Part shown: piece after piece, positions 1-64,000 of the stretch
How positions within the stretch are numbered: the stretch's first letter is position 1
Layout of the letters: every line of letters starts with the position of its first letter
NCBI GenBank assembly: GCA_030651905.1
Contig: JAUSBS010000100.1
Location: 19,892-83,891, forward strand
Source: Coriobacteriia bacterium
GTDB taxonomy: Bacteria; Actinomycetota; Coriobacteriia; Anaerosomatales; PALSA-660
DNA length: 64,000 nucleotides
Reading direction: 5' to 3'
The notes under the pieces: generated by a model
The model's database searches: none
The model's input: the letters and a program-made list of their open reading frames with translations, nothing else
Told to the model about the DNA's origin: nothing
Made by a program: the position numbers and the translations under genes

Positions 1-229
1 TCGGCGAGACGACGAGGATCCTCAGCACGCCTTCCGCGGGTACGAGCTGCAACGCGGGCAGAGTGAACGCCGCGGTCTTACCGGTACCCGTCTGCGCGCA
101 TCCGACCACGTCGCGACCGTCCAACACGAGGGGGATCGCCTGCTCTTGGATGGGCGTCGGGTCCGTGTAACCCATCGCGGTCACGCCATCGAGCAGTGCG
201 GGGTTCAGGCCCAGGTCGGCGAATCTCAT
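1..229 (-). CDS. DEAD-box RNA helicase, N-terminal fragment (gene continues beyond window start)
   Basis: Minus-strand translation from ATG at 229 reads [55 protein letters not shown]. This contains the Q-motif and Walker A AQTGTGKT. The start overlaps the aldolase stop (ATGA). Confidence 0.8.
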
Positions 230-1272
230 GAAGCTCCTCCAAGCAGCGCCGGAAGCGCCTCGACGAAACGGTCCACATCAGCTTCGGTGGTGTCCCAGGA
301 TGTCACCCAGCGCGCCACGGTCGTGCCGTCGTCGCGCGCGTCCCACTCATAGAAGTCGGCCAGGGCCCGCAGCGGCGCTATCGAGGCGGTCGGCAGGACC
401 GGGAAGAGCTCGTTCGCACCCACGGGGTAGGCGAACGTCGTGCCGGCCGCGCGCGCACCGTCCTCGAGCCGACGGGCCATTTCGTTCGCGTGCGAGGCGA
501 GCTCGAGCCACAAAGACGACCCGTACATCGCTGCGAACTGAGCGCCCACATAGCGCATCTTACTGGCGAGTTGAGCGGACGACTTCCGCACGTACTTGAA
601 TCCCTCGGCCAGTCCGGGAGTCAGGAACGCGACGGCCTCACCGAAGAGCATGCCGTTCTTCGTCCCTCCGAACGAGATCACATCAACGCCCGCGTCGGTG
701 GTGAACGCCGCGATCGGGACGCCGAGCGACGCGGCGGCGTTCGAGACCCGTGCGCCGTCCATGTGGAGATACATACTGTGTGCGTGACAGTAGTCGGCCA
801 GTGCGCGCACCTCGTCCACTGTGTAGACGACGCCGGTCTCGGCCACCTGACTGATGGAGACGACGCGAGGCTGGACGTGGTGTTCCACGCCTGTGAGCAG
901 TCGCACCTGCGGCTCCAGGGCCTCGACGGTCAGCTTGCCGTCCGTGGAGGGCACGGCGAGGACCTTAGCGCTGGTGAGGCGTTCGGGAGCACCACATTCG
1001 TCGGTGTTGATGTGCGCGGTGGCCGGACACAGCACGGCATCGCCGGGGCGCAGGAGCGCGGCCAGCGCGGTCACGTTCGCTCCGGTGCCGTTGAACGTGA
1101 AGAAGACCTCCGCGTCCTCGCCGAGGTGGGAGCGCACCGCGCGGATGCCGCGTGCCGTCCACGGGTCGTCGCCGTACGCGTGGAGGTGCCCGTCGTTCGC
1201 GTCGGCGATCGCGACGAGCATGTCGGGGTGAGCGCCGGAGTTGTTGTCCGACGCGAACGTGCGTCCAGCCAT
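226..1272 (-). CDS. ltaE: low-specificity L-threonine aldolase (PLP enzyme)
   Basis: C-terminal 348 aa of the 670-aa ORF read [19 protein letters not shown]...FGGTKNG..., which resembles the threonine aldolase/beta-eliminating lyase family. The upstream part of the ORF is Arg/Ser-rich shadow antisense to the DUF362 gene. ATG at 1272; an alternative ATG at 1293 has an AGGAG just upstream. Confidence 0.8.
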
Positions 1273-1366
1273 CTTGAGGCGCCTCTCGCCCATGTTCTCC
1301 TGTTTCGCCGTCTGAAGGATACCCGAGAAGGCCTGTGCCCGCTCGGGAACACAGATACCTGGATGC

Positions 1367-2398
1367 ATGAGACGAGGAGGGGCGGCAAGCGTGGAGCGGC
1401 GCGAGTTCTGCAGATATCTCGGCGTGTGCACCGTGGCGGCCTGCACGGGAGGGCTCGCGGGCTGCGCTCGCCTGATCGACTGGTCTTCCGGCTCACGCGA
1501 TACAGCTTCGCGCTCCATGAGCGGTACCGAGACCACGTCCGTGCAGCCGACCGGGACGTCCGTGCCGACCGCCACTCCGGAAGCGCCGGCGCCGCCGCCT
1601 GATCTCGCCGTCTGGACGGGCGACGATCCTGAGAGCAACGTCCGCGCCGCCATCGCGGCTCTCGGCGGCATGGAGCGCTTCGTGAAACGTGGTGCGAAGG
1701 TCGTCGTCAAGCCGAACGTGCTCACCGGACGCGCGCCGAAGTACGCCACGACGACGAACCCGCAGGTGCTCGCCGGCGTCGTGAAGATGTGCCTCGAGGC
1801 CGGAGCCGCGAGCGTCGTCGTGCTCGATCGCCCGACGAGCTCCGCGCGCCAGGCGTTCGACGTCTCGGGACTGACGGCCGCCACGCAGTCGGCAGGAGGA
1901 ACGCTCAAGATCCTCAGCGACCGCAACTTCGAGCGGGTCGAGATACCGGGTGGCCGCTCGCTCACCTCATGGCCTCTGGTCGCGGACGTCTTCGACGCCG
2001 ACGTCTTCATCAACGTCCCGATCGCCAAGACCCACGGCATGGCGGGGCTGACGCTGTCGATGAAGAACCTCATGGGGATCATGGGCGGTGAGCGCGGCAC
2101 GATCCACCAGGACTTCGCACAGAAGATCGTGGACGTGAACACGCTCGTGAAGCCGCACCTCGTCGTGTTGGACGCGTACCGGATGCTCATCCGCAACGGG
2201 CCGACCGGCGGTGATCTCAGGGACGTGCGTCTGGCCAAGACCGTGGTGGCCGGAACGAGCCAGGTGGCGGTGGACGCGTTCGGTACGACGCTGTTCGAGA
2301 TGAAGCCGACCGACCTCGACTACCTGGTGCGCGCCGCTGAGCAGGGGCTCGGGATCATCGACCTGGCCCTGCTCTCCGTTGCGCGAGGGCAGGCCTGA
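1367..2398 (+). CDS. DUF362 domain protein with twin-arginine signal and lipobox (exported lipoprotein)
   Basis: N-terminus is ...VERREFCRYLGVCTVAACTGGLAGC (RR motif, LAGC lipobox). The body (VVVKPNV..., INVPIAKTHGMAGLTLSMKNLMG) matches my recollection of DUF362. A GTG at 1391 preceded by GAGGAGG is a plausible alternative start. Confidence 0.8.
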   Translation: MRRGGAASVERREFCRYLGVCTVAACTGGLAGCARLIDWSSGSRDTASRSMSGTETTSVQPTGTSVPTATPEAPAPPPDLAVWTGDDPESNVRAAIAALGGMERFVKRGAKVVVKPNVLTGRAPKYATTTNPQVLAGVVKMCLEAGAASVVVLDRPTSSARQAFDVSGLTAATQSAGGTLKILSDRNFERVEIPGGRSLTSWPLVADVFDADVFINVPIAKTHGMAGLTLSMKNLMGIMGGERGTIHQDFAQKIVDVNTLVKPHLVVLDAYRMLIRNGPTGGDLRDVRLAKTVVAGTSQVAVDAFGTTLFEMKPTDLDYLVRAAEQGLGIIDLALLSVARGQA

Positions 2399-2399
2399 G

Positions 2400-3968
2400 A
2401 TGGCCGACGCTGCGCGAACGCGTGCGCGGAGAGGACTTCGGCGCCTGCGGAAGGCTTCCCAATACACGCTGCTCGCCGCGTTCCTCGTCTTGCTGACACT
2501 CACGGTCTGGCCTCTCGGCCACGTCTACCTCGGAGCCTTCCTCGTCGCGGACCCACTCATCGCGGCCAACAGCGCCATGGGCGGCGTCTTGAGGATCGAG
2601 ATGCTGCTCGCCGTGGTCGTGCTGCTCTCGCCGCTACTCCTCGGCCGCGCGTTCTGCGGCTACGTGTGTCCGACAGGAGCACTGGCGGAGGCCGTGTCGC
2701 CGACGGAGCGTCCTTCTGACGGAGGACCCCCGCGCATGCGCGCTTCACGCGTGCCCGCGCGAGCGCGCGCGATCCTTCGCGCGCTGCCCCCCTACGTGCT
2801 CATCGCGTGCGGGGGTCTGCTCCTCTTCGCGAGCGGGTCCTTCCTGTTCTTCGATCCTTTGACGACGCTGACCCGCTCGGCCACAGTCCTGCTCTATCCC
2901 GCACTCGACCGCCTCACACGCGTGATCGGGGACGTGGCCTACCTGGCGCCGCCCCTGCGCGGCGGAGTGGATGCGGTCACCTCGGCGCTCACGGGGCGGA
3001 TCGTCTTCACCCGTCCGCTCACGTACGGCCTCCAGCTCGGCATCCTCGGCTACTTCGGCATGATGCTCGGCCTCTCGCGGCTGGAGCCGAGACTATGGTG
3101 CCGCCATCTCTGCCCGCTCGGCGCCCTGCTGGGCCTGACGGGACGTTTCGCGCTGTTCGGAAGGGTCGTCGATGCGGAAGTGTGCATCCAGTGCGGGAAG
3201 TGCGAGCACGTCTGCCCGCTCGATGCGGTCTCGGGCGATCACCTGTCCACCGACACGGCGCGCTGCCAACTCGGACTCGAGTGCGCCGAGGTCTGCCCGA
3301 CGGACGCGATACGCGTGGGCTGGCTGCCCTCGAGAACGACGTTCCAGCCGTCGCGCAGGGCGCTGCTCGGCGCATCGGGCGCGACCCTGCTCGCCGGGTT
3401 CTTCACCTACACGGGCCTCTCACGCTCCGAGCGCGACGTGCGACTCATCAGGCCACCGGGCGCACGCACCGAGACCGAGGTCCTGGGACTGTGCAGCCGC
3501 TGCGGACAGTGCATGAAGGTCTGCCCCACGAACGTGCTGCAGCCGGCGGTCACCCGCGCCGGGATCGAGGGTGTCTTCACCCCGCAGATGGACTACCGGC
3601 TCTCCTACTGCGACTGGTCGTGCAGCGAGTGCGGGAAGGTGTGTCCGACCGGAGCCATCATGCCGCTTGCGCTGGAGGCCAAGCGCAAGACGACGATAGG
3701 GCGCGCCTACATCGATCGGAACCGCTGCATTCCGTGGGCCGACTACAAGACGTGCCTCGTGTGCCAGGAACTCTGCCCTATCCCCGACAAGGCGATCGCG
3801 TTGCGCGAGGTCGAGGTGGACGACCCTCGTGGCGGCAAGGTCAGACTCGGACGGCCCGAGGTCCTTGTCGAGCGCTGCATCGGTTGCGGCGTGTGCGAGA
3901 ACGCCTGCCCGGTGCCCAACGAGTCGGCCATCGTCGTGCGCGCGGTCGCCCCGGAGCGGCGCGCGTGA
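2400..3968 (+). CDS. membrane polyferredoxin, NapH-like N-terminal half fused to NapG-like C-terminal half (about 6 Fe-S motifs)
   Basis: ATG at 2400 lies 2 nt after the DUF362 stop. TM helices carry FCGYVCPTGAL and WCRHLCPLGALLG motifs (NapH/MauN/NosR type). Cluster motifs are CIQCGKCEHVCP, CAEVCP, CSRCGQCMKVCP, CSECGKVCP, CLVCQELCP and CIGCGVCENACP. There is an internal TAT-like SRRALLGASGATLLAG segment. Confidence 0.8.
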   Translation: MADAARTRARRGLRRLRKASQYTLLAAFLVLLTLTVWPLGHVYLGAFLVADPLIAANSAMGGVLRIEMLLAVVVLLSPLLLGRAFCGYVCPTGALAEAVSPTERPSDGGPPRMRASRVPARARAILRALPPYVLIACGGLLLFASGSFLFFDPLTTLTRSATVLLYPALDRLTRVIGDVAYLAPPLRGGVDAVTSALTGRIVFTRPLTYGLQLGILGYFGMMLGLSRLEPRLWCRHLCPLGALLGLTGRFALFGRVVDAEVCIQCGKCEHVCPLDAVSGDHLSTDTARCQLGLECAEVCPTDAIRVGWLPSRTTFQPSRRALLGASGATLLAGFFTYTGLSRSERDVRLIRPPGARTETEVLGLCSRCGQCMKVCPTNVLQPAVTRAGIEGVFTPQMDYRLSYCDWSCSECGKVCPTGAIMPLALEAKRKTTIGRAYIDRNRCIPWADYKTCLVCQELCPIPDKAIALREVEVDDPRGGKVRLGRPEVLVERCIGCGVCENACPVPNESAIVVRAVAPERRA

Positions 3969-3975
3969 GTGTCCG

Positions 3976-6402
3976 CTACTCGTACGCGATGGCGTCGCGC
4001 ACGCTGACCTGCGAGGCGCGGAACGCGGGGAGCAGGCTCGCCACGGCGGAGATGCCCGCCACGACGAGAAGCCAGGCCAGCACCCCGCTCCACGAGAACT
4101 CATAGGACAGCGGGATGGTGATGGCCTTCTCGAGCAGCAGGACGAGTCCGAGACTCACGGGATAGGTGAAGACGGCCCCGAACGCCCAGCTGAGCACGCC
4201 TATGACGACACCCTCCGTGACGAAGACCTGGAATATCGAGCCATGCGAAGCGCCGACAGCGCGCATGACCCCGATCTCGCGGGTGCTCTCCAGAACGTTG
4301 ATGATCATCGTCCCCGACAGCCCTATGATGCCGACCGCCGCCAGGATGACCGCCATCACGATCAGGAACGTCACGAGGATGCCCAGCTCGTTCGCGAGCG
4401 TCGTGGACATGCCACGCTGTGTCCGTACGCCGGACACGACGAAGCCCGCCGACTTCAACCGCGCCTCCAGGCGATCGCCGGCCAAGCGCTGGCCCGCGTC
4501 GGAGGTGTCGGTCGTCCGAACGACGGTGCGCCCGACGGCGCCCTCCTCGCCCAACGCTCGGCTGAGATACTCACGGTCGGTGAAGACGAGCGATCCCATC
4601 ATCTGTCCCTGGACGATGCCCACCACGCGCCACTCGAGCTCCCGGCCGCGGACGGTGAACGTGCGCGTGTCTCCGATCCGCAGACCCTCGTCGTTCGCGA
4701 TGTCGGTGTTGATGACGACGAGTCCCACATCCCCGGGGCGGAGCCAGCGGCCCTCCACGAGGCGGGGCTTGATGAACGTGCTGGCCGGCGGCAAGCCGAT
4801 GACGCTCGGGGCGTCGTTCTCGCTGCCGTCGGGTCGTGCGAGCGACGCTCCGTGCAGGATCCAGCTCTCCGCTCCGGTGACACCCGGGGTGCTCAGGATC
4901 TCGCGCTCGACGGCGGCGCGGTTGACGGGCTGCTGGTAGCTCACCTCGACGTCGTAGCTCCACCACGCGGCGACGTCGTCGACGGTCTTGAGCATCGAGC
5001 TCCGGACGCTCATCACCGACATCACGACCGTCGAGGCGAGCGTGAGCGTGACGAGCGTCATGACGAGACGCCCCTTTCGCAGGAACGTGTTGCGCAAGCC
5101 CAGGGCGACCGGGCGTGGCAACCCGCGGACGAGTCCGAGCACGCGGTCGATGAAGCCATGGCCGAACTTGGCAGAGGACATCCCCGTGCGCGTGAGCGCG
5201 TTGACGACGCTGATACGCGTCCCGGTGCGGATGGGGAAGTACGCGGCGGCGAGCGGGACGAGCAGACCGACCGCGATCGCCAGAGCGATGGCGTAGCCGG
5301 GCGCGGTGGCGGGAGCATCGCCGAAGTTGAGCAGCCCGCCGCCGAACCGCGCGAACCATCCGGCCCACCATCCACCGGTCGGCAGTCCGACGAGCAGCGC
5401 GAGCACGCCGTACGCCGCCACGAGCGCCAGGTACATCCACATGATCTGCGACGAGCGCCCGCCGATGGCCTTCATCACGCCGACCTGTCTGACCTGCTGC
5501 GTGACGAGCGCGCTCACGGTGTTGACGACGAGGAAGCCGGACAGCAGCAGCGCCATGATGCCCAGTGCCAGCAGCAGGAGCGCCACGGCACGGAATATGT
5601 CGCCCAGGAAGTGGCTGTTCGGCTTCGGAACGTTCATGCCATAGACGGCCACGCCGCGCGGCGCCAGTACGTCGTCCCGCAGATGGGCCGCGAAGCGGCT
5701 CGCCTCGTCGCGGGTGAGATCCGCCCGATCCATCGAGACGACGAGCTGGTTGTAGGCCTCCGGCTGACGGAGGTCGGTGAGCTCTCCCATGGAGACGAAA
5801 CCGCGGAGACGGCCGGAGAACATGGCAGGAAACGCGTTGATGTCATGCGCGAACCCCACGACGCGCAGGACGCGCAGCTCGCCGTCACCGGCATCGACGG
5901 TGATGGAGTCGCCCTGCGCGATGTCGACCTCTTGCGTGGCCGAACGTTCGATGACCACTTCGCCGGGACCCGGCGGCCACGGCACTCCTTCATCCGCGAA
6001 CGCGCGCTCGACCTCCGAGGATGCCCAGTCGCCGGCGGACACGATCTCGATGCTGCGTGAGCGCTCAGCGACCGTCACGCCGGCGGGAGGCTCCTCCACG
6101 CCCCGCAGATCGCCGAGGCGGAACCGCATGACCGTCGAGCGACGCCCGTCCGCCGCACGCACGCCCGGCTGCCGCGCCACGGCGCGGACGAGCTCTTCGC
6201 CGAAGTCACTCGTGTAGAGGGTGGCGTTGGCCGGGACGGACCGGGGGAAGTTGCTGTCGAACGACTCGACGAGCATGCCACGGCCCCCGATGACGACGAG
6301 GATGGCGAAGACCCCGATCGCGATCGACAGCACAGTGAGTAGCGTGCGGATCTTGTGGGCGAGCAGGTCGCGTCCGATCTTGGACCAGCGCGGCTCAGCC
6401 AT
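3976..6402 (-). CDS. ABC transporter permease, FtsX/MacB family (two FtsX domains, large extracytoplasmic loops)
   Basis: Begins [35 protein letters not shown] and ends ...[18 protein letters not shown], typical of MacB-like permeases. ATG at 6402 overlaps the ATPase stop by 8 nt. Confidence 0.85.
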
Positions 6403-7174
6403 GACCTTGACCGGAGCCCTTGAGCGGACTGCGGGTCTCCTCGACGATCTCCCCGTCACGCACGTGGAGCGCGCGTGTCACACGTGCCGCCAGATCGTCG
6501 TCGTGGGTCACCATGACGATGGTCTTGCCTTGACGGACGAGCTTCTCGAAGAGCCCGAAGACAGCCTCGGCCGTCGTCGAATCCAGATTGCCGGTGGGCT
6601 CGTCGGCTGCGAGTATCGGCGGATCGTTGGCCAGCGCGCGTGCGATGGCGACGCGCTGCTGCTGGCCGCCGGAGAGCGCCGCGGGAAGCTTGTGCGCCTG
6701 ATCGACCATCTCGACTTGCTCCAGAAGCGCCATCGCATACGACTCCCGCTCCCGGACGGCGTGCACGTTGCAGAAGTCCATCGGGAGCATGACGTTCTCG
6801 ACGACGGTGAGCGTGGGAAGCAGCTGGAAGAACTGGAACACGACACCTATGGTCCGCCCTCGCCACGCAGCGAGCGCATTCTCCCCGAGAGCGTGGACCG
6901 GTGTCCCGTCCACGACGACCTGACCGGACGACGGACGATCGATACCCGTGATCATGTTGATGAGGGTGGTCTTGCCGGAGCCCGACTTGCCGATCAGTCC
7001 GACGAACTCGCCCTCGTCCACGACAAGATCGATGCCCTTGAGCGCGGTGAAGGGGACCTCGCCGGTGTCGTAGACCTTCACCAGGGACGAGAGTTCGATG
7101 AGCGGACGACCATGAGAGCGGCGAGCCACGTGTTCGTGCGTCCCTTCCAGGGAGCGGTGAACGGACGCGTGCAT
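6395..7174 (-). CDS. ABC transporter ATP-binding protein (MacB/LolD-like)
   Basis: Walker [11 protein letters not shown], signature [15 protein letters not shown], Walker [13 protein letters not shown]. Start is uncertain: ATG 7174, or GTG 7129 which has GGAAGGGA upstream. The Arg-rich ORF extension to 7435 was rejected. Confidence 0.85.
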
Positions 7175-7267
7175 GCGCCACCGGCATCCGCGCGCAGCGT
7201 CCGAGGTAAGAGGATACCCCGAGGTATCGACCGAGCACACTCCCGGTGCCGGCAGCGGGGCACGAGA

Positions 7268-7297
7268 GAGGCGGCGGGCGTCTTCGCCCGCCGCCTC
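7268..7297 (-). terminator. 13-bp perfect GC hairpin downstream of the cytochrome gene
   Basis: GAGGCGGCGGGCG-tctt-CGCCCGCCGCCTC lies 47 nt after the cytochrome stop. On the minus strand it is followed by TCTCGTG, a weak U tract as is common in high-GC genomes. Confidence 0.5.
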
Positions 7298-7343
7298 GAG
7301 GAGCGGCACTGGATCGCTGCGGCGAAGCGCCGCTTCGAAGTGT

Positions 7344-8123
7344 CTAGCGGACCCGCACGGGAGCCTTCTTCGCGACCGGCGCCGGCGCTGCGAAGAACAT
7401 CCTGGCCGCGACCGGTGCCACATGGCAGGCACCACACGTCGGCGTCGCGATCGTCGCGCCGTCGGCGCTGACGACGTGGCACTTCGCGTTCGTGCAGGTG
7501 GTCGCCTGGACTCGGGCGGTGACTGCCGAGGCGTTGTTGATCGGGGTACCCCGGGTCATCAGTGCCGACACCGGAGCGTACAGGGCAGCGCGGTTGGTGG
7601 CGTTGTATGCATGACCACTGTGGGTCGCGGGAGCGACGTGGCAGGCATCACAGGCAGCCGGTGCGTGGCAGGAGGCGCAGGCGGCGGACTTGGTGCCCGA
7701 CTGCGGCCACGAGCCGCGAACGTGGATGGCGTGCAGTTGGGCTGCGCTCAGCTTGGACCAGTTCGAAGTGCTGAAGTAGCCGTAGGCCGTCGGAACGGAC
7801 ATGACGGTCCTCGCGGGGCCGGCGCCGTATCCGGCGTGGCAACCGGCGGCGGCGCAGTTGGAGCCCAGCCCGTGGCTGTGCTTGTAGTAGGTGCCGATCC
7901 TCTGGCTCGACTTCAGCCAGTGGCAGGACTTGCACTTCGAGTAGTTCACGACGGCAGTGAAGTCGGCCACAGGGGCACCGATCTTCGCACGAGGCGAATG
8001 GCAACGGGCGCACTCCGCGCTCGTGCCGGTCGCGCTCAAGCGGGCGAACGCCGGAACGACGCTCGTGAGAACGATCGTCGCGGCCACCGCTACCACCATC
8101 AGGATCTGGATGCTGCGCTTCAT
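7344..8123 (-). CDS. secreted or membrane-anchored multihaem c-type cytochrome (5 CXXCH plus 2 CX4CH motifs)
   Basis: Signal-like N-terminus [27 protein letters not shown]. Haem motifs are CARCH, CKSCH, CAAAGCH, CASCH, CDACH, CTNAKCH and CGACH within 259 aa. GAGGGG RBS lies about 10 nt upstream of ATG 8123. Confidence 0.75.
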
Positions 8124-8406
8124 CTTGATCAGCCCCTCGTCCGGGATTCTCGCCCGGGTTCCGCCTGTCCCCACTGTCAGACCGTTCACGCTTGCAGGAC
8201 GACCGCTTGTCTCTGCTAGTGTCGGCTGAACGGTCTCCGGACTGAACCAAACGGTTAGCTCGACGCGCCGAACGGTCGGTCTGACGCTTTCGCGGCGGCC
8301 GGCGAGTAGGGCTGGTGTGCTGGAAGGCACCTCCTGAAAGATGAACGGTACCTTCAGGATGATGTGGTGGCGTGCCGGTTCCTGAGTCGCCCGTGCCGCG
8401 GTGGGC

Positions 8407-8412
8407 TATAGT
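8407..8412 (+). promoter_or_regulatory. candidate -10 box (TATAGT), 7 nt before the MFS ATG (possible leaderless transcript)
   Basis: GGGCTATAGTGGCCGCCATG. No SD sequence lies between the box and the ATG. No convincing -35 was seen. Confidence 0.3.
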
Positions 8413-8419
8413 GGCCGCC

Positions 8420-9637
8420 ATGGACAAGCGACGTCTCGCGATCGCCTTCAGCATCGTCCTGGTGGACATGCTGGGCTTCAGCCTCATCCTGCCGCTGCTG
8501 CGCTACATCGCAGTGGGCTTCGGTGCCAGCGACTTCACCGTAGGTCTGCTGGTCTCCGTCTACGCTCTGGGCCAGTTCTTCGGCGCACCCGTCCTGGGCC
8601 GACTCTCGGATCGCTTCGGACGCCGCCCGATCCTTCTGGTGTCGATCTTCGGTACCTTCGTTGGCTTCATCGTCCTGGGATTCGCGACGACGCTTTGGAT
8701 GCTCTTCCTCAGCCGGATCATCGACGGCATCACCGGCGGCAACATCTCCGTGGCGCAGGCATACATCTCCGATGTGACCGACGCCGAGCATCGGGGGCAG
8801 GCGCTCGGCCTCATCGGCGCGGCCTTCGGCATCGGGTTCGTACTCGGCCCGGTCACCGGCGGACTGCTCGGCGAGGCGTTCGGCTACTCGGTTCCCGCGT
8901 TCGTCGCGGCAGGACTGGCCGCGCTCAACATGGGGCTCGTGGCGTTCCTGATGCCCGAGTCACTCACGCGCGAGATGCGCCGGCGGCTCTCAGAGCGCAA
9001 GCGCCCCATCATCGACATCGCAGGCCTGCGACAGGCACTCGAGCACCCCCGAGTCGGCCCACTGCTCACCATCCGCACCGTGACGGCTCTGGCGTTCCAG
9101 ACGTTCGAGAGCGGGTTCGCCATCTGGGCGCCGGTCGCTATCGGTCTCACCGCACGCGGGAACGGCCTCGTGCTCGGCTACATCGGCGTGTTACAGATCA
9201 TCATCCAGGGCGCTCTGATCCGCCCACTCACGCGGCGGTTCCCGGAAGGACGGCTGCTCACGGCGATGATCGCCCTCGCCGGGGTGTCCCTCGTGGCGTG
9301 GACACTCTCGCCGAACGTGTGGGTGCTCCTGGTCGTCTTCATACCGCTGTCGATCGGGATGGCGGTATCGAACACACTACAGAGCTCACTGCTCTCGAAG
9401 TCCGTCGACCCGGACGAGGTCGGAACGGTCTTCGGCCTCTCGACCTCAGCGCTGAGCCTGATGCGGATCCCCGCGGGCGTGCTGGCGGGCTCGCTCACCG
9501 GCCTCGCACTCTGGTCGCCGGGAGTGTTCTGCGGCGCTCTAGCGCTGGGGATCGTCCCGTTCGCCTGGCGCAGATGCCGTGGCGGCGTGTGCGAGGAGCC
9601 CATGGGTGACGACGAACCGGTCCCCGCCCAGACCTGA
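8420..9637 (+). CDS. MFS transporter (drug:H+ antiporter/TCR-Tet-like)
   Basis: MDKRRLAIAFSIVLVDMLGFSLILPLL...GRLSDRFGRRPILL is the MFS motif A. About 12 predicted TM segments. Confidence 0.85.
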   Translation: MDKRRLAIAFSIVLVDMLGFSLILPLLRYIAVGFGASDFTVGLLVSVYALGQFFGAPVLGRLSDRFGRRPILLVSIFGTFVGFIVLGFATTLWMLFLSRIIDGITGGNISVAQAYISDVTDAEHRGQALGLIGAAFGIGFVLGPVTGGLLGEAFGYSVPAFVAAGLAALNMGLVAFLMPESLTREMRRRLSERKRPIIDIAGLRQALEHPRVGPLLTIRTVTALAFQTFESGFAIWAPVAIGLTARGNGLVLGYIGVLQIIIQGALIRPLTRRFPEGRLLTAMIALAGVSLVAWTLSPNVWVLLVVFIPLSIGMAVSNTLQSSLLSKSVDPDEVGTVFGLSTSALSLMRIPAGVLAGSLTGLALWSPGVFCGALALGIVPFAWRRCRGGVCEEPMGDDEPVPAQT

Positions 9638-9837
9638 GTCCGACATCGAGACCGACCCGCGCACCTCATCCATCCCGTCGCAGGCCGCTGTCCTTTCGAG
9701 CTCGAACGCACCACGGGAGTCGGGACCCTGACGGGGACACTCCGCATGTGTGTTCGCCGGCGTAGCCGGTGGACACACGAGGACCGTCCCCGAAGGGGTT
9801 CCGACTCCCGTTCCGTAACGCTCTTCCCCAGCCAGTA

Positions 9838-10215
9838 CTACTTGGCCTCGACGACCGCCCACTTGCCCGCGGCGCTCTTGAGCTTGGCCGACGTCAAGGC
9901 CTCGCCCTTCGGGCCCTTGAAGGAACCGGTCACGAGAACGCTGTCCTTCGCGGCCGACTCGTAGTTCACGTACACGTACATGGGGTCGCTGACCACGTAG
10001 CCGGCGGCCTTGAGGACCTCGAGCATCTCGCCGCGAACGCTCTCCGGAGCGGCAAGCGTCTCTGCGCCCTTGGGCGCACCCGTGCCGCTCGGCCCGCCCG
10101 GTGACTCGATCGTTCCACCGCAACCGACCAGTGCCACGGCTGCCAGCAGCATCACCGTGACCGTCGCGATGGCGACGATCCTGCCGAACCTGTCCGTACC
10201 TCCCACTGCGATCAT
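9838..10215 (-). CDS. small lipoprotein, last gene of the dnaK operon direction
   Basis: MIAVGGTDRFGRIVAIATVTVMLLAAVALVGCGG contains a lipobox. High GC3. No family recognised. Confidence 0.55.
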   Translation of the reverse strand: MIAVGGTDRFGRIVAIATVTVMLLAAVALVGCGGTIESPGGPSGTGAPKGAETLAAPESVRGEMLEVLKAAGYVVSDPMYVYVNYESAAKDSVLVTGSFKGPKGEALTSAKLKSAAGKWAVVEAK

Positions 10216-10309
10216 GGAGACCCCCTGCTCAATCAAAGATGGTATGTGGGTTCGTTCGTGTATTCGGCGCCCGAGGCGCCGCTCCTGCCATCGTACCCTA
10301 GCTCGACGC

Positions 10310-10735
10310 CTACTCGTCTCGTGAGATACGTCGTTGGATGCCGCCGCGCGGTACGAGCACGATCTCACGGCGATACGAGGCGTGCGCCGCTTCGATCTCC
10401 CGATCCATGCGCCGTCGGATGTCCTCGACCATCCCCCGGAGCGTGTCCATCTCGGCGAGCATGTGTGCGCGCTCGTCCTCCAGCTCGATGATCCGGACCA
10501 CCCCTGAGAGGTTGATGCCTTCTTCCTGGGTGAGATGCTGGATGAAGCGGAGCCGCTCGATGTCGATGTCCGAGTAGAGCCGGGTGTTACCCGACGAACG
10601 CTGGGGGCTGAGGAGCTCACGACGCTCGTAGACACGCAGCGTCTGAGGGTGCATACCCGCGAGCTCGGCAGCCACGCTGATCATGTACAGCGGGCGCGAG
10701 CTCCCGGAGTCCCCCGCACGTCGTCGTGGCGTCAT
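10310..10735 (-). CDS. hspR: heat-shock repressor HspR (MerR family)
   Basis: MerR-type HTH YMISVAAELAGMHPQTLRVYERRELLSPQRSSGNTRLYS. Position immediately downstream of dnaJ is canonical for actinobacterial hspR. Confidence 0.9.
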   Translation of the reverse strand: MTPRRRAGDSGSSRPLYMISVAAELAGMHPQTLRVYERRELLSPQRSSGNTRLYSDIDIERLRFIQHLTQEEGINLSGVVRIIELEDERAHMLAEMDTLRGMVEDIRRRMDREIEAAHASYRREIVLVPRGGIQRRISRDE

Positions 10736-10759
10736 GGTCGAAGTCGCCTCCTTGGCTAT

Positions 10760-11899
10760 CTACCTGTCGAGGTGGGAGCGCACGTTGTCGTCTCGGGACG
10801 AAGCGAATCGCTTGAGCAGTTCCTTCTGCTCGGCGTTGAGCCCTGTCGGGGTCACGACCACCACGCGGACGCGCATGTCGCCGCGGGACGTCCCCTTCAG
10901 CTTCGGGGCGCCCTTTCCCGGCAACTTGAAGACCTTGCCGGTCTGTGTGCCCTCTTTGATCTTCAGCTTGACACGGCCGTCCAGCGTAGGGATCTCGAAC
11001 TCGGCACCCATCGCAGCCTCGTCGTAGGTCACGGGAAGATCGAGCACGATGTCCGCCCCTTCTCGCTTGAAGTAGGGATGCGGTTTGATGTGCGTGACGA
11101 CGTACAAGTCACCGTGCGGCCCGCCGGCCGCCCCCGACTCGCCTTTGCCCTTGAAGCGGATCTTGCCACCGTCCGTCACGCCGGCCGGGATCTGGACGGT
11201 GACCGGCTTCACCTTCACCACGTGCCCTTTGCCCCGGCATGCTTGGCAGGGAGTCTCTATGATCTGGCCGCTGCCGGCGCACCGCGCACACGGCCTCGAA
11301 ACAGCGAACAGCCCCTGACCCTGGGACGAATGACCGCTGCCCTTGCACACCGGGCATGTGACCGGCCCCGTTCCCAGCGCGGCGCCGCCGCCCTTGCAGA
11401 CAGAGCACCTCTCGGTCCGCTGGACGTCAACCTTGGTCGACACGCCGGTCAGTGCATCGTCGAAAGCGAGTGTGACGTCGTACTGGAGGTCTCGCCCGCG
11501 CTGAGCACGCGGCTGTCCGACGCCCGCGCCGCTTGAGAACATCGAGCCGAAGAGATCTCCAAGATCGCCGAGTCCGCCGACATCGACGTTCTGGTAGGAG
11601 AAGCCGCCGCCCGGACCGCCGGCACCCTGCCAGCCCTGACCCGGACCGCCCCGCCCCGGACCGCCCGCGCCCGGCGGCTGATTCCCTCCGAAGTACTGAC
11701 CGAACTGGTCGTACTGGGAGCGCTTCTCCTTGTCGGAGAGCACCTGGTACGCCTCGTTGAGCTCCTTGAACTTCTCTTCCGTACCACCCGTGTCCGGGTG
11801 GTGCTTCCGGGACAGTCGGCGGAAGGCCTTCTTGATCTCGTCGCCCGACGCCGTCTTGGGCACACCCAGGACGTCGTAGTAGTTGGGGGCGGCGGCCAC
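10760..11899 (-). CDS. dnaJ: chaperone DnaJ
   Basis: J domain YYDVLGV...HPD, a G-rich linker, and four CxxCxGxG zinc-finger repeats. GTG start with AGGAG upstream. Confidence 0.95.
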   Translation of the reverse strand: MAAAPNYYDVLGVPKTASGDEIKKAFRRLSRKHHPDTGGTEEKFKELNEAYQVLSDKEKRSQYDQFGQYFGGNQPPGAGGPGRGGPGQGWQGAGGPGGGFSYQNVDVGGLGDLGDLFGSMFSSGAGVGQPRAQRGRDLQYDVTLAFDDALTGVSTKVDVQRTERCSVCKGGGAALGTGPVTCPVCKGSGHSSQGQGLFAVSRPCARCAGSGQIIETPCQACRGKGHVVKVKPVTVQIPAGVTDGGKIRFKGKGESGAAGGPHGDLYVVTHIKPHPYFKREGADIVLDLPVTYDEAAMGAEFEIPTLDGRVKLKIKEGTQTGKVFKLPGKGAPKLKGTSRGDMRVRVVVVTPTGLNAEQKELLKRFASSRDDNVRSHLDR

Positions 11900-11905
11900 G
11901 ACGCT

Positions 11906-12478
11906 CTACTCCTGCGCCGGCTGCGCGCGCTCGGGGCCGCCGCTCGAGACGACCACCATCGCCGGGCGCAGGACGCGCCCGTTCATGCTGTAGCCCTTCT
12001 GGAACACCTCCACCACCGTGTGTTCGGGGACCTCACGGTCCTCGACCTGGTTCACCGCGTGGTGGAGATTGGGGTCGAAGGGCTGGCCGAAGGGGTCGAT
12101 GATCTCGACCCCTTCGCGCCCCAGCACATCCATGATCTGCTTCGAGACCATCTCGACGCCTTTGAGCAGGTGCTCCAGGTCACCTCCGCCGACAGCGTGC
12201 TCGACGGCGCGATCAAGATCGTCGATGACCGGGAACAGGCGCTCGACCACACGTCCGCTCGCACGAAGCGCCTGGTCTTGGCTCTGAGCCGCCTGGCGGC
12301 GGCGGAAGTTCTCGAACTCAGCCTGCCAGCGCGCGGCCTCCTCGACCGCACGCACGGTCTCCTCTCGGGACGCGACAAGCTCGGCCTCCAGCTCGGCGCC
12401 AGGGACTTGCGCGCCCAGATCCGCCTCTCGCTCGTCGTCGATCGGAGCCGGTTCGCCCGGCGTCTCATGGCGTTTCAT
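11906..12478 (-). CDS. grpE: nucleotide exchange factor GrpE
   Basis: Lies between dnaK and dnaJ. The C-terminal GrpE signature ...FDPNLHHAV...VVEVFQKGY is present. Confidence 0.95.
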   Translation of the reverse strand: MKRHETPGEPAPIDDEREADLGAQVPGAELEAELVASREETVRAVEEAARWQAEFENFRRRQAAQSQDQALRASGRVVERLFPVIDDLDRAVEHAVGGGDLEHLLKGVEMVSKQIMDVLGREGVEIIDPFGQPFDPNLHHAVNQVEDREVPEHTVVEVFQKGYSMNGRVLRPAMVVVSSGGPERAQPAQE

Positions 12479-12481
12479 CGC

Positions 12482-14383
12482 CTACTTCTTCTCGTCTTCG
12501 TCGACGACCTCGAAGTCCGCGACTTCCTCGTCACCGTGCGCGTCGCCGGTTTCGGCCTCGGCACCGGACTCAGCGTCCGCCTGCCCGGTCTGGTAGACGA
12601 TCTCGGCCAGCTTGTAGGACGCCTCCTGGAGCTTCGTCGACGCGGCCTTGATGGCATCGATGTCGTCGCCCTCCAGAGCCTTCTTGACCTCGGCTGCGGC
12701 CTCTTCGACCGTGGTCTTGGTCTCGGCAGGCACCTTGTCGCCGAGGTCCTTGAGTGTCTTCTCCGTGGTGTAGACGAGGGTGTCGGCGATGTTGCGCGCT
12801 TCGACCTCTTCCTTGTGGGCACGGTCCTCCGACGCATGGGACTCGGCGTCCTTGACCATGTTCTCGACCTCGTCGTCGGACAGAGCGGTCGTGCCGGAGA
12901 TGGTGATCTTCTGCTCCTGGCCGGTGCCGCGGTCCTTGGCCGAGACGTTGACGATGCCGTTCGCGTCGATGTCGAACGTGACCTCGACTTGCGGCACGCC
13001 GCGCGGCGCGGGCGGGATGTTGGCCAGGCTGAACTTGCCCAGCGTCTTGTTGCCCGAAGCCACCTCGCGCTCGCCTTGGAGCACGTGGATCTCCACAGAC
13101 GTCTGGCCGTCGGCCGCGGTGGTGTACGTCTCGGTCTTGCGGGTCGGTATCGTCGTGTTCCGCTCGATCATCTTCGTCATCACGCCGCCGAGCGTCTCGA
13201 CGCCCAGCGAGAGAGGGGTCACGTCCAGCAGCAGGATTCCCTTGACGTCGCCGCCGAGCACGCCGCCCTGGATGGCGGCGCCCAGCGCCACGACCTCGTC
13301 AGGGTTGACGCCCATGTGCGGGTCCTTGCCGGTGAGCCCCTTGACCATCTCCTGGACCGCGGGCATGCGGGTGGAGCCGCCGACGAGGATGATCTCGTCG
13401 AGCGCGCCCATCTTCATCCCGGCGTCCTTCATCGCGGCTTCGACGGGCTTCTTGCACCTGTCGAGCAGGTCCGCGGTGATCTTGAGGAATTCGGAGCGTG
13501 TGAGTTCGTAGTCGAGATGCTTCGGGCCCGACGCGTCGGCCGTGATGAACGGCAGGTTGATCTGGACGGTCTGGGCCTGCGACAGCTCCATCTTCGCCTG
13601 CTCGGCCTTTTCCTTCAGGCGCTGGAGCGCCATCTTGTCCGCGCGAAGATCGATGCCGTATTCGGACTTGAACTTGTCGGCGAGCCAGTCGATGACCCGC
13701 TGATCCCAGTCGTCGCCACCGAGGTGGTTGTCGCCGTTGGTGGCCTTCACCTCGTACACGCCGTCGCCGAGCTCGAGGATCGACACGTCGAACGTGCCGC
13801 CGCCGAGGTCGAAGACGAGCACTGTCTGCTCCTTGGAGCCCTTGTCGAGGCCGTACGCGAGCGCGGCGGCGGTGGGTTCGTTGATGATGCGCAGGACTTC
13901 GAGGCCGGCGATCTTGCCGGCGTCCTTCGTGGCCTGGCGCTGCATGTCGTTGAAGTACGCGGGGACGGTGATGACCGCCTGTGTCACTGACTCGCCCAAG
14001 TACGCCTCAGCATCCGTCTTGAGCTTCTGCAGGATCATGGCCGAGATCTCCTCGGGCATGTACTGCTTGCCCTCCACGTCAACGACCGCGCGTCCGTCCT
14101 TGCCCTTCACGGCCTTGAACGCGACCGTCTTGCGCTCCGAGGCGGTCTCCTCGAACTTGCGACCGACGAAACGCTTGATCGACTTGATGGTGTTCTCGGG
14201 GTTGGTGATGGCCTGGTTCTTGGCCGCCTTGCCCACGATGCGTTCGCCGTCCTTGCGGAACGCGACGACGGAAGGCGTCGTTCGATCGCCTTCCGCGTTG
14301 ATGATGATGGACGGCTCGCCGCCTTCGAGGACGGCCATGGCCGAGTTCGTCGTACCCAGGTCGATACCTATGACTTTGCCCAT
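12482..14383 (-). CDS. dnaK: chaperone DnaK (Hsp70)
   Basis: [18 protein letters not shown]..., [10 protein letters not shown], and C-terminal ...[19 protein letters not shown] precedes ATG 14383. The 16-aa ORF extension was rejected. Confidence 0.97.
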
Positions 14384-14440
14384 CGCTGGTGTCTCCTTCT
14401 CGTCCGATGCGAGGCGCCGACGTGGCGCCACCGCCTCCGA

Positions 14441-14470
14441 ATCCTAGAATGTGAGTGTCCTCGTGTCAAG
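14441..14470 (-). promoter_or_regulatory. dnaK promoter (TTGACA-17-TAGGAT) overlapping a HAIR-like HspR operator
   Basis: Minus strand reads CTTGACA-CGAGGAC-ACTCACA followed by TTCTAGGAT. It matches the HAIR consensus CTTGAGT-N7-ACTCAAG at 10 of 14 positions with exact spacing. The -35 TTGACA and -10 TAGGAT are spaced 17 nt. Confidence 0.5.
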
Positions 14471-14586
14471 TTTTGTGATGGTGTGCCAGTGAATCTTTCC
14501 CTCGAGACGGCGAACTGTAACTCCCCCGGGATCCGCGCACGGTCGAGGCTCGCCGTGCGTCAGGGACTCACCCGTTCGAAGGCTCC

Positions 14587-14615
14587 TTTACAGCCTGTCC
14601 GCGCCTCGGTAATGT
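14587..14615 (+). promoter_or_regulatory. candidate promoter of the ferredoxin gene (TTTACA-17-TAATGT)
   Basis: Hexamers are spaced 17 nt and lie about 37 nt upstream of ATG 14652, which has a GAAGGAGAG RBS. Confidence 0.35.
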
Positions 14616-14651
14616 ACGCGCGAACGTCCGTCAGGACTCGAAGGAGAGACG

Positions 14652-14840
14652 ATGCCCCGACCCATCATCAACGAGGACGAATGCTCCGGCTGCGGCATCT
14701 GCGTCGACACGTGCCCGGACAGTGTCCTGGAGCTCGTGGACGACAAAGCGGAGCCCGTCAACGAGGATGACTGCACGGGGTGCGCCAGCTGCATGGAAGA
14801 GTGCCCGATGGGCGCGATCGTGGAGGTCGAGGAGGACTAG
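14652..14840 (+). CDS. 2x[4Fe-4S] ferredoxin
   Basis: 62 aa with CSGCGICVDTCP and CTGCASCMEECP motifs. Confidence 0.85.
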   Translation: MPRPIINEDECSGCGICVDTCPDSVLELVDDKAEPVNEDDCTGCASCMEECPMGAIVEVEED

Positions 14841-15418
14841 GAGCCCGATCCGGGCAAGCCGGAGGCCTTGACGAGCGCCTTCAGCCGCTCCCACACCTTC
14901 GCCTTGGCCTGTGCGTCCTGAAGTGAGGCGGACAGGCTTCCCACGGCGCCGAGTGTCCGTCCACGTACCGAGACCGGGCGACCCGGTACCAGCGCCTTGA
15001 GTGCGAACGCTGCAGCCAGATCCTCGGCGGCTTCGTCGTCCAGAGCGATCACGAGCCGGGGGTCGACGGCCTCGACGACGAGCTCCAGGCGCCGGGCACG
15101 TGCCTCGAGCGGCGCATCAGCGGGGCGGGTGCAGACAGCCCACACCGAGCGGGGGTCGAGCCCGAGCGCCCCGAGTGCCTTGTCGGCCGCTTCGCCGTCG
15201 GGGCCCGCCAGCACACGTCGAGCGGTGCGGTCGGCCGCCTCGGGCAGCCCCTTGGCGACAACGACCGCCGCGAGCGGGTCGCCGGCCGAGGCGACACCGA
15301 AGGCGACTCCGAGCGCGGCGTCGGCGTCCTTGAGCTCCGCTCGCGCCTTGGCCTCGAAGCGGCGCTGGATCCGTTCGGCATCGTCGCTGGTCACGCGCTC
15401 TGCCTGAAGTAGGCCCAT
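14837..15418 (-). CDS. uracil-DNA-glycosylase-superfamily-like protein lacking recognisable catalytic motifs
   Basis: The pattern VVVAKGLPEAADRTARRVLAGPDGEAADKALGALGLDPRSVWAVCTRP...DPRLVIALDDEAA parallels family-4 UDG topology. The GE(A/G)PG and HPS motifs are absent. An alternative GTG start at 15394 forms a GTGA overlap with the epimerase stop. Confidence 0.45.
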   Translation of the reverse strand: MGLLQAERVTSDDAERIQRRFEAKARAELKDADAALGVAFGVASAGDPLAAVVVAKGLPEAADRTARRVLAGPDGEAADKALGALGLDPRSVWAVCTRPADAPLEARARRLELVVEAVDPRLVIALDDEAAEDLAAAFALKALVPGRPVSVRGRTLGAVGSLSASLQDAQAKAKVWERLKALVKASGLPGSGS

Positions 15419-16332
15419 GTCATGGCGAGTCCGCTCTCCAGGCCCTGGTTCGCCGTCCAGCCGAACATCTCGAGTGCCTTCGCGGGATCGAGCGCACTGC
15501 GCTCCACGTCGCCTTCTCGCGCGGGGAGGCGCTCGAACTCCTTGAGCACCATCGACTCCATCCGAAGCACCCCTGCGATCTCCTCGACCGAGGACTCGCG
15601 GCCCGTTGAGATGTTGTACGCCGGCCCGTCGGGCCCCGGTCCCGCTAGTGGGTCATCCGCGAAGAGCGCGTATATGATGGCGGCCACGACATCGCCGACG
15701 TAGATGAAGTCCCGTGTCTGTCGGCCCGTCCCGTAGATGACCGGCCTATCTCCGGCGGCCAGCTTCGTGGCGAAGATGGCGACCACGCCACCCTCGCCGT
15801 GTCCGTCCTGGCGGGGACCATACACGTTGGCGAATCGGAAGGACGCGAAGTCGGTGCCGGTCCCGGCCAGCGCCCCGGCAAGCGCCGCCTCAGCCTCCAG
15901 CTTCGAGACCCCATACGGGTTCATGGGCCGCTTGGACGACGTCTCTGACAGGGGGACCTCCGCCGGCTCGCCGTAGACCGCCGCGGACGACGCGGAGACG
16001 ACGCGCTCGACGCCGGCTGCAGCTGCCGCCGCAGCGACGGCCCGCGTCCCATCGACGTTGACCGCGTGGTCGCGAGCGGGATCGGCGATGGACGCCTGCA
16101 CATCGGCCTGCGCGGCGAGATGGACGACCGCTTCGGGAGCGAACTCGGCGACGAGGTCCGACAGGCCCGGGTCGAGGATGTCGATGCGCCTGAACCACGC
16201 CGCGGGATGGAGATTCTCGGCGCGACCGACCGACAGGTCGTCGATGACTCCCACCTCGTGGCGTCCGGTGATGAGGGCGTGGACCAGGTTGCTGCCGATG
16301 AAACCGGCGCCGCCGGTTACGAGTACGCGCAT
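15391..16332 (-). CDS. NAD-dependent epimerase/dehydratase (GalE-like)
   Basis: MRVLVTGGAGFIGSNLV is a Rossmann motif; YGVSK is the catalytic YxxxK. ATG at 16332. Confidence 0.85.
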   Translation of the reverse strand: MRVLVTGGAGFIGSNLVHALITGRHEVGVIDDLSVGRAENLHPAAWFRRIDILDPGLSDLVAEFAPEAVVHLAAQADVQASIADPARDHAVNVDGTRAVAAAAAAAGVERVVSASSAAVYGEPAEVPLSETSSKRPMNPYGVSKLEAEAALAGALAGTGTDFASFRFANVYGPRQDGHGEGGVVAIFATKLAAGDRPVIYGTGRQTRDFIYVGDVVAAIIYALFADDPLAGPGPDGPAYNISTGRESSVEEIAGVLRMESMVLKEFERLPAREGDVERSALDPAKALEMFGWTANQGLESGLAMTWAYFRQSA

Positions 16333-16363
16333 CAGCCGTGCTCCTTCGCAGGTCGTGTCCGGG

Positions 16364-17062
16364 TCACTTCGCCGACTCGCCACTTCCCTCGAGGCGCCGG
16401 ACGTCCACCAGACGCGCTTGGACGATGAGGCGCTCGCGGGCGCTGTAGGGGGGATGACACGCCGTGAGCGTGAGCATCGGGTCCTCGGTGTGCGCCACGA
16501 CCTCCACGTGGTCGGGTGTCACCGCGAAGATGCGGACGACCTGGTAGCGGTAGCGGCGATACGGCGAGTAGAGGTCGATGGTATCACCCGATGTGAGCAC
16601 GTCCAGACTCCCGAAGGGGTGCCCGTACGTCGTGCGGTGGCCCGAGATGCCGACGTTGCCCGTCGCGCCCGGCAGATCGGTCGTGGTGATCCAGCCGGGG
16701 CCACGGCGAAGGTCGCCTGCCGCCGTTCCCTTCACGACGACCGTGTCGAGGCCCATCTTCTCGATCACGAGCCGCCCGAACGCTCCGCCGCGCGCGAGGG
16801 AACCCCAGTATCCCCCGTCGGCGGCGTCCCATCCGGAGAAGTCCATGAGGACGGGTTGCGCCGGCGATACCACCGAATTGCCGAGGACGGAAGCGACCAG
16901 CTGCGTGCGCAGGGCCGACTGGTCGAGGTAGTTCACCGCATCGGTGACCCCGACATAGGCCACAAGCCCGAGGGCCGCACCGAGCAGCACGTTGGCCAGC
17001 GCGTGAAGTGAGAGCCGGAGAGGGCCGACCGGCACACTCGCCGCAAGCACCGATCCACTCAT
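16364..17062 (-). CDS. class E sortase
   Basis: N-terminal TM segment, ISGHRTTYGHPF, catalytic TLTAC, and C-terminal RLIVQARL, typical of actinobacterial SrtE. GGGAGGGAGG RBS precedes ATG 17062. Confidence 0.85.
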   Translation of the reverse strand: MSGSVLAASVPVGPLRLSLHALANVLLGAALGLVAYVGVTDAVNYLDQSALRTQLVASVLGNSVVSPAQPVLMDFSGWDAADGGYWGSLARGGAFGRLVIEKMGLDTVVVKGTAAGDLRRGPGWITTTDLPGATGNVGISGHRTTYGHPFGSLDVLTSGDTIDLYSPYRRYRYQVVRIFAVTPDHVEVVAHTEDPMLTLTACHPPYSARERLIVQARLVDVRRLEGSGESAK

Positions 17063-17184
17063 GGCGGTCCGCCTCCCTCCCGCTACCGGCACCACCTCCG
17101 CGCGCTCCCCCACTATAAGTAATCTCACCTGACCTGCCGATATCACTCCTGTACGGCACGTTTGACATCAGGGACGCGAAAGCG

Positions 17185-17290
17185 GCTTCTCCCCGAAAAG
17201 GCACACCCCGCGAAAGCGGGGGTCGCAAAGTCACGGGTCTACCGGAGGGCGAAACCCCTCCCATGACGGCCGGACTGCCGAAGGTGAACG
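17185..17290 (+). promoter_or_regulatory. c-di-GMP-I (GEMM-I)-like riboswitch aptamer, copy 1
   Basis: GAAAAGGCACA-CCCCGC-GAAA-GCGGGG-GUCGCAAAGUCACGGGUCUACCGGAGGG-CGAAA-CCCCUCCCAUGACGGCCGGACUGCCGAAGG aligns block by block with the remembered Vc2 aptamer. That aptamer reads CAGGGCAAA-CCAUUC-GAAA-GAGUGG-GACGCAAAGCCUCCGGCC...GGUAGCGGGGUUACCGAUGG. It sits in the 5' leader of the HExxH gene. Confidence 0.65.
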
Positions 17291-17311
17291 ACCTGACGTC
17301 CGCATGGTGCG

Positions 17312-17367
17312 GCCGGGCCCTCCCGAAGGCGACGCGACCTTCGAGGATGAGCCCGGCTTCTCGTCTC
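17312..17367 (+). terminator. riboswitch expression platform: long GC hairpin plus UUCUCGUCU (putative attenuator), copy 1
   Basis: GCCGGGCCCUCCCGAAGG-CGACGCGA-CCUUCGAGGAUGAGCCCGGC followed by UUCUCGUCUCC. The 5' arm repeats the aptamer box CUCCCCGAAAAGGC as CCUCCCGAAGGC. Confidence 0.45.
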
Positions 17368-17394
17368 CCCGCACGCACAGGGAGTACGCGCACC

Positions 17395-18006
17395 ATGCAC
17401 CGTTGCTCATCATCCACACGACTCATCGCGGCGCTGACGATCGTCCTGATCGTCGCGCTCGTGGTTCCGGCGATCGTGAGCGCGGCACCCGTGCCGTTCC
17501 GGGTCGGTGCGACGAACGCCGGCTCCTCCGCTGCGCTCGCCTCTGTGGCCGAGGAGCACGCCCTCGACGCCAAGACCGCAGCGGTGGCCGCCGAGGCCGC
17601 TGCGTTGGCGGAGCAGCAGCGGATCGCAGCTGCCGCTCTGGTGGAGAAGGAGCGACTCGCGGCGGCGGCATACACGGCGGCCCGGACGAGCGCGAAGAAG
17701 CCGGCCGCCAAGACCGCGAAGATCTCAGGCGGCAGCGAGCTCACGCAGGCACAGTCGATCCTCGCCTCGCTCAGGTCCCGCTACCCCCGCTACCTGTCCG
17801 GAGCCACCGTCTCGATCGGCTCCGCAAAGGGCTACCAAGCGATCTCGTACTACACGTCGGGCCGCATCGTCATCAGCCCGACGCATCGAGCCAGTCTTGA
17901 GCGGATCCTCGCCCACGAGATCTGGCACATCATCGACTGGCGGGACAACGGCCGCATCGATTGGGGCGAGCGCGTACCGCCGAGCAACGCCGCGAGCTAC
18001 CGCTAG
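17395..18006 (+). CDS. secreted protein with minimal HExxH (zinc metallopeptidase-like) C-terminal domain, paralog 1
   Basis: Signal peptide MHRCSSSTRLIAALTIVLIVALVVPAIVSA, an Ala-rich linker, and the conserved C-terminal domain ...YPRYLSGATVSIGSAKGYQAISYYTSGRIVISPTHRASLERILAHEIWHIIDWRDNGRIDWGE. AGGGAG RBS. Confidence 0.75.
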   Translation: MHRCSSSTRLIAALTIVLIVALVVPAIVSAAPVPFRVGATNAGSSAALASVAEEHALDAKTAAVAAEAAALAEQQRIAAAALVEKERLAAAAYTAARTSAKKPAAKTAKISGGSELTQAQSILASLRSRYPRYLSGATVSIGSAKGYQAISYYTSGRIVISPTHRASLERILAHEIWHIIDWRDNGRIDWGERVPPSNAASYR

Positions 18007-18030
18007 CAGCTCGCGCTGAAGGATGCGAAC

Positions 18031-18051
18031 ACCGCCGGGTCATCCGGCGGT
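18031..18051 (+). terminator. hairpin after HExxH paralog 1
   Basis: ACCGCCGG-GTCAT-CCGGCGGT lies 25 nt after the stop. No U tract. Confidence 0.3.
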
Positions 18052-18228
18052 CTGGTCGTGCAGTGGCGCCGACCGGCCGGGCACCCGACGGCCCCTTTCG
18101 GCGTGTGCTGCTGCCGTTCATCGTAATCATGGACCTTCTATAAGCGAGAACCGTCCGACCCTATAAGGGTTCGCCACGTCGGTGCCGATAGTGTGTGATG
18201 TAAGGCACATTGACAGCGAGATGAATAC

Positions 18229-18335
18229 GGGTGCTCCCCGAAAAAGGCACAGCCCGCGAAAGCGGGCGTCGCAAAGTCACGGGTCTACCGGAGGCGGAAT
18301 CCAAGCCTCCCACGACAGCCGGACCGCCGAGGTAG
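18229..18335 (+). promoter_or_regulatory. c-di-GMP-I (GEMM-I)-like riboswitch aptamer, copy 2
   Basis: GAAAAAGGCACA-GCCCGC-GAAA-GCGGGC-GUCGCAAAGUCACGGGUCUACCGGAGGC...GCCUCCCACGACAGCCGGACCGCCGAGG. The P1b stem differs from copy 1 by compensatory changes (CCCCGC/GCGGGG versus GCCCGC/GCGGGC). Confidence 0.65.
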
Positions 18336-18357
18336 AGAACCAGGACTCGAATAAGTC

Positions 18358-18417
18358 GAGACCCGGGTGCTCCGAAGGCAAGATGCGACGGAGCGCTCCC
18401 GGGTCTCGTCTCGTGTC
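18358..18417 (+). terminator. riboswitch expression platform hairpin plus GUCUCGUGU, copy 2
   Basis: GAGACCCGGGUGCUCCG...CGGAGCGCUCCCGGGUCUC followed by GUCUCGUGUC. The 5' arm (CGGGUGCUCCGAAGGCA) duplicates the aptamer 5' segment (CGGGUGCUCCCCGAAAAAGGCA). Confidence 0.45.
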
Positions 18418-18437
18418 AGGTTCTCAAGGGGCGCACC

Positions 18438-19025
18438 ATGAAGTACACGATCAAGTCGCTGGCCACCACGATGATCGCCGCTCTCCTCCTGGCGATCCTG
18501 GTCCTGCCGCTCGCCGGCTCCGGAACCCCGGTCGCCAGCGGTGCATCGATCGCGGCCTCCAAGAGCGCCCCGTTCGCCGCCTACACCAGGCGGCGCCGTG
18601 TGAAGCGCGTCATCAAGCGCCGCAGGGTCCGCCACCATCATCACCGCGTCGTGCGTCGCCGCAAGGTCGCACGGCGCCCGGTCGCCACGGCGCCCGTCGC
18701 CCCGCTGGCCATCGTCGCAGCCCCGGTCGCCCCCACGGCTCCGGTCGTCGACGAGGCCGCTCTCGCGCAGACGATCCTCGACGGGCTCAAGGCGCAGTAT
18801 CCGCGCTACCTCAGCAACGCGACGGTCAGCATGGGAGATGCCATGGGATACCAGGCCATCTCCTACTACACCAGCGGGCGGATCGTCGTCAGCCCGACCC
18901 ACACGGCCACTCTCTCCAGGATCATGAACCACGAGATCTGGCACATCATCGACTGGCAGGACGATGGCGCGCTTGACTGGGGCGAGGCCATCCCGCCCAC
19001 GAACATGAGCACGTACGCGAACTAG
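18438..19025 (+). CDS. secreted protein with minimal HExxH domain, paralog 2 (carries an Arg/His-rich tract)
   Basis: Signal peptide MKYTIKSLATTMIAALLLAILVLPLAG. Polybasic tract RRRRVKRVIKRRRVRHHHHRVVRRRKVARR. The C-terminal domain is mostly identical by eye to paralog 1, including NHEIWHIIDWQDDG. Confidence 0.8.
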   Translation: MKYTIKSLATTMIAALLLAILVLPLAGSGTPVASGASIAASKSAPFAAYTRRRRVKRVIKRRRVRHHHHRVVRRRKVARRPVATAPVAPLAIVAAPVAPTAPVVDEAALAQTILDGLKAQYPRYLSNATVSMGDAMGYQAISYYTSGRIVVSPTHTATLSRIMNHEIWHIIDWQDDGALDWGEAIPPTNMSTYAN

Positions 19026-19047
19026 CTGTCCTGGGCAAGGACCGGTT

Positions 19048-19086
19048 GGAGGGGCCTCCCCGCGCGAGTCGCGGTGGGGCCCCTCC
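19048..19086. terminator. convergent-gene hairpin 1
   Basis: GGAGGGGCC...GGCCCCTCC stem between the converging HExxH-2 and LPXTG genes. Confidence 0.4.
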
Positions 19087-19136
19087 GCCGTTCTCGGTGA
19101 CCGCCATCGGATGCCGTGGATGACCCCGGACATGGT

Positions 19137-19174
19137 GGAGGGCGGGTCGTCTCCGAGGAGATGACCCGCCCTCC
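19137..19174. terminator. convergent-gene hairpin 2
   Basis: GGAGGGCGGGTC-GTCTCCGAGGAGAT-GACCCGCCCTCC, a 12-bp perfect outer stem. It lies 40 nt beyond the LPXTG gene stop. Confidence 0.45.
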
Positions 19175-19213
19175 GGGGGCAAGGACCGGCGGGGTGCGCC
19201 GGGCTTGTCGTCC

Positions 19214-22198
19214 TTATGCCACGCGGTGCGAGACGCGTCGAAGTACCACGCCTGCAAGCGCGAGCACGCCCGCCGCGAGCAGCAGCAGGTAGAGGTCGAT
19301 GCCGGTGAACGGCAGGAACGGCAGCGTCACGACCACGCGCGCCTTGTCCACGTTGTCGACCGGAGTCTTGTCGATCGTCGGATCATCCGGGAAGTCGATC
19401 TTGACGGTGTTGTCGATCTTCGTGCCGTCCGCCACGTCGCTCTTGACCCTCATCTTGTAGACGATGGTCCCGGAGGCATCGGGGAGGAGCGGGCCTGTGA
19501 GGTTCCACGTGATCTTGCCGCCCGACACGGTGCCCCCAGCCGCGTCGACAACGTCGACGTAGCGCTCGTCGTAGTCGTCCACGATCTGGAAGTCGGTGGC
19601 CGAGGCCTTGCCGTCGTTGCCGTAGACCAGCGTGTAGGTGAGGATCTCGTCCGGGTCCGCGATCGTTGGCGTGACCGACTTGTGGATCCAGAGATCCGGC
19701 TCGTCGAAACCGATGAACGGCTCCTGGTTGCCAAAGTCGAGGTCCTGGGTGGAAGAACCGCCCGTGACGGTGACGGGCTCAGGGCTGACCGTGCGAACCC
19801 AGCCCGTCTGCATCTCCTCAGTGAGGAAGTACAGCCCCGGCTTGAGGTTCCCGAACGAGTAGGCACCGCCGGGTCCGGTCGTGGTAGAGGCAACGAACAC
19901 ATAGTCCGCTGGGACCGACGGGCTCTCTTCGCCGCTGGCAGCCAGCATCGGGAGGGACTGGAACAGCTCTCTGATATCCCTGTGCCTGTAGAGATTGATG
20001 GTCCAGCCGGCGAGCAGGGGTTCGCCGATCGCCTTGATGGTGTCGCCGTTGAGGTCGTTGAACTTGACGCCGTTGAGATCGCTGAACTGGGTGTTGCCGA
20101 CCACAACGCGCTTGGTCTGCCCGCCGACCAGCGTGAACTCGACCGGGACCTCGCTCGTCGACTGGTACCAGCCCGTCTCGGAGGCCTCGGTGAGCTTGTA
20201 CGTACCGGGCATCAGGTTCTCGAACGACAGGTTGCCGGACGAGTCGGTCAACGCAGTGAACGTCGCCGTATCGGCCCCCGCGGGCCCCGTCAGTGTGAAT
20301 TCGCGTACGAGACCCGGCTCAGGGGCGTCAAAGATGCCATCACCGTTGAAGTCGTTGAACTTCACGACCTGAACGACCGCGAGCTCCTCGTTGGTGAAGT
20401 CCAGGTTGTACAGGTGGGTGGTGTGGCCGATGGTGGCGGCGTCAGCGGCGCTGTCATAGATCGGCGCGGACTTCTGCACCCAGCCGGTCTCCATGGCCTC
20501 CTCGACGTAGTAGTCGCCGGGCTCGAGGTCGTAGAAGGCCCAGTGGCCGGGAAGGCCGTCGACGGATCTGGTGACCGTCGTGGCGACCGAACCGATGGTG
20601 CCTGTCTTGTAGAGCTTGATGGTCCAGCCGTTGAGGCCGGCCCCGCCCTCGAAGTTGAACTTGTGGCCGGAGATCTCGTTGTCGACGACCTCGTCGTTTT
20701 TGAAGTCCAGGTCGGTCAGGTGGGTGGTGTGGCCGATGGTGGCGGCGTCAGCGGCGCTGTCATAGATCGGCGCGGACTTCTGCACCCAGCCGGTCTCCAT
20801 CTCTTCCTGCACGTAGTACTTGCCGGGCTCGAGGTCGTAGAAGGCCCAGTGGCCGGGAAGGCCGTCGACGGACTTGGTGATCGTCGAGGCGACCGAGGCT
20901 GCGGTGCCTTCCTTGTAGAGCTTGATGGTCCAGTTGTTGAGGCCGGCTCCGCCATCGAAGTTGAACTTGTGGCCGGAGATCTCGTTGGACACCTGTGCGT
21001 TCCCGAAGACTCCGCAATCCTTCGTCTCGGAATGCCCGAGCTGGAATCCACTTGTGATGCCGCTCTTCGTACAGATCCAGGTCTCACCGGCGGGAGCTGC
21101 GCCCTCCGCCAACTTGTAGTAGCCGTCGTCGACGACCCGCTTCGAGGGGTCGGTATCGTCGTGGCTGAAGAACACGAGACCGTTCGAATCGGTGGTCTTG
21201 GTGATCGTCTTCACTACCGTTGTGTACGTGCTGTCTGTGTACTGCGTCAGAACGAACGGCCAGCCACTGATCCAGGGCTCGCCGGTCTCCTGCACGCCGT
21301 CTGCGTCCAGGTCGTGGAACTTCTTGGCTTGGATGTGCGAGCAGAAGTCGGGCTCATCGGCGAAGCGGACGTCGATATGACTGAGGCCGGCCCACTGGCT
21401 GCCGTCACACTCCGTGCCGGATGGCGGGCTGTGCATGAGCGTGTCGTGGTAGCTCCCGTCCGTGCCGAACGCGCTGTATACGTTGGCGTTCGGACCGCCC
21501 TTGACCACCATGTAGGTGACGGGCGCAGTGGACGTCCACGCGAACACCGGTCCGTAGGTGCCGGTGCTCACAGTGATGGTGATGCTCACCGACGTGCCAT
21601 GGTGCAGGAACGAGTATGTCTGGGTGCCGGAGGAGATGGCCCCGGCGCCGGGCACGCCATCCGGAATCCTGAAGTCGCCCGCAACCAGACTCGGGTTGCC
21701 GTCCACTATCGTCGGCTGTACGCCGTCGCCCGAAGGACTGTTCAGCGCGGTCGTGCTCGACACGACGACGCCCATATCCAGCGCGGCAGCCGTGACGGTG
21801 ACGGGTGCGGGCTCCTCCGAGGGTGCCGGATCGGGCGCCGGTGCCGGGTCTGCCGGCGGCGCAGGGTCGGGCGCCGGTGCCGGGTCTGCCGGCGGCGCGG
21901 GATCAGGCGCGGGTGCCGGATCGGGTGCCGGTGCCGGGTCTGCCGGCGGCGCAGGGTCGGGCGCCGGTGCCGGATCAGGCGCAGGGTCTGGCGCTGGTGC
22001 CGGATCGGGCGCGGGTGCGGCCTGCTCCGGAGCAGGCGCATCGATCGCGTACGCGACCGCGACGACGCCAGGACCGGTCATGGCGAACACGAGCACCATG
22101 GCCGTGAGCGCCGCCAACCACTTGCGGATCCATCGAACGTGCGGCCTCGAGAGCGCCATCGTCCTCATCCCCCTGTCCGCGACGCGCCAGCGTCGCAT
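19214..22198 (-). CDS. LPXTG-anchored cell-surface protein with Pro-rich N-terminal tract, SdrD-B/Cna-B-like repeats and DUF11-like domain
   Basis: Signal peptide ...WLAALTAMVLVFAMTGPGVVAVAYA, then (PAPD)n. About 5-6 prealbumin-like repeats (GHKFNF...GW.I.LY...PG.Y...E....GW). A DUF11-like segment (LWIHKSV...ILTYTLVYGNDG). The C-terminus is LPFTG plus a hydrophobic stretch plus RRVSHRVA. Start is uncertain among ATG 22198, 22168 and 22159. Confidence 0.85.
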   Translation of the reverse strand: MRRWRVADRGMRTMALSRPHVRWIRKWLAALTAMVLVFAMTGPGVVAVAYAIDAPAPEQAAPAPDPAPAPDPAPDPAPAPDPAPPADPAPAPDPAPAPDPAPPADPAPAPDPAPPADPAPAPDPAPSEEPAPVTVTAAALDMGVVVSSTTALNSPSGDGVQPTIVDGNPSLVAGDFRIPDGVPGAGAISSGTQTYSFLHHGTSVSITITVSTGTYGPVFAWTSTAPVTYMVVKGGPNANVYSAFGTDGSYHDTLMHSPPSGTECDGSQWAGLSHIDVRFADEPDFCSHIQAKKFHDLDADGVQETGEPWISGWPFVLTQYTDSTYTTVVKTITKTTDSNGLVFFSHDDTDPSKRVVDDGYYKLAEGAAPAGETWICTKSGITSGFQLGHSETKDCGVFGNAQVSNEISGHKFNFDGGAGLNNWTIKLYKEGTAASVASTITKSVDGLPGHWAFYDLEPGKYYVQEEMETGWVQKSAPIYDSAADAATIGHTTHLTDLDFKNDEVVDNEISGHKFNFEGGAGLNGWTIKLYKTGTIGSVATTVTRSVDGLPGHWAFYDLEPGDYYVEEAMETGWVQKSAPIYDSAADAATIGHTTHLYNLDFTNEELAVVQVVKFNDFNGDGIFDAPEPGLVREFTLTGPAGADTATFTALTDSSGNLSFENLMPGTYKLTEASETGWYQSTSEVPVEFTLVGGQTKRVVVGNTQFSDLNGVKFNDLNGDTIKAIGEPLLAGWTINLYRHRDIRELFQSLPMLAASGEESPSVPADYVFVASTTTGPGGAYSFGNLKPGLYFLTEEMQTGWVRTVSPEPVTVTGGSSTQDLDFGNQEPFIGFDEPDLWIHKSVTPTIADPDEILTYTLVYGNDGKASATDFQIVDDYDERYVDVVDAAGGTVSGGKITWNLTGPLLPDASGTIVYKMRVKSDVADGTKIDNTVKIDFPDDPTIDKTPVDNVDKARVVVTLPFLPFTGIDLYLLLLAAGVLALAGVVLRRVSHRVA
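20396..20995 (-). repeat. two tandem 306-bp (102-codon) near-identical intragenic repeats
   Basis: The block beginning GAAGTCCAGGT...GGTGGGTGGTGTGGCCGATGGTGGCGGCGTCAGCGGCGCTGTCATAGATCGGCGCGGACTTCTGCACCCAGCCGGTCTCCAT recurs at an offset of exactly 306 nt (20396 versus 20702). Long runs are identical. Confidence 0.8.
21822..22018 (-). repeat. low-complexity GC-rich repeat encoding (DPAPAPDPAPPA)n
   Basis: Reiterated GGTGCCGGGTCTGCCGGCGGCGCAGGGTCGGGCGCC-type units of about 36 nt. They are in frame within the surface protein. Confidence 0.7.
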
Positions 22199-22477
22199 CT
22201 ACTCGCCGCGGCCGGCTGCTACAGGTATGAGGACGCAGAAGACCGGCCGCCTCGGGCCGGTCTCACGATTGACTCCCCGCCGGTCAAACTCGTGACCGTC
22301 ATGCACACCGGCGGATCGCAGTCTCCCGAATTCACAGTATGTAGTGCACCCCGAAAGCCGTGGTACACCTTGCCCCTGCTGGGCGTTATACCCCCTCGCG
22401 AATGCGCCGGTAAGCCCCCGTTGGGCGAATTCATACCAGAGGATGAGTGGTTTCTTAGAGACGCTCTCGTGCGGGTG

Positions 22478-24874
22478 TCAGGAGTTGGAAACGCGCGGCG
22501 ACCCTTTCGAGCGCTTCGCCGAGGCTGACCTTCCGTCGCACCCGGGTACCAGTGCGCGGTCGAGGACCTGGTCCATGTGGTCGACGGGGACGATCTCCAT
22601 CTCGTCGCGCACGTGGGGCGGGAGCAGTTCGAGATCGCGGACGTTCTCCTTCGGGATGAGGACCGTCTTGATGCCCGCTCGGTGTGCCGCGAGCAACTTC
22701 TCCTTGAGGCCACCGATCGGCAGGACGTTGCCGCGCAGGGTGATCTCACCCGTCATCGCCACATCCCTGCGGACATGGCAGCGCATGAGCGCCGACGCCA
22801 TGGCCGTGGCCATCGTGATGCCGGCGGAAGGGCCGTCCTTCGGTATGGCGGCGGCCGGAACGTGGATGTGGATGTCGAGCTTCTCGTGGAAGGCCTCGTC
22901 GATCCCGAGCTCCTTCGCATGGGCGCGTATGTAGGAGAGCGCGGCCTGCGCGGACTCTCGCATCACGTCGCCGAGCTGGCCGGTCATCGTCAGCTCGCCC
23001 TTACCGGTCATCGTCGTCGCCTCGACGAAGATGACGTCGCCGCCGGCCTCGGTCCACACCAGCCCCGTCGCGGCGCCTACTTCGTCGCGCTCCTCGGCCA
23101 TGCCGAAGCTGAAGCGCGCCGGCCCCAGATACTTCTGAACGTTGCGGACCGTCACGCGCGTCTTGCCCTTGTGCCCCTCGACGACCTTGCGCGCGACCTG
23201 TCGACAGATCGAAGCCACCTGCCGTTCGATCCCGCGGACACCGGCTTCGCGGGTGTAGCGCCGGATGATCTCGTGGAGCGCGGAATCGTCGATCTCGAGC
23301 TTGCCCGGCGTGAGGCCGTGCTCCTTCACCTGCTTCGGAACCAGGTACTGACGCGCGATATGGAGCTTCTCGTCCTCGGTGTATCCAGGGAAGTGGATGA
23401 CCTCCATGCGGTCCTGCAGCGCAGGCGGGATCGTGTCGAGCAGGTTCGCCGTCGTGATGAACATGACGTCGGACAGGTCGAACGGCGCCTCCAGATAGTG
23501 GTCCTGGAAGCTGTTGTTCTGCTCAGGGTCGAGTACTTCGAGCAGCGCGGATGTCGGGTCGCCTCGGAAGTCGGCCCCCACCTTGTCCACCTCGTCCATC
23601 ATGAAGACCGGGTTGCGCGTTCCGGACTGTGAGATCGACTGGATGATGCGGCCCGGAAGCGCGCCCACGTAGGTGCGGCGGTGCCCGCGGATCTCGGCCT
23701 CATCGCGCACGCCACCGAGTGACATGCGGATGAACTTGCGGCCCAGTGATCGCGCGATGGACTTGCCGATCGAGGTCTTCCCGACGCCGGGAGGGCCGAC
23801 GAAGCACAGGATGGGGCCGCGCATCTTGTCGGTCAGCTTGTGCACGGCCAGATACTCGAGCACGCGCTCCTTGACCTTCTCGAGTCCGTAGTGGTCCTCG
23901 TCGAGGCCGCACTGGGCCTCGAGGAGGTCGAGCCTCTCGTCGTCCATCGCCGTCCACGGCAATCCGACCAGCCAGTCGAGATACGTGCGGATGACGCCGG
24001 TCTCGGCGGCAGCCTGAGGCATCTTCTCGAGGCGGCCGAGCTCCTTGAGCGCCTTCTCCTCGACGATCTCGGGCATCCCCGCGGTGCGGATCCGCTCCTT
24101 GTACTCGTCGATCTCGGCCTGAACCTCGTCGAACTGACCGAGCTCCTGCTGGATCGCCTTGAGCTGCTCGCGCAGGAAGTACTCCCGCTGGGACTTCGTC
24201 ATCTGGTCTTTGACGCGGCTCTGGATGCGGCTGCCGAGCTCGAGGATCTCGAGCTCCTTGCGAAGGAACGCCCCGGCCTTCTCGAGGCGGGTCTTCGGTT
24301 CGATGGCCTCGAGGATCACCTGCTTCTCGTCGACCTTGAGGTTGAGGTGGAACGCGATGAAGTCAGCGAGGCGGCCGGGCTCCTCGATCGAGCCGGCCGC
24401 CATCAGGACCTCCTGCGGTATCGGCTTGCCGAGTTCGGCAGCCTTCTCGAAGTCGGTCACGAGCGCCCGCATGAGCGCCTGCGTCTCGACGTCGGCGGTG
24501 CCGACCTCCTCGATGAACTCGACCTTCACCTTGAGGTACGGGTCCGAACCGATGAACTCCTTGATGCGGATGCGCTTGACGCCCTCGACCAGCGCCTTGG
24601 CGGTGCCGTCCGGCAGCTTGAGTTCCTGCAAGACGTTGGCGACGCAGCCGATCTCGTACATGTCCTCAGGGGATGGATCCTGGGTCTCCGCGTGCTTCTG
24701 GGTCACGAGCGCGACCTGGTGGCCGCCGCGCATAGCCTCCTCGAGCGCGACGATCGAGCGCTCACGGCCGACGAAGAGCGGCACGACGAGGTTCGGGAAC
24801 AGGATGAGGTCCCGCAGCGGTATCAGCGGGAGTTCGTCCGGGGTCTGATCGAGGTTCTCGGGCTGTGCGGACAT
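22478..24874 (-). CDS. lon: ATP-dependent protease Lon
   Basis: LON N-terminal domain ([23 protein letters not shown]), Walker [10 protein letters not shown], and catalytic [17 protein letters not shown] at 24874; the 100-aa upstream ORF extension was rejected. Confidence 0.95.
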
Positions 24875-25046
24875 GCGACGACCGCCTTTGTCGAGGGATT
24901 GCGGTACTGTGGTCTCGTTGACTGTGTGTTCGGTATAGTACCCGTCCCCCCTGCCCGCGCGTCGCAACGGCGGTCTCGCGGGGCCGCCATGCCTACATCG
25001 TCGCTCCTGGGGGCGAACCGTGCGCCACCCCTCTCCGACAGCACAC

Positions 25047-26993
25047 ATGAGGCTAGCCGCCGCCCTCTTGGGCGCCGCCCTGATCATGGGAGCGGCGGCC
25101 GGAGCGTGGGCCGCGCCGGCAGAACCGTCCGCGCCACGGGTCGTCCTGCGGCGCATCGAGGGACTCACTACCACTCAGGGCACGCTGGGCGCCGAAGTCT
25201 CCGTGGCCCTCCCGCGACAGATAAGCGGCATGACCGTCCGCCTTCGTCTGCTCGCGGCCGACGGCACGACCGTCTACCAGAGCACCCAGACGCGGGGGCG
25301 GCTCGACCCGGGAGCGTATCAGTTCAGCTTCCAGCGCGACTTGTCCTCGGTCCGCATGAAGGAGGGCGTCTGGACACTCGAGGCCCGTGTCCGCGCGACC
25401 GGCTCCGCGGCCGTCGTCGTGAGCGAGCCGCTCTACGTGGTGGGCCCGGACCGGGAGCCTCTCCCCGTCGCCATCGTCGTCCGGTTCGCCGCACTTCCGA
25501 TGTCCGATCCCATGGGACGCTTCGTCATCGATCCAGCCCAGGAGCCATCGATACGATCCGAGATCGACGCGCTTGCCCGCCTGTCCGCGCTGAGGCCCGA
25601 TCTGCACCTCACGGCCGCCCTGCCGCCGATCGTGCTCGATGAACTGCGTCAGGTCGCCGACGGCTACTCTCTTGATCAGACCGGCACGGCCCCCGTGACA
25701 CAGGACGCCGCACCGTGCGCCGCCGCCGCATCGACGCTCGCATCGTTGCGTCAGACACTACGCTCCGACGCGCTGACCCTGGTTGGCGTGGGCTACGCGG
25801 ACCCCGCCTGCGACGGCCTTGAGGCCATAGGCGCCATCGATGACCTCGCCCTGCAACTCTCGCTCGGCGCCACGGTGACGAGCGAGACGCTCGGGGCTGT
25901 GACCACCGCCGGGGCAGCAGTCCACGGCGACGCGCTGCCCCGCGCGGCCCTCGCCGCACTCGCGGCGCGCCAGACCACCTTCGTGCTGCTCGCTCCCGGC
26001 TCCGTGCGCTCGGTCTCCAAGAACAAGGAGTCCTCCGCGAGCCCGGGAGCCTACGCGATCGTCGACTCGACGGCGACCGCGCTCGTGTTCGACCCCGTCG
26101 CGTCGGGACTCTTCGCGGGACCGGCGGGTGACGGGCGCGCCGCGCTCGGCCACCTGTTCGCCCGGCTGACGACCAGGCCGTCGAGGAGTGCTCCCGTCGT
26201 GGCTGTCGTGGACGTCGGCCCCGGGTCTCGAACCTCCGTGAACGATCTCCAGGCGCTGCTCGCCGTGCTGGCGCGGACGGGGTGGGTCACCCTTGTCGAT
26301 GCTCCCGAAGCCGCATCCATGGTGACGTCGGGGACCACGGTGGTGCTGCCGGCCTCCACCGCCTCCGTGACGATCGCCCCGTACTGGAGCGCGGTGGCCA
26401 CTGCGCGCGAGCGCGTAATGGCGCTCCAGGAGGCGGTAGGCCCGGCGGATGCGGACGCCGAGACGGCCGTACGGGCGCTGCTCGTCGCCGAGAGCGCGGC
26501 GTGGAGCATCGACACGTCCGGAGCAGTCGAGCGGGGTGCCGCGTTCTCGGCCGCCGCTGACGAGCGAGCGTGGAGCGTGCTGTCCAAGGCAACGCTGGCC
26601 GTCCCGAACGTCACACTGTCGGGCAACGCCGGTCGCGTGCCGGTGAGCATCAACAACGCCACGGACCGCCCGATGCTGTTGACGCTGCGCATGCGGCCCA
26701 AGGGTCTTCATCTCAAGCGCGGCTCCGAGATCACATTCCTGGCCTTGCCCGGCGAGAACATCCAGTCCGTGGCGGTCGAGATGGGGACGTCGCTTTCGGG
26801 CGCGGTGCACTTCGATCTTGCAGCAGGCCGGCTGACGGTCGCTTCGGGTGACGCCACCGTTCGCGCGTCATACATCGACCGCCTGGCGATACTGCTCGGT
26901 GTCATCGTGGTCTTAGTCGCCCTGCTCTGGTACATAACACGGAGAGGTCCGGACGCTCTCGACCGACTGAGGAAGGCTGCCGACACACGCTGA
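25047..26993 (+). CDS. secreted protein with C-terminal TM anchor (DUF6049-like, tentative)
   Basis: Signal peptide [23 protein letters not shown]-terminal helix [18 protein letters not shown] followed by basic residues. The size and the position upstream of trxB/trxA resemble the actinobacterial DUF6049 locus, from memory only. Confidence 0.65.
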
Positions 26994-27035
26994 TGCGTCG
27001 TGATCGGTCGGCCCCCGGCCCGGGAAAGGCCCAGC

Positions 27036-27401
27036 ATGCTCAAGTGGATCAAGATCGCACTCGTCATCCTTATAGCGGTGACGGGGGTCAACGATATCGG
27101 GAAGTGGCTGGTCGGCGCCTACACGGTGGAGGATCGCACCAGGACGATGTCCTTCCAAGCCGCGCAGGTGGCCAAGAAGACACGGACAGCCGACTCGGGC
27201 TGGCCGACCGTCGCGCAGGCAGCGCAGCAGTCCGGACTCCGAGTGCTGGCCTACGGACAGACCGCAGCCAGCGTCACGGTCACGGCTCAGATCGCCGTGA
27301 GCGGCACGTGGGTGATCGGTCCCACGATCGCGCTCATAGGCGGGAAGCCGCTGTCGACGCCGTTCACCATCGAGCAGACGGTGACCACGCCGATCGGATG
27401 A
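27036..27401 (+). CDS. small membrane-anchored hypothetical protein
   Basis: MLKWIKIALVILIAVTGVNDIGKW is an N-terminal TM segment. High GC3. GGAAAGG lies upstream. Confidence 0.55.
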   Translation: MLKWIKIALVILIAVTGVNDIGKWLVGAYTVEDRTRTMSFQAAQVAKKTRTADSGWPTVAQAAQQSGLRVLAYGQTAASVTVTAQIAVSGTWVIGPTIALIGGKPLSTPFTIEQTVTTPIG

Positions 27402-27492
27402 GGGGTCCGGCCGAGCGGTATACACTCTTACGCGACGCGGCGTCATGCCGGCTACCCGGTGTGCGCCCACACGACGATACGGAACAGGATCG

Positions 27493-28614
27493 GTGAAGCT
27501 CGTGCGCACCGTCGTCATCGACACGAACGTTCTGCTCTCCCAGCCGGAGGCGATCAACGACTTCCCGGACGCCCTCGTCGTCATCCCGGACACCGTCCTG
27601 TCCGAGATCGACAAGCTCAAGACGGCGCGCGTCGACGCCGAGCTTCGCTACAAGGGCCGTGAGATCAGCCGCATGCTGTTCGAGCTCTCCGAAGTCGGCA
27701 GCCTGGCCGCCGGCGTGGACATGCCCAACGGCGGCCGCCTGCGGGTCGTCGCTCTGGGCAACGAGAACGCCTTGCCCGAAGGCCTCTCCGCGCGCAACGC
27801 GGACGACCGGATCCTCGCCATCGCCCTTCAGGCCAGCACGGAGGGCTGCGAGCAGCTCACGCTCGTGACCAACGATCTGAACATGCTGCTCAAGGCGCAG
27901 ACCTACGGCATCACCGTGGAACGGATCGAGAACCAGGACACGTTCGCGCGGCGCTTCATCATCCGTCCGTTCCAGCGCTACCGGGTGCCATTGACCATCC
28001 TGTCCATCGCGCTCGCCGTCTTCGCGGCGATCATCTACCTCATGGCGTTCAGCCCGTTCGCGCCGAACCGGTCCTCGAGCGGCATCGCCGCCCTGCCTCC
28101 GGAGTTCGTGGACCAGCTACCGCTCGAACAGCAACAGGTGCTGACCCTGCTCTACAAACTGCAGACGAACCCGAAGGACGCGGACTCCCAGCGACAGGTC
28201 GCCATCCTCTACGACCAGCTATCGGAGTCGAACATCGCGTTCCTCCCCTACGCGATCCAGCACTATGAGACGCTGCTGAAGCTCGCGCCGAGCGACACCG
28301 ACACCCGCAACGACCTCGCCACGGCCTACTTCCGCGCTGGTCGGATCGAGACCGCGATCCAAGAGGCAACGGCCGTCCTGCGCCAGGACCCCAGCCACGT
28401 CAACGCGAACTTCAACCTCGGCGTCTTCTATCTGGACTCCAAACCCAAGCAGTACCAGAAGGCGGCGAACCAGTTCGAGAAGGTCATCCGCCTCACGCAG
28501 AACAACTCGCGTCAACTCGACACGCTCGGCCGCGCGCGGACGATGCTCGACCAGGTCAAGAAGGACGCCACTGCCGCGGGCCAGCCGGTCAAGCTCAACG
28601 GAGGAACGCTGTGA
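27493..28614 (+). CDS. PIN-domain (PhoH/YlaK-type) protein fused to a TM helix and TPR repeats
   Basis: VVIDTNVLL...VIPDTVLSEIDKLK...ADDRILAIAL...LVTNDLNMLLKAQ is a PIN_YlaK-like pattern. This is followed by TM LTILSIALAVFAAIIYLMAF and TPR-like repeats (AILYDQL..., ATAYFRAGR..., NLGVFYL...). GTG start at 27493. Confidence 0.75.
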   Translation: MKLVRTVVIDTNVLLSQPEAINDFPDALVVIPDTVLSEIDKLKTARVDAELRYKGREISRMLFELSEVGSLAAGVDMPNGGRLRVVALGNENALPEGLSARNADDRILAIALQASTEGCEQLTLVTNDLNMLLKAQTYGITVERIENQDTFARRFIIRPFQRYRVPLTILSIALAVFAAIIYLMAFSPFAPNRSSSGIAALPPEFVDQLPLEQQQVLTLLYKLQTNPKDADSQRQVAILYDQLSESNIAFLPYAIQHYETLLKLAPSDTDTRNDLATAYFRAGRIETAIQEATAVLRQDPSHVNANFNLGVFYLDSKPKQYQKAANQFEKVIRLTQNNSRQLDTLGRARTMLDQVKKDATAAGQPVKLNGGTL

Positions 28615-29552
28615 ACGAGGTCATAGACATCGCCATCGTGGGCGGCGGCCCTGCGGGGCTGACCGCGGCGCTCTACGGCGCCCGCGCCCGGGCGAACACC
28701 GTGGTGTTCGAGAGCCAGCTTCCCGGCGGCGCGATCATCACCACCGACTGGATCGAGAACTACCCCGGCATGCCGGAGGGCCTCAACGGCTCCCGTATCG
28801 GTGAGCTCATGCACGCCCATGCCGAGAAGTTCGGGGCTCGCTTCCATACGTTCGTCCGCGTCGAGAGGATCCGCGAGGAGTCGGGCGGTTTCATCCTGAG
28901 CTGCGACGACGGCGAGGAGTACCCGGCCCGGACGGTCATCCTCTCCACCGGGTCGATCCCCCGCAAGCTGGGAGTACCCGGTGAGGCCGAGTTCACGGGT
29001 CGCGGTGTATCTTGGTGCGCCACGTGTGACGGAGCGCTCTTCCGCGGCAAGACCGTCGCTGTCATCGGCGGTGGCGATGCGGCCGTCGAAGAGGCGCTCT
29101 TCCTCACGAAGTTCGCCGAGAAGGTCTATCTCATCCACCGGCGTGACGAACTTCGCGCGACGAAGTGCATCCAGGAGCGCGCGATCGCGAACGAGAAGAT
29201 CGAACTCGTCTTGTCACGCATCCCGATCGAGATCACGGGGCATGAGGGCCGCGTCAGCGGCGTCCGGCTGCAATCCACTGCGGGCGAAGCCGACCAGCTC
29301 CTACCGCTCGACGGCGTCTTCGAGTTCATCGGGGTCCATCCGAACAGTGAACTCGTCTCGGGGCTCGTCGATCTTTCCGGAGCGGGCTGGGTGAAGATCG
29401 ACTCGTCGTGCATGACCTCGGTACCGGGACTCTTCGCGGCGGGCGACGTCACCGACACTCCCCTGAAACAGGTCGTCACCGCAGCGGGTCAGGGCGCCAC
29501 CGCGGCGTTCGAGGCGCTCCGACACGTCGATAGCGGCGTCTGTACGTTGTAG
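28611..29552 (+). CDS. trxB: thioredoxin-disulfide reductase
   Basis: GGGPAG FAD motif, redox-active CATCDG, and GGGDAAVEEA NADPH motif. The GTG start overlaps the upstream stop (GTGA), with GGAGGA RBS. Confidence 0.95.
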   Translation: MNEVIDIAIVGGGPAGLTAALYGARARANTVVFESQLPGGAIITTDWIENYPGMPEGLNGSRIGELMHAHAEKFGARFHTFVRVERIREESGGFILSCDDGEEYPARTVILSTGSIPRKLGVPGEAEFTGRGVSWCATCDGALFRGKTVAVIGGGDAAVEEALFLTKFAEKVYLIHRRDELRATKCIQERAIANEKIELVLSRIPIEITGHEGRVSGVRLQSTAGEADQLLPLDGVFEFIGVHPNSELVSGLVDLSGAGWVKIDSSCMTSVPGLFAAGDVTDTPLKQVVTAAGQGATAAFEALRHVDSGVCTL

Positions 29553-29609
29553 GATACGGAGGCGCGCCGCCGGCGCTTTCACACCCCCCACCGAAGGGAG
29601 CGTACGGCC

Positions 29610-29939
29610 GTGAGTGAGAACCTGATACAGGTCACGGACGCCGGATTCGAGGCGTCGGTCCTGAAGAGCGCCGTCCCTGTCGTCTTGGATTTCTGGGCCC
29701 CGTGGTGCGGCCCCTGCCGGATGATGGAACCGCTGCTCGAGGAACTGGCTGTCGAGTACGCGGGCAAGATCGTCATCGGGAAGCTCAACGTCGACGAGAA
29801 CCCCTCGACCGCGACCGGCTTCGACATCCTGTCGATCCCGACGCTGCTCGTCTTCTCGGGGGGTCAGGTCGTCAAGAAACTCGTCGGCGCGATGCCGAAG
29901 AAGCGCCTCATCGAAGAGCTCGGACCCTGGATAGGCTGA
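29610..29939 (+). CDS. trxA: thioredoxin
   Basis: WAPWCGPC active site; 109 aa; GAAGGGAG RBS before the GTG. Confidence 0.95.
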   Translation: MSENLIQVTDAGFEASVLKSAVPVVLDFWAPWCGPCRMMEPLLEELAVEYAGKIVIGKLNVDENPSTATGFDILSIPTLLVFSGGQVVKKLVGAMPKKRLIEELGPWIG

Positions 29940-29973
29940 CAAGCCCCGTTCGCAGAGAGGCGGACTGAGGACG

Positions 29974-30225
29974 ATGTGTGAGAGCGGTATCAACGTCGAC
30001 CAACTACGGATGTCCATCACGCACACCGAGAAGATGCTCGGCATGGCACAGGAGTGGATAGAGGAGTTGCATCACGTCGCCGACACCGGCAAGAAGCACG
30101 ATGCGAGCGTCGAGCTCGCTCAAGCGACCGTCCTGCTCGGCGAGGCCCGAGTGAAACTGGAGAAGGCCATCGACCGGCTGGACGGCGCTGCGCCCGCGGA
30201 GGGCGTCACGGTCGAGCTCGTCTAG
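29974..30225 (+). CDS. small helical hypothetical protein
   Basis: 83-aa ORF with strong GC3 bias and heptad-like content. No family recognised. SD spacing is short. Confidence 0.45.
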   Translation: MCESGINVDQLRMSITHTEKMLGMAQEWIEELHHVADTGKKHDASVELAQATVLLGEARVKLEKAIDRLDGAAPAEGVTVELV

Positions 30226-30272
30226 CACCCGTCGCGGCCGGCACCATCGGCAGCGACTCCCTCGAATCCCTC

Positions 30273-30302
30273 GAAGGACCTCGGCTGCGGCCGAGGTCCT
30301 TC
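30273..30302. terminator. 13-bp perfect hairpin between converging genes
   Basis: GAAGGACCTCGGC-tgcg-GCCGAGGTCCTTC abuts the cbiO stop. Confidence 0.55.
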
Positions 30303-30303
30303 G

Positions 30304-31056
30304 CTATGCCCGGGCGCAGACCGGGCAGGCCTGCAGCGCCAGTGGTCGTTCCAGCCCGCTGGCTTCGAGCAGGGCGTCGTCGCAGAAGATCTCGCGGGTG
30401 GGCCCGTCGGCCGTCACGGTCCCGCCGCTCATGACGATGGTCCGCTCGCACAGGTCGAGCGCCAGATCGAGGTCGTGGGTGGCGATGACCTTCGTGTGCT
30501 CGAAGGTCGCCAGTAGGGCGATGAGACGCCGGCGCGCTCGGGGATCAAGGTTCGACGACGGCTCGTCCAAGACGAGCATGCTCGGTGACATGGCGAGCAC
30601 GGTCGCGATCGAGACCGCACGCTTCTCCCCGCCCGACAGCCGGTACGGGGGCCGGTCCTTGAGCGCGAGCGAACCGACGCGGGAGAGCGCCTCGTCCACG
30701 CGCGCGTCTATCTCCTCGGGCGAGAGCCCCAGGTTCATCGGCCCGAAGGCGACGTCCTCAGCGACCGTCGGCATGAAGAGCTGGTCGTCGGGGTCCTGGA
30801 ACACCATGCCCACGGTCTTTCGGATGTCCTTGACGGTGTGCTTCGTGACCGGCAGGCCGCCGATGCGGACCTCCCCCTTCGAGGGGCTCAGGAAGCCGTT
30901 GAGGTGCATGAGCAGCGTCGACTTGCCCGCCCCGTTGGCGCCCACGATAGCCACGGACTCGCCGTGCCCTAGATGGAAGCTGACCCCGGTCAGCGCCACC
31001 GTGCCGTCCGGGTAGGCGAAGCCGAGGTTGGTGACGTCGAGCGTGTGATGGCTCAT
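30304..31056 (-). CDS. cbiO: ECF-type Ni/Co transporter ATPase (CbiO/NikO)
   Basis: Walker A GANGAGKST, LSGGEKRAVSIA, LVLDEPSSNLD. The ATG overlaps the cbiQ stop (ATGA). Confidence 0.9.
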   Translation of the reverse strand: MSHHTLDVTNLGFAYPDGTVALTGVSFHLGHGESVAIVGANGAGKSTLLMHLNGFLSPSKGEVRIGGLPVTKHTVKDIRKTVGMVFQDPDDQLFMPTVAEDVAFGPMNLGLSPEEIDARVDEALSRVGSLALKDRPPYRLSGGEKRAVSIATVLAMSPSMLVLDEPSSNLDPRARRRLIALLATFEHTKVIATHDLDLALDLCERTIVMSGGTVTADGPTREIFCDDALLEASGLERPLALQACPVCARA

Positions 31057-31865
31057 GAGGGCACTCCCGTGACGATCTGTCCCACGAGCAGCGGGACGTT
31101 GTACAGGCGCAGTAACACGAACGCGGCGGACCAACCGAGCACGAAGGCGGCGTCGCGGCCGGTGAAGCGCAGGCGCGCGCGAACGCGCACGTGGCCGTCG
31201 AACCCACGGCACAGCATCGCCAGGTAGATGCGCTGAGCGCGCGCATAGGTCCGCAGGAGCAGCGACCCCATCATCTGACCGTAGACCCGCGGGCCCATGC
31301 CGCGCCCGTCGAAGGAGCGCAGGGCCCGGGCCCGCGTCATGCGCATGCCCTCTTCGCCGAGCACGAATATGTACCGATAGAGCAGCAGCATCTGGGTGGC
31401 GAAGACGTCGGGCGCGCCGAGCTTCTCGATGGCCATGCACACGCCCGTGAAGCTCGTCGTCCCGATAAGCGCGAGCGCGGCGATCGTAGTGAGCGAGAAA
31501 CGCAGCAGTATCGAGGCGAACGAGACCCAGCCGCCGGTGATCGCCAGGCCGCCCAGCTGGCCGACCACCGTGCGGTCGAGGATCGGGTTGAACATCCCGA
31601 TGACCACGGCGAACGGCGCCACGATCAGCACCTTGCGCATCAGGAACCCGATGGGAAGATCGCCCCGGCTCGCTATGACCAGGGGGAACAGCACGAACGG
31701 CAGGAGCGGAAGCACGTCGTACTTGCCGAACGAGACCACGCACACCAGGAAGACGAGTGTCGTCAGGACCTTCGCGCGCGGGTCAAGCCGGTGCACGGCC
31801 GTGTCCTGGTACGCGAGCCTGTCCAGCTGCCCGAGCTGGTAGAGGCCCTGTTCGATGGACGGCAT
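31053..31865 (-). CDS. cbiQ: ECF transporter T component (CbiQ/NikQ)
   Basis: MPSIEQGLYQLGQLDRLAYQDTAVHRLDPRAK..., with about 5 TM segments and conserved ...ARALRSF. Confidence 0.9.
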   Translation of the reverse strand: MPSIEQGLYQLGQLDRLAYQDTAVHRLDPRAKVLTTLVFLVCVVSFGKYDVLPLLPFVLFPLVIASRGDLPIGFLMRKVLIVAPFAVVIGMFNPILDRTVVGQLGGLAITGGWVSFASILLRFSLTTIAALALIGTTSFTGVCMAIEKLGAPDVFATQMLLLYRYIFVLGEEGMRMTRARALRSFDGRGMGPRVYGQMMGSLLLRTYARAQRIYLAMLCRGFDGHVRVRARLRFTGRDAAFVLGWSAAFVLLRLYNVPLLVGQIVTGVPS

Positions 31866-31879
31866 GGGCTGCTCCGCCG

Positions 31880-32299
31880 TCAGTCGATGCCGACGCCGGT
31901 GGTCGTCGCCACGAACTTGCCGTGCTTGACCCCCTTGGTGCCGATGAGCTCGTCGGCGATCCGCTTGATCTCGGCGGACGGCCCCCGCATGACGACGACC
32001 TCGAGGCAGTGGTGCGCGTCCAGGTGGATGTGCAGCGTGGACACGATCGACTGATGGTGTGAGTGCTGGTGCTCGGTGAGCTTGTCGGCCAGGTCCGTGG
32101 AGTGGTGGTCGTAGACAAGGGTGACCGTGCCGACCGCTTCCGCGTCGCCACTGCTCCACTGCTCCTCGACGAGCGCGTTGCGGATGAGGTCGCGCACGGC
32201 CTCCGACCGGTTGACGTAGCCCTTGTCGGCGATGAGCGCGTCGAAGCGCTGGACAAGGCGCTCGTCGGCCGAGATCCCGAATCTGACGATGTCTGGCAT
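31880..32299 (-). CDS. nikR: nickel-responsive regulator NikR
   Basis: Ribbon-helix-helix N-terminus [23 protein letters not shown]...[15 protein letters not shown]-terminal metal site HHQ...[12 protein letters not shown]. Confidence 0.9.
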
Positions 32300-32325
32300 C
32301 CCCGTGGCCCCTTCGTGTGCTGTTC

Positions 32326-32467
32326 GTGCTACGCCGATACTGCCCGGATAGCACCTGGATGGCACGCTCGCATGAGTTCGTGCGAATCGTTCCGATACGC
32401 TTGACGTGGCCTTTTGCCGTCGCTACGGTCGATCAGAATCGTAGCACGGATTCTGCAACGGTAGCAC
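32326..32467. promoter_or_regulatory. nikR/cbiM divergent control region: repeated GTAGCAC/GTGCTAC boxes and candidate cbiM promoter
   Basis: GTGCTA-N17-TAGCAC (32326-32354). GCTACG-N12-CGTAGC (32422-32445). Direct GTAGCAC copies at 32441 and 32461. TTGACG(32401)-17-TACGGT(32424) overlaps the second inverted repeat. Confidence 0.35.
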
Positions 32468-32512
32468 CCCGCGGATACGCGCAGCCCGTCCCACTCTGGA
32501 GAAGACCAGACC

Positions 32513-33565
32513 ATGCATATGGCCGACGCACTGATATCCCCGGCGGTCGGCGGCGCGCTCTGGGTCGCCACTGCCGCCACCACGGTCTACTGCGCGAAGA
32601 AGGTCCGCGAGGAGTCCGACCAGGGCAAGGTACCGCTCATGGGCGTCACCGGCGCCTTCATCTTCGCGGCGCAGATGATCAACTTCACCATTCCCGGGAC
32701 CGGCTCGAGCGGTCACCTCGGCGGGGGTCTGATACTGGCGCTTCTGCTCGGACCCGAGGCCGCCTTCCTCGTCATGGCCTCGGTGCTCGGCGTGCAGGCG
32801 CTCTTCTTCGCTGACGGAGGCCTGTTGGCGCTGGGCGCCAACATCTTCAACCTCGGCTTCTTCCCGGCGTTCATCGCTCTCCCCTTCGTCTACCGCACGA
32901 TCGCGGGGGCGGCGCCGACGCGCGGTCGCGTCATCGCCGCCAGCCTTGCCGCCGTGACCGTCGGCCTCCAGCTCGGAGCGTTCGGCGTGGTGCTGGAGAC
33001 GGTCGCATCGGGCATCAGCGAGCTGCCGTTCTCGGCGTTCGTCCTTGCGATGCAGCCGATCCATCTCGCGATCGGGATCGTGGAGGGGCTGGTGACCGCG
33101 GGCGTCGTGCTCTTCGTGATGGCCGCGCAGCCGGACATGCTCGCGCGGATCTCGGAGCGCAAGGCACTGTCGGGCGTGCGACTGAAGCCCGTCCTGATAG
33201 GCCTTGCGATAGCCGCCGTCGTGGCGGGCGGCGCGCTGTCCTGGTTCGCGTCGGTCAACCCCGACGGGCTCGAGTGGTCCATGGAGAAGGTCGCCGGCAA
33301 GCTCGAGATCGAGGGCTCGGCGGGCGAGGCGGTCCACGCTGCATCGGCCTCGCTGCAGGAGAGGACGGCGTTCATGCCCGACTACGGCTTCAAGTCGGCC
33401 GCTGAGCCCGCCGGCGAAGAGGCCGCACCCGCGTGGCCCTCGGTCGACGCCGGAACGAGCGTCGCTGGCGTTGTGGGCGGTGCGATCACGCTCGCAGTCG
33501 CAGCTTTGATCGGGCTCGCGCTCAGGCGCAAGCGGCCCAACACGGAGGCCCCCGCCGCTTCGTAG
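32513..33565 (+). CDS. cbiM: CbiM/NikM substrate-capture component fused to a PDGLE domain
   Basis: MHMADALISP... is the CbiM-type N-terminal Met-His. GSSGHLGG is present. The C-terminal extension carries NPDGLEW and a final TM segment. Confidence 0.85.
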   Translation: MHMADALISPAVGGALWVATAATTVYCAKKVREESDQGKVPLMGVTGAFIFAAQMINFTIPGTGSSGHLGGGLILALLLGPEAAFLVMASVLGVQALFFADGGLLALGANIFNLGFFPAFIALPFVYRTIAGAAPTRGRVIAASLAAVTVGLQLGAFGVVLETVASGISELPFSAFVLAMQPIHLAIGIVEGLVTAGVVLFVMAAQPDMLARISERKALSGVRLKPVLIGLAIAAVVAGGALSWFASVNPDGLEWSMEKVAGKLEIEGSAGEAVHAASASLQERTAFMPDYGFKSAAEPAGEEAAPAWPSVDAGTSVAGVVGGAITLAVAALIGLALRRKRPNTEAPAAS

Positions 33566-33585
33566 AACCGACCACCTCCCTCACC

Positions 33586-33627
33586 GCGAGCCCCGTACGC
33601 CTCCCGAACAGGCGCGACGGGGCTCGC
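33586..33627 (+). terminator. 11-bp perfect hairpin after cbiM
   Basis: GCGAGCCCCGT-(20 nt)-ACGGGGCTCGC, followed by GTGTTATGG. Confidence 0.5.
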
Positions 33628-33637
33628 GTGTTATGGC

Positions 33638-33643
33638 TACAAT
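33638..33643 (+). promoter_or_regulatory. candidate -10 box TACAAT, 6 nt before ATG 33650 (possible leaderless start of the hyp transcription unit)
   Basis: GGCTACAATCGGCGCATG. No SD. The -35 is weak. Confidence 0.3.
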
Positions 33644-33649
33644 CGGCGC

Positions 33650-34300
33650 ATGAAGACGAAGCACCGCGCCACCGCCACGCTGACCTACGTGCCGTTCGCC
33701 GAGGCGCCCTTGTATTGGGAGTGCCCGGTCTGCGGCAACCTCTCCGGCGCACTCGTCATGGCCGACGCGAACACCCCGTGCCCGCGTTGCGGCACGGCGG
33801 GCGTCGAGAGGCGCTCCTTCCCGAACGAACGCCTCGGCCATCTCGACGAGCGGATCCGCAAGTACCACGCCGAATCCGAGTGGGAGATCGTCGTCATACT
33901 GGGAGCCACGTTCCTCGAGACACTCCTCGAGGACATGCTCGACCGCATCATGGGAGCCCATGGCGCCGATGTCGCGGTGCGCTCGATGGTGCTCGACAAC
34001 GTGCGCGCGGTGGGCCAGCGCATCGGCAGACTCTTCCCCCAGCTCACCGGCGAGGAGTTCGAGGCCGCCGCTCTCGAGATGGGCTTCCGCGACTTCCCGA
34101 AGCGCTGGCGGCGCATCCGAGAGGTGCGCAACGCGTTCATCCACGACACGCAGTACCGCGAGGAGATCGAGGCCCTCGATGCCGCGACCGCCCTGCGCAC
34201 CATGGAGCTCATGGACCAGGCCTACTCGCTGTTCGTGTCGATGAACAACAAGTTCGTGGCTGACGGGCAGCGCGTCCGGGGGGCCGTGCAGAGGCCGTGA
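33650..34300 (+). CDS. zinc-ribbon protein with HEPN/DUF4145-like C-terminal domain
   Basis: CPVCGN...CPRCG is a zinc ribbon. The helical domain ends in RRIREVRNAFIHD (Rx4H, RN..H as in HEPN/DUF4145). The stop overlaps the hypF GTG (GTGA). Confidence 0.65.
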   Translation: MKTKHRATATLTYVPFAEAPLYWECPVCGNLSGALVMADANTPCPRCGTAGVERRSFPNERLGHLDERIRKYHAESEWEIVVILGATFLETLLEDMLDRIMGAHGADVAVRSMVLDNVRAVGQRIGRLFPQLTGEEFEAAALEMGFRDFPKRWRRIREVRNAFIHDTQYREEIEALDAATALRTMELMDQAYSLFVSMNNKFVADGQRVRGAVQRP

Positions 34301-36780
34301 GCGCCGCCCGGCTGCGCATCACCGGCGTCGTCCAGGGCGTGGGCTTCCGCCCCTTCGTCTACAGCCTCGCGCGGTCGCACGCGCTCACCGGCTGGGTCAA
34401 CAACACCTCCGAGGGCGTGTTCGCGGTGGTCGAGGGCGACCCCGACGCCATCGCAACGTTCGCCCGGGAGGTCCGCGAGCTCGCGCCAGTGCAGGCGGTC
34501 GTCGAGACGGTCGACGTGACGCCGGTCGAGCCCGAGGGCTTCGCCGACTTCACGATCCGCGAGTCGGAGGCGGCCGATGGCGCGATGACGCTCGTCTCCC
34601 CCGACATCGCCACGTGCCCGGCATGCCTCGCGGAGCTGCGCGACCCGGGCGACCGCAGGCACCGCTACCCCTTCGTGAACTGCACGAACTGCGGCCCGCG
34701 CTTCACCATCATCGAGGACGTGCCGTACGACCGGCCGAAGACCACCATGCGCGGCTTCCCGATGTGCCACGCGTGCGCCGCCGAGTACGCCGACCCGGCG
34801 AACCGCCGGTTCCACGCTCAGCCGAACGCATGCCCGGTGTGCGGGCCGCGGCTCTACCTCAACGTGAAGGGACGCGCGCCGTCGGGCTGGGAGTGGGACT
34901 GGGCGAAGGACCGCGTCCCGCGCCCGCACCACGACGCCGCAGCCGAGCACGGACGCACCGACGACATCCTCCAAGCCGCCCGGTTCATGCTCGAAGGCGG
35001 CGACATCCTCGCGATCAAGGGGCTCGGCGGCTTCCATCTCGCGTGCGACGCGACCAACGAGGTCGCGGTCGCGCGCCTGCGCGAGCGCAAACGCCGCTGG
35101 GGCAAGCCCTTCGCCGTCATGTTCCCGGACCTCGCCGCAGCCCGCGAGCACTGCGTGATCGACGAGGCCGAGGCGGCGCTCCTGGAAGGCAGCGTCCGCC
35201 CGATCGTGCTGGCCCGGCGACTCGACACTGCTAGCGACGCGCACGAGGCGGCGCTAGTCGCTGGCGGCACCTCGCAGCGCGCCTCCGCAGGCGTGTTCGT
35301 CGGCGAAGCCGATGGACACTCCGAGGACAGCGCGCGAAGGGGTGCCGGCGGCGGCGAAGCCGCCCCCATGTCCGCCCTTGCCCTTTCTGTCGCGCCCGGG
35401 CTGGCGGAACTCGGGGTCATGCTGCCGTACACGCCGCTACATCATGTGTTGCTCGCAGACCTCGGGCGGCCGCTGGTCATGACGTCGGGGAACCTGAGCG
35501 ACGAGCCGATCGCGATGGACAACGCCGAGGCGCTCGCGCGGCTCGCGGCACTCGCGGACGGCTTCCTGCTGCATGACAGGGGCATCTACGCGCGGTACGA
35601 CGACTCCGTGGTGCGCGTCGTCGCGGGCGAGACCGAGATGGTGCGCCGCTCGCGCGGGTACGCGCCGTTCCCTCTGAGGCTGCCGGCACCGGCGGGACTG
35701 CAGGTCTTCGCGGCAGGCCCGGAGCAGAAGAACACGTTCTGCCTGACGAGGGGCGCCTACGCGTTCGTGTCGCAGCACGTGGGCGACATGGAGAACGCCG
35801 AGACGCTGGAGCAGTACGAGTCCACGCTGGCGCTCTACCAACGCATGTTCCGGATCGAACCCGAGCTTGTCGCCTACGACCTGCATCCGGAGTACCTCTC
35901 GACCAAGTTCGCGCTGTCGCTGGGGCTGCCGACGGAGGGCGTCCAGCACCATCACGCCCACGTCGTCGCCGTCGCGGCGGAGCACGGCGTCCGGGAGCCC
36001 GTCGTGGGGCTGGCGTTCGACGGCACCGGCTACGGCACGGACGGCACGATCTGGGGCGGCGAAGTGCTGATCTCGACGTGGCGCGACTTCGAACGGTTCG
36101 CGCACCTGAAGGCGGTACCGATGCCCGGCGGAGCTGCCGCGGTGCGTCGGCCCGCGCGCATGGCACTGGGCTTGCTGTCAGGGCTGGACAGAGGGCTGTT
36201 GGACCACCCCGGTCTCATCAACCTGCACAGCGGGCTCGCAACGGACGAACTCACGACGATCCTCGCAATGGCAGACCAGGGAATCAACAGTCCTCTCACG
36301 TCGTCCATGGGCCGCCTCTTCGACGCGGTCGCCGCCATCACGGGCGTGCGGTCCGATGCCCTGTACGAGGGTCAGCCGGCCATCGAGCTCGAGGCCGCGG
36401 CCGACCCCGGCGAGACCGGCGCGTACCACTTCGATGTGAGCAGCTCCTCCCCCGTCGTGATCGACCCGCTTCCCGTCGTCTCGGCGCTGCTCGACGACCT
36501 CGCAGCGGGGGTGAGCGTCCCCGTCGTGTCCGCGCGCTTCCACAACGGCGTCGCAGCGATGGCGGTCGAGATCGCCCGCGGCGCAGCGAAGGCGTCCGGC
36601 GCGCGCCACGTGGTCGTGTCCGGCGGCGTCATGATGAATCGGCTCCTGCTCGCAGGCATCCTGCGCGGGGTCGAAGCAGCCGGCCTCACGCCGCTGCTGC
36701 CCCGGGCGCTGCCGATCAACGACGGCGGCATCTCGTTCGGTCAGGCCGTCGTGGCGCTCGCGCGCCGCGATGCGGTATAA
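34297..36780 (+). CDS. hypF: [NiFe]-hydrogenase maturation carbamoyltransferase HypF
   Basis: Acylphosphatase domain (VQGVGFRPFVY), two CxxC zinc-finger pairs, YrdC-like and Kae1-like domains; 827 aa. Confidence 0.95.
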   Translation: MSAARLRITGVVQGVGFRPFVYSLARSHALTGWVNNTSEGVFAVVEGDPDAIATFAREVRELAPVQAVVETVDVTPVEPEGFADFTIRESEAADGAMTLVSPDIATCPACLAELRDPGDRRHRYPFVNCTNCGPRFTIIEDVPYDRPKTTMRGFPMCHACAAEYADPANRRFHAQPNACPVCGPRLYLNVKGRAPSGWEWDWAKDRVPRPHHDAAAEHGRTDDILQAARFMLEGGDILAIKGLGGFHLACDATNEVAVARLRERKRRWGKPFAVMFPDLAAAREHCVIDEAEAALLEGSVRPIVLARRLDTASDAHEAALVAGGTSQRASAGVFVGEADGHSEDSARRGAGGGEAAPMSALALSVAPGLAELGVMLPYTPLHHVLLADLGRPLVMTSGNLSDEPIAMDNAEALARLAALADGFLLHDRGIYARYDDSVVRVVAGETEMVRRSRGYAPFPLRLPAPAGLQVFAAGPEQKNTFCLTRGAYAFVSQHVGDMENAETLEQYESTLALYQRMFRIEPELVAYDLHPEYLSTKFALSLGLPTEGVQHHHAHVVAVAAEHGVREPVVGLAFDGTGYGTDGTIWGGEVLISTWRDFERFAHLKAVPMPGGAAAVRRPARMALGLLSGLDRGLLDHPGLINLHSGLATDELTTILAMADQGINSPLTSSMGRLFDAVAAITGVRSDALYEGQPAIELEAAADPGETGAYHFDVSSSSPVVIDPLPVVSALLDDLAAGVSVPVVSARFHNGVAAMAVEIARGAAKASGARHVVVSGGVMMNRLLLAGILRGVEAAGLTPLLPRALPINDGGISFGQAVVALARRDAV

Positions 36781-36838
36781 CCGAAGTCCGTTCATCCACG
36801 GCGCCCGGATCGGCGCCGCCCGAGAAGGGCCCGCACAG

Positions 36839-37141
36839 ATGTGCCTCGCAATCCCCGCCAAGGTCGTCTTGATCGGCGAGAACCGCATCGCCCAGGTCGA
36901 CATACACGGCGTCACGCGCACCGTGAGCCTCGATCTCGTACCCGACGCTGAGATGGACTCGTGGGTACTCGTGCACGCCGGCTTCGCCATCCAAGTCGTC
37001 GACGAGGAGTTCGCCGCGGAGTCGTGGGCGCTCATCCAGGAGATGGGCGAGGCGCTCGACGCGGAGGACGCGGCACTGCTCGAGGCGTCCGCGCAGGCCG
37101 CACAGGCCGCCGCGACCACGACGTCCGACGTCCCGGCGTAG
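36839..37141 (+). CDS. hypC: hydrogenase maturation chaperone HypC
   Basis: Start set at MCLAIPAKV, since the essential Cys2 requires this Met. GAAGGG lies upstream. The 23-aa ORF extension was rejected. Confidence 0.9.
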   Translation: MCLAIPAKVVLIGENRIAQVDIHGVTRTVSLDLVPDAEMDSWVLVHAGFAIQVVDEEFAAESWALIQEMGEALDAEDAALLEASAQAAQAAATTTSDVPA

Positions 37142-37151
37142 GGACTCTGCC

Positions 37152-38252
37152 GTGACCCCCGATCCCTCCACGCCCTTCCGGGACCCGGAGCTCGCGCTCA
37201 GACTCGCGGCCGCGATCAAGGCATCCGCGACGCGCCCCATGAAGATCATGGAGGTGTGCGGCACCCACACGGTCTCGATCGCCCGCAACGGGCTGCGCGA
37301 TCTCATGCCGGAGAACGTCACGCTGCTCTCCGGCCCCGGCTGTCCGGTCTGCGTCACCGCGAACCGCGATATCGACATGGCCATCGAGCTGGGCCGTCAG
37401 CCCGGTATCACGCTCACGACCTTCGGCGACATGATGAAGGTCCCCGGCTCGCGCAGCTCGCTCTCCCGCGAGAAGGCCGACGGACGCGACATACGCGTCG
37501 TCTACTCGCCGCTCGACGCGGTCGCGCTGGCGGACGACAACCCCGGGATGCAGGTGGTCTTCCTCGGTGTCGGTTTCGAGACGACCGCGCCGACCGTCGC
37601 GGCAGCTATCAAGACCGCGTCGCGCATGGGACTCCAGAACTTCTCGGTGCTCTCAGTACACAAGACGGTGCCGCTCGCGCTCGAAGCGATCGTCAACGAT
37701 CCCCAGGTGGCCATCGACGCCTTCATCCTGCCTGGTCACGTCTCCACCATCATCGGTCCCGAGCCGTACCGGTTCCTCGCCGAACGCTACGGCGTACCGG
37801 GCGCGGTCACCGGCTTCGAGCCGGTCGACGTGCTCCAGGGGATCCTCGCTCTGGTGCGGCAGGTCGCCGCCGGCGAGGCGAGCATCGACATCGCATACCG
37901 CCGGGGCGTCTCGAGCGACGGCAACCCCACCGCGCGAGGGCTCATGGCGGAGGTGTTCCAGCCGAGCGACTCGGAGTGGCGCGGGATCGGGGTCATCCCC
38001 GGCACGGGTCTGGGGATCCGACCCGAGTTCGCGAAGTGGGACGCGGCCGTGCGATTCCCCGTCACGCCCGAGGAGCCGAGAGAGATCCCCGGCTGCCAGT
38101 GCGGCGAGGTGCTGCGCGGGATCACGCTGCCCTACGAGTGCCGGCTCTTCGCGAAGGGCTGTACCCCCGAGCACCCCATCGGCCCGTGCATGGTCTCTTC
38201 CGAGGGATCCTGCGCGGCCTACTACCGCTACACCGACTACGGCAGGGCTTAA
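37152..38252 (+). CDS. hypD: hydrogenase maturation protein HypD
   Basis: FRDPELA..., MEVCGTHT, GPGCPVCV, and the C-terminal Cys-rich motif. Confidence 0.95.
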   Translation: MTPDPSTPFRDPELALRLAAAIKASATRPMKIMEVCGTHTVSIARNGLRDLMPENVTLLSGPGCPVCVTANRDIDMAIELGRQPGITLTTFGDMMKVPGSRSSLSREKADGRDIRVVYSPLDAVALADDNPGMQVVFLGVGFETTAPTVAAAIKTASRMGLQNFSVLSVHKTVPLALEAIVNDPQVAIDAFILPGHVSTIIGPEPYRFLAERYGVPGAVTGFEPVDVLQGILALVRQVAAGEASIDIAYRRGVSSDGNPTARGLMAEVFQPSDSEWRGIGVIPGTGLGIRPEFAKWDAAVRFPVTPEEPREIPGCQCGEVLRGITLPYECRLFAKGCTPEHPIGPCMVSSEGSCAAYYRYTDYGRA

Positions 38253-38289
38253 AGGCCCCACCTTCACGCACACCCCAACGGGAGGCACG

Positions 38290-39300
38290 ATGCGAGCGGA
38301 CCGGATACTGCTGGCCCACGGCAGCGGCGGCACCATGATGCGCGAGCTGATCGAGGAGGTCTTCATCGCGCGGTTCGGCGATGACGCCCTGCTGCGCATG
38401 GATGACGCCGCGTCGCTGACGCTCCCGCCGGGGCGCATCGCGATGTCGACCGACACGTACGTCGTGACGCCGCTGTTCTTCCCCGGCGGCGACATCGGGC
38501 ATCTCGCGGTGGCCGGCACCGTCAACGACGTGGCCACGGCCGGCGCGACGCCGCTGTTCCTCTCGGTCGGCTTCATCCTGGAGGAGGGCCTGCTCGTCGC
38601 GGACCTTCGTCGGATACTCGACTCGATGGCCGACGTGGCCGCGGAGGCGGGTGTCCGCATCGTCACGGGCGACACGAAGGTCGTCGAACGCGGACACGGC
38701 GACGGCGTCTACATCAACACCGCCGGTGTGGGCGTCTTGCGGGACGGCGTCGATCTGTCCGGCTCCTACTGTCGCCCCGGCGACGTCGTCCTGCTCTCCG
38801 GCACGCTCGGTGACCACGGCGTCGCCGTCATGTCGACGCGCGAAGGCCTCTCGTTCGGCACCGATATCGTCTCGGACGCCGCGCCCTTGAACCGCCTGGT
38901 TGGCGCCGTGCTCGACGCCGCGCCGGGTGTTCGCTGCTTCCGCGACCCGACCCGGGGCGGACTGGCCAGCTGCCTCAACGAACTCGCAACGGCCTCCGGC
39001 GTGTCGATCACCGTCGAGGAGGACGCTGTGCCGGTGCACGAGCAGGTGCGCGGCGCATGCGAGCTGCTCGGCTACGACGTCTACCAGGTCGCCAACGAAG
39101 GCAAGATGGTCGCCGTCGTGCCCGCGGATCAGGCGGACGCCGCGCTGGCCGCCATGCGCGCGTCGCGCTACGGCGAGAACGCCGCAGTGATCGGCGCGGT
39201 CGCGGAGGGTCCCGCCGGGCGCGTGTACGTACGCACCTCGTTCGGAGCCCGACGCATCATGGACATGCTCGTCGGCGAACAGCTGCCCCGGATCTGCTAG
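38290..39300 (+). CDS. hypE: hydrogenase maturation protein HypE
   Basis: MRADRILLAHGSGG..., PurM-like fold, and C-terminal ...GEQLPRIC. GGGAGG RBS. Confidence 0.95.
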   Translation: MRADRILLAHGSGGTMMRELIEEVFIARFGDDALLRMDDAASLTLPPGRIAMSTDTYVVTPLFFPGGDIGHLAVAGTVNDVATAGATPLFLSVGFILEEGLLVADLRRILDSMADVAAEAGVRIVTGDTKVVERGHGDGVYINTAGVGVLRDGVDLSGSYCRPGDVVLLSGTLGDHGVAVMSTREGLSFGTDIVSDAAPLNRLVGAVLDAAPGVRCFRDPTRGGLASCLNELATASGVSITVEEDAVPVHEQVRGACELLGYDVYQVANEGKMVAVVPADQADAALAAMRASRYGENAAVIGAVAEGPAGRVYVRTSFGARRIMDMLVGEQLPRIC

Positions 39301-39304
39301 GCCG

Positions 39305-40276
39305 ATGACGCAACCGGAGCACACACGCTCGGACTCCCTCGGCGGCCTGCTGCGCATCGCGGCGGCCGCCGTCGTCTGGGGCACCATCCCCCTCGTGCTG
39401 CGGGCGGCGGATGGCTCCTCGGCGGTGAAGGTCTTCTACCGGGTCGCGTTCGCCGGTATCGCGATGCTGGTGTGGATGATCGCCCGCGGGCGTCTCGGCG
39501 AACTCACGTCGCTGTCGAGGCGCAAACTGCTCTCCGTGGCCGGCCAGGGCGTCCTGCTGACGGTGAACTGGCTGCTCTTCCTCACCGCGCTCGATATGAC
39601 GAAGGTCGCGGTGGCCGAACTGCTCGGCTATACCGGCCCGGTGTTCGTCGCGGCGCTGGCTCCGTTCGTCAGCAAAGAGGCGTTCGACAAGCGCATCATC
39701 CTGCCGCTGGCACTCGCGCTCGGCGGGATCATCGTGATCCTGGCGCCACAGGGCATCACGTTGGGCTCCCGGGACGAGACGATCGGCGCGGTACTCGCCT
39801 TCTGCTCCGCACTCACCTACGCTGCCCTTCTGCTTCGCTCGAAGCGGATCATCAAGGACATCTCGTCGCCGGCGCTCATGGTGGTGGAGTACAGCGTCGC
39901 CTCGGTGTTGCTCCTTCCCGCGCTGCTGTTCCTGCCCGGCCCGAGCACACCGATCGCCTTCGGGGCCCTCCTCACGCTCGGCCTCGTGCAGACGGCCGCC
40001 TCCGGCCTCGTCTTCCTCTCCGGCCTGCGGCGTGTCCGCACCGACCACGCGGCGATCATCATGTACGTCGAGCCGGTGAGTGCCGTTCTCTTCGCAGCGG
40101 CGTTCCTGAGCGAGGGGCTCACCTGGCCGACCCTTCTGGGCGGCGCGATGGTGATCGGCGGTGGCGCGCTCGTGGCGCGACTCGACGCCGGCTACGGCCC
40201 CGAGGCGCCCCCGACGACGAACGCGGATGACGAGCCCGCGCCAGCCGACGCACAGAGCCCGCTCTCGCTGGGGTAG
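39305..40276 (+). CDS. EamA/DMT family transporter
   Basis: 10 TM segments and two EamA-like halves. Confidence 0.85.
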   Translation: MTQPEHTRSDSLGGLLRIAAAAVVWGTIPLVLRAADGSSAVKVFYRVAFAGIAMLVWMIARGRLGELTSLSRRKLLSVAGQGVLLTVNWLLFLTALDMTKVAVAELLGYTGPVFVAALAPFVSKEAFDKRIILPLALALGGIIVILAPQGITLGSRDETIGAVLAFCSALTYAALLLRSKRIIKDISSPALMVVEYSVASVLLLPALLFLPGPSTPIAFGALLTLGLVQTAASGLVFLSGLRRVRTDHAAIIMYVEPVSAVLFAAAFLSEGLTWPTLLGGAMVIGGGALVARLDAGYGPEAPPTTNADDEPAPADAQSPLSLG

Positions 40277-40303
40277 CATAGAAGGCGAAGGGGGCCATCC
40301 ACT

Positions 40304-41947
40304 GTGAGCGCACTCGACCGCCTGATCGAAGCCGACGCCGTTCGCCGCCTCTGGGCGCGCGACGGCTCGCTCTTCTCGCGCGACCCGGCCGTCGCCGCTT
40401 CCATCAAGGGACTGCTCGGCTGGGTGGGGCTCGCCTCATCCGCCGACGATGCAGCGCTCGTGCTGGCTGAGGCGGCTCAGGCCGCGCGACGCTCCGGCAT
40501 CACGGACATCGTCTTGCTCGGCATGGGCGGCAGTTCGCTCGCCCCGCTGGTCTTGAGCGAGGTGCTCGGCGGCGGCGAGGGCGCGCCGCGCCTGCACGTG
40601 CTCGATACCACCTCGCCATACACCGTCCTTCGCACGATAGAGACGCTGTGGCCATCGACGACGCTCGTGGTCGTCTCGTCCAAATCGGGCGGCACCATCG
40701 AGCCGAACTCGCTCTACGCGATCTTCCGTCAGTGGGCCGAGGAGATCCTCGGTGACGAGGCGGGCTCGCACTTCATCGCGATCACTGACCCCGGCAGCTC
40801 GCTCGAGGCACGCGCACGCGCCGACGGATTCGCAGCGGTCTTCCCGGGCCTTCCCGATGTGGGCGGACGGTTCTCCGCGCTCTCGGCGTTCGGCATCGTC
40901 CCTGCCTCGCTTGCGGGCATCGATGTGGCACGCCTGACCGCAAGCGCACTGGAGATGGAAGCGTCGTGCAGGGTGGAGACAGGCGAGAACCCCGCCGCAC
41001 AGCTTGCCGCGTGGATCGCGGACTGCCTGGAATCGGGACGGGACAAGCTCACGTTCCTCGCTTCCGAGCCGCTCGCGCCTTTCGGACTGTGGGTCGAGCA
41101 GCTCGTGGCCGAGTCGACCGGTAAGGACGAGACCGGCGTCGTACCCGTGCTCGAGCGCGCCCCCGGGGACGCGCGCGCATGGGGCGGCGACCGGATGCTG
41201 TTCGTCATGCGCACGCCGTTCGACGACGAGCTGGCATCCGTGGCGGCCCGTGCGCCGCACGGCACTCCCGTCCTCGAGATCATCATCGAGGACCCCTACG
41301 CGATCGGCGGCGAGTTCGTCCGCTGGGAGTTCGCCACGGCTCTGACCGGTCACCTCATGGGCGTGAACCCGTTCGACCAGCCGAACGTCGCCGAAGCGAA
41401 GGCGGCGACGGCAGCGATCCTCGAGGGCACGCTCGCCGCGCCCGCGCCGACCATGCGGCTCGGGGACATCGCGATAACCACGAGCCTCCCGTCGTCCGGG
41501 ACCGGGGGCGCCGGAACCCTCGCAGCCGCCTTCGATGCGCTGCTCTCGGGCGCCGATACGGGCTCCTATCTCGCCGTGCTCGCCTACCTGCCCGAGGACC
41601 GCGAGATCGTCGGGCCGCTGGCCGACGCGGTGGCCGCGCTGGCAGCCGAGCGCCACATGGCATGCACGCTGGAGATCGGCCCGCGATACCTCCACTCGAC
41701 CGGCCAGTTGCACAAGGCGGGGCCGCCGACGGGACGCTTCATCGTGGTGACCACGCGCGACGACGCGGTGGTGAGTGTGCCGGGCATGCCCTACACGCTC
41801 GGCGGGCTCATCCGCGCGCAGGCCGAGGGGGACTTCGTGACTCTGGCGAAGCGGGGGCTGCCGGTCGTGCGAGTCGATCTGCCGCAACCCGCGCACGGAC
41901 CGGTCCGACTGCTCGCCGAGACGCTCCGGGGCGCCGGGATCGGCTAG
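40304..41947 (+). CDS. pgi: glucose-6-phosphate isomerase (SIS-domain PGI of the transaldolase-associated type)
   Basis: LLGMGGSSLAP, VVSSKSGGTIEPN, and GGRFSALSAFGIVP motifs. Confidence 0.8.
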   Translation: MSALDRLIEADAVRRLWARDGSLFSRDPAVAASIKGLLGWVGLASSADDAALVLAEAAQAARRSGITDIVLLGMGGSSLAPLVLSEVLGGGEGAPRLHVLDTTSPYTVLRTIETLWPSTTLVVVSSKSGGTIEPNSLYAIFRQWAEEILGDEAGSHFIAITDPGSSLEARARADGFAAVFPGLPDVGGRFSALSAFGIVPASLAGIDVARLTASALEMEASCRVETGENPAAQLAAWIADCLESGRDKLTFLASEPLAPFGLWVEQLVAESTGKDETGVVPVLERAPGDARAWGGDRMLFVMRTPFDDELASVAARAPHGTPVLEIIIEDPYAIGGEFVRWEFATALTGHLMGVNPFDQPNVAEAKAATAAILEGTLAAPAPTMRLGDIAITTSLPSSGTGGAGTLAAAFDALLSGADTGSYLAVLAYLPEDREIVGPLADAVAALAAERHMACTLEIGPRYLHSTGQLHKAGPPTGRFIVVTTRDDAVVSVPGMPYTLGGLIRAQAEGDFVTLAKRGLPVVRVDLPQPAHGPVRLLAETLRGAGIG

Positions 41948-42951
41948 TAGACCCGCGCCTCCAGCCACGCCCGGTACTCCTCCAGCAGCGCGTCGATCTC
42001 CGCGGAGCTGCCTGCCTTGTTCACGCGGTCGCGCACGAAGGTGGCGCCGGGCATCCCGGTGACGTACCAGCCCACGTGCTTGCGCATCCGGGTGAAGGCG
42101 CGCTCCCCTCCGAAAGCGACGAGCGCGGCCGTGTGCTCGCGTGCCACCGCGATGCGCTCGAAAGCACTCGGCGGCGCCAGGATCTCGCCACGGTCGATGA
42201 GCGCGCGGGCCTCGCGGAAGATCCACGGATCACCCTGCGCTCCCCGCGCGACCATGACGGCGTCCACACCGGTCCGGCGAAGCATCGCCTCGGCGTCCGG
42301 CGCAGAAGACACGTCTCCGCTGCCGATGACCGGCACCGATACCGCGGCCTTGACCGCCGCGATCAGGTCCCAGTCCGCGCTCCCCCGGTAGAACTGCTTG
42401 CGCGTCCTCCCGTGGACCGCCATCGCCGAGACGCCCGCGGCCTCGAGCACGCGGCCGAACTCCACAGCGTTGCGCGACGAGTCGTCCCATCCGGCGCGGA
42501 ACTTCGCCGTGACCTGTACCGGGGAGACAGCTGCCACGACGCACTCGATGATGCGTGCGGCCAGCTCGGGCGTCTGCATGAGGCCGCTGCCCTCGCCGCG
42601 GCGTACCACCTTGCTGACCGGACAGCCCATGTTGATGTCGATGCACGCGACGTCCGCGCCGTGGCGCTCGATGATCCATGCTGCCTGAGCGGCCATCAGC
42701 TCGGGGTCGGCACCGTAGAGCTGGACCGCACACGGCGTCTCTTCGGGTGAGAACGTGAGCAGCGAGCGCGAGATGCGCGAGTCCGGGTTGTAGTGCAGCG
42801 CCTTGGCCCCGACCATCTCGGTGTAGGTGAGCCCGGCTCCCATGCGCTTGCAGATGCCGCGGAACGGCGCCTCCGTCACGCCGGCCATGGGCCCGAGGAT
42901 CACGTTACCGGCAGCGAGGACGGCGCGGATGTCGGTGCGGGGAGATGTCAT
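41944..42951 (-). CDS. dus: tRNA-dihydrouridine synthase
   Basis: LGPMAGVTEAPFR, DINMGCPV, and the TIM-barrel FMN pattern. ATG at 42951. Confidence 0.9.
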   Translation of the reverse strand: MTSPRTDIRAVLAAGNVILGPMAGVTEAPFRGICKRMGAGLTYTEMVGAKALHYNPDSRISRSLLTFSPEETPCAVQLYGADPELMAAQAAWIIERHGADVACIDINMGCPVSKVVRRGEGSGLMQTPELAARIIECVVAAVSPVQVTAKFRAGWDDSSRNAVEFGRVLEAAGVSAMAVHGRTRKQFYRGSADWDLIAAVKAAVSVPVIGSGDVSSAPDAEAMLRRTGVDAVMVARGAQGDPWIFREARALIDRGEILAPPSAFERIAVAREHTAALVAFGGERAFTRMRKHVGWYVTGMPGATFVRDRVNKAGSSAEIDALLEEYRAWLEARVY

Positions 42952-43000
42952 GGGGTGATGGTACGGCACCTGGCGGGTCGACGGGACGACGGTACGCCTA

Positions 43001-43408
43001 CTATCTCCGTGCCGTTGCCGTCTCGATGCGCTCCAGAGACTTCTCGATCGTGTCGAGATGAGCCTGGATGTCCTCGATCTCGCACTCGGCCTTCTCGTTC
43101 GTGTCGAAGTCGGCCTGAGCCTGATAGCGATCGCGCTCCGCCTGGCGGTTCTGGCTCATCATCAGGATCGGTGCCGCATACGCGGCCTGGACCGAGAACA
43201 TCAGGTTCAACAGGATGAAGGGATATGGGTCCCACCGACGGATCACTGCGGTGACGTTCAGAACGATCCAGAGCGAGACGAGCACGGTCTGGCCGATGAT
43301 GAACGGCCACGAGCCCAGTATCCGCGCCGTCCCGTCTGCAAGTCGCTGACCGAACGTGCGGTCACCGTGGTGTTCGTCGTGCCATGTCCGTGCGGCTCGA
43401 GGCGACAT
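43001..43408 (-). CDS. DUF1003 membrane protein
   Basis: FGQRLAD...GSWPFII...WDPYPFILLNL.FS.QAAY.AP.ILMSQNRQ is the DUF1003 signature as I recall it. Confidence 0.8.
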   Translation of the reverse strand: MSPRAARTWHDEHHGDRTFGQRLADGTARILGSWPFIIGQTVLVSLWIVLNVTAVIRRWDPYPFILLNLMFSVQAAYAAPILMMSQNRQAERDRYQAQADFDTNEKAECEIEDIQAHLDTIEKSLERIETATARR

Positions 43409-43515
43409 CTGTGCATCTCCCTCGTCGAGAGGTCGGTCGGCTTGTCACGCGGTGATCAGGACTGTACCCGCCCTCGGCTGTGCCTCCACCACGGTCGAAA
43501 CACGTGCCCGCACGC

Positions 43516-44025
43516 TCAGCCGACGTCCGCCTGACGAAGAGAGACGCGCTTCGTACCGTCCGCGACCCACTGCGTGCCCACCTCACTGAAACCGAATGCA
43601 TCGTGGAAGCGCCGCGACGCCTCGTTGGGCGGTTCGACGTCGAGTTCGCACACGACCTGCGGGACCGACTGTGACTCGGCGAACGCGAACAGGTCGTCGT
43701 AGAGCATCGTGGCCAGACCGCCGCCCTGTTCGGTCCGATCGACGATGACGCGATCGATGTAGAGGAACGTGCCTCCGCGCTCTGAGAACCAGATGTAGTT
43801 GGGACTGTCGTAGTCGACGCCCTCTCGTAGCGCGAGCAGGAAGGCGACGACGCGATCGTCCGACTCGATGACCTTGTGATAGGCGGCCTGCGCGTGCAGC
43901 CGGGCCAGTGCGGACCGGTCCAGCGCACTCGTGAAGTGCACATGGTCGGAGTTGAGGCGAAGGATGTCGCCGAAGTCGGCCGGCTCGGCCTGCCTGACGA
44001 CCCTATCCCGCCCACCTGTGGTCAC
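43516..44025 (-). CDS. GNAT family N-acetyltransferase
   Basis: The ...FLYIDRVIVDRTEQGGGLATMLY... acetyl-CoA binding pattern. The GTG start forms a GTGA overlap with the upstream lipoprotein stop. Confidence 0.8.
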   Translation of the reverse strand: MTTGGRDRVVRQAEPADFGDILRLNSDHVHFTSALDRSALARLHAQAAYHKVIESDDRVVAFLLALREGVDYDSPNYIWFSERGGTFLYIDRVIVDRTEQGGGLATMLYDDLFAFAESQSVPQVVCELDVEPPNEASRRFHDAFGFSEVGTQWVADGTKRVSLRQADVG

Positions 44026-44579
44026 TCGGTCGGGAGGCCATAGGCCCAGCCCATTCCCGTTCCGCCGCTGCCTGAGTTCTGCGCCCAGGTGCTTGGATCC
44101 GAATCGATCAGCGTGTAGGTGCCGGCCGGGATGTCCTGGTTCGGCTGGGCTATCCAGTAGACCGCGTTTCGCAGCGTCGTCTTCCACGGGCCGTACACCG
44201 TTCCATCGGCCGCCTTGAGCGTGATCTCGCCGGCGGGTGCGCCCGTGCCCTTGTTCCAGTGGTACGTGCAGATCTCGGTCACGAAGTAGGTCTTGTCCTG
44301 CGTCACCTTCGGCGGCTTGCCTCCGCCGCCCTCGATGGCGCCGTCGTTGCCGGCCTTCCACATCAGGACGGGCTCGCCTGCAGGACGGGTGGCCTCACCT
44401 TGGTACTCCATGACAGTGCTGCCCTGTTGCCAAGCCGCGTCTTCTGTCTCGGCATTCCGCTCGGTCTGCGTGCGCGTGCCGAACCACTCACGGCGCGCCT
44501 CGTCGATGACCGTGCAGCCAAGCGTCATAGCGGTCAGGAGCACCAACGCGACAACCAGGTTCCGGTCTCGATGCACCAT
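44022..44579 (-). CDS. lipoprotein, unknown function
   Basis: MVHRDRNLVVALVLLTAMTLGC contains a lipobox. High GC3. Confidence 0.65.
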   Translation of the reverse strand: MVHRDRNLVVALVLLTAMTLGCTVIDEARREWFGTRTQTERNAETEDAAWQQGSTVMEYQGEATRPAGEPVLMWKAGNDGAIEGGGGKPPKVTQDKTYFVTEICTYHWNKGTGAPAGEITLKAADGTVYGPWKTTLRNAVYWIAQPNQDIPAGTYTLIDSDPSTWAQNSGSGGTGMGWAYGLPTE

Positions 44580-44687
44580 CGGACAGCACCGCCCCTTCGA
44601 CTCCGCATGTTCCCCTGCCACACGGTAGACTCATGCGCAGGGGGGGGCAACCCGGCTCCCCGGTCCCGCCGCGACAGGAGAGGCGTG

Positions 44688-45476
44688 ATGAGATACGCGC
44701 GCTGGTTCGGAAGGACCGCTGCCCTGACCCTGTCGGCGACGCTGCTCCTGGCGACCGCCTGCACGAGTTCGGTCAACGACACGTGGCATCTGCGGGCGAA
44801 GAAGGGCACCGCTGCCGTGGGCGAACGGGTGACGCTGCTGCCGGCCGAGAAGCAGATCAACAGCGGGTGCGCCGGGATCAACAGTGAGAGTCGGATCGTG
44901 ATGCCGCAGGACCTGGACTGGACCGTCACCCCGTCGACCGGGCGCGTGGTCGCCGACTACTTCGTTGCCGACGCGCCGGGAACCTACAAGCTCGCACCCG
45001 TGGTCACGGCCGATTCGGGAGTGCCCGGGATGACGCCCGGAAGGCCGTTGGGGCCGACGATGACGATCAAGGTCGTGCCCGGCGAGACCCCCTCGACCGA
45101 GACGACAGGCGCCGAGATCCAGGCCTCGATGGACACGCCCGAACCGTCAGCGGACGCGCCGCTCGCAGGCACGTGGTCCTACGTCGGGATGAAGGTGACG
45201 GGGACCGGGTCGGGTGCCACGTGGGCCCGGGCTCCGAAGCCCGGCACGCTGGTGATCGAGAAGAGGACCGACGGCTACTACCTGCAGATCAGTGAGGGCA
45301 CCTCCAAGGCGACTCTGGACGGGACCAGCGTGGTCCTCGAACGCGACTTCCCCAACCTCGGGGTGTCGGTCCGCTACACCGGGGTGCTCAACGGCGACAC
45401 GATCACCGGGACGCAGCATACGGTCGCCAACGGCGCCACGCATGACGACCCGTGGACGGCCACGCGCGTGAGGTAG
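44688..45476 (+). CDS. lipoprotein, unknown function
   Basis: MRYARWFGRTAALTLSATLLLATAC contains a lipobox. ACAGGAGAGG RBS. Confidence 0.65.
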   Translation: MRYARWFGRTAALTLSATLLLATACTSSVNDTWHLRAKKGTAAVGERVTLLPAEKQINSGCAGINSESRIVMPQDLDWTVTPSTGRVVADYFVADAPGTYKLAPVVTADSGVPGMTPGRPLGPTMTIKVVPGETPSTETTGAEIQASMDTPEPSADAPLAGTWSYVGMKVTGTGSGATWARAPKPGTLVIEKRTDGYYLQISEGTSKATLDGTSVVLERDFPNLGVSVRYTGVLNGDTITGTQHTVANGATHDDPWTATRVR

Positions 45477-45618
45477 GACGGCGCGCAGCCCGGCAGATCC
45501 GATCGCTCGCAACGCAGCAAGTCCTACGCACTTAGGAGCGCGATCACGGCGGGGGAGCGCGAGGCGGCTACGGGCGCCACCAGGCTGCTCTCCCGCCGTT
45601 GGACCGTGCGATCCGGGA

Positions 45619-46416
45619 TCAGGTGGTGGCCAGATCCCACACGTTGTCGCCACGAAGGGCAGCGTCAGAACCACCGTCGATGTAGATGGTCTGGCCAGTG
45701 ACATGCGTGTTCTCCACACTTGCCAGCCAGATGAGCAGGTACGCGACGTTCTCCGGTTCGAGGTAGTAGTTCAGCGGCATCGGGACCATCTCGTCGATGG
45801 CTGCGCGAGCCTCGGCGGTCCCGATCATGTCGGCGACCATCGGCGTGCGCACGATACCCGGGCCGATCGCATTCAGCGGGATGCCGGCGCCCGCCCACTG
45901 CGGCTTGATGCTCTGGCGGCGGACCCATCGGGAGATCGCTCGCTTCGTTGAGCCGTAGATGAGCTGCTCAAGGCCGCCGCCGGTGTCGACGAGCTCCTGC
46001 GCCCGAGCAACAGCCTTCGCCTCGTCGTCGGCTACCATCGCGGCAACGAGCGCCGCGTCGTTGGGCATGAGCGACGCCATCGAGCTGATGAGCACCGCAC
46101 GCGGCGCCTCGGCCTTTGCGAGGGTGGGCGCGAGCGCCCCGAGGAATTCGGTCATGCCGAAGTAGTTGACCGAGACGGTCTTGGCGATGGGGTGCGCCAA
46201 CCCGGCACACGCGATGACAGCATCGATGCTGCCGCCCGAGAGCTCGATCGCCTTCTTCGCCGCGTCGAGGCGCCCCTGCTTGGTGCTGAGATCTGCCACG
46301 ACGTCGGCGTCATGGATGTCGACGCCGATGACCTTGTTCCCCCGCTCCTTGAGTATCCGTGCGGTTGCCGCGGCGATACCTGAAGCGGTTCCTGTGACCA
46401 CGTACGTTCGTGACAT
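45619..46416 (-). CDS. SDR family oxidoreductase
   Basis: VTGTASGIAAATA is the Rossmann TGxxxGIG motif; YGSTK is the catalytic YxxxK. GGAGG RBS. Confidence 0.85.
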   Translation of the reverse strand: MSRTYVVTGTASGIAAATARILKERGNKVIGVDIHDADVVADLSTKQGRLDAAKKAIELSGGSIDAVIACAGLAHPIAKTVSVNYFGMTEFLGALAPTLAKAEAPRAVLISSMASLMPNDAALVAAMVADDEAKAVARAQELVDTGGGLEQLIYGSTKRAISRWVRRQSIKPQWAGAGIPLNAIGPGIVRTPMVADMIGTAEARAAIDEMVPMPLNYYLEPENVAYLLIWLASVENTHVTGQTIYIDGGSDAALRGDNVWDLATT

Positions 46417-46457
46417 ATCGGCCTCCGATCGTGTCCGCGCATGAATGCGCCTGCATG

Positions 46458-46477
46458 TTTGTAACAATCGTTACAAA
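46458..46477. promoter_or_regulatory. AT-rich perfect palindrome TTTGTAAC-AATC-GTTACAAA upstream of the SDR gene
   Basis: 8-bp perfect arms lie 42 nt upstream of ATG 46416. It is conspicuously AT-rich in a GC-rich context. Confidence 0.35.
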
Positions 46478-46552
46478 CCACGTTGGCGGCTGCAAGAAAC
46501 GAGCCAAGCAGCGGCCCGGACATGTCGCGGTGGAAGCCGTTGGGCGGAGCGC

Positions 46553-47458
46553 CTACTTGCGAGCGCTCAGTGCGTCGTTGAGATCGGTCACGGCGCGCTC
46601 GAGATCCTCTGCCGTTCGCATGGTGGTCGCCGTCGGAACACTCGTCGTGAGGAAGTGCTGCGCGTACGGGAAACACGCCGCCTCGAACGGCATCGGATCG
46701 AGCATCCCCTTGCCGAACGTGTTGGTGCACAGCGAGATGTCGTCGAGCGGCAGCTTCAGCGCGGTCGCCATCTCGCCCGGATCGAACACCAGACTGAACG
46801 GCTTCGTGCACTGCTGCAGCTCACCGCCGTAGTCGACGGAGAGGTTGCCCTCGACCCAGAGGCGCTGGTCGAGATCGGTGAGCGCGCCGTTCTTCAGGTC
46901 CGCGACCAACGCCAGGCTGTTCCCGGACTTCTCGCTCGCGACGTCCACGATGACCTCTCCGCGATACGACGTCGTGACCACCGAGTGCGACGTGCTCGGG
47001 CCGATGAAGCCTTGGCTGGGATCGTAGCTGTGGGTGTTGCTCTCATACTCATCGATGATCCAGGACAGCAGCCCGGTCTTGCAGTTCTGGGCGATCAGAT
47101 AGAACTCCACCCGGCTACCCCAGAACACGCTCGTGTGGACGTTGAAGGCGCTGACGATCGCGCACAGCCGCGGCTCGGTATCGGTGAACATGGCCGACGG
47201 GAACAGGCTGTAGTGCGGCGGCAACAGCCGTTCGGCCGCCTCCGTGTCCACGATCTCGAACGCGAGGAACACGCCGTAGGGCTCTACGACGAAACTCATG
47301 TAGGGGTTGGTGCGCGATGCCCGGTTGACGATGAAGCGCTGCAGCCGGAGCGGCAGTTTGCGAAGGAACGCGCTGCCCTGGGTCGTGGACGCGACGTCCG
47401 CCGGCACGACCAGCTTCTCGGTCGTCTTGATGTAGCGCCGAAGGTCCTGGATCCGCAT
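46553..47458 (-). CDS. hypothetical protein (possibly acetoacetate-decarboxylase-like/DUF2071 fold, weak)
   Basis: 301-aa ORF with coding-like composition. The family call is only a loose pattern impression. Confidence 0.65.
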   Translation of the reverse strand: MRIQDLRRYIKTTEKLVVPADVASTTQGSAFLRKLPLRLQRFIVNRASRTNPYMSFVVEPYGVFLAFEIVDTEAAERLLPPHYSLFPSAMFTDTEPRLCAIVSAFNVHTSVFWGSRVEFYLIAQNCKTGLLSWIIDEYESNTHSYDPSQGFIGPSTSHSVVTTSYRGEVIVDVASEKSGNSLALVADLKNGALTDLDQRLWVEGNLSVDYGGELQQCTKPFSLVFDPGEMATALKLPLDDISLCTNTFGKGMLDPMPFEAACFPYAQHFLTTSVPTATTMRTAEDLERAVTDLNDALSARK

Positions 47459-47501
47459 ATCCGCTCCTCGCTCTGTGACCTCGTCAGTGGGGTCAGGACG
47501 G

Positions 47502-47675
47502 CTACCGGTATCGGGACACGGAGACCAGATAGCCGATGGCGCCTATCACCCCGGCGACCCCGAACAGCACGGCGGCAACGACGGCCGCGATGGCCAGGAG
47601 CTGACCGGGCCTCATGCCTGCGATGCCGGTCGATCGTCCGTTGCCTTCGATAGCCTGCATCTCAATCCCCTTCAT
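47502..47675 (-). CDS. 57-aa single-TM small protein (below the ORF-track cutoff)
   Basis: Hand translation gives MKGIEMQAIEGNGRSTGIAGMRPGQLLAIAAVVAAVLFGVAGVIGAIGYLVSVSRYR. The ATG overlaps the CPBP stop (ATGA). High GC3. Confidence 0.4.
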   Translation of the reverse strand: MKGIEMQAIEGNGRSTGIAGMRPGQLLAIAAVVAAVLFGVAGVIGAIGYLVSVSRYR

Positions 47676-48550
47676 GCGGTCTCCGCGGGATCCGGAGCGT
47701 CAGCGGCTGCCCATCGGTCACTAGCATACGGCCTTCGCACTGCGCCGGGCCGGCTTGTTCGAACGATCGTCGCCACCACCCCAGCCAGCAGCGTGAGGCC
47801 CGCCCAGATCCAGTAGCGCGGCTGCGCTGCCCCGTCGGCCATCACGAGCGTGGGGAACAGGGGAACGACCGCGTTAGCCCAGCCGTGGGAGACAAGACCC
47901 GCCATGGTGCGTTTGCCGGCGGCTTCGCGCACCGCGGCGTGGAAGTAAGAGTAGCCGATCAGGAGAAGCGTGAACCCGAGGAACGGCACGAAGACCTGGG
48001 TGCTTCCCGGCATGAAGAACAACGGCAGGTGCCACACGGACCAGACCACTCCGAGCACCAGATTGCCCAGCCATGGCCCCAGTCGCTGCTCGAGCGGGTC
48101 CAGGATGTATCCGCGCCAGCCCAGCTCTTCCTGTCCGCCGCCGAGAAAGACCATCAGCAGTAGATATGGTGCGAAGGTCCACACGGCCGGCAGGAGCATC
48201 GGCAGACGCGGCGCTCCCCACAGCTCCGGCAGTATCCACGCCAGCCAGGTGGTCACACCGAGCACCAGCGGGGGTGCGAGCCACCCCCACCAGCCGAAGC
48301 GAAGATCGAGCAGGCCGCGCAGGTACTCGCGAACCGCGTCCTTGCCACGCAGTGTCCGCAGCGAGTAGAGCGCTCCCGCGGCCGGCCCGAAGACACCCAC
48401 CATGATCCACGGCGCTGTCACGGCACCAAGCAGGTCCTTGCCGAGCGGGATGATACCCACCCCCGCGAGGACCAGCGGCAGCCAGATCAGCCACGACCAG
48501 GCGAACGTGACCACGAAGAACCGGTAGGGGAACCGCTTGTCCTCTGCCAT
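47672..48550 (-). CDS. CPBP family intramembrane glutamic endopeptidase (CAAX/Abi)
   Basis: The GGGQEELGWRGY and VVWSVWHLP motifs; about 8 TM segments. Confidence 0.85.
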   Translation of the reverse strand: MAEDKRFPYRFFVVTFAWSWLIWLPLVLAGVGIIPLGKDLLGAVTAPWIMVGVFGPAAGALYSLRTLRGKDAVREYLRGLLDLRFGWWGWLAPPLVLGVTTWLAWILPELWGAPRLPMLLPAVWTFAPYLLLMVFLGGGQEELGWRGYILDPLEQRLGPWLGNLVLGVVWSVWHLPLFFMPGSTQVFVPFLGFTLLLIGYSYFHAAVREAAGKRTMAGLVSHGWANAVVPLFPTLVMADGAAQPRYWIWAGLTLLAGVVATIVRTSRPGAVRRPYASDRWAAADAPDPAETA

Positions 48551-49704
48551 CAGTCCTCCTCGCTTGGGTCGGCGAGTCCGCTTGCGCCCGCCAGCACATC
48601 CGCCTGCATGATCTCGCGCATCCTCTTCGGCTCCTCGAACAAGGGGCTGTGCGCCGACTTGGTGAACGTGTAGAAGCCCTTCACCGGCGCCTCAAGCTGC
48701 TCGAAGTAGGACTTGGCCAGCAGGTAGGAGACGGTGTAGTCGAGTTCACCGTGGATGAAGTAGACGGGCACGTCCAGCCGCGTCACCTTCTTGGTCAGGT
48801 CGGTGGCGAGCTCGGTGTTCCACAGCCGGGTGCCCGAGAAGACCTTGCCGCGCCACATACCGATCTTCTCGCCCAGCGTGTACTCCGGGCTTCGGAAGGA
48901 CTCCAGCAGCAGGCCGGTGACGATCGAGCGCATCTCGTGAGTCGTGCCGATGCCGAGCTCGTGCATCGCGACATCGCGGACCGAGCTGTACGCGTCCGGC
49001 AGCGGGACCGAGTCGCCGACCGGCGCCGCTTCCAGCTTCCGCGCCATGTCCGCGTTCCCGCTCGCCCTGTATCGCTCGAGCATGTAATCGTGAGCCAGCT
49101 GCTCGGAGCGGAGCTGGTAGGACATCTGGGCGACGGCGATGTACGAGCGGTACTTCTCCGGCGCGTGCGCGGCCGCCTGGATGCCGATGAAGGTCCCGCC
49201 CGAGTGCCCCATCAGGTAGATCTTGTCCTGGCCGAAGCGCTCGCGGAGATAGTCGGTCAGCGCCAGCGTGTCGGCCACGACCTGCTCCGCGGTCAGTGAC
49301 TCCGGTGCCATGTCGGGGCTGAACGAGAGCCCCGAGCCGCGCTGCTCCCACCAGACCACGACGAAGTCCTCGTCGAGACCCGTGGGGTAGCGCTCGGTCA
49401 GGAAGTAGTCGGGCATGCCGCCGTGGAGATAGAGTAGCACCGGTTTGCTCGCGTCCTTGCCCTTGATGAACATGCCCTGCTCGACGCCGTTGATGTCGAC
49501 GTGGATCTTCTCCGAGATGCTGCCCGGCAAAGGGTTCCCGGTGTCGTTCAAGTACGCCCTCGGTCGTCCCGGACTCAAGAGCAGCACGACGCCCACGAGA
49601 ACGACCCCTGAGGCGAGCAAGACAGAGACGGCGATCGACATGACACGCCCGGCCCTTCGCGCGAACGTTCGGACAGACGGCCCACGGCCTTCGCTGTCAA
49701 TCAT
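48550..49704 (-). CDS. alpha/beta hydrolase with N-terminal TM anchor
   Basis: LLYLHGG, the nucleophile elbow GHSGG, and the WEQRGSG pattern. ATG 49704 has GGAGA upstream. Confidence 0.85.
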   Translation of the reverse strand: MIDSEGRGPSVRTFARRAGRVMSIAVSVLLASGVVLVGVVLLLSPGRPRAYLNDTGNPLPGSISEKIHVDINGVEQGMFIKGKDASKPVLLYLHGGMPDYFLTERYPTGLDEDFVVVWWEQRGSGLSFSPDMAPESLTAEQVVADTLALTDYLRERFGQDKIYLMGHSGGTFIGIQAAAHAPEKYRSYIAVAQMSYQLRSEQLAHDYMLERYRASGNADMARKLEAAPVGDSVPLPDAYSSVRDVAMHELGIGTTHEMRSIVTGLLLESFRSPEYTLGEKIGMWRGKVFSGTRLWNTELATDLTKKVTRLDVPVYFIHGELDYTVSYLLAKSYFEQLEAPVKGFYTFTKSAHSPLFEEPKRMREIMQADVLAGASGLADPSEED

Positions 49705-49833
49705 CACCCGGTCTCCGATCGTCCGTCGAGGGCGGACCAGCCCTACGCCGCGGCGTCCGGGCTGGTCCGCACCATCACGATCCGGCCGGCCCTCGGCATT
49801 CCCGCGCTGGCTCGGGTGCGGCGCCCCGCGTTA

Positions 49834-50586
49834 CTACGCCGCGGTCTCGGTCACGGCCGGGGCCGCGGAGGCAAGCGCCTTGCGATCGAACCCCTTGGCG
49901 ATCAAGTACACGGCCAGCGCCATCTCCTGCAGTCCGATCGGGATGTTGAGCACGGTATTGACCGTCGAGAAACCGAACTCCTGCGTGAAGCCGGCGTAGA
50001 TGGTCGAAACCATGAGCATCACGATCGCAACGAGCCCCCAACCCGACAGCCAACGGGGAACGAGCCGCGACCTGTAGAGCACGACGTAGTACATGAATGC
50101 TCCAACGGCGAACGGGATCAGCACGACGAACCCATGCGCCCACTCGCGTGCCGCGAGCACCAGGTTCGACGTCGTCATGGCCGAGGACAAGCCGGCGGAG
50201 CCTGCAACCACAGCCTCTTGGCTGACGGTCAGCAGCGCAAGCAGCCCGAGAGCCCCGACCACGACGAACACGGCCTCGACCAACCTGCCGGCGACAGATC
50301 CAAGGGCCAGAGCCGGGTTGAACCTCTTGATGACCGGATACAGACCGATGGCGATGCCCGCCCCGGTCAATGCCCACACGAACTCGATGAGCGCGGTCAA
50401 CACCACCCGGGTGTCGTTCGTCGCCAACTTGGCGAGATCGACGGGGGCGACCAGCGGACCGCCCAACGGGACGATGCTCAGGATCGACGTGGCCGAGCAC
50501 AGGATGAACAGGACTCCTACCGCTATCGCGGTCCCTCGGTATGAGGGCGTGCCACTCTCTTCTGCTTGCTTTCTCTCAGTGCGCAT
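49834..50586 (-). CDS. DUF4386-like membrane protein, paralog 1
   Basis: ...YRGTAIAVGVLFILCSATSIL..., 6 TM segments, AAGGAG RBS. Confidence 0.75.
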   Translation of the reverse strand: MRTERKQAEESGTPSYRGTAIAVGVLFILCSATSILSIVPLGGPLVAPVDLAKLATNDTRVVLTALIEFVWALTGAGIAIGLYPVIKRFNPALALGSVAGRLVEAVFVVVGALGLLALLTVSQEAVVAGSAGLSSAMTTSNLVLAAREWAHGFVVLIPFAVGAFMYYVVLYRSRLVPRWLSGWGLVAIVMLMVSTIYAGFTQEFGFSTVNTVLNIPIGLQEMALAVYLIAKGFDRKALASAAPAVTETAA

Positions 50587-50887
50587 CTCGATCTCCTTCT
50601 TCTGTCGGTTGCGGGGCCGGGCCAGCTTCGAGTCGGATGACCGAGACGAGGGGCACGCCAAGGTCGCGCACCCTCTTCAGGAGTCCGTGCAGCGCGGCCT
50701 GGTCGACGACCGCGCCCGTCAGGCGCGTGACGCCGTCGTCCTCCAGCGCGATCGACATGCCTTCGAACCAGCCTGTCCACGCACTGTCCAGATGGCCTTC
50801 GACCTTGATCTCGTAGACCGCCGGCCAATCCGGATCCGTCCGCTGTCCTCGCCGCTGCGCCACTGTCGACTTCGCCCTCTCCCGCAT
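50576..50887 (-). CDS. small cytoplasmic protein of unknown function (YEIKVEGHL...QAALHGLL family)
   Basis: The pattern VYEIKVEGHLDSAWTGWFEGMSIALEDDGVTRLTGAVVDQAALHGLLKRVRDLGVPLVSV recurs in actinobacterial genomes as far as I recall. The start is uncertain. Confidence 0.6.
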   Translation of the reverse strand: MRERAKSTVAQRRGQRTDPDWPAVYEIKVEGHLDSAWTGWFEGMSIALEDDGVTRLTGAVVDQAALHGLLKRVRDLGVPLVSVIRLEAGPAPQPTEEGDRDAH

Positions 50888-50979
50888 CTTCGAGCTGCTC
50901 CGTGGCAGCTACGTGACGAGCATGCGGGCGTGCGAGGGCGCGGACATCGCACGAAGGGACTAACCGGTGGGACTAATCT

Positions 50980-53682
50980 CTACAGGAGGGGCAGGATGCC
51001 CAGCTCCCGTGCCCTTGCGACGGCCTGCGTGCGGCTGTGGGCATCCAGCTTGTCGTAGATGCTGCGCGCGTGGGCCTTGACCGTGAAGAGCGAGAGGTAC
51101 AGCCGCTCGGCGATCTCCCGGTTCGTCAGTCCGGCAGCGATGTGCTGAAGCACTTCGGCCTCGCGGTCGCTCAGGAGCTCCTTCACCTCGGAAGGGTGCG
51201 CGCTCGCGGGACCGGCCGGCGGGAAGGCCGCCAGCAGCCTCTTTGCGCCCTCCGATGCGACCCCGCGGGAAACGGCTTCCTTGAGAAGGCGGGCCATCGG
51301 CGGGCCCTCACTGACGAAGACCCTGACGTAGCCCTCCGGTTCGGCCAGGGACAGGGCGCGCTCTAGTGACTCGAGCGCCGAGGATGTCTCGCCTTGCGCC
51401 TGGTGAGCGAGTGCCTGCAACGCCAGGATCTCGATCGCGCTCCCGATCCTGCCGCCCTCTTCCGCCGCGTGCAGGAGGCGCTCCAGCAGACCCGCGGCGT
51501 CGTGGGCGGCATCGTCAACCCGCTCGCTCTCATACCGGGCGATGAGCACTCTCGCCAGTGTCACGTGTTCGAACTCGCGCAGGTAGCTGAGGTCGTCGTC
51601 GATGGAGAGGCCACGTTCGCGCGCCCACTCCAGCGCTTCGTTCACCCTGCCCTGCGCAGTCCATATCCGGGCCTTCTGAGCTGATATGGGGCGCGCCTCC
51701 GGCGCGGGAGTCCTGATGAACAGGCGTTGAGCTTCGTCCAGCAGGCTGAGAGCGCCCTCCGGGTCGGCTTGCGCCTCGTTGAGCCGAGCCTGGGCGATAC
51801 ACCAGCGGTACCGCCAGATCGGCAGCTCTCCTTGCTCGCCCAGTTCCTTGCTTCTCAGCAGGTGCTGCGCGGCAGCAGCCAGGTCACCGCTTTCGAGTTC
51901 CAGCTCAGCCAGTCCCCGATAGAGGTCGGCCGCGTCCGGAGGCAGAGGCTCGCCCTGGTCCACCGCGACCTGCATCATCCGCGCGAATGCGTCCACAGCC
52001 TCACGGAGACGACCCAGCGCTGGCCTGACGTCTGCCAGAACAGACAAGGCGCTGATCGCGGTCGCGAGGTTACCGGCTGCAAGCAGTCTCGCGCTGAAGT
52101 CGACGAAGACCCGGTCGGCGGCTTCCAGGTCGCCGCCGGCCCAGTAGGTCATCCCCATGAGCGCGGTCGCCTGTTCGCGCCTGAGGTGGTCTCCTTCGGG
52201 CAGCAGCTCGAGCACCCGCCGAGCGTGCTCCAGGGTGCCGGGCACATCACCGACGGCGAGCGCATTGTAGGCACGGACTACGGATATGGTCGCCAGCAGA
52301 GACCGAAGTTGCTCTTCGTCGGCGACGATCGTCCGTCCGCTCCGCCCGGGCTTCAGCCACCGCTCGGCATCCTTCACCCGAGCCTCGGCGGCCTCCAGTT
52401 CACCGATGCCCAGCAGTGCGCAGGCATGCCAAGCGCTGAGCACAGGCCGAGAGCGGATCGTCTCGTCCGGTAGCGCCCTGGTCCACCTGAGCCATGTGGC
52501 GGACTGAGAGGTGTCCTCCGTCATGAGCCCCTCGCGCTCGATCAGGTCTGCCGCCCGCTCGAAGTCCTTGGCCGCCAGCGCGTGTCGGATCGCGTCGCAG
52601 CGCGAACCGTTGTCCTCGTACCACTCGCTCGCCCTTCGGTGCAGAAGCGGCAGCTGATCGGGCAGTTCCTCGAGCAAGTGCGCTTGCAGGACGTCGGCGA
52701 AGAGGTGGTGATAGCGATACCACTGACGCTCATCATCGAGCGGGACGACGAACAGGTTGTCGCGCTCGAGGCGCTCGAGCATCGACTTGCCACGCTTCTG
52801 ACCGGTGACGCAATCGCACAGGGCACCGCACAACCTGTCGAGGACGGAGGTCTGCAGAAGGAAGCTGCGCGTGCGCTCTGGCTGGCGCTGCAGGACCTCC
52901 TCGACCAGGTAGTCCACCACGAAACGGTTGCTGCCGGTGAAGTCCTGGATGAAGCCAGCGGCATCCGACCGCCCCTGGATGGATAGCGCCGCCAACTGCA
53001 GTCCGGCGATCCAGCCTTCGGTGCGTGTCTCGAGGGCGGCGATGTCCTCTGCCGCCAGGTCGAGGTCCATCACCCGGTTCAGGAACTCGGCGGCTTCTTC
53101 AGGGGTGAAACGCAGATCGGCCGCGCGCAGCTCGGTCAGCTGTCCCCGAGCACGCCACCGAGCCAGGGGCAGACGTGGATCCTCCCGCGTGGCGATGACA
53201 ACGTGCAACTGTGGCGGCATGTGCTCGAGCAGGAACGCGAGGGCCTCGTCCACCCCTTCGGAGTCGACGAGATGGTAGTCGTCGAGGACGAGGACGACGC
53301 CCTGCGAGAGAGTAGCGATCTCGTTGAGCAGAGCCGTCAGCATCGCCTCGGTCGGCGGCGGCTGGGGAGTCAGGAGCATGCGCAGAACACCTTGCCCGAC
53401 GTCCGGCGCGACCGTGCGCAGAGCGGCGACGAGGTAGGCCAGGAAGCGTGCCGGATCGCTGTCCCCTTCGTCCAAGGAGAGCCAGGCGAGACGCACCTCG
53501 GGTTCAAGGCCGGCCGCCCAGTCGCTGACCACCGTGGTCTTGCCGAAACCGGCCGGGGCGCATACAAGGATCAGCCTGCTCCGCAGGCCCTCTTCCAACC
53601 GCTCGATCAGGCGGGGTCGAGGAACCGCGTTGGACCGAGGCGGCGGGACGTAGAGCTTGGTGTCGAGAATCGGCGTCGACAT
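50980..53682 (-). CDS. large ATP-dependent LuxR-family regulator (MalT/LAL type)
   Basis: N-terminal LYVPPPR...VCAPAGFGKTT (Walker A), central TPR-like region, and C-terminal LuxR HTH (LSDREAEVLQHIAAGLTNREIAERLYLSLFTVKAHARSIYDKL). Confidence 0.9.
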   Translation of the reverse strand: MSTPILDTKLYVPPPRSNAVPRPRLIERLEEGLRSRLILVCAPAGFGKTTVVSDWAAGLEPEVRLAWLSLDEGDSDPARFLAYLVAALRTVAPDVGQGVLRMLLTPQPPPTEAMLTALLNEIATLSQGVVLVLDDYHLVDSEGVDEALAFLLEHMPPQLHVVIATREDPRLPLARWRARGQLTELRAADLRFTPEEAAEFLNRVMDLDLAAEDIAALETRTEGWIAGLQLAALSIQGRSDAAGFIQDFTGSNRFVVDYLVEEVLQRQPERTRSFLLQTSVLDRLCGALCDCVTGQKRGKSMLERLERDNLFVVPLDDERQWYRYHHLFADVLQAHLLEELPDQLPLLHRRASEWYEDNGSRCDAIRHALAAKDFERAADLIEREGLMTEDTSQSATWLRWTRALPDETIRSRPVLSAWHACALLGIGELEAAEARVKDAERWLKPGRSGRTIVADEEQLRSLLATISVVRAYNALAVGDVPGTLEHARRVLELLPEGDHLRREQATALMGMTYWAGGDLEAADRVFVDFSARLLAAGNLATAISALSVLADVRPALGRLREAVDAFARMMQVAVDQGEPLPPDAADLYRGLAELELESGDLAAAAQHLLRSKELGEQGELPIWRYRWCIAQARLNEAQADPEGALSLLDEAQRLFIRTPAPEARPISAQKARIWTAQGRVNEALEWARERGLSIDDDLSYLREFEHVTLARVLIARYESERVDDAAHDAAGLLERLLHAAEEGGRIGSAIEILALQALAHQAQGETSSALESLERALSLAEPEGYVRVFVSEGPPMARLLKEAVSRGVASEGAKRLLAAFPPAGPASAHPSEVKELLSDREAEVLQHIAAGLTNREIAERLYLSLFTVKAHARSIYDKLDAHSRTQAVARARELGILPLL

Positions 53683-53747
53683 GGGGCAATCATAGGACAC
53701 GACCCCGAGAAGCAGGTGATGTTCAGTCCCGCCGAACGCATTGCGCT

Positions 53748-54440
53748 TCAGCGGCGGACCGAGACAGCTGCCTCTGCCGGCTCATCGAGTCCCTTCCCGA
53801 TCAGCCATATCGCCAGGGCCAGCTGCTGCAGGGCCAGGACCGCCATCAGGGCCGCGTACGCAGGAGTCACGACCTCGGTCAGACGGCCCATGACCAGCAG
53901 GCTCGCAACCATGGCGAGCGCAAGTCCGGCGAAGCCCCAGACCGCGAGCCACCTGGGGACCAGCCTCACCCGGTAGAGGATCCAGTAGTACATGGCGTCG
54001 CCTGCGATCAGGGCCAGCATCATCGCAACGTGGTTCATCCCGTCACGCGCGCTACGCAACAGCGACCCCAAGGTCTGGAAGTACGAGGCGACCGGAGAGC
54101 CGGCGCCAACGAACCGGGTGCTCAGGTCGAGCAGCAGCAGCAGGATGAGCGCCCCGAGCATGTTGAGGATCCCGGCCGCGATCCTGAAGCCGAGGAACCC
54201 GGCGGCCGCCGTCGGACCGTATCGCCGCAGGACCGGATGCAAGGCTATGGCCACGCCGACGTACGCGCCGGCTGTGACGAGCTGGAACAGCGCGCCGACG
54301 ATCATCCGGGTCCCATCCGCGGTCATCACGCGCAGGTAGTTGGGACCGTCAGCGGCGCCGACGATGCTCAGTACGCCGGCTGCGGTGCCGACAAGGAACA
54401 ACACGCCGGCGGTGATCGCGGCTCTTCTCGTCGAGGTCAT
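53748..54440 (-). CDS. DUF4386-like membrane protein, paralog 2
   Basis: MTSTRRAAITAGVLFLVGTAAGVLS...; same architecture as paralog 1. GGAGGATGGAGG RBS. Confidence 0.75.
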   Translation of the reverse strand: MTSTRRAAITAGVLFLVGTAAGVLSIVGAADGPNYLRVMTADGTRMIVGALFQLVTAGAYVGVAIALHPVLRRYGPTAAAGFLGFRIAAGILNMLGALILLLLLDLSTRFVGAGSPVASYFQTLGSLLRSARDGMNHVAMMLALIAGDAMYYWILYRVRLVPRWLAVWGFAGLALAMVASLLVMGRLTEVVTPAYAALMAVLALQQLALAIWLIGKGLDEPAEAAVSVRR

Positions 54441-54459
54441 GCTGCCTCCATCCTCCCCG

Positions 54460-55212
54460 TCACGCCTTGGCCGCGTTGACGATGACCGGCATCCCGCCGC
54501 GCCACGCCTTCCACACGCTCGGCTCCGTGACGAGGTCACACATGAAGTGCGCGACGTTCGCCCTGCTCGTGTCGTCGGGTTTGGCGAGGCTGCTCACGAT
54601 GCCCTCGTGCAGCGCGTACTCGGTCACGTCACTATCCACGAGCGTGTCGGGACGTATGACCACCCACCCGACGAAGGGGCTGTCCGTGCCGACGTACTCG
54701 AGCAGGAAGTCGGCGGCGTCCTGGTTGTCCTTCGCCGGAGGTACGAGTGCCCGGAGCAGGCCCGTGAGCGCCCGCTCGACACCGCCGCGGCGAGCATCGA
54801 GCGCACCGGGCCGGTAGACCGAGACGGTGCTCATGAGGATGATCCGGATGGGCTCCGTCGGCTGCAGCGCGACCGCCGCGGCGCACGCCCGCTCAACCAT
54901 CGGCGTGACGAGTTCGTGCGGAGCGCCGAAGACGCCCTTGAGGTCGTTCGTGTGGCCGAGGCAGCTGATGATCGCGTCGCAGCCGCGGACCTGCTCCAGC
55001 ATCTCCTCGGCCGAGAGCGACAGCGGTTCGGCCTCGGTGACCGTCAGCAGAGGGTTCCCGGCGACTCCCTCCGGGAGCCGACCGGCGGACCGCACGATCG
55101 CGCGGACGCGGACCCCGCGGTCCAGCAGCTGCTTCAGCACGCGGCCGCCGGTGCGCCCAGTGCCACCGAGCATCAGTACGAGGTGTTCTTCTCGAGCGGG
55201 ATTCGGGTTCAT
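54460..55212 (-). CDS. NAD(P)H-binding protein (atypical SDR/NmrA-like)
   Basis: LVLMLGGTGRTGGRVLKQLLDRG is a Rossmann motif. The ATG overlaps the XRE stop (ATGA). Confidence 0.8.
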   Translation of the reverse strand: MNPNPAREEHLVLMLGGTGRTGGRVLKQLLDRGVRVRAIVRSAGRLPEGVAGNPLLTVTEAEPLSLSAEEMLEQVRGCDAIISCLGHTNDLKGVFGAPHELVTPMVERACAAAVALQPTEPIRIILMSTVSVYRPGALDARRGGVERALTGLLRALVPPAKDNQDAADFLLEYVGTDSPFVGWVVIRPDTLVDSDVTEYALHEGIVSSLAKPDDTSRANVAHFMCDLVTEPSVWKAWRGGMPVIVNAAKA

Positions 55213-55433
55213 CTCTCTTCCTTCGGGTAGTGGAAGACGTCGTCGAGCGGTACACCGAACACGGCGGCTATCTTGAACGCCACCTCAAGAGAGGGCGAGT
55301 ATCGGCCCTGCTCGATGGCGATGATGGTCTGCCGCGTCATCTGCACGCGATCGGCCAGCTCCGCCTGGGTCATCTCGCCCGCCGCGAAGCGCAGCGCGCG
55401 GATGCTGTTGGAGACCCGCGTCGGTTTGGTCAT
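55209..55433 (-). CDS. XRE-family HTH transcriptional regulator
   Basis: IRALRFAAGEMTQAELADRVQMTRQTIIAIEQGRYSPSLEVAFKIAAVFGVPLDDVF. Confidence 0.9.
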   Translation of the reverse strand: MTKPTRVSNSIRALRFAAGEMTQAELADRVQMTRQTIIAIEQGRYSPSLEVAFKIAAVFGVPLDDVFHYPKEER

Positions 55434-55435
55434 GG

Positions 55436-55912
55436 CTAGAAGCCCCTGCGGTAGGCGACCAGCTTGGCCACCGCGGTGACGATCGCCCCGACCACGAAAG
55501 ACAGGTAGAGCGCGTTCGCGATCCAGAACTGGTCGTAGCGCAGCATCGCCAGGGCCATCACGCCGACCATCCCGGCCGACGACACGTAGTAGCCGATGAG
55601 CTCACCGCGGCGGTTGATGTCCTCGTCACGCTCGTCCTTGCGACCGATGTCGCCGACCGCGTCCTCGATCGAGCCCTCGCCCGTGATCCTGGCGTTCACA
55701 GCCGCCCCGATCGCCGTGATGATCGCCGTGATGATGGTGCCGACGATCGTCAGGACGATCAGCGAGCCGACAGCGATGAGCAATGGTCGCTGGTAGGCGA
55801 TCTCAGCCACCGGCATGGTCCCGATCCGCCCCCACACGAACGTGAAGTAGGCTCCCGCGACCAGTGCTGACACGGCCGTGCTGACCCATGTGAACTTCTC
55901 CTCGAACGACAT
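55436..55912 (-). CDS. membrane protein partnered with the XRE regulator (DUF2178-like arrangement)
   Basis: 4 TM segments. AAGGAGG RBS precedes ATG 55912. First gene of a three-gene operon. Confidence 0.7.
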   Translation of the reverse strand: MSFEEKFTWVSTAVSALVAGAYFTFVWGRIGTMPVAEIAYQRPLLIAVGSLIVLTIVGTIITAIITAIGAAVNARITGEGSIEDAVGDIGRKDERDEDINRRGELIGYYVSSAGMVGVMALAMLRYDQFWIANALYLSFVVGAIVTAVAKLVAYRRGF

Positions 55913-55924
55913 CGTGGCCTCCTT

Positions 55925-55978
55925 GATGTCAGGTTTCTTTGACATCGTCACTGTAAAGATGTCCTGACATCGTGTCAA
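55925..55978 (-). promoter_or_regulatory. promoter TTGACA-17-TACAGT with GATGTCA/TGACATC operator boxes
   Basis: On the minus strand the -35 is at 55978-55973 and the -10 at 55955-55950. Inverted repeat GATGTCA-N8-TGACATC is at 55925-55946. GATGTC-CT-GACATC (55958-55971) lies inside the spacer. Confidence 0.4.
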
Positions 55979-55985
55979 GTATTCT

Positions 55986-56708
55986 TTACTCACTCGCGAC
56001 GGGGACCGCGTTCAGGGGAACCGACGCGTGCTCCGAAGCAGGCGCCTTCGTCCGAAGCAGAACCACACCCACCCAGGCGAACCACACGATCTGGAGCAGC
56101 CCGAACGCGTAGGTCGCATCCTTGAGCGGCGGCATGACCGAGACAAGGCCGGCCATCCCGACGGCGACGCCGAGCCAGCCGAGGGCCTTGGGCAGAAGGC
56201 CGCTCCGCAGGGCGACCCAGCTCACCAGCAGGACCCATAGCCCGCCCAGGAACTCGCCGCCCGCGCTGCCGAGACCCAACGCCACGGGCTCGATCCCCAG
56301 CCACGCCGCGATCGCCTGCGCGGGGTCCGTCTTCGCCAAGGCGACGATGGTGGTCATGCCGTAGGTGTAGATCATGCCGGTGGCCACAAGCGCGGCGGAC
56401 CACAGCAGGGCGACCGCCGTGGCGAGCCGCGCGGCGGTCGGTGCGTGCACCTGCAGACGGTCATGGAGCGCGAACGCCAAGACGGCGAGTGCGATGCCGA
56501 AGACCATGTAGCTGGCCACGTACATCGCGTACATGCTCGGGTAGTTGCCGATGACGAGGGCCACCTTCTCCGCGGCGGTCGTCGCGCCCTGGTAGTCCAC
56601 CACGACAAGGTAATAGGGAAATGCAGCGATGTAGGCCAGTGCGAGGTAGAGCGCCGCGAAGCCGCCCACCTTCCGCGACCCGGCGCTCTGGCGTTCCGAA
56701 GTTCCCAT
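55986..56708 (-). CDS. DUF4386-like membrane protein, paralog 3 (more divergent)
   Basis: 6 TM segments, ...GGFAALYLALAYIAAFPYYL..., GAAGGGAG RBS. Confidence 0.7.
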   Translation of the reverse strand: MGTSERQSAGSRKVGGFAALYLALAYIAAFPYYLVVVDYQGATTAAEKVALVIGNYPSMYAMYVASYMVFGIALAVLAFALHDRLQVHAPTAARLATAVALLWSAALVATGMIYTYGMTTIVALAKTDPAQAIAAWLGIEPVALGLGSAGGEFLGGLWVLLVSWVALRSGLLPKALGWLGVAVGMAGLVSVMPPLKDATYAFGLLQIVWFAWVGVVLLRTKAPASEHASVPLNAVPVASE

Positions 56709-56766
56709 CTGGGTGCTCCCTTCAGTTGGTCGCCGCGCTCTTGCGCGGTCGGCCGTGTGCCGTATA

Positions 56767-56804
56767 CTTACTAAGTAAGCGCAGTATTGTCCTTACTTAG
56801 TAAG
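56767..56804. promoter_or_regulatory. two 13-bp palindromes CTTACT(A/T)AGTAAG (TetR operator candidates)
   Basis: Sites at 56767-56779 and 56792-56804, in the divergent region between the DUF4386 paralog 3 gene and the TetR gene. Confidence 0.5.
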
Positions 56805-56823
56805 TCTGTCAAGCGGGGGTGAC

Positions 56824-57513
56824 ATGATGACCAAGAAGTCCGACACGGACGCCGCCGGGACCGACCCTCGGCCTCCCCTGACCCGGGACCGCATCATCGC
56901 CGCGGCAGTGGCCATCGCCGACGAGCGCGGCCTGGGCGCGGTGACCATGCGCGCGGTGGCGTCGCGGCTCGGCGTGGAGGCGATGTCGCTCTACAACCAC
57001 GTGGCGAACAAGGACGATCTCCTCGGCGGCATGTCCGAGGCGGCGGTCGAGCAGTTCGATCTACCCCGGGAAGTCGGCGACTGGCGTGAAGCGATGCGCC
57101 GCCGGGCGGTGTCGGCTCACGAGGTCTTCGGCCGGCATCCGTGGGCGCCGCTGCTTCTGGATTCGCGCGACTCGATCGGCCCCGCGGGCCTGCGCTACTT
57201 CGACTGGGTGCTCGGCACGCTGACGGAAGCAGGCTTCGAGATGGAGGACGCGGCGCGCGCGTTCTCGCTCATGGACAGCTATATCTACGGCTTCGGCGCT
57301 CAGCAGATCAACATGTCGGCCGCGGACGATCTCACGCAGGAGGAGCGGGCCGAGGTCCTCCTGTCCTACATCCCGCCCGAGCAGTACCCGTACGTACACC
57401 GGATGGCCACGTACACCATGGAGGCCGGCTACGACGCGGAGACCGACTTCGATTTCGGGCTCGGCATCATCCTCGACGGACTCGAGCGCATGCTCGGCAC
57501 CGCCCGACCCTGA
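56824..57513 (+). CDS. TetR/AcrR family regulator (tetracycline-repressor-like C-terminal domain)
   Basis: LTRDRIIAAAVAIADERGLGAVTMRAVASRLGVEAMSLYNHVANKDDLL. Confidence 0.9.
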   Translation: MMTKKSDTDAAGTDPRPPLTRDRIIAAAVAIADERGLGAVTMRAVASRLGVEAMSLYNHVANKDDLLGGMSEAAVEQFDLPREVGDWREAMRRRAVSAHEVFGRHPWAPLLLDSRDSIGPAGLRYFDWVLGTLTEAGFEMEDAARAFSLMDSYIYGFGAQQINMSAADDLTQEERAEVLLSYIPPEQYPYVHRMATYTMEAGYDAETDFDFGLGIILDGLERMLGTARP

Positions 57514-57559
57514 CGCGGCTTCCCGGCCGACGAGCGGGGACTGGAGATGCAGATGGGCG

Positions 57560-57931
57560 CTAGGCAGGCACGGGCCACGTCCACGCGTACCAGCCGATCA
57601 GCCCGCAGAAGACGACGCTCACAACGATCAGGAAGTTGTCGTATGCGCCTTCGTACGGCAGGCCGGCGAGATTGAAGATCACCGAGAACGCGGCCGCGCC
57701 GAGAGTCACCCAGCGGATGGCCGGATACGGCAGCGTCAAGGACAGCACGAGCATGACTATCGGGACCAGCATGATCACCGCGATCAGCAGCCACACCTGT
57801 GGGCTGACCGGCTTGCCCTGTATCTCCCCGGGCACGACATGGCCGGCGAATATGCGCAGCACATCGCCCAGGAAGTACGTCAGCATCACGGCCACCCACA
57901 GTCCCGCGAGCGTGATCCTCACATCCGGCAC
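57560..57931 (-). CDS. small 4-TM membrane protein (DUF6326-like, tentative)
   Basis: GTG start. Sequence LAGLWVAVMLTYFLGDVLRIF... Confidence 0.65.
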   Translation of the reverse strand: MPDVRITLAGLWVAVMLTYFLGDVLRIFAGHVVPGEIQGKPVSPQVWLLIAVIMLVPIVMLVLSLTLPYPAIRWVTLGAAAFSVIFNLAGLPYEGAYDNFLIVVSVVFCGLIGWYAWTWPVPA

Positions 57932-57934
57932 GGT

Positions 57935-58900
57935 TCACTCACTCCCCTCTACGGAGATGACAACCTTGCCGCGAGCGTGCCCCTCGTCCAGATAGGCGAA
58001 CGCCTGGGCGGTATCGCTCAGCGGGTACGTCCGGTCGATGACCGGAGTGACCTTGCCGGCTTCGATGATCTCCCTGAGTGCGAGCAGAGTCTCGGTGTTC
58101 GTGGCGGCAACGAACGGAGCCACCTGCTGGCGCACGAACATCGCCGACAGCCCCGCAGCGATGATCCAGCCCATACCGGCGTGGCCGCTGCTCGGGACGT
58201 GGACCCCCGTGGGCGTCAGGACGCTACGCGTGGCCGACAGCGAGTGGCTCGCCACGTTGTCCAAGATCACGTCGTAGCGCGCGCTCCCCTTGGTGAAGTC
58301 CTCTTTGGTGTAGTCGATGACATGGTCGGCGCCGATCCCGCGGACCATCTCCACGTTCCCCTTGCTGCACACGCCGGTGACTTCGGCGCCAAGTGCCTTG
58401 GCTATCTGGACGGCGTAGGTCCCCACGCCCCCCGACGCCCCATTGATGAGAACCTTCTGCTCGGGCCCGACCTTGGCGTGGTCGCGCAGTGCCTGTAGCG
58501 CAGTGCAGGCCGATGTGGGTACTGCCGCGGCCTGCTCGAACGACAGGTTCTTCGGTTTGTGCGCGATGCTACCCTGGCCGGCGACCGTGTACTCGGCGCA
58601 CGAGCCGTGGCACTGGCCGTAGACCTCGTCACCGGGCCGGAAGCCGCTCACGTTCGTGCCGATCGCCTCGACGACGCCCGCGAAGTCGAGCCCGACGACG
58701 AAGTCTTTCTTGGGTTTGGGGAACCCGATGTAGAACACGATCGGGAACGGCTTGCCCCGCATCCCGTAGTACTCGCCGGCTGCAAGGGAGGCAGCCACGA
58801 CGCGGACGAGCACCTCGCCGTCGCCCGGCGTCGGCTTCTCAAGCTGCTTGAGCTCCATCACGTCCGCGGACCCGTAGCCCGTCTGTATGATCGCCTTCAT
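57935..58900 (-). CDS. zinc-type alcohol dehydrogenase/NADPH:quinone reductase family
   Basis: MKAIIQTGYGSADVMELKQLEKPTPGDGEVLVRVVAASL..., with the GASGGVGTYAVQIAK NADPH motif. AAGGAG RBS. Confidence 0.9.
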   Translation of the reverse strand: MKAIIQTGYGSADVMELKQLEKPTPGDGEVLVRVVAASLAAGEYYGMRGKPFPIVFYIGFPKPKKDFVVGLDFAGVVEAIGTNVSGFRPGDEVYGQCHGSCAEYTVAGQGSIAHKPKNLSFEQAAAVPTSACTALQALRDHAKVGPEQKVLINGASGGVGTYAVQIAKALGAEVTGVCSKGNVEMVRGIGADHVIDYTKEDFTKGSARYDVILDNVASHSLSATRSVLTPTGVHVPSSGHAGMGWIIAAGLSAMFVRQQVAPFVAATNTETLLALREIIEAGKVTPVIDRTYPLSDTAQAFAYLDEGHARGKVVISVEGSE

Positions 58901-58913
58901 GGCACATCTCCTT

Positions 58914-58961
58914 ACTAACGCTGTTAGTCTCCGATAGCCATACTGTACTAACGGTGTTAGT
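58914..58961. promoter_or_regulatory. two 15-bp palindromes ACTAAC-N3-GTTAGT (TetR operator candidates)
   Basis: ACTAACGCTGTTAGT (58914-58928) and ACTAACGGTGTTAGT (58947-58961), between the divergent reductase and TetR genes. Confidence 0.5.
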
Positions 58962-59694
58962 ATGTCAAGGAAGTCGGTGTCCGGCCTCGGGGAGCGGACC
59001 GTCGAAGGAGGAAGGAGGAGCCACGATCGCTCAGGCAACGGACGGAAGCGCATCGCGACAGACGCTCAACCGTGAGCGCGTGGTGCGCGCGGCGATGGAG
59101 CTCGCGGACGAGGGCGGGATCGGCTCGGTCACCATGCGCGAACTCGGGCGAAGGCTCGGCGTGGAGGCGGCGTCGCTGTACAACCACGTCGCGGGAAAGG
59201 ACGACCTGCTCGCCGGCATGGCGGACCTCGCGGCTGCGGAGATCGATCTACCTTCGGGTGATGTCGACTGGAAGGAAGCGATGCGGCGCCGGGCGATCTC
59301 CGCTCGGGCGGTCTTCCTGCAGCACCGATGGGCCGCGGCGCTCATGGACTCCCGGGTGTGGAGCGGTCCCTACAGCCTGATCTACGCCGACCGAGTCCTC
59401 GGCACGCTCATCCGCGCTGGCTTCTCCCCCGTGATCGCTTCGTGGGCGTTCATCGCGCTCGACAGCTACATCTACGGCTTCGAGCGCCAGCGCTCCAACT
59501 TCTCGCCGAGCGAGGATGTTGACACCATCGAGGTGGCTCAGGACGTCCTCTCAGCGATCCCGGAGGGCGCATTCTCCTCCCTTGCCGCCGTCGCGATGGA
59601 GTACGCCGACAAGCCCTACGACGAAGATGGAGCCTTCGAGTTCGGCCTCGACATGATCCTCGACAGCCTCGAGCGCCGGCTGGGAGCGGACTGA
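58954..59694 (+). CDS. TetR/AcrR family regulator, paralog of 56824-57513
   Basis: LNRERVVRAAMELADEGGIGSVTMRELGRRLGVEAASLYNHVAGKDDLL. The only canonical in-frame start upstream of the HTH is GTG 58954, which lies inside operator 2. A very strong SD AAGGAGGAAGGAGGAG (59005-59020) instead precedes ACG/ATC at 59023/59026. Confidence 0.8.
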   Translation: MLVCQGSRCPASGSGPSKEEGGATIAQATDGSASRQTLNRERVVRAAMELADEGGIGSVTMRELGRRLGVEAASLYNHVAGKDDLLAGMADLAAAEIDLPSGDVDWKEAMRRRAISARAVFLQHRWAAALMDSRVWSGPYSLIYADRVLGTLIRAGFSPVIASWAFIALDSYIYGFERQRSNFSPSEDVDTIEVAQDVLSAIPEGAFSSLAAVAMEYADKPYDEDGAFEFGLDMILDSLERRLGAD

Positions 59695-59721
59695 CCCGGC
59701 GTCGCTTCCTCATGCTCACGT

Positions 59722-60162
59722 CTACGCGCAGCGCACGCGGACCTTCTCGCCGTCCTTGCCGTCGATGTTGATCTCCATCTCACGCAGCGCCTCGATCAGC
59801 TCGTCGATGTCCTCGGGCTTGAGGTTCGAGAAGTCGATCGACATGCCCTTGTCGGCCATCTGCTGCGTGATCTCGTCCATCGCCTGCGGCGGGATGAGCG
59901 ACGTCAACTTCAGCCCCGACCGCACGAGAGCGAGCGGTATCTTCACGTCGACCTTCTCGCCCTCGGTCCCATCCACGTTGACGTAGAGGTACTTCGGCAG
60001 TGCGCTCAGCAGTGGCGTGGGATCGCCCTTGATCACTGAGGCGGCCGGCGTGGAAGCCGTCGGCTTGCGCGATTCCAGCGCGTCGAGCAGACCCTCCGCC
60101 TCATCGGCGCTGATCTTCCCGGCGGCGAGCATGTTCAGGATACGAGCACGGTCCTCACTCAT
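59722..60162 (-). CDS. SHOCT-like (YvlB/LiaX N-terminal type) domain protein
   Basis: MSEDRARILNMLAAGKISADEAEGLLDALE is a SHOCT-like helix pair. AGGTGAGGA RBS. Confidence 0.7.
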   Translation of the reverse strand: MSEDRARILNMLAAGKISADEAEGLLDALESRKPTASTPAASVIKGDPTPLLSALPKYLYVNVDGTEGEKVDVKIPLALVRSGLKLTSLIPPQAMDEITQQMADKGMSIDFSNLKPEDIDELIEALREMEINIDGKDGEKVRVRCA

Positions 60163-60178
60163 CTTCCTCACCTTTCCC

Positions 60179-60460
60179 TTACACGAGATCGAGATCGACG
60201 ATCGTCTTGTCCGAATGGATGCGCACCACGGTGCCCCGCGTCGCCCCGAGCACGCCGAAGCAGCTGAGCAGGAGCAGTGTGTAGTGGTGGTAGCGCTGGC
60301 CGGCGAAGAACAGCACGACGTCGACCAGCATGGTGATCACCAGCACGAGCGCCACGAGGGGCAGCAGGATCAACCACACCAGGAAGAGCGGCAGCCACAG
60401 CCCGATCCCGGGCCGCTCCAGCGTGCCGACTCGCAGGTACAGCAGCATGGGCGGGAACAT
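60179..60460 (-). CDS. small 2-3 TM membrane protein
   Basis: Middle gene of the DUF2089 operon. Sequence WLPLFLVWLILLPLVALVLVITMLVDVVLFF. Confidence 0.6.
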   Translation of the reverse strand: MFPPMLLYLRVGTLERPGIGLWLPLFLVWLILLPLVALVLVITMLVDVVLFFAGQRYHHYTLLLLSCFGVLGATRGTVVRIHSDKTIVDLDLV

Positions 60461-60834
60461 CAGCGCCTCAACCTCTGCGCAGCCTCGTTCGCCGAGATCT
60501 CGCCGCGCTCCAGCATGGCGAGCACGTCCTCGTCACCCAGCGAAGCGGGCGCCTCGACCGCCACCTCCACCAGGCTCAGCTGGGCGGCGATGCGGTTCAG
60601 GCGGTTCTTCACCGTGGGGTAGCTCACGCCGAAGGCCTTCTCCATATCCTTGATCGAGCCGTGACTGCGCACGAACTCGCTCACGAACACGTGGTCCTCA
60701 TAGCGCAGTCTGGCAAGGGGCGGCAGCTCGAACTCGCCCTCGATCGCCACGCCGCTCTTCTCGAGCCGCACGCGCGTGATCACGAAGGGCTGCTCCCCCG
60801 TCAGGTCCGTCAGTTCGTGCCACTCGTTGCTCAT
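60460..60834 (-). CDS. DUF2089 domain protein (putative DNA-binding)
   Basis: ...ITRVRLEKSGVAIEGEFELPPLARL...FVSEFVRSHGSIKDMEKAFGVSYPTVKNRLNRI. GGAGGTG RBS precedes ATG 60834. Confidence 0.8.
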   Translation of the reverse strand: MSNEWHELTDLTGEQPFVITRVRLEKSGVAIEGEFELPPLARLRYEDHVFVSEFVRSHGSIKDMEKAFGVSYPTVKNRLNRIAAQLSLVEVAVEAPASLGDEDVLAMLERGEISANEAAQRLRR

Positions 60835-60869
60835 CGCGTCCACCTCCGTGGATCCGGTCCTTCGAGGGA

Positions 60870-60898
60870 ATGATAGGACGCGAGATTGAGAAAGTCAA
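60870..60898 (-). promoter_or_regulatory. candidate promoter TTGACT-17-TATCAT of the DUF2089 operon
   Basis: The minus strand reads GGACTTGACTTTCTCAATCTCGCGTCCTATCAT, about 35 nt upstream of ATG 60834. Confidence 0.4.
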
Positions 60899-61048
60899 GT
60901 CCTCGCTTAACATACTCAAGCCTTGGTAGCCTTTCGCATCATACTTCGATGTCTTCATCACGTGCTTTCGCTGATTGGCCGCGCGAAGCGGCGGGAATAC
61001 TCGACCAGAGCGAACACACAGCTGGGTCCTAAACCCCTGGGAGCGAAC

Positions 61049-61483
61049 ATGGATGAGTCGGACACGAGCCAAGGCTCGTCGGCATCGGAGCTGATCTCGA
61101 GAAGGATCGCCGATCTCGGCGACTGGCGCGGGGAGACCCTTGGCATGATGCGCCGGCTCATCATGGAAGCGGACCCGGATGTCATCGAGGAGCTGAAGTG
61201 GGTGAAGCCCTCGTCCCCGGGCACTCCGGTCTGGTCGCACGACGGCATCATCTGCACCGGCGAATCCTACAAGGGCGTCGTGAAACTCACCTTCGCCAAG
61301 GGTGCGTCTCTGAAGGATCCGGCCCGTCTCTTCAACGCGAGTCTCGACGGGAACGCACGCCGCGCGATCGACATCCACGAAGGAGAGAAGGTCGACGCGT
61401 CCGCCTTCAAGGCGCTCGTTCGCGAAGCGGTCGCACTCAACGGTTCCGGGAAGTCGAGCGCCTCGAAGAAGGCGGGGTCCTGA
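61049..61483 (+). CDS. DUF1801 (YdhG-like) domain protein
   Basis: ...DWRGETLGMMRRLIMEADPDVIEELKWVKPSSPGTPVWSHDGIICTGESYKGVVKLTFAKGASL. Confidence 0.8.
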   Translation: MDESDTSQGSSASELISRRIADLGDWRGETLGMMRRLIMEADPDVIEELKWVKPSSPGTPVWSHDGIICTGESYKGVVKLTFAKGASLKDPARLFNASLDGNARRAIDIHEGEKVDASAFKALVREAVALNGSGKSSASKKAGS

Positions 61484-61512
61484 CGGATCGCGTTCGGAAG
61501 GTGGGAGTCTGT

Positions 61513-61872
61513 ATGACTGAGAGCAAGGCCGCGAAGAAGGTCGACGGCGAGGCCGCGGCACTCGAGAAGATCGCGGCGATGCCGGGACCCTATCGCGCCA
61601 TGGGCGAGCGCATCCACGCGCTCATCCGGAGCAGCGCACCCGCGCTTCAGCCGACGACGTGGTACGGAATGCCGGCGTACGCGAAGGACGGTAAGGTCAT
61701 CTGCTTCTTCCGCGCGGATACGTACATGACGTTCGGCCTCACCGACAAGGCGAACCTCGCGCTCGAAGACGGCGCGCCGCATCAGCTGCGCGGATCCTCA
61801 TGGTTCTTCACTGCGCTGGACGACGCGACCGAGTCCGAGCTCGCCGCCATCGTGCGCAGGGCCGCGAGCTGA
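61513..61872 (+). CDS. DUF1801 (YdhG-like) domain protein, second type
   Basis: ...YRAMGERIHALIRSSAPALQPTTWYGMPAYAKDGKVICFF... Confidence 0.75.
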   Translation: MTESKAAKKVDGEAAALEKIAAMPGPYRAMGERIHALIRSSAPALQPTTWYGMPAYAKDGKVICFFRADTYMTFGLTDKANLALEDGAPHQLRGSSWFFTALDDATESELAAIVRRAAS

Positions 61873-61906
61873 TATTCGCGGCGACCTACACAACGCAGCA
61901 CACGAA

Positions 61907-62590
61907 TCAGTCACCGATCCCCCCGAGCTGCTCGACGATGTCCGCCGCAGTCGTCACGTGCGCGAAGCCGAATGCCAGGTTCAGAAGGCTCGCAACGTGC
62001 ATCTCCTCGGTGATCGAGCCGGTCGCATCGGCCGGGAAGAAGACCCGGTAGTCCCGGTAGTAGGCGTCTCTCGCCGTCGATTCGCAGCACATATTGGTCA
62101 TGATGCCGGTGACGACGAGGTCCTCCACCTTCAGGCAGCGCAGCACGGTCTCCAGGTCGGTGTTGTAGAACGCGGAGTAGCGGTGCTTGAGGACGACCTT
62201 CTCGCCGGGTAGCGGAGCCAACTCCGGATGGATGGCGCTCTCCGCGCTGCCTTCGAGGCACTTGCCCTCCCACCACCAACCCATGATCCCGGAGTCGAGG
62301 TCGCCGGGATGGTGGACGTGTTGCGTGAAGATCACCGGACGGCCGGCGAGGCGAAAGGAGGCCACCAGATGCTTCAGCGTCGGGAGGATCGCCAGCCCGC
62401 CGCACGTGAAGCTCGGCGACGCCTCTTCCAGGAAGAAGCGCTGCATGTCCACCACGATCAGAGCGCTGGCGGAGACGTTCAGACGCATCTCATGCTGGTT
62501 GTATGGCCGGATCCGCTCCAACCATGCGGATGCCTTCGATCCGATGTCCTCGGCCGTCGCGTATGGCGGTGTGATGTCAGAACTCCCCAT
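61907..62590 (-). CDS. isochorismatase-family cysteine hydrolase
   Basis: ALIVVDMQRFF..., LVVTGIMTNMCCESTARDA (catalytic Cys). GGGGAGG RBS precedes ATG 62590. Confidence 0.85.
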   Translation of the reverse strand: MGSSDITPPYATAEDIGSKASAWLERIRPYNQHEMRLNVSASALIVVDMQRFFLEEASPSFTCGGLAILPTLKHLVASFRLAGRPVIFTQHVHHPGDLDSGIMGWWWEGKCLEGSAESAIHPELAPLPGEKVVLKHRYSAFYNTDLETVLRCLKVEDLVVTGIMTNMCCESTARDAYYRDYRVFFPADATGSITEEMHVASLLNLAFGFAHVTTAADIVEQLGGIGD

Positions 62591-62789
62591 GCCGGTGCCT
62601 CCCCTAGCGCGTCGCTTTCTTGAAGACGAGATACCCGAAGAAGACCACGACACCGAGGCTCACGGGCATGATGGCGTTGACCGCGCTGTCGCATGGGCGG
62701 GCAACCACTCCTTGCCGCTCATCTACGAGTCTCCCTCGTCGTCGGTCCCGAACAGATCCTCGAAAGCCACGCCGAACGTCCGCGCGAGC

Positions 62790-63233
62790 CTAGGGTGCGT
62801 CCGGTTGACGCGGTTGCTCGGCACGACGGGCGGCGGAGTCTATCGCGATCGTCGCGATCTTGCCCGCCTCGTACACCTGGATCTCCAACGGTCCGAGCTC
62901 ATCGTCGTAGGCCTCGAGAAACGGATCGACCCCGACCACATCGTCGCCAACGCTGAAGCGCGTTGCCGAGTCGGTCACTGCGACATACGTCACTGGCCGC
63001 TGATCAGCAGACAGCTGAAGGGGCATCTTGAAGACCACCACCGTGTCCGGCTTGCCCACAGCTATGGAGTTCTCGCGCTCCCAGCGATAGCGCCCGATGG
63101 GTAGCCGTCTGCGCAGCCTGATCCCAAGCTTGAAGAGTGCGATCCCGAACAGGTCCTTCTTGAGCGCCCAGAAGAACACCTCCAAGGCGACCAGGAGGAG
63201 GACAAGGAGGGCGACGGCACCTACGAAGGACAC
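62790..63233 (-). CDS. membrane-anchored hypothetical protein
   Basis: GTG 63233 is preceded by AAGGAGGAG at 5-nt spacing. N-terminal TM VSFVGAVALLVLLLVALEVFFW. The ORF-track start at 63290 is less likely. Confidence 0.55.
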   Translation of the reverse strand: MSFVGAVALLVLLLVALEVFFWALKKDLFGIALFKLGIRLRRRLPIGRYRWERENSIAVGKPDTVVVFKMPLQLSADQRPVTYVAVTDSATRFSVGDDVVGVDPFLEAYDDELGPLEIQVYEAGKIATIAIDSAARRAEQPRQPDAP

Positions 63234-63454
63234 CTCTTCTCCTCCTTGGCCGATCGGAAGGTGATGTTGCCCGGGATCGGTGCGTCCCACCCGACGTATC
63301 GGGCATCACCGCTATCCGTTGGCTGACATGGTAGCCGATGGACGTGCGGCGGCGGGGCCATCCCGTATCCGGCCAACAGCGCGTCGATGATGCCGCCCCG
63401 GGGTATGGGGACAGTAGAGCGGATGGATCCGACCTCGGGAAGCGGAGGCATCAC

Positions 63455-63865
63455 ATGTCCACAGGAAAGCTGAGCCTTCTATACGGTGCCTGCACGATCG
63501 CGTTCTTCGCGATCGACTTCGTGTGGCTGTCGATCATGAACTCCCGCTTCTACCAGCCGAAGCTCGGCGCCCTCATGGCCGCACAGCCCAAGCTGGCGGT
63601 CGCGGCCGGCTTCTACCTGCTGTACGTGGTCGGCATCGTGGCGCTCGCGGTCGTGCCCGGACTCCGTGAGGGAGCCGTCCTGGGCGCTCTGTGGCGCGGG
63701 GCGCTCTTCGGGCTTCTCGCGTATGCGACCTACGACCTGACGAACCTGGCCACCATCCAGGGCTGGCCCTGGGAGCTCGCGGTCGTCGACATGATCTGGG
63801 GTACCACGGTGACCGGCGTGGTGTCGGTCATCGGCTACTACGTCGGACGGCAGCTCGGCGCCTAG
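63455..63865 (+). CDS. DUF2177 membrane protein
   Basis: MSTGKLSLLYGACTIAFFAIDFVWLSIMNSRFY... resembles the DUF2177 N-terminal pattern. GGAGG RBS. Confidence 0.8.
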   Translation: MSTGKLSLLYGACTIAFFAIDFVWLSIMNSRFYQPKLGALMAAQPKLAVAAGFYLLYVVGIVALAVVPGLREGAVLGALWRGALFGLLAYATYDLTNLATIQGWPWELAVVDMIWGTTVTGVVSVIGYYVGRQLGA

Positions 63866-64000
63866 GACCTCCGTGGAGGAAGCGGCACGAAAGCACTCGT
63901 CCGCGCCTTGTACGCCTCCCACTCCTGCCCGCCCGCTAGCGCGCGCTCGGTAAGAGGGATGCCCGAGACCATCGTGAGCAGCCACGTGATCGTGATCGGG
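63862..64000 (-). CDS. DUF1295/steroid-reductase-like membrane protein, C-terminal fragment (gene starts beyond window end)
   Basis: Hand translation gives ...PITITWLLTMVSGIPLTERALAGGQEWEAYKARTSAFVPLPPRRS*, which resembles the DUF1295 C-terminus. Confidence 0.55.
   Translation of the reverse strand, partial: PITITWLLTMVSGIPLTERALAGGQEWEAYKARTSAFVPLPPRRS

What the first reader, a model, noticed from the sequence alone, without database searches (positions are those of the whole stretch)
17291..17394. Expression platforms contain a decoy copy of the aptamer 5' box inside a terminator-like hairpin (predicted OFF switch)
In both leaders a long GC hairpin followed by (U)UCUCGUCUC/GUCUCGUGUC sits between the aptamer and the RBS (17312-17367; 18358-18417). 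The 5' arm of each hairpin repeats the aptamer 5' box. In copy 1, CUCCCCGAAAAGGCA is repeated as CCUCCCGAAGGCGA. In copy 2, CGGGUGCUCCCCGAAAAAGGCA is repeated as CGGGUGCUCCGAAGGCA. In copy 1 the aptamer 3' tail CCGAAGG can also pair with CCUUCG of the hairpin 3' arm. This implies mutually exclusive folds. My reading is that ligand binding frees the hairpin to form, giving attenuation at high c-di-GMP, but the polarity is not certain.
Basis: inference. Interest (0 to 1): 0.55.

Follow-up and report, generated by a model that had tools for sequence, protein, structure and literature searches.

The report
Riboswitch leader hairpins: probably translational switch
Two c-di-GMP riboswitch leaders in an uncultured Coriobacteriia genome each carry a real, conserved GC hairpin, but comparison with about 40 related leaders suggests an ordinary ribosome-binding-site masking switch rather than a decoy-containing terminator.

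Summary
Both hairpins are real: 17312-17357 and 18355-18410. The repeated 5' box is beyond chance only in copy 2, where 10 nt are exact (p about 0.002). It is not conserved: only 3 of 41 related leaders reach p<0.05.

In 44 orthologous leaders from metagenomes, three elements are conserved and covary:
- the hairpin stem;
- a roughly 200-nt long-range helix (P0) between the P1 5' strand plus upstream bases and the Shine-Dalgarno/spacer.

Alpha:alpha' and P0 are mutually exclusive. P1 overlaps P0 but not alpha:alpha'.

My best reading is a translational switch. Without ligand, P0 masks the ribosome-binding site. With c-di-GMP, P1 and alpha:alpha' form and free it, so the switch is ON. Polarity is inferred, and biological analogy argues for OFF.

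A ligand-controlled terminator is weakly supported. No conserved competitor of the stem was found, and the stem forms regardless of P1 in 33 of 41 models. It cannot be excluded, because gene-end hairpins in this lineage also lack U-tracts.

Verdict: a new member of a known kind, of moderate interest.

The parts
17116..17142 (+). Leader 1 promoter-like element, TAAG-N16-GCCGATA (sigma-28/WhiG type)
   Evidence: Read from the sequence. The consensus cTAAAG-N15-(T)GCCGATA is conserved upstream of 40 orthologous leaders. That this matches the sigma-28/WhiG consensus is from my own knowledge.
17171..17183 (+). Leader 1 alpha, the 5' flank strand (GGGACGCGAAAGC) that pairs with the tail after the hairpin
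   Evidence: Duplex of -16.4 kcal/mol with 17356-17369, p = 0.067 against shuffles. Across the family, alpha:alpha' co-varies with p = 2e-4.
17182..17195 (+). Leader 1 A2: the P1 5' strand (CCCG, 17192-17195) plus upstream bases, an anti-SD-like CUCCCC tract
   Evidence: Duplex with the SD region 17375-17398 of -14.6 kcal/mol, p = 0.09. It is not used in the minimum-energy fold of this copy. The 9-nt stretch CGGCUUCUC recurs at 17354-17362.
17191..17283 (+). Aptamer 1 (c-di-GMP-I clan)
   Evidence: RF03167, 68.2 bits against a gathering score of 59. It has A, not the model's G, after CGC.
17301..17311 (+). Leader 1 start-codon masking strand (CGCAUGGUGCG)
   Evidence: A 10-bp perfect helix with 17389-17398 (CGCACCAUGC), -20.9 kcal/mol, p = 0.007. 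It is present in the minimum-energy fold. Eight base pairs are kept in relative L002 (read).
17312..17357 (+). Hairpin H1, the finding's 'terminator-like hairpin'
   Evidence: The homologous stem co-varies in orthologs.
17356..17370 (+). Leader 1 tail, alpha' (GCUUCUCGUCUCCCC). It pairs with alpha, or locally with the SD in the minimum-energy fold.
17380..17397 (+). Leader 1 Shine-Dalgarno GGGAG (17380-17384), spacer and AUG (17395-17397) of a 203-aa HExxH protein
   Evidence: SD and AUG are fully paired in the model.
18164..18190 (+). Leader 2 promoter-like element, TAAG-N16-GCCGATA
18211..18224 (+). Leader 2 alpha (UGACAGCGAGAUGA)
   Evidence: A 13-bp duplex with 18406-18418, -18.4 kcal/mol against -8.7 +/- 2.4 for shuffles, p = 0.001. 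Relative L001 has U changed to C, which turns a U.G pair into C:G (read).
18227..18240 (+). Leader 2 A2: the P1 5' strand (CCCG, 18237-18240) plus upstream bases, acting as anti-SD. It contains the original of the repeated box (18228-18237).
   Evidence: Duplex with 18422-18441 of -19.6 kcal/mol, p = 0.004. It pairs with the SD in the minimum-energy fold.
18237..18332 (+). Aptamer 2 (c-di-GMP-I clan)
   Evidence: RF03167, 62.5 bits.
18335..18341 (+). Leader 2 beta (GAGAACC), which pairs with beta' (GGUUCUC, 18419-18425) to close the platform rod
   Evidence: Minimum-energy folds. Family-wide support is moderate: p = 2e-4 over all leaders, p = 0.25 within group A.
18355..18410 (+). Hairpin H2. 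Its 5' arm holds the 10-nt exact copy of the 5' box at 18364-18373.
18406..18418 (+). Leader 2 tail, alpha' (UCGUCUCGUGUCA), which overlaps the base of H2
18426..18440 (+). Leader 2 Shine-Dalgarno AAGGGG, spacer CGCACC and AUG (18438) of a 195-aa HExxH protein
   Evidence: GGGGCGCACC is complementary to GGUGCUCCCC.

Best explanation
The two hairpins are the central stem (H) of a long expression platform that is conserved in a family of c-di-GMP-I riboswitch leaders. These leaders sit upstream of small secreted HExxH proteins in uncultured Coriobacteriia.

The order of elements is: sigma-28-like promoter, alpha, A2 (ending in the P1 5' strand CCCG), aptamer, beta, H, alpha', beta', SD, AUG.

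The 5' segment has three partners that tile along it:
- alpha' pairs with alpha;
- the SD plus spacer pairs with A2, forming helix P0, which spans about 200 nt;
- the P1 3' strand pairs with the last 4 nt of A2.

P0 overlaps both of the other helices and crosses alpha:alpha' in pseudoknot order. The folds are therefore either P0, or P1 together with alpha:alpha'.

Shown: these helices exist as conserved, co-varying complementarity, and the SD is buried in the modelled ligand-free fold.

Inferred:
- Without c-di-GMP, P0 and the closed platform rod mask the ribosome-binding site.
- With c-di-GMP, the locked P1 and alpha:alpha' keep A2 off the SD and translation is ON.
- H forms in both states, as a scaffold that presents alpha'.
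- The copy of the 5' box in its 5' arm in leader 2 is a lineage-specific feature, not the switch.
- Leader 1 is a derived version. A local helix masks its AUG, and a copy of the anti-SD tract sits in the tail.

The confidence of 0.45 is for mechanism and ON polarity together. For a translation-level toggle of either polarity I would give about 0.65.
For: - The aptamer is found upstream of 44 homologous genes in metagenome loci.
- Alpha:alpha' co-varies. Own-partner duplexes average -15.3 kcal/mol against -11.2 for swapped partners, permutation p = 2e-4. Within group A the values are -13.9 against -12.3, p = 2e-4. On alignment A4 it has 11 pairs, 83.6% of cells paired and 4 pairs changed on both sides.
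- P0 co-varies. A2 with the SD region averages -15.2 against -12.5 kcal/mol, p = 2e-4. Examples are GGAUCGCUCCCC/GGGGCGAUCC, GGUGCUCCCC/GGGGCGCACC and ACGCUCCC/GGGAGCGU. RNAalifold selects the C-run:SD pairs rather than P1.
- Cross-combinations serve as negative controls: alpha with SD p = 0.17, A2 with alpha' p = 0.85.
- In 35 of 41 full leaders the minimum-energy fold has at least 6 long-range pairs from the 5' flank to the SD, with all 4 SD core bases paired and a median of 2 P1 bases used.
- The median unpaired probability of the SD core rises from 0.01 to 0.32 when P1 is enforced.
- Column 199 co-varies with both column 19 (in alpha) and column 157 (at the base of H), AU:4 in each case. 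This fits a true alternative pairing at the junction of H and alpha'.
- In the window, alpha with the tail gives p = 0.001 and A2 with the SD gives p = 0.004 in leader 2.
- In minimum-energy folds of growing transcripts, alpha:alpha' appears once alpha' is made. In leader 2 it persists longer with P1 enforced, and in L013 it appears only with P1 enforced.
Against: - Nearest-neighbour energies put the fold with alpha:alpha' plus P1 about 20 kcal/mol above the free ensemble, and the fold with P0 plus P1 only about 10 kcal/mol above it. The coupling between P1 and alpha:alpha' is only about -2 kcal/mol.
- P0 overlaps P1 by only 1-3 nt, so P0 could instead stack on P1 in a three-way junction. That would give an OFF switch.
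- With P1 enforced, the spacer and AUG stay largely paired in the models.
- Leader 1, the finding's own coordinates, does not use P0 in its minimum-energy fold, and its SD and AUG stay masked in every modelled state.
- Biological analogy favours OFF. In C. difficile a class-I riboswitch turns off the protease PPEP-1, while class-II riboswitches turn on its sortase-anchored substrates (PMC11477304).
- By my own knowledge, a sigma-28/WhiG-type promoter is usually active at low c-di-GMP.
- No experiment or kinetic simulation was possible.
Confidence: 0.45

Rival explanations
1. H is an intrinsic terminator whose formation depends on ligand. Without c-di-GMP, the 5' box (A2) and/or the P1 3' strand hold one arm of H. 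With c-di-GMP, P1 forms, H folds and transcription stops, so the switch is OFF.
For: - In the window, A (alpha plus A2) can pair with the hairpin 3' arm plus tail at -29.9 kcal/mol (p = 0.003) and -28.1 kcal/mol (p = 0.012).
- The 10-nt exact copy in leader 2 has p about 0.002.
- In 8 of 41 relatives the modelled probability of H rises from below 0.5 to 0.44-0.99 when P1 is enforced.
- Gene-end hairpins in these lineages lack U-tracts too: 2.6 against 2.5 U per 12 nt.
- The class-II riboswitch leader in this window has a GC hairpin with a similar UCUGCGUCCUC tail that overlaps its aptamer.
- The hairpin after ORF1 ends in UCUGGUCGUGC.
- The OFF polarity matches the C. difficile PPEP-1 precedent (PMC11477304).
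Against: - There is no U-tract, and the terminator scan is negative on the + strand. Canonical terminators are not enriched in this window.
- In most orthologs the tail is GAUGUGCGC, and it is conserved as the partner of alpha. That pairing cannot act at the moment of termination, because the tail is still inside the polymerase (inference).
- H forms with probability above 0.5 regardless of P1 in 33 of 41 leaders, including both window copies.
- The competitor pairings do not co-vary: A2 with the H 3' arm p = 0.06 overall and 0.97 in group A; P1-3' with the H 5' arm p = 0.085; P1-3' with the H 3' arm p = 0.53.
- The decoy repeat is absent in 38 of 41 leaders.
Confidence: 0.15
2. This is a translational OFF switch. 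Ligand-bound P1 stacks on P0 and the platform rod in a tight three-way junction, which stabilises the SD-masking helix. Without ligand, alpha:alpha' (extended by A2 pairing with the G-rich 3' arm of H) holds A2 away from the SD and translation proceeds.
For: - P0 and P1 abut, with only 1-3 nt of overlap. The P1 3' strand runs directly into beta.
- The fold with P0 plus P1 is about 10 kcal/mol cheaper than the fold with alpha:alpha' plus P1 in nearest-neighbour models.
- There is a precedent, known to me only from its title, for a c-di-GMP-I riboswitch that represses translation by masking a distant ribosome-binding site (Inuzuka et al. 2018, cited in PMC11218506).
- The polarity is coherent with the sigma-28-like promoter and with the C. 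difficile circuit.
Against: - P1 shares no bases with alpha:alpha' but does share bases with P0, which is the opposite of what an OFF design needs.
- Enforcing P1 raises rather than lowers SD accessibility in most models: median 0.01 to 0.32.
- In the models the ligand-free ensemble already buries the SD.
Confidence: 0.2
3. The repeat in leader 2 and the hairpins have no switching role. H is a stability or processing element, or a remnant of a local duplication, and regulation rests only on the aptamer and the SD.
For: The repeat is lineage-specific and is already degraded in the closest retrieved relative, L001, where CGGGCCCUCC replaces CGGGUGCUCC. H is predicted to form in all states.
Against: - H is conserved in position, with co-varying base pairs such as column 162/194 (AU:13, GC:8), in all about 44 leaders.
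- Its 3' strand runs directly into alpha'.
- Its conserved C-rich and G-rich arms suggest sequence constraints beyond a plain stem.
Confidence: 0.1

Closest known systems
c-di-GMP-I (GEMM-I) riboswitches with translational expression platforms, such as Vibrio cholerae Vc2
   Same: - The aptamer fold is the same (Rfam clan CL00126).
- The P2 loop is GAAA, and the contact bases are G, A and C.
- The ribosome-binding site lies far from the aptamer and is masked by a long-range pairing. For Vc2 this rests on the title of Inuzuka et al. 2018, cited in PMC11218506.
   Different: - Here the anti-SD is the P1 5' strand itself plus its upstream bases.
- A second conserved long-range helix (alpha:alpha') competes with it.
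- An approximately 50-80-nt rod lies between the aptamer and the SD.
- The inferred polarity is ON, whereas Vc2 represses.
- Complementarity between the 5' flank and the SD is rare among 93 unrelated GEMM-I leaders: median z = 0, and 7 with z < -2.
Transcriptional OFF c-di-GMP-I riboswitches of Firmicutes (C. difficile Cd1/flgB and ppep-1; Bacillus thuringiensis Bc1)
   Same: - A GC hairpin follows the aptamer.
- The gene context is similar: a secreted metalloprotease next to a sortase and a sortase-anchored surface protein that carries a class-II riboswitch (PMC11477304).
   Different: - Those terminators have clear poly-U tails (PMC11218506). Here there is none.
- Here the tail is a conserved pairing partner of the 5' flank.
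- No conserved antiterminator was found.
- The protease is not homologous to PPEP-1. It has no Pfam or PDB sequence match, and its fold resembles minigluzincins such as selecase.
Classical four-strand riboswitch platforms, in which a terminator or sequestor 5' arm resembles the P1 5' strand
   Same: In leader 2 the 5' arm of H copies 10 nt of the P1 5' region, so both can pair with the same 3' strand.
   Different: - The copy is not conserved.
- The P1 3' strand has only about 4 bp of complementarity to it.
- H is far more stable than any competitor: about -39 kcal/mol for H against roughly -12 kcal/mol for the part of the competitor that replaces H.

Membership tests
c-di-GMP-I riboswitch aptamer (Rfam clan CL00126) | Scores above the curated gathering threshold of a clan covariance model | tested here: met
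   68.2 and 62.5 bits against a gathering score of 59 for RF03167.
c-di-GMP-I riboswitch aptamer (Rfam clan CL00126) | P2 and P3 helices with co-variation, and a GNRA (GAAA) loop on P2 | tested here: met
   RNAalifold on 27 orthologs recovers P2 and P3 with many double changes, for example column 89/102 with AU:15 and GC:12. GAAA is invariant.
c-di-GMP-I riboswitch aptamer (Rfam clan CL00126) | Ligand-contact bases equivalent to Vc2 G20, A47 and C92 | tested here: inconclusive
   The sequence has AAAG|GC, CGC-A-AAG and UGC-C-G in both copies and in all orthologs. The identity of the key positions is taken from PMC11218506. The mapping onto this sequence is my own alignment by eye.
c-di-GMP-I riboswitch aptamer (Rfam clan CL00126) | Binds c-di-GMP | not testable with these tools
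   This needs in-line probing or calorimetry.
c-di-GMP-I-GGC variant (RF03167) | The variant base after CGC: the model consensus reads CGC-G-AA | tested here: not met
   Both copies and all 44 orthologs have A at this position (the mismatch is visible in the alignment). The best hit is to this model, but the variant-defining base is the canonical one. What 'GGC' stands for is my inference; I could not find the original definition.
Intrinsic (Rho-independent) terminator | GC-rich stem-loop | tested here: met
Intrinsic (Rho-independent) terminator | A run of U immediately after the stem | tested here: not met
   There is no site on the + strand in the scan. Tails across 45 leaders average 2.5 U per 12 nt. 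The caveat is that gene-end hairpins in the same loci average 2.6 U per 12 nt.
Riboswitch-controlled terminator | A conserved alternative pairing, linked to the aptamer, that excludes the terminator stem | tested here: inconclusive
   The alternative is present on paper in the window and in 8 of 41 models. There is no co-variation, and H dominates in 33 of 41 models.
Translational riboswitch platform (SD sequestration) | The SD is complementary to an anti-SD, and the pairing is maintained by co-variation | tested here: met
Translational riboswitch platform (SD sequestration) | The anti-SD, or its competitor, overlaps an aptamer helix so that ligand binding changes SD access | tested here: met
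   P0 uses 1-3 of the 4 bases of the P1 5' strand. Enforcing P1 raises modelled SD exposure. The real ligand response is not testable here.
Sigma-28 / FliA / WhiG-type promoter | TAAA-N15/16-GCCGATAA (consensus from my own knowledge) | tested here: met
   cTAAAG-N15-(T)GCCGATA is found in 40 loci. The window has TAAG-N16-GCCGATA twice. Use by such a sigma factor is not testable here.

The most novel reading that the evidence does not exclude
Uncultured Coriobacteriia may have independently built the C. difficile-style c-di-GMP circuit, in which class-II riboswitches control adhesins and class-I riboswitches control a protease. Here the protease family would be unrelated minimal zincins. Each gene would be driven by a sigma-28/WhiG-type promoter and gated by a bistable toggle of two long-range helices, alpha:alpha' versus anti-SD:SD, spanning about 200 nt. 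c-di-GMP would then act twice on the same gene, once through the sigma factor and once through the RNA, possibly with opposite signs, giving a band-pass response.
Probability: 0.2. Interest if true: 0.55.

Novelty: new member of a known kind. Interest (0 to 1): 0.33.

Why it matters
If the toggle model holds, this family is a clean natural example of three features: a riboswitch whose P1 strand doubles as the anti-Shine-Dalgarno sequence across about 200 nt, a second conserved helix acting as anti-sequestor, and about 40 natural sequence variants available to test it.

It also warns against reading GC hairpins with pyrimidine-rich tails as terminators in high-GC Actinomycetota. It links c-di-GMP riboswitches to sigma-28/WhiG-type promoters and to an uncharacterised family of secreted mini-metalloproteases next to sortase and adhesin genes.

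It does not change what is known about how riboswitches work.

Tried and rejected
- **Anti-P1 helix.** Alpha pairing with the P1 3' strand plus beta appears in the L013 growing-transcript folds, but it does not co-vary (p = 0.84). Rejected as a family feature.
- **Linker pairing with alpha'.** This extension of the rod looked supported when the segments overlapped H. With clean segments it is weak (-6.2 kcal/mol) and does not co-vary (p = 0.67).
- **Decoy arm pairing with the SD, and A2 pairing with the hairpin 3' arm in group A.** Neither co-varies (p = 0.77 and 0.97).
- **A start codon in CCGAUG right after H.** It is preceded by GGAGG at 9-10 nt, which suggested a true start or an upstream ORF. 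It is in frame with the gene in only about a third of loci, as chance predicts, and it is absent in the window's subgroup.
- **U-tract as a discriminator.** This fails because gene-end hairpins in these lineages are equally poor in U.
- **Identifying the protein by sequence.** There is no Pfam family and no PDB sequence match. Only fold similarity to minigluzincins was found, with weak E-values.
- **The generic genome-wide GEMM-I scan.** The pattern was too general to give orthologs. I used it only as a background set.
- **Literature.** I could not retrieve the Vc2 translational-repression paper or the original definition of the GGC variant.

Full report
**What is there**

The window comes from an uncultured Coriobacteriia genome. 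ORF2 is 100% identical to a protein of a 'Coriobacteriia bacterium' MAG. Rfam finds two c-di-GMP-I-clan aptamers at 17191-17283 and 18237-18332, and a class-II aptamer at 22246-22335 on the minus strand.

The two class-I leaders are paralogous (79% column identity). They precede two paralogous genes for small secreted HExxH proteins, at 17395-18006 and 18438-19025.

The best Rfam model is the 'GGC' variant. However, both copies, and all orthologs, carry A where that model has G after CGC. They therefore look like canonical c-di-GMP binders. The key positions G20, A47 and C92 are taken from PMC11218506.

**Checking the observation**

Both hairpins are real and fold far better than shuffles. They lie at 17312-17357 and 18355-18410.

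The repeat in copy 2 is striking. CGGGUGCUCC at 18228-18237 recurs exactly at 18364-18373, with p about 0.001-0.003.

The alignment given for copy 1 is not above chance. A different 9-nt repeat is marginally so: 17184-17192 recurs at 17354-17362, in the 3' end of the hairpin and its tail (p about 0.015).

**Relatives**

A profile of 44 homologous proteins retrieved 80 metagenome loci. The aptamer lies just upstream of the gene in 44 of them. Aligning the leaders shows one shared layout:
- a conserved cTAAAG-N15-(T)GCCGATA promoter-like element;
- a 5' flank, which I call alpha;
- the P1 5' strand with its upstream bases, A2;
- the aptamer;
- a short strand, beta;
- the hairpin, H;
- a tail, alpha';
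- beta';
- the Shine-Dalgarno sequence, usually AAGGGG;
- the start codon.

In most relatives the tail after H reads GAUGUGCGC. The 5'-box repeat is found at p<0.05 in only 3 of 41 leaders.

**Which pairings evolution keeps**

I compared the duplex energy of each leader's own segments with the energy obtained when partners are swapped between leaders. Three pairings stand out, each with permutation p = 2e-4:
- the two arms of H;
- alpha with alpha';
- A2 with the SD/spacer, which I call P0.

On an alignment of 27 leaders, alpha:alpha' has 11 pairs, 83.6% paired cells and 4 pairs changed on both sides. RNAalifold picks the pairing of the C-run with the SD in preference to P1.

Cross-combinations used as controls are flat.

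These are the P1 3' strand with either hairpin arm, the decoy arm with the SD, and A2 with the hairpin 3' arm.

In the window itself:
- Alpha with the tail gives -18.4 kcal/mol (p = 0.001) in leader 2.
- A2 with the SD gives -19.6 kcal/mol (p = 0.004) in leader 2.
- Leader 1 is weaker (p = 0.07 and 0.09), but it has a perfect 10-bp helix that masks its start codon.

The stretch read as a U-tract is therefore one strand of a conserved helix with the 5' flank.

**Mechanism**

Alpha:alpha' and P0 cross each other in pseudoknot order with no spacer between alpha and A2, and they share the bases CGG. They cannot coexist (inference).

Along the 5' segment the three partners tile in order: alpha', then the SD, then the P1 3' strand. 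The SD partner overlaps both neighbours, while alpha' and P1 do not overlap each other. The simplest reading is two states: P0, or P1 together with alpha:alpha'.

Models agree in part:
- In 35 of 41 leaders the minimum-energy fold has the long-range helix that masks the SD.
- Enforcing P1 raises the unpaired probability of the SD core from 0.01 to 0.32.
- Alpha:alpha' appears in folds of growing transcripts once alpha' is made.

I therefore favour a translational switch that c-di-GMP turns ON, with H as a constitutive scaffold.

**Weak points**

- Nearest-neighbour energies favour keeping most of P0 even with P1 formed, and they give only about -2 kcal/mol of coupling between P1 and alpha:alpha'.
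- The overlap of 1-3 nt could equally allow P0 to stack on P1, which would make an OFF switch.
- Leader 1 stays masked in every modelled state.

**Is the hairpin a terminator?**

Against:
- There is no U-tract.
- The tail is conserved for pairing.
- On transcripts ending at H, the hairpin forms with probability above 0.5 whether or not P1 is enforced in 33 of 41 leaders. The window values are 0.92 versus 0.94 and 0.80 versus 0.90.

For:
- Eight relatives do show P1-dependent hairpin formation in the model.
- The long alternative helix, 5' flank plus box with the 3' arm plus tail, is significant in both window copies.
- Gene-end hairpins in these lineages are just as poor in U, and canonical terminators are not enriched in the window.
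- The class-II leader here has a similar hairpin and tail that overlap its aptamer.

Termination cannot be excluded, but the comparative evidence does not support it as the conserved switch.

**Context and polarity**

The proteins have no Pfam family and no PDB sequence relatives. The confident C-terminal domain of the model resembles minimal zinc peptidases such as selecase and abylysin.

The neighbours are a sortase at 16364-17146 and a 994-aa surface protein with an LPFTG motif under the class-II riboswitch.

This mirrors C. difficile. There a class-I OFF switch controls the protease PPEP-1, and class-II ON switches control its sortase-anchored substrates (PMC11477304). That analogy, together with the sigma-28-like promoter, argues for OFF. 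The RNA logic argues for ON. I regard polarity as unresolved, with ON slightly ahead.

**Novelty**

The aptamer class is known, and so is control by SD masking. Complementarity between the 5' flank and the SD is uncommon among 93 unrelated GEMM-I leaders but does recur (7 with z < -2). This is a new, well-populated member of a known kind, with a neat competing-helix layout.

Noticed in passing
window 17116-17142 and 18164-18190; also 40 orthologous loci: A conserved promoter-like element, cTAAAG-N15/16-(T)GCCGATA, lies upstream of every leader. It matches the sigma-28/FliA/WhiG consensus as I recall it. This suggests that these riboswitch-controlled genes belong to a sigma-28/WhiG-type regulon.
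   Followed up: partly
window 17150-17167 and 18197-18215: A conserved stretch, (C)AGTGTAnGG...TTGAnA, lies between the -10-like box and alpha. TTGA_A is invariant in 44 leaders. In leader 2, UGACA pairs with UGUCA at 18414-18418, but not in most relatives. Its function is unknown.
   Followed up: partly
window 22229-22335 (- strand): The class-II (c-di-GMP-II-GAG) aptamer is followed by a GC hairpin at 22263-22240 whose 5' arm lies inside the aptamer, and then by the tail UCUGCGUCCUC. This looks like a classical ON-type terminator platform. It lies upstream of a 994-aa surface protein with SpaA, SdrD and DUF11 domains and an LPFTG motif.
   Followed up: partly
window 16364-22335: The gene neighbourhood is: sortase, two riboswitch-controlled mini-metalloprotease genes, then a sortase-substrate-like adhesin with a class-II riboswitch. 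This parallels the C. difficile PPEP-1/CD2831 circuit (PMC11477304), although the proteases are unrelated.
   Followed up: partly
window 17395-18006 and 18438-19025: The two genes encode paralogous proteins of about 200 aa. Each has an N-terminal hydrophobic helix, a disordered linker and a conserved C-terminal HEIWHIID domain. They have no Pfam family. Only 44 homologs were found in a 5.8-billion-protein search, nearly all from metagenomes. The fold resembles minigluzincins.
   Followed up: partly
window 17225 and 18271 region (CGC-A-AAG): Rfam assigns both aptamers to the GGC variant family, yet they carry the canonical A at the position where that model has G. The assignment probably reflects overall sequence similarity rather than altered ligand specificity.
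   Followed up: partly
window 17302-17311 with 17389-17398: Leader 1 has a perfect 10-bp helix that buries its own start codon (p = 0.007). Eight of these base pairs are shared with relative L002. This makes leader 1 a derived variant of the family platform.
   Followed up: partly
loci L013, L022, L012 and others (group A), the 3' arm of H and alpha': GGAGG-N9/10-AUG is conserved inside the hairpin 3' arm and tail. It looks like a ribosome-binding site plus start codon, but it is in frame with the gene in only about a third of loci and is absent in the window.
   Followed up: partly
window 18007-18100 and 19026-19110; gene ends in L001-L080: Gene-end GC hairpins in this lineage generally lack U-tracts: 2.6 U in the 12 nt after the stem. 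The simple terminator scan finds fewer sites than in shuffled sequence.
   Followed up: partly
loci L087, L104, L157, L101: A few unrelated GEMM-I leaders, from Actinomycetota, Thermoleophilaceae and Nitrospira, also show strong complementarity between the 5' flank and the SD (z < -2.6). L087 may belong to the same leader family.
   Followed up: no

What the first reader, a model, noticed from the sequence alone, without database searches (positions are those of the whole stretch)
18138..18437. Second aptamer copy with compensatory stem changes, plus a conserved block upstream of both aptamers
Copy 2 keeps all single-stranded signature blocks. It changes the tetraloop stem from CCCCGC/GCGGGG to GCCCGC/GCGGGC, a compensatory change that argues for selection on RNA structure. 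Both leaders also share an upstream block that is not part of the canonical aptamer. That block is CTATAAG (17113; 18138 and 18161), TGCCGATA (17135; 18183) and GGCAC-N-TTGACA (17155-17167; 18204-18215). Its role is unexplained. It could be a promoter, a protein site or an extra RNA element.
Basis: seen in the sequence. Interest (0 to 1): 0.55.

Follow-up and report, generated by a model that had tools for sequence, protein, structure and literature searches.

The report
Sigma-28-type promoter plus riboswitch leader strand
The conserved block upstream of both c-di-GMP riboswitches is two things: a flagellar-type (sigma-28/WhiG-like) promoter, and the first ~40 transcribed bases, part of which pairs with the region just upstream of the ribosome-binding site.

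Summary
Both aptamers pass Rfam thresholds, and the C-G to G-C swap in the tetraloop stem sits in a helix that covaries across 32 related leaders.

The upstream block is conserved in about 45 orthologous leaders from metagenomes, so it is not a leftover of the local duplication. It has two parts:
- **Blocks 1 and 2** (CTATAAG, then 16 nt, then GCCGATA) fit the sigma-28/FliA/WhiG promoter consensus T(A/C)AA-N16-GCCGATAA. 41 of 46 leaders carry it at a fixed distance, against about 0.007 expected per window.
- **Block 3** starts 5-6 nt after the -10 element, so it is the predicted 5' end of the RNA.
  - Its 3' half (strand X) pairs with the segment just after the platform hairpin (X'). Covariation supports this, and seven held-out leaders reproduce it.
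  - The leader segment next to the aptamer (Y) is a covarying anti-Shine-Dalgarno strand.
  - The invariant TTGA(A/C)A and the GGCAC motif remain unexplained.

The start site, the sigma factor and the direction of ligand control are inferred, not shown. The aptamers look like canonical c-di-GMP-I, not true "GGC" variants. The two genes encode small secreted zincin-like proteins beside a sortase and a riboswitch-controlled adhesin.

The parts
18138..18144 (+). Extra upstream CTATAAG. It has no -10 partner at N15-17 and its role is unexplained.
   Evidence: The ortholog L121 has CCATAAGC at the same place.
18161..18167 (+). Copy 2 -35 region. CTATAAG contains TAAG at 18164-18167, matching T(A/C)A(A/G) of a sigma-28/WhiG-type promoter.
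   Evidence: In 41 of 46 family leaders this position reads T, A/C, A, A/G, G, with a spacer of 16 nt (33 leaders) or 15 nt (8 leaders). Consensus from PMC12871210.
18184..18191 (+). Copy 2 -10 element GCCGATAG (consensus GCCGATAA).
   Evidence: GCCGATA is kept in 37-41 of 41 leaders. Enrichment is 29 of 35 against 0.007 per 110 nt.
18197..18211 (+). Predicted 5' end of the copy 2 transcript. It also reads ATG-TAA.
   Evidence: The (G/A/C)TGTA motif sits at a fixed 5-6 nt spacing after the -10. MFE hairpin at positions 1-15. Start-stop reading. The transcription start site is inferred, not mapped.
18210..18226 (+). TTGACA (the nearly invariant TTGA.A, unexplained) followed by strand X (GCGAGAT 18216-18222), the 5' strand of the long-range helix.
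   Evidence: T15 is invariant and T14, G16, A17 and A19 are at least 90% conserved. X-X' tests.
18229..18239 (+). Strand Y (GGGUGCUCCCC), the anti-Shine-Dalgarno strand. Its CCCC run overlaps the 5' strand of aptamer helix P1.
   Evidence: The Y-SD cognate test gives p=0.0002, and the copy 2 duplex is -19.6 kcal/mol. Present in the MFE.
18237..18332 (+). c-di-GMP-I type aptamer, copy 2.
   Evidence: RF03167 at 62.5 bits. Helices covary.
18335..18341 (+). Strand Z (GAGAACC), which pairs with Z' (GGTTCTC).
   Evidence: The Z-Z' cognate test gives p=0.0002. Present in the MFE.
18360..18406 (+). Expression-platform hairpin (arms B and C). It has no U tract.
   Evidence: B-C cognate test p=0.0002. 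RNAalifold pairs at columns 173-180/213-220. No + strand terminator call.
18403..18419 (+). Strand X' (GTCTCGT 18403-18409, with a second TCTCG register to 18413), the partner of X.
18419..18437 (+). Z' (18419-18425), then the Shine-Dalgarno sequence and spacer AAGGGGCGCACC up to the ATG at 18438.
18438..19025 (+). Regulated gene 2. It encodes a 195-aa secreted protein with a C-terminal HEIWH zincin-like domain.
17113..17119 (+). Copy 1 -35 region CTATAAG, with TAAG at 17116-17119.
17136..17143 (+). Copy 1 -10 element GCCGATAT.
17149..17190 (+). Copy 1 transcribed leader. It contains CTGTACGGCACGTTTGACA, X-like GGGACG (17171-17176), a local CGCGAAAGCG hairpin, and CUUCUCCCC next to P1.
   Evidence: The X-X' signal is weaker here (-9.6 kcal/mol against a row mean of -8.2).
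17191..17283 (+). c-di-GMP-I type aptamer, copy 1.
   Evidence: RF03167 at 68.2 bits.
17302..17398 (+). Copy 1 expression platform:
- GCAUGGUGCG (17302-17311) pairs with CGCACCAUGC over the start codon.
- The hairpin runs 17312-17357.
- CGUCUCCC (17362-17369) pairs with the Shine-Dalgarno sequence GGGAG (17380-17384).
- The ATG is at 17395.
   Evidence: MFE with z-score -3.99.
17395..18006 (+). Regulated gene 1, a 203-aa paralog of gene 2.
   Evidence: P0024.

Best explanation
Each of the two units is an independent transcription unit.

**Promoter (inferred).** An RNA polymerase carrying a sigma-28-family factor (FliA/WhiG type) is predicted to recognise TAAG-N16-GCCGATA. It is predicted to start 5-7 nt after the -10 element, at or next to the conserved (G/A/C)TGTA.

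**Leader segments.** The ~40-nt leader ahead of the aptamer is part of the expression platform and has three segments:
- W, the 5'-terminal segment: GTGTA, GGCAC in some leaders, and the invariant UUGA(A/C)A. Its role is not established. In copy 2 it forms a small 5' hairpin.
- X, which pairs with X', the segment directly after the platform hairpin.
- Y, an anti-Shine-Dalgarno strand whose C-run is also the 5' strand of aptamer helix P1.

**Ground-state fold.** A further helix, Z-Z', joins the segment after P1 to the segment just before the Shine-Dalgarno sequence (SD). The predicted ground state is Y-SD plus Z-Z' plus the hairpin, which buries the ribosome-binding site.

**Switch (inferred).**
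- X-X' cannot be nested with Y-SD or Z-Z', so I read it as the alternative conformer in which the ribosome-binding site is open.
- X' is transcribed before Z' and the SD, so X-X' can form first.
- c-di-GMP binding strengthens P1, which draws on the same C-run as the SD core, so ligand binding should shift the balance between the two folds.
- I lean towards c-di-GMP opening the site (ON, about 0.5) rather than closing it (OFF, about 0.3).

**Shown:** conservation and spacing of the promoter motif, covariation of X-X', Y-SD, Z-Z' and the hairpin, and the predicted folds.

**Inferred:** the start site, the sigma factor, mutual exclusivity in vivo, the ligand and its sign.
For: **Promoter.**
- The motif matches the published consensus T(A/C)AA-N16-GCCGATAA.
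- It is present in 41 of 46 non-identical family leaders, with a 15-16 nt spacer and GCCGATA nearly invariant, while the spacer sequence itself varies.
- By a stricter pattern it is found in 29 of 35 leaders, against a background of 0.007 per 110 nt.
- Most of the 16 remaining motif matches in these loci turned out to be further family leaders.
- The same motif precedes 12 of 64 other high-GC GEMM-I aptamers, against 0.011 expected.
- (G/A/C)TGTA keeps a fixed 5-6 nt distance from the -10.

**X-X'.**
- Cognate duplexes average -12.2 kcal/mol against -9.0 for non-cognate pairs (p=0.0002).
- On the alignment, 71.8% of cells pair against 64.7% when shuffled (0 of 500), and double-change cells number 29 against 12.6 (0 of 500). 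Slid registers reach only 19-44%.
- In seven leaders not used for the alignment, the best partner of X anywhere downstream is the same site. L149 has a wholly different but complementary sequence there.

**Other helices.** Y-SD, Z-Z' and the B-C hairpin each give p=0.0002. Five control pairings show no signal.

**Folds.**
- The MFE contains Y-SD in 25 of 32 leaders, Z-Z' in 26 and the hairpin in 31, and leaves X unpaired.
- The copy 2 fold has a z-score of -5.5.
- Forcing the full P1 raises the unpaired probability of the SD core from 0.11 to 0.32, at a cost of +8.4 kcal/mol.
Against: - No start-site data exist for this organism.
- No sigma-28 or flagellar gene was found among the 20 window ORFs scanned. 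The rest of the genome could not be searched.
- The window's -35 reads TAAG, one mismatch from T(A/C)AA.
- In nearest-neighbour models the X-X' conformer lies 12-13 kcal/mol above the ground state. Forcing P1 alone does not bring X-X' into the nested MFE. The coupling between ligand and X-X' is therefore not explained by thermodynamics.
- X-X' might coexist with Z-Z' as a pseudoknot rather than replace it.
- The permutation p-values ignore relatedness among the 32 leaders.
- In copy 1 the X-X' signal is weak and the platform has diverged.
- The closest biological precedent is the C. difficile zmpI class-I riboswitch, which is an OFF switch. That is opposite to my structural lean.
Confidence: 0.65

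Rival explanations
1. Block 3 acts at the DNA level. TTGACA would be the -35 box of a second, housekeeping-sigma promoter, or the block would be an operator for a repressor sitting just downstream of the start site.
For: TTGA.A is the most conserved leader element outside the aptamer: T15 is invariant and T14, G16, A17 and A19 are at least 90% conserved. It shows no significant pairing partner (best p about 0.011 before correcting for about 15 tests). Many orthologs also carry CRP-like TGTGA-N6-TCACA sites upstream, so protein regulators do act on these promoters.
Against: No -10-like hexamer lies 16-18 nt downstream of TTGACA on the + strand. In the orthologs the corresponding position reads TCCCGA or similar. 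The 3' half of the leader covaries with a distant RNA partner, which a DNA site would not require. No palindrome is apparent.
Confidence: 0.15
2. The shared upstream blocks are residual similarity from a recent tandem duplication of a riboswitch-gene cassette and have no function of their own.
For: The two downstream proteins are paralogs. The two leaders are 78% identical over the aligned columns.
Against: The same blocks, in the same order and spacing, occur in about 45 leaders from many metagenomes. These include single-copy loci such as L022, and downstream proteins that are only 40-60% identical. Sequence between the blocks is not conserved.
Confidence: 0.03
3. In copy 1 the block serves the divergent sortase gene. 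On the minus strand, TCGGCA-17 nt-TATAGT (17140..17112) would be a sigma-70-type promoter. CTATAAG would then be a -10 box read backwards.
For: The scan reports this 9-of-12 match. The sortase start at 17062 lies 50 nt beyond it. L022 has the same divergent sortase arrangement.
Against: Copy 2 has no divergent gene, yet keeps the block. In most orthologs the -35 is CTCAAG or CTAAAG, whose reverse complement is not -10-like. In copy 2 and L022 the reverse hexamers are TATAGG and TATAGC. At best this is an additional, overlapping use in copy 1.
Confidence: 0.1
4. The platform hairpin is an intrinsic terminator and the 5' leader is its antiterminator, so control is transcriptional.
For: The hairpin is GC-rich and strongly conserved by covariation. 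In the window it is followed by the pyrimidine-rich UCUCGUCUC. When X-X' is forced, the model extends it into the hairpin's 3' arm.
Against: No terminator-like site is called on the + strand. In most orthologs the hairpin is followed by GAUGUGCGC, with no U tract. Pairing of the leader with the hairpin's 3' arm shows no covariation (Y-Y'' p=0.92). A strand that pairs with the 3' arm and with sequence beyond it would arrive too late to prevent hairpin formation.
Confidence: 0.1

Closest known systems
Sigma-28 (FliA/SigD/WhiG) dependent promoters, including the WhiG regulons of Streptomyces and Rubrobacter
   Same: It is a two-block motif, T(A/C)AA then about 16 nt then GCCGATAA, with the CGA core invariant. 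In Rubrobacter such promoters drive surface-appendage and c-di-GMP turnover genes.
   Different: In the window the -35 reads TAAG. The cognate sigma factor was not identified for this Coriobacteriia MAG. I found no description of such a promoter feeding directly into a c-di-GMP riboswitch: the two WhiG papers I read contain no mention of riboswitches.
c-di-GMP-I (GEMM-I) riboswitch, Rfam RF01051, and its variant RF03167 'c-di-GMP-I-GGC'
   Same: The aptamers have full-length matches above the gathering score, a GAAA tetraloop, and covarying helices.
   Different: - Model position 37 of RF03167 has consensus G. It is A in both window copies, and the CGCAAAG block containing it is invariant in all 32 aligned leaders.
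- Most orthologous aptamers score best as canonical RF01051. The 'GGC' label here reflects overall similarity, not the variant's diagnostic base.
- That this base is the A47 equivalent is my own recollection of the Vc2 structure. The defining paper could not be read.
- The expression platform, with a strand upstream of the aptamer, is not part of either Rfam model.
Clostridioides difficile zmpI (PPEP-1) class-I riboswitch with the CD2831/CD3246 class-II riboswitches
   Same: A class-I c-di-GMP riboswitch precedes a small secreted HExxH protein. Next to it are a sortase-anchored surface protein behind a class-II riboswitch, and a sortase.
   Different: The proteins are not detectably homologous to PPEP-1. 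There is no Pfam or PDB sequence match, and the fold resembles minigluzincins only weakly (E=0.045). No protease activity or substrate is known. C. difficile class-I switches such as Cd1 act by transcription termination and zmpI is negatively regulated by c-di-GMP, whereas here the platform looks translational and its sign is unknown.
Translational riboswitch platforms in which a P1 strand doubles as the anti-Shine-Dalgarno strand
   Same: The anti-SD strand Y overlaps the 5' strand of P1. SD pairing covaries and dominates the predicted ground state.
   Different: Two further covarying long-range helices, X-X' and Z-Z', cross each other in sequence order. One of them uses a strand 5' of the aptamer. 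Whether they alternate or form a pseudoknot is unresolved.

Membership tests
c-di-GMP-I riboswitch aptamer (GEMM-I clan CL00126) | Covariance-model score at or above the curated gathering score over the full model. | tested here: met
   68.2 and 62.5 bits against 59 for RF03167. Two lower-scoring matches from the same clan also passed gathering and were suppressed.
c-di-GMP-I riboswitch aptamer (GEMM-I clan CL00126) | Helices supported by compensatory changes, and a GNRA tetraloop. | tested here: met
   16 of 34 predicted pairs have double changes. The GAAA loop is present in both copies.
c-di-GMP-I riboswitch aptamer (GEMM-I clan CL00126) | Binds c-di-GMP and changes gene expression. | not testable with these tools
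   Needs in-line probing, ITC or reporter assays.
c-di-GMP-I-GGC variant (RF03167) | The variant base (consensus G at model position 37, in CGCGAAG) that distinguishes it from the parent class. | tested here: not met
   Both copies read CGCAAAG, and this block is invariant across the 32-leader alignment. 16 of 20 orthologous aptamers score best as RF01051.
Sigma-28/FliA/WhiG-dependent promoter | -10 element GCCGATAA with an invariant CGA. | tested here: met
   GCCGATAT and GCCGATAG in the window. GCCGATA in 37-41 of 41 leaders.
Sigma-28/FliA/WhiG-dependent promoter | -35 element T(A/C)AA placed about 16 nt upstream. | tested here: inconclusive
   The spacing of 16 nt is met. The window reads TAAG, one mismatch. 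30 of 41 relatives read T(A/C)AA exactly.
Sigma-28/FliA/WhiG-dependent promoter | Transcription start a few nucleotides downstream of the -10. | not testable with these tools
   There is only indirect support: the conserved (G/A/C)TGTA sits 5-6 nt after the -10.
Sigma-28/FliA/WhiG-dependent promoter | A cognate sigma-28-family factor encoded in the genome. | not tested
   None was found among the 20 window ORFs scanned.
Sigma-70-type promoter using TTGACA as -35 | A -10 hexamer 16-18 nt downstream of the -35. | tested here: not met
   No + strand promoter-like site in 17000-18500.
Intrinsic terminator (for the platform hairpin) | A GC-rich stem followed by a U tract. | tested here: not met
   No + strand terminator-like site. 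The orthologs have GAUGUGCGC after the stem.
Translational (SD-sequestering) riboswitch platform | An anti-SD strand complementary to the ribosome-binding site, maintained by covariation. | tested here: met
   Y-SD cognate -14.1 against non-cognate -11.4 kcal/mol, p=0.0002. Present in the MFE of 25 of 32 leaders.
Zincin metallopeptidase (for the regulated proteins) | An HExxH motif on a helix, packed against a small beta sheet. | tested here: inconclusive
   The HEIWH motif is invariant. The model has pLDDT above 90 for the domain. The best folds are minigluzincins, but at E=0.045. There is no Pfam or PDB sequence match.

The most novel reading that the evidence does not exclude
The same second messenger may control these genes at two levels. 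In Actinomycetota, WhiG-type sigma-28 factors are themselves switched off by c-di-GMP through the anti-sigma RsiG. If the sigma factor used here is of that kind, c-di-GMP would gate transcription initiation through RsiG-WhiG. It would also gate translation through the riboswitch on the same mRNA.

Depending on the sign of the riboswitch, this gives one of two circuits:
- a coherent double lock, or
- an incoherent circuit that yields a pulse at intermediate c-di-GMP.

Either circuit would control small secreted zincins that act on a neighbouring riboswitch-controlled adhesin. The leader may in addition begin with a leaderless start-stop mini-ORF.
Probability: 0.2. Interest if true: 0.65.

Novelty: new variant of a known kind. 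Interest (0 to 1): 0.4.

Why it matters
The anonymous 'conserved block' becomes two testable elements.
- **Testable regulatory link.** A flagellar/WhiG-type promoter feeding a c-di-GMP riboswitch would tie the motility or development sigma-factor circuit to riboswitch control of a sortase/adhesin/zincin module. That module is conserved in uncultured Actinomycetota and echoes the C. difficile PPEP-1 system.
- **Riboswitch annotation.** Sequence upstream of an aptamer can belong to the expression platform, yet aptamer-centred annotation such as Rfam ignores that region.
- **Rfam labels.** A hit to an Rfam 'variant' family can come from overall similarity without the diagnostic base.

None of this overturns current understanding, so the interest is moderate.

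Tried and rejected
**Pairings tested and rejected.**
- Leader Y with the hairpin's 3' arm: suggested by whole-leader duplexes, but no covariation (p=0.92).
- Y with Z as an extended P1: p=0.91.
- Hairpin 5' arm with the SD: p=0.30.
- The 5'-terminal 23 nt (GTGTA, GGCAC, TTGACA) against every other region: best p=0.011-0.014 with the linker and hairpin arm, not significant after about 15 tests.
- Whole-leader against whole-downstream duplexes: too noisy in GC-rich RNA.

**Structure prediction and energy modelling.**
- RNAalifold on the MAFFT alignment recovered only the aptamer and the hairpin.
- Forcing X-X', forcing two or four P1 pairs, and a pseudoknot-like energy sum all failed to make the X-X' state competitive. 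The ligand-to-X-X' link therefore remains an inference.

**Other readings rejected.**
- TTGACA as a sigma-70 -35 box, and the hairpin as a terminator.

**Searches that gave nothing useful.**
- No Pfam family and no PDB sequence relative for the regulated proteins.
- The paper that defined the GGC variant is not in the library. Other papers mention the name only in lists.
- The supplement of the Rubrobacter WhiG paper holds no promoter sequences from which to calibrate the -10 to start-site distance.
- No information on sigma-28 in Coriobacteriia.
- No sigma factor among 20 window ORFs.
Full report
**1. What is in the window**

Rfam finds two aptamers of the c-di-GMP-I clan on the + strand, at 17191-17283 (68.2 bits) and 18237-18332 (62.5 bits). 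It also finds a class-II type aptamer at 22246-22335 on the - strand.

Each + strand aptamer precedes one of two paralogous ORFs, 17395-18006 and 18438-19025. Both ORFs have a signal-peptide-like N-terminus and a conserved C-terminal domain ending in HEIWHIIDW. A sortase gene (16364-17062, - strand, PF04203) diverges from copy 1. A 994-aa SdrD_B/SpaA/DUF11 surface protein (19214-22198, - strand) follows the class-II aptamer. An exact protein match identifies the contig as an NCBI 'MAG: Coriobacteriia bacterium'.

**2. The observation**

CTATAAG is over-represented, with 4 copies against 0.41 expected. GCCGATA alone is not over-represented.

The stem change CCCCGC/GCGGGG to GCCCGC/GCGGGC is exact. 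In a 32-leader alignment the same helix shows many double changes. The inference of selection on structure therefore holds.

**3. Orthologous leaders**

I collected related leaders in two ways:
- A pattern scan of species-representative genomes for the aptamer core gave 120 loci.
- A scan of metagenome contigs for relatives of the downstream protein gave 80 loci.

About 50 of the protein-family loci carry the aptamer upstream of the gene. All three blocks recur in them, in the same order and spacing, while the sequence between the blocks varies. This includes single-copy loci such as L022, which shares the sortase synteny. It also includes other tandem pairs, L122 and L149. The block is therefore functional and is not duplication residue.

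**4. Blocks 1 and 2 are a sigma-28-type promoter**

Across 46 non-identical leaders, 41 have T-(A/C)-A-(A/G)-G, then 16 nt (33 leaders) or 15 nt (8 leaders), then GCCGATA. The C, C, G and A of the -10 are invariant.

This matches the consensus used for FliA/SigD/WhiG promoters. That consensus is -35 TAAA and -10 GCCGATAA, refined to T(A/C)AA-N16-GCCGATAA for actinobacterial WhiG (PMC8325347, PMC12871210).

- **Enrichment in the family.** A strict pattern hits 29 of 35 leaders at 43-56 nt from the aptamer core. The background is 0.007 per 110 nt in the same loci. Most of the remaining matches in those loci were further family leaders that my aptamer pattern had missed.
- **Window.** Only the two leaders match with a GCCGATA core.
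- **Wider pattern.** The motif also precedes 12 of 64 other high-GC aptamers of this type, against 0.011 expected.
- **Gaps.** No sigma-28 gene or flagellar gene lies among the 20 window ORFs I scanned. The rest of the genome was out of reach. The start site is not mapped.

**5. Block 3 is the start of the RNA**

A conserved (G/A/C)TGTA follows the -10 after 5-6 nt in most leaders. A spacing this fixed ties it to the start site.

TTGACA is not a housekeeping -35 box, because nothing -10-like follows it. GGCAC is present only in a subset. In copy 2 it closes a small 5'-terminal hairpin with the GAUGU at the 5' end. TTGA.A is almost invariant, and I could not find a partner for it.

**6. A long-range helix**

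Just 3' of TTGACA lies a segment, X (typically GCGAACAUCGG; in copy 2, GCGAGAU at 18216-18222). It is complementary to X', the segment directly after the platform hairpin (typically CCGAUGUGCGC; in copy 2, GUCUCGU at 18403-18409). Three tests support the helix:

- **Partner swap.** Each leader's X pairs better with its own X' than with X' from other leaders: -12.2 against -9.0 kcal/mol, p=0.0002 over 5000 permutations.
- **Column counts on the alignment.** 71.8% of cells are paired against 64.7% shuffled. Double-change cells number 29 against 12.6. The covariation score is 0.212 against 0.124, each with 0 of 500 shuffles reaching the observed value. Slid registers give 19-44%.
- **Held-out leaders.** In seven leaders not used to define the helix, the best partner of X anywhere between the aptamer and the start codon is this same site. 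In L149 both strands have different sequences that remain complementary (GCGAGAGCG with CGCGCCUCGC).

These p-values ignore relatedness among the leaders. However, five control pairings tested the same way show nothing.

**7. The rest of the platform**

The same partner-swap test supports three more helices, each at p=0.0002:
- Y-SD, between the leader segment abutting the aptamer and the Shine-Dalgarno region. In copy 2 this is GGGUGCUCCCC with GGGGCGCACC, at -19.6 kcal/mol.
- Z-Z'. In copy 2 this is GAGAACC with GGUUCUC.
- The B-C platform hairpin.

The unconstrained MFE contains Y-SD in 25 of 32 leaders, Z-Z' in 26 and the hairpin in 31. It leaves X single-stranded. The copy 2 fold has a z-score of -5.5.

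Copy 1 has diverged. Its Shine-Dalgarno sequence and its start codon are each buried by local partners, and its X-X' signal is weak.

The hairpin lacks a U tract. I therefore read the control as translational.

**8. How it may switch**

The order of the strands along the RNA is X, Y, aptamer, Z, hairpin, X', Z', SD. X-X' therefore crosses both Y-SD and Z-Z' and cannot be nested with them. I take it to be the alternative conformer with an open ribosome-binding site.

Two points fit this reading:
- X' is made before Z' and the SD, so X-X' can form first during transcription.
- The C-run of Y is shared between P1 and the SD core. Forcing the full P1 raises the unpaired probability of the SD core from 0.11 to 0.32, at a cost of 8.4 kcal/mol.

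Energy models place any X-X' state 12-13 kcal/mol above the ground state. Thermodynamics alone does not explain its use, so a kinetic role or a pseudoknot with Z-Z' remains possible.

The sign of control is open. Structure suggests c-di-GMP opens the site. [quoted passage not shown]

**9. Family assignment of the aptamers**

The best Rfam model for the window copies is the 'GGC' variant. However, the variant's consensus G at model position 37 is A in both copies, and the CGCAAAG block containing it is invariant in all 32 aligned leaders. Of 20 orthologous aptamers, 16 score best as canonical c-di-GMP-I.

I therefore file them as c-di-GMP-I-type aptamers, not as members of the variant. The mapping of that base to the ligand-contacting adenine is from my own memory of the Vc2 structure, because the defining paper was not available.

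**10. The regulated proteins**

There is no Pfam or PDB sequence match. An AlphaFold model built on 44 homologs is confident for the C-terminal ~90 residues. Its best structural matches are minimal zincins (selecase, abylysin, jannalysin) and other HExxH enzymes, at weak E-values (0.045, probability 0.98).

The module of class-I riboswitch with zincin-like protein, class-II riboswitch with surface protein, and sortase recurs in relatives.

**11. Verdict**

The finding is real and is now largely explained. It is a sigma-28/WhiG-type promoter plus a transcribed leader that contributes two strands to a translational expression platform.

It is a new variant of known kinds and of moderate interest. 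The invariant UUGA(A/C)A, the possible start-stop mini-ORF at the 5' end, and the role and timing of X-X' are the open points.

Noticed in passing
window 22246-22335 (-) and 19214-22198 (-); L133 4929-5016, L140 4884-4970, L174 3714-3801: A class-II c-di-GMP aptamer (RF03169 'GAG' variant, 55.2 bits) leads a 994-aa SdrD_B/SpaA/DUF11 surface protein next to the two class-I units and a sortase. Relatives keep a class-II aptamer on the opposite strand. The layout parallels C. difficile zmpI and CD2831.
   Followed up: partly
window 18438-19025 and 17395-18006: The regulated proteins belong to an unannotated family of 44 homologs, all 'hypothetical'. The invariant HEIWHIIDW domain is modelled at pLDDT above 90 and most resembles minigluzincins (selecase, abylysin) at weak E-values.
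   Followed up: partly
L126, L131, L132, L133, L137, L140, L141, L142 and others, 5-60 nt upstream of the -35 (for example L132 about 1885-1935): One or two CRP/FNR-like sites (TGTGA-N6-TCACA, for example GTGACGCACATCACA and TGTGACGGATTGCACA) sit just upstream of the sigma-28-type -35 in many orthologs. They are absent from both window copies.
   Followed up: no
window 18198-18203 (ATG TAA); 17149-17154 (CTG TAC) and orthologs: The predicted 5' end reads NTG followed at once by TAA or TAG in 17 of 36 leaders. In 7 more, a 4-5 codon frame ends at the TGA of the invariant TTGA. This may be a leaderless start-stop mini-ORF, or it may be chance.
   Followed up: partly
window 18138-18144: The additional CTATAAG upstream of copy 2 has no GCCGA partner at 15-17 nt. 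The close ortholog L121 has CCATAAGC at the same position. Its function is unknown.
   Followed up: partly
window 17140..17112 (-): A sigma-70-like match, TCGGCA-17-TATAGT, lies on the minus strand and overlaps the copy 1 promoter blocks. It points at the divergent sortase gene.
   Followed up: partly
window 18031-18051: A hairpin ACCGCCGG-GTCAT-CCGGCGGT lies 25 nt after the stop codon of ORF 1 and has no clear T tract. It may mark the end of the first transcription unit.
   Followed up: no
L122 (315 and 1351), L149 (1131 and 2099); proteins P0007/P0031 and P0021/P0026 each share a contig: Tandem pairs of riboswitch-gene units, each with its own promoter block, recur in several unrelated metagenome contigs. 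The duplication is therefore old or recurrent.
   Followed up: partly
L005, L007, L058, L066, L077, L083, L103, L118 and others (upstream of the aptamer match): CTAAAG-N16-(G)CCGATA(A) promoters also precede GEMM-I aptamers of other genes. The titles of these loci include Solirubrobacteraceae, Actinomycetes, Acidimicrobiales, Fimbriimonadia and Nitrospirales. In these the -10 lies only 16-35 nt from the aptamer, with no long leader.
   Followed up: partly
window 17302-17311 with 17389-17398: In copy 1, GCAUGGUGCG just after the aptamer is perfectly complementary to CGCACCAUGC, which spans the start codon. This is a different sequestering helix from the one in copy 2.
   Followed up: no
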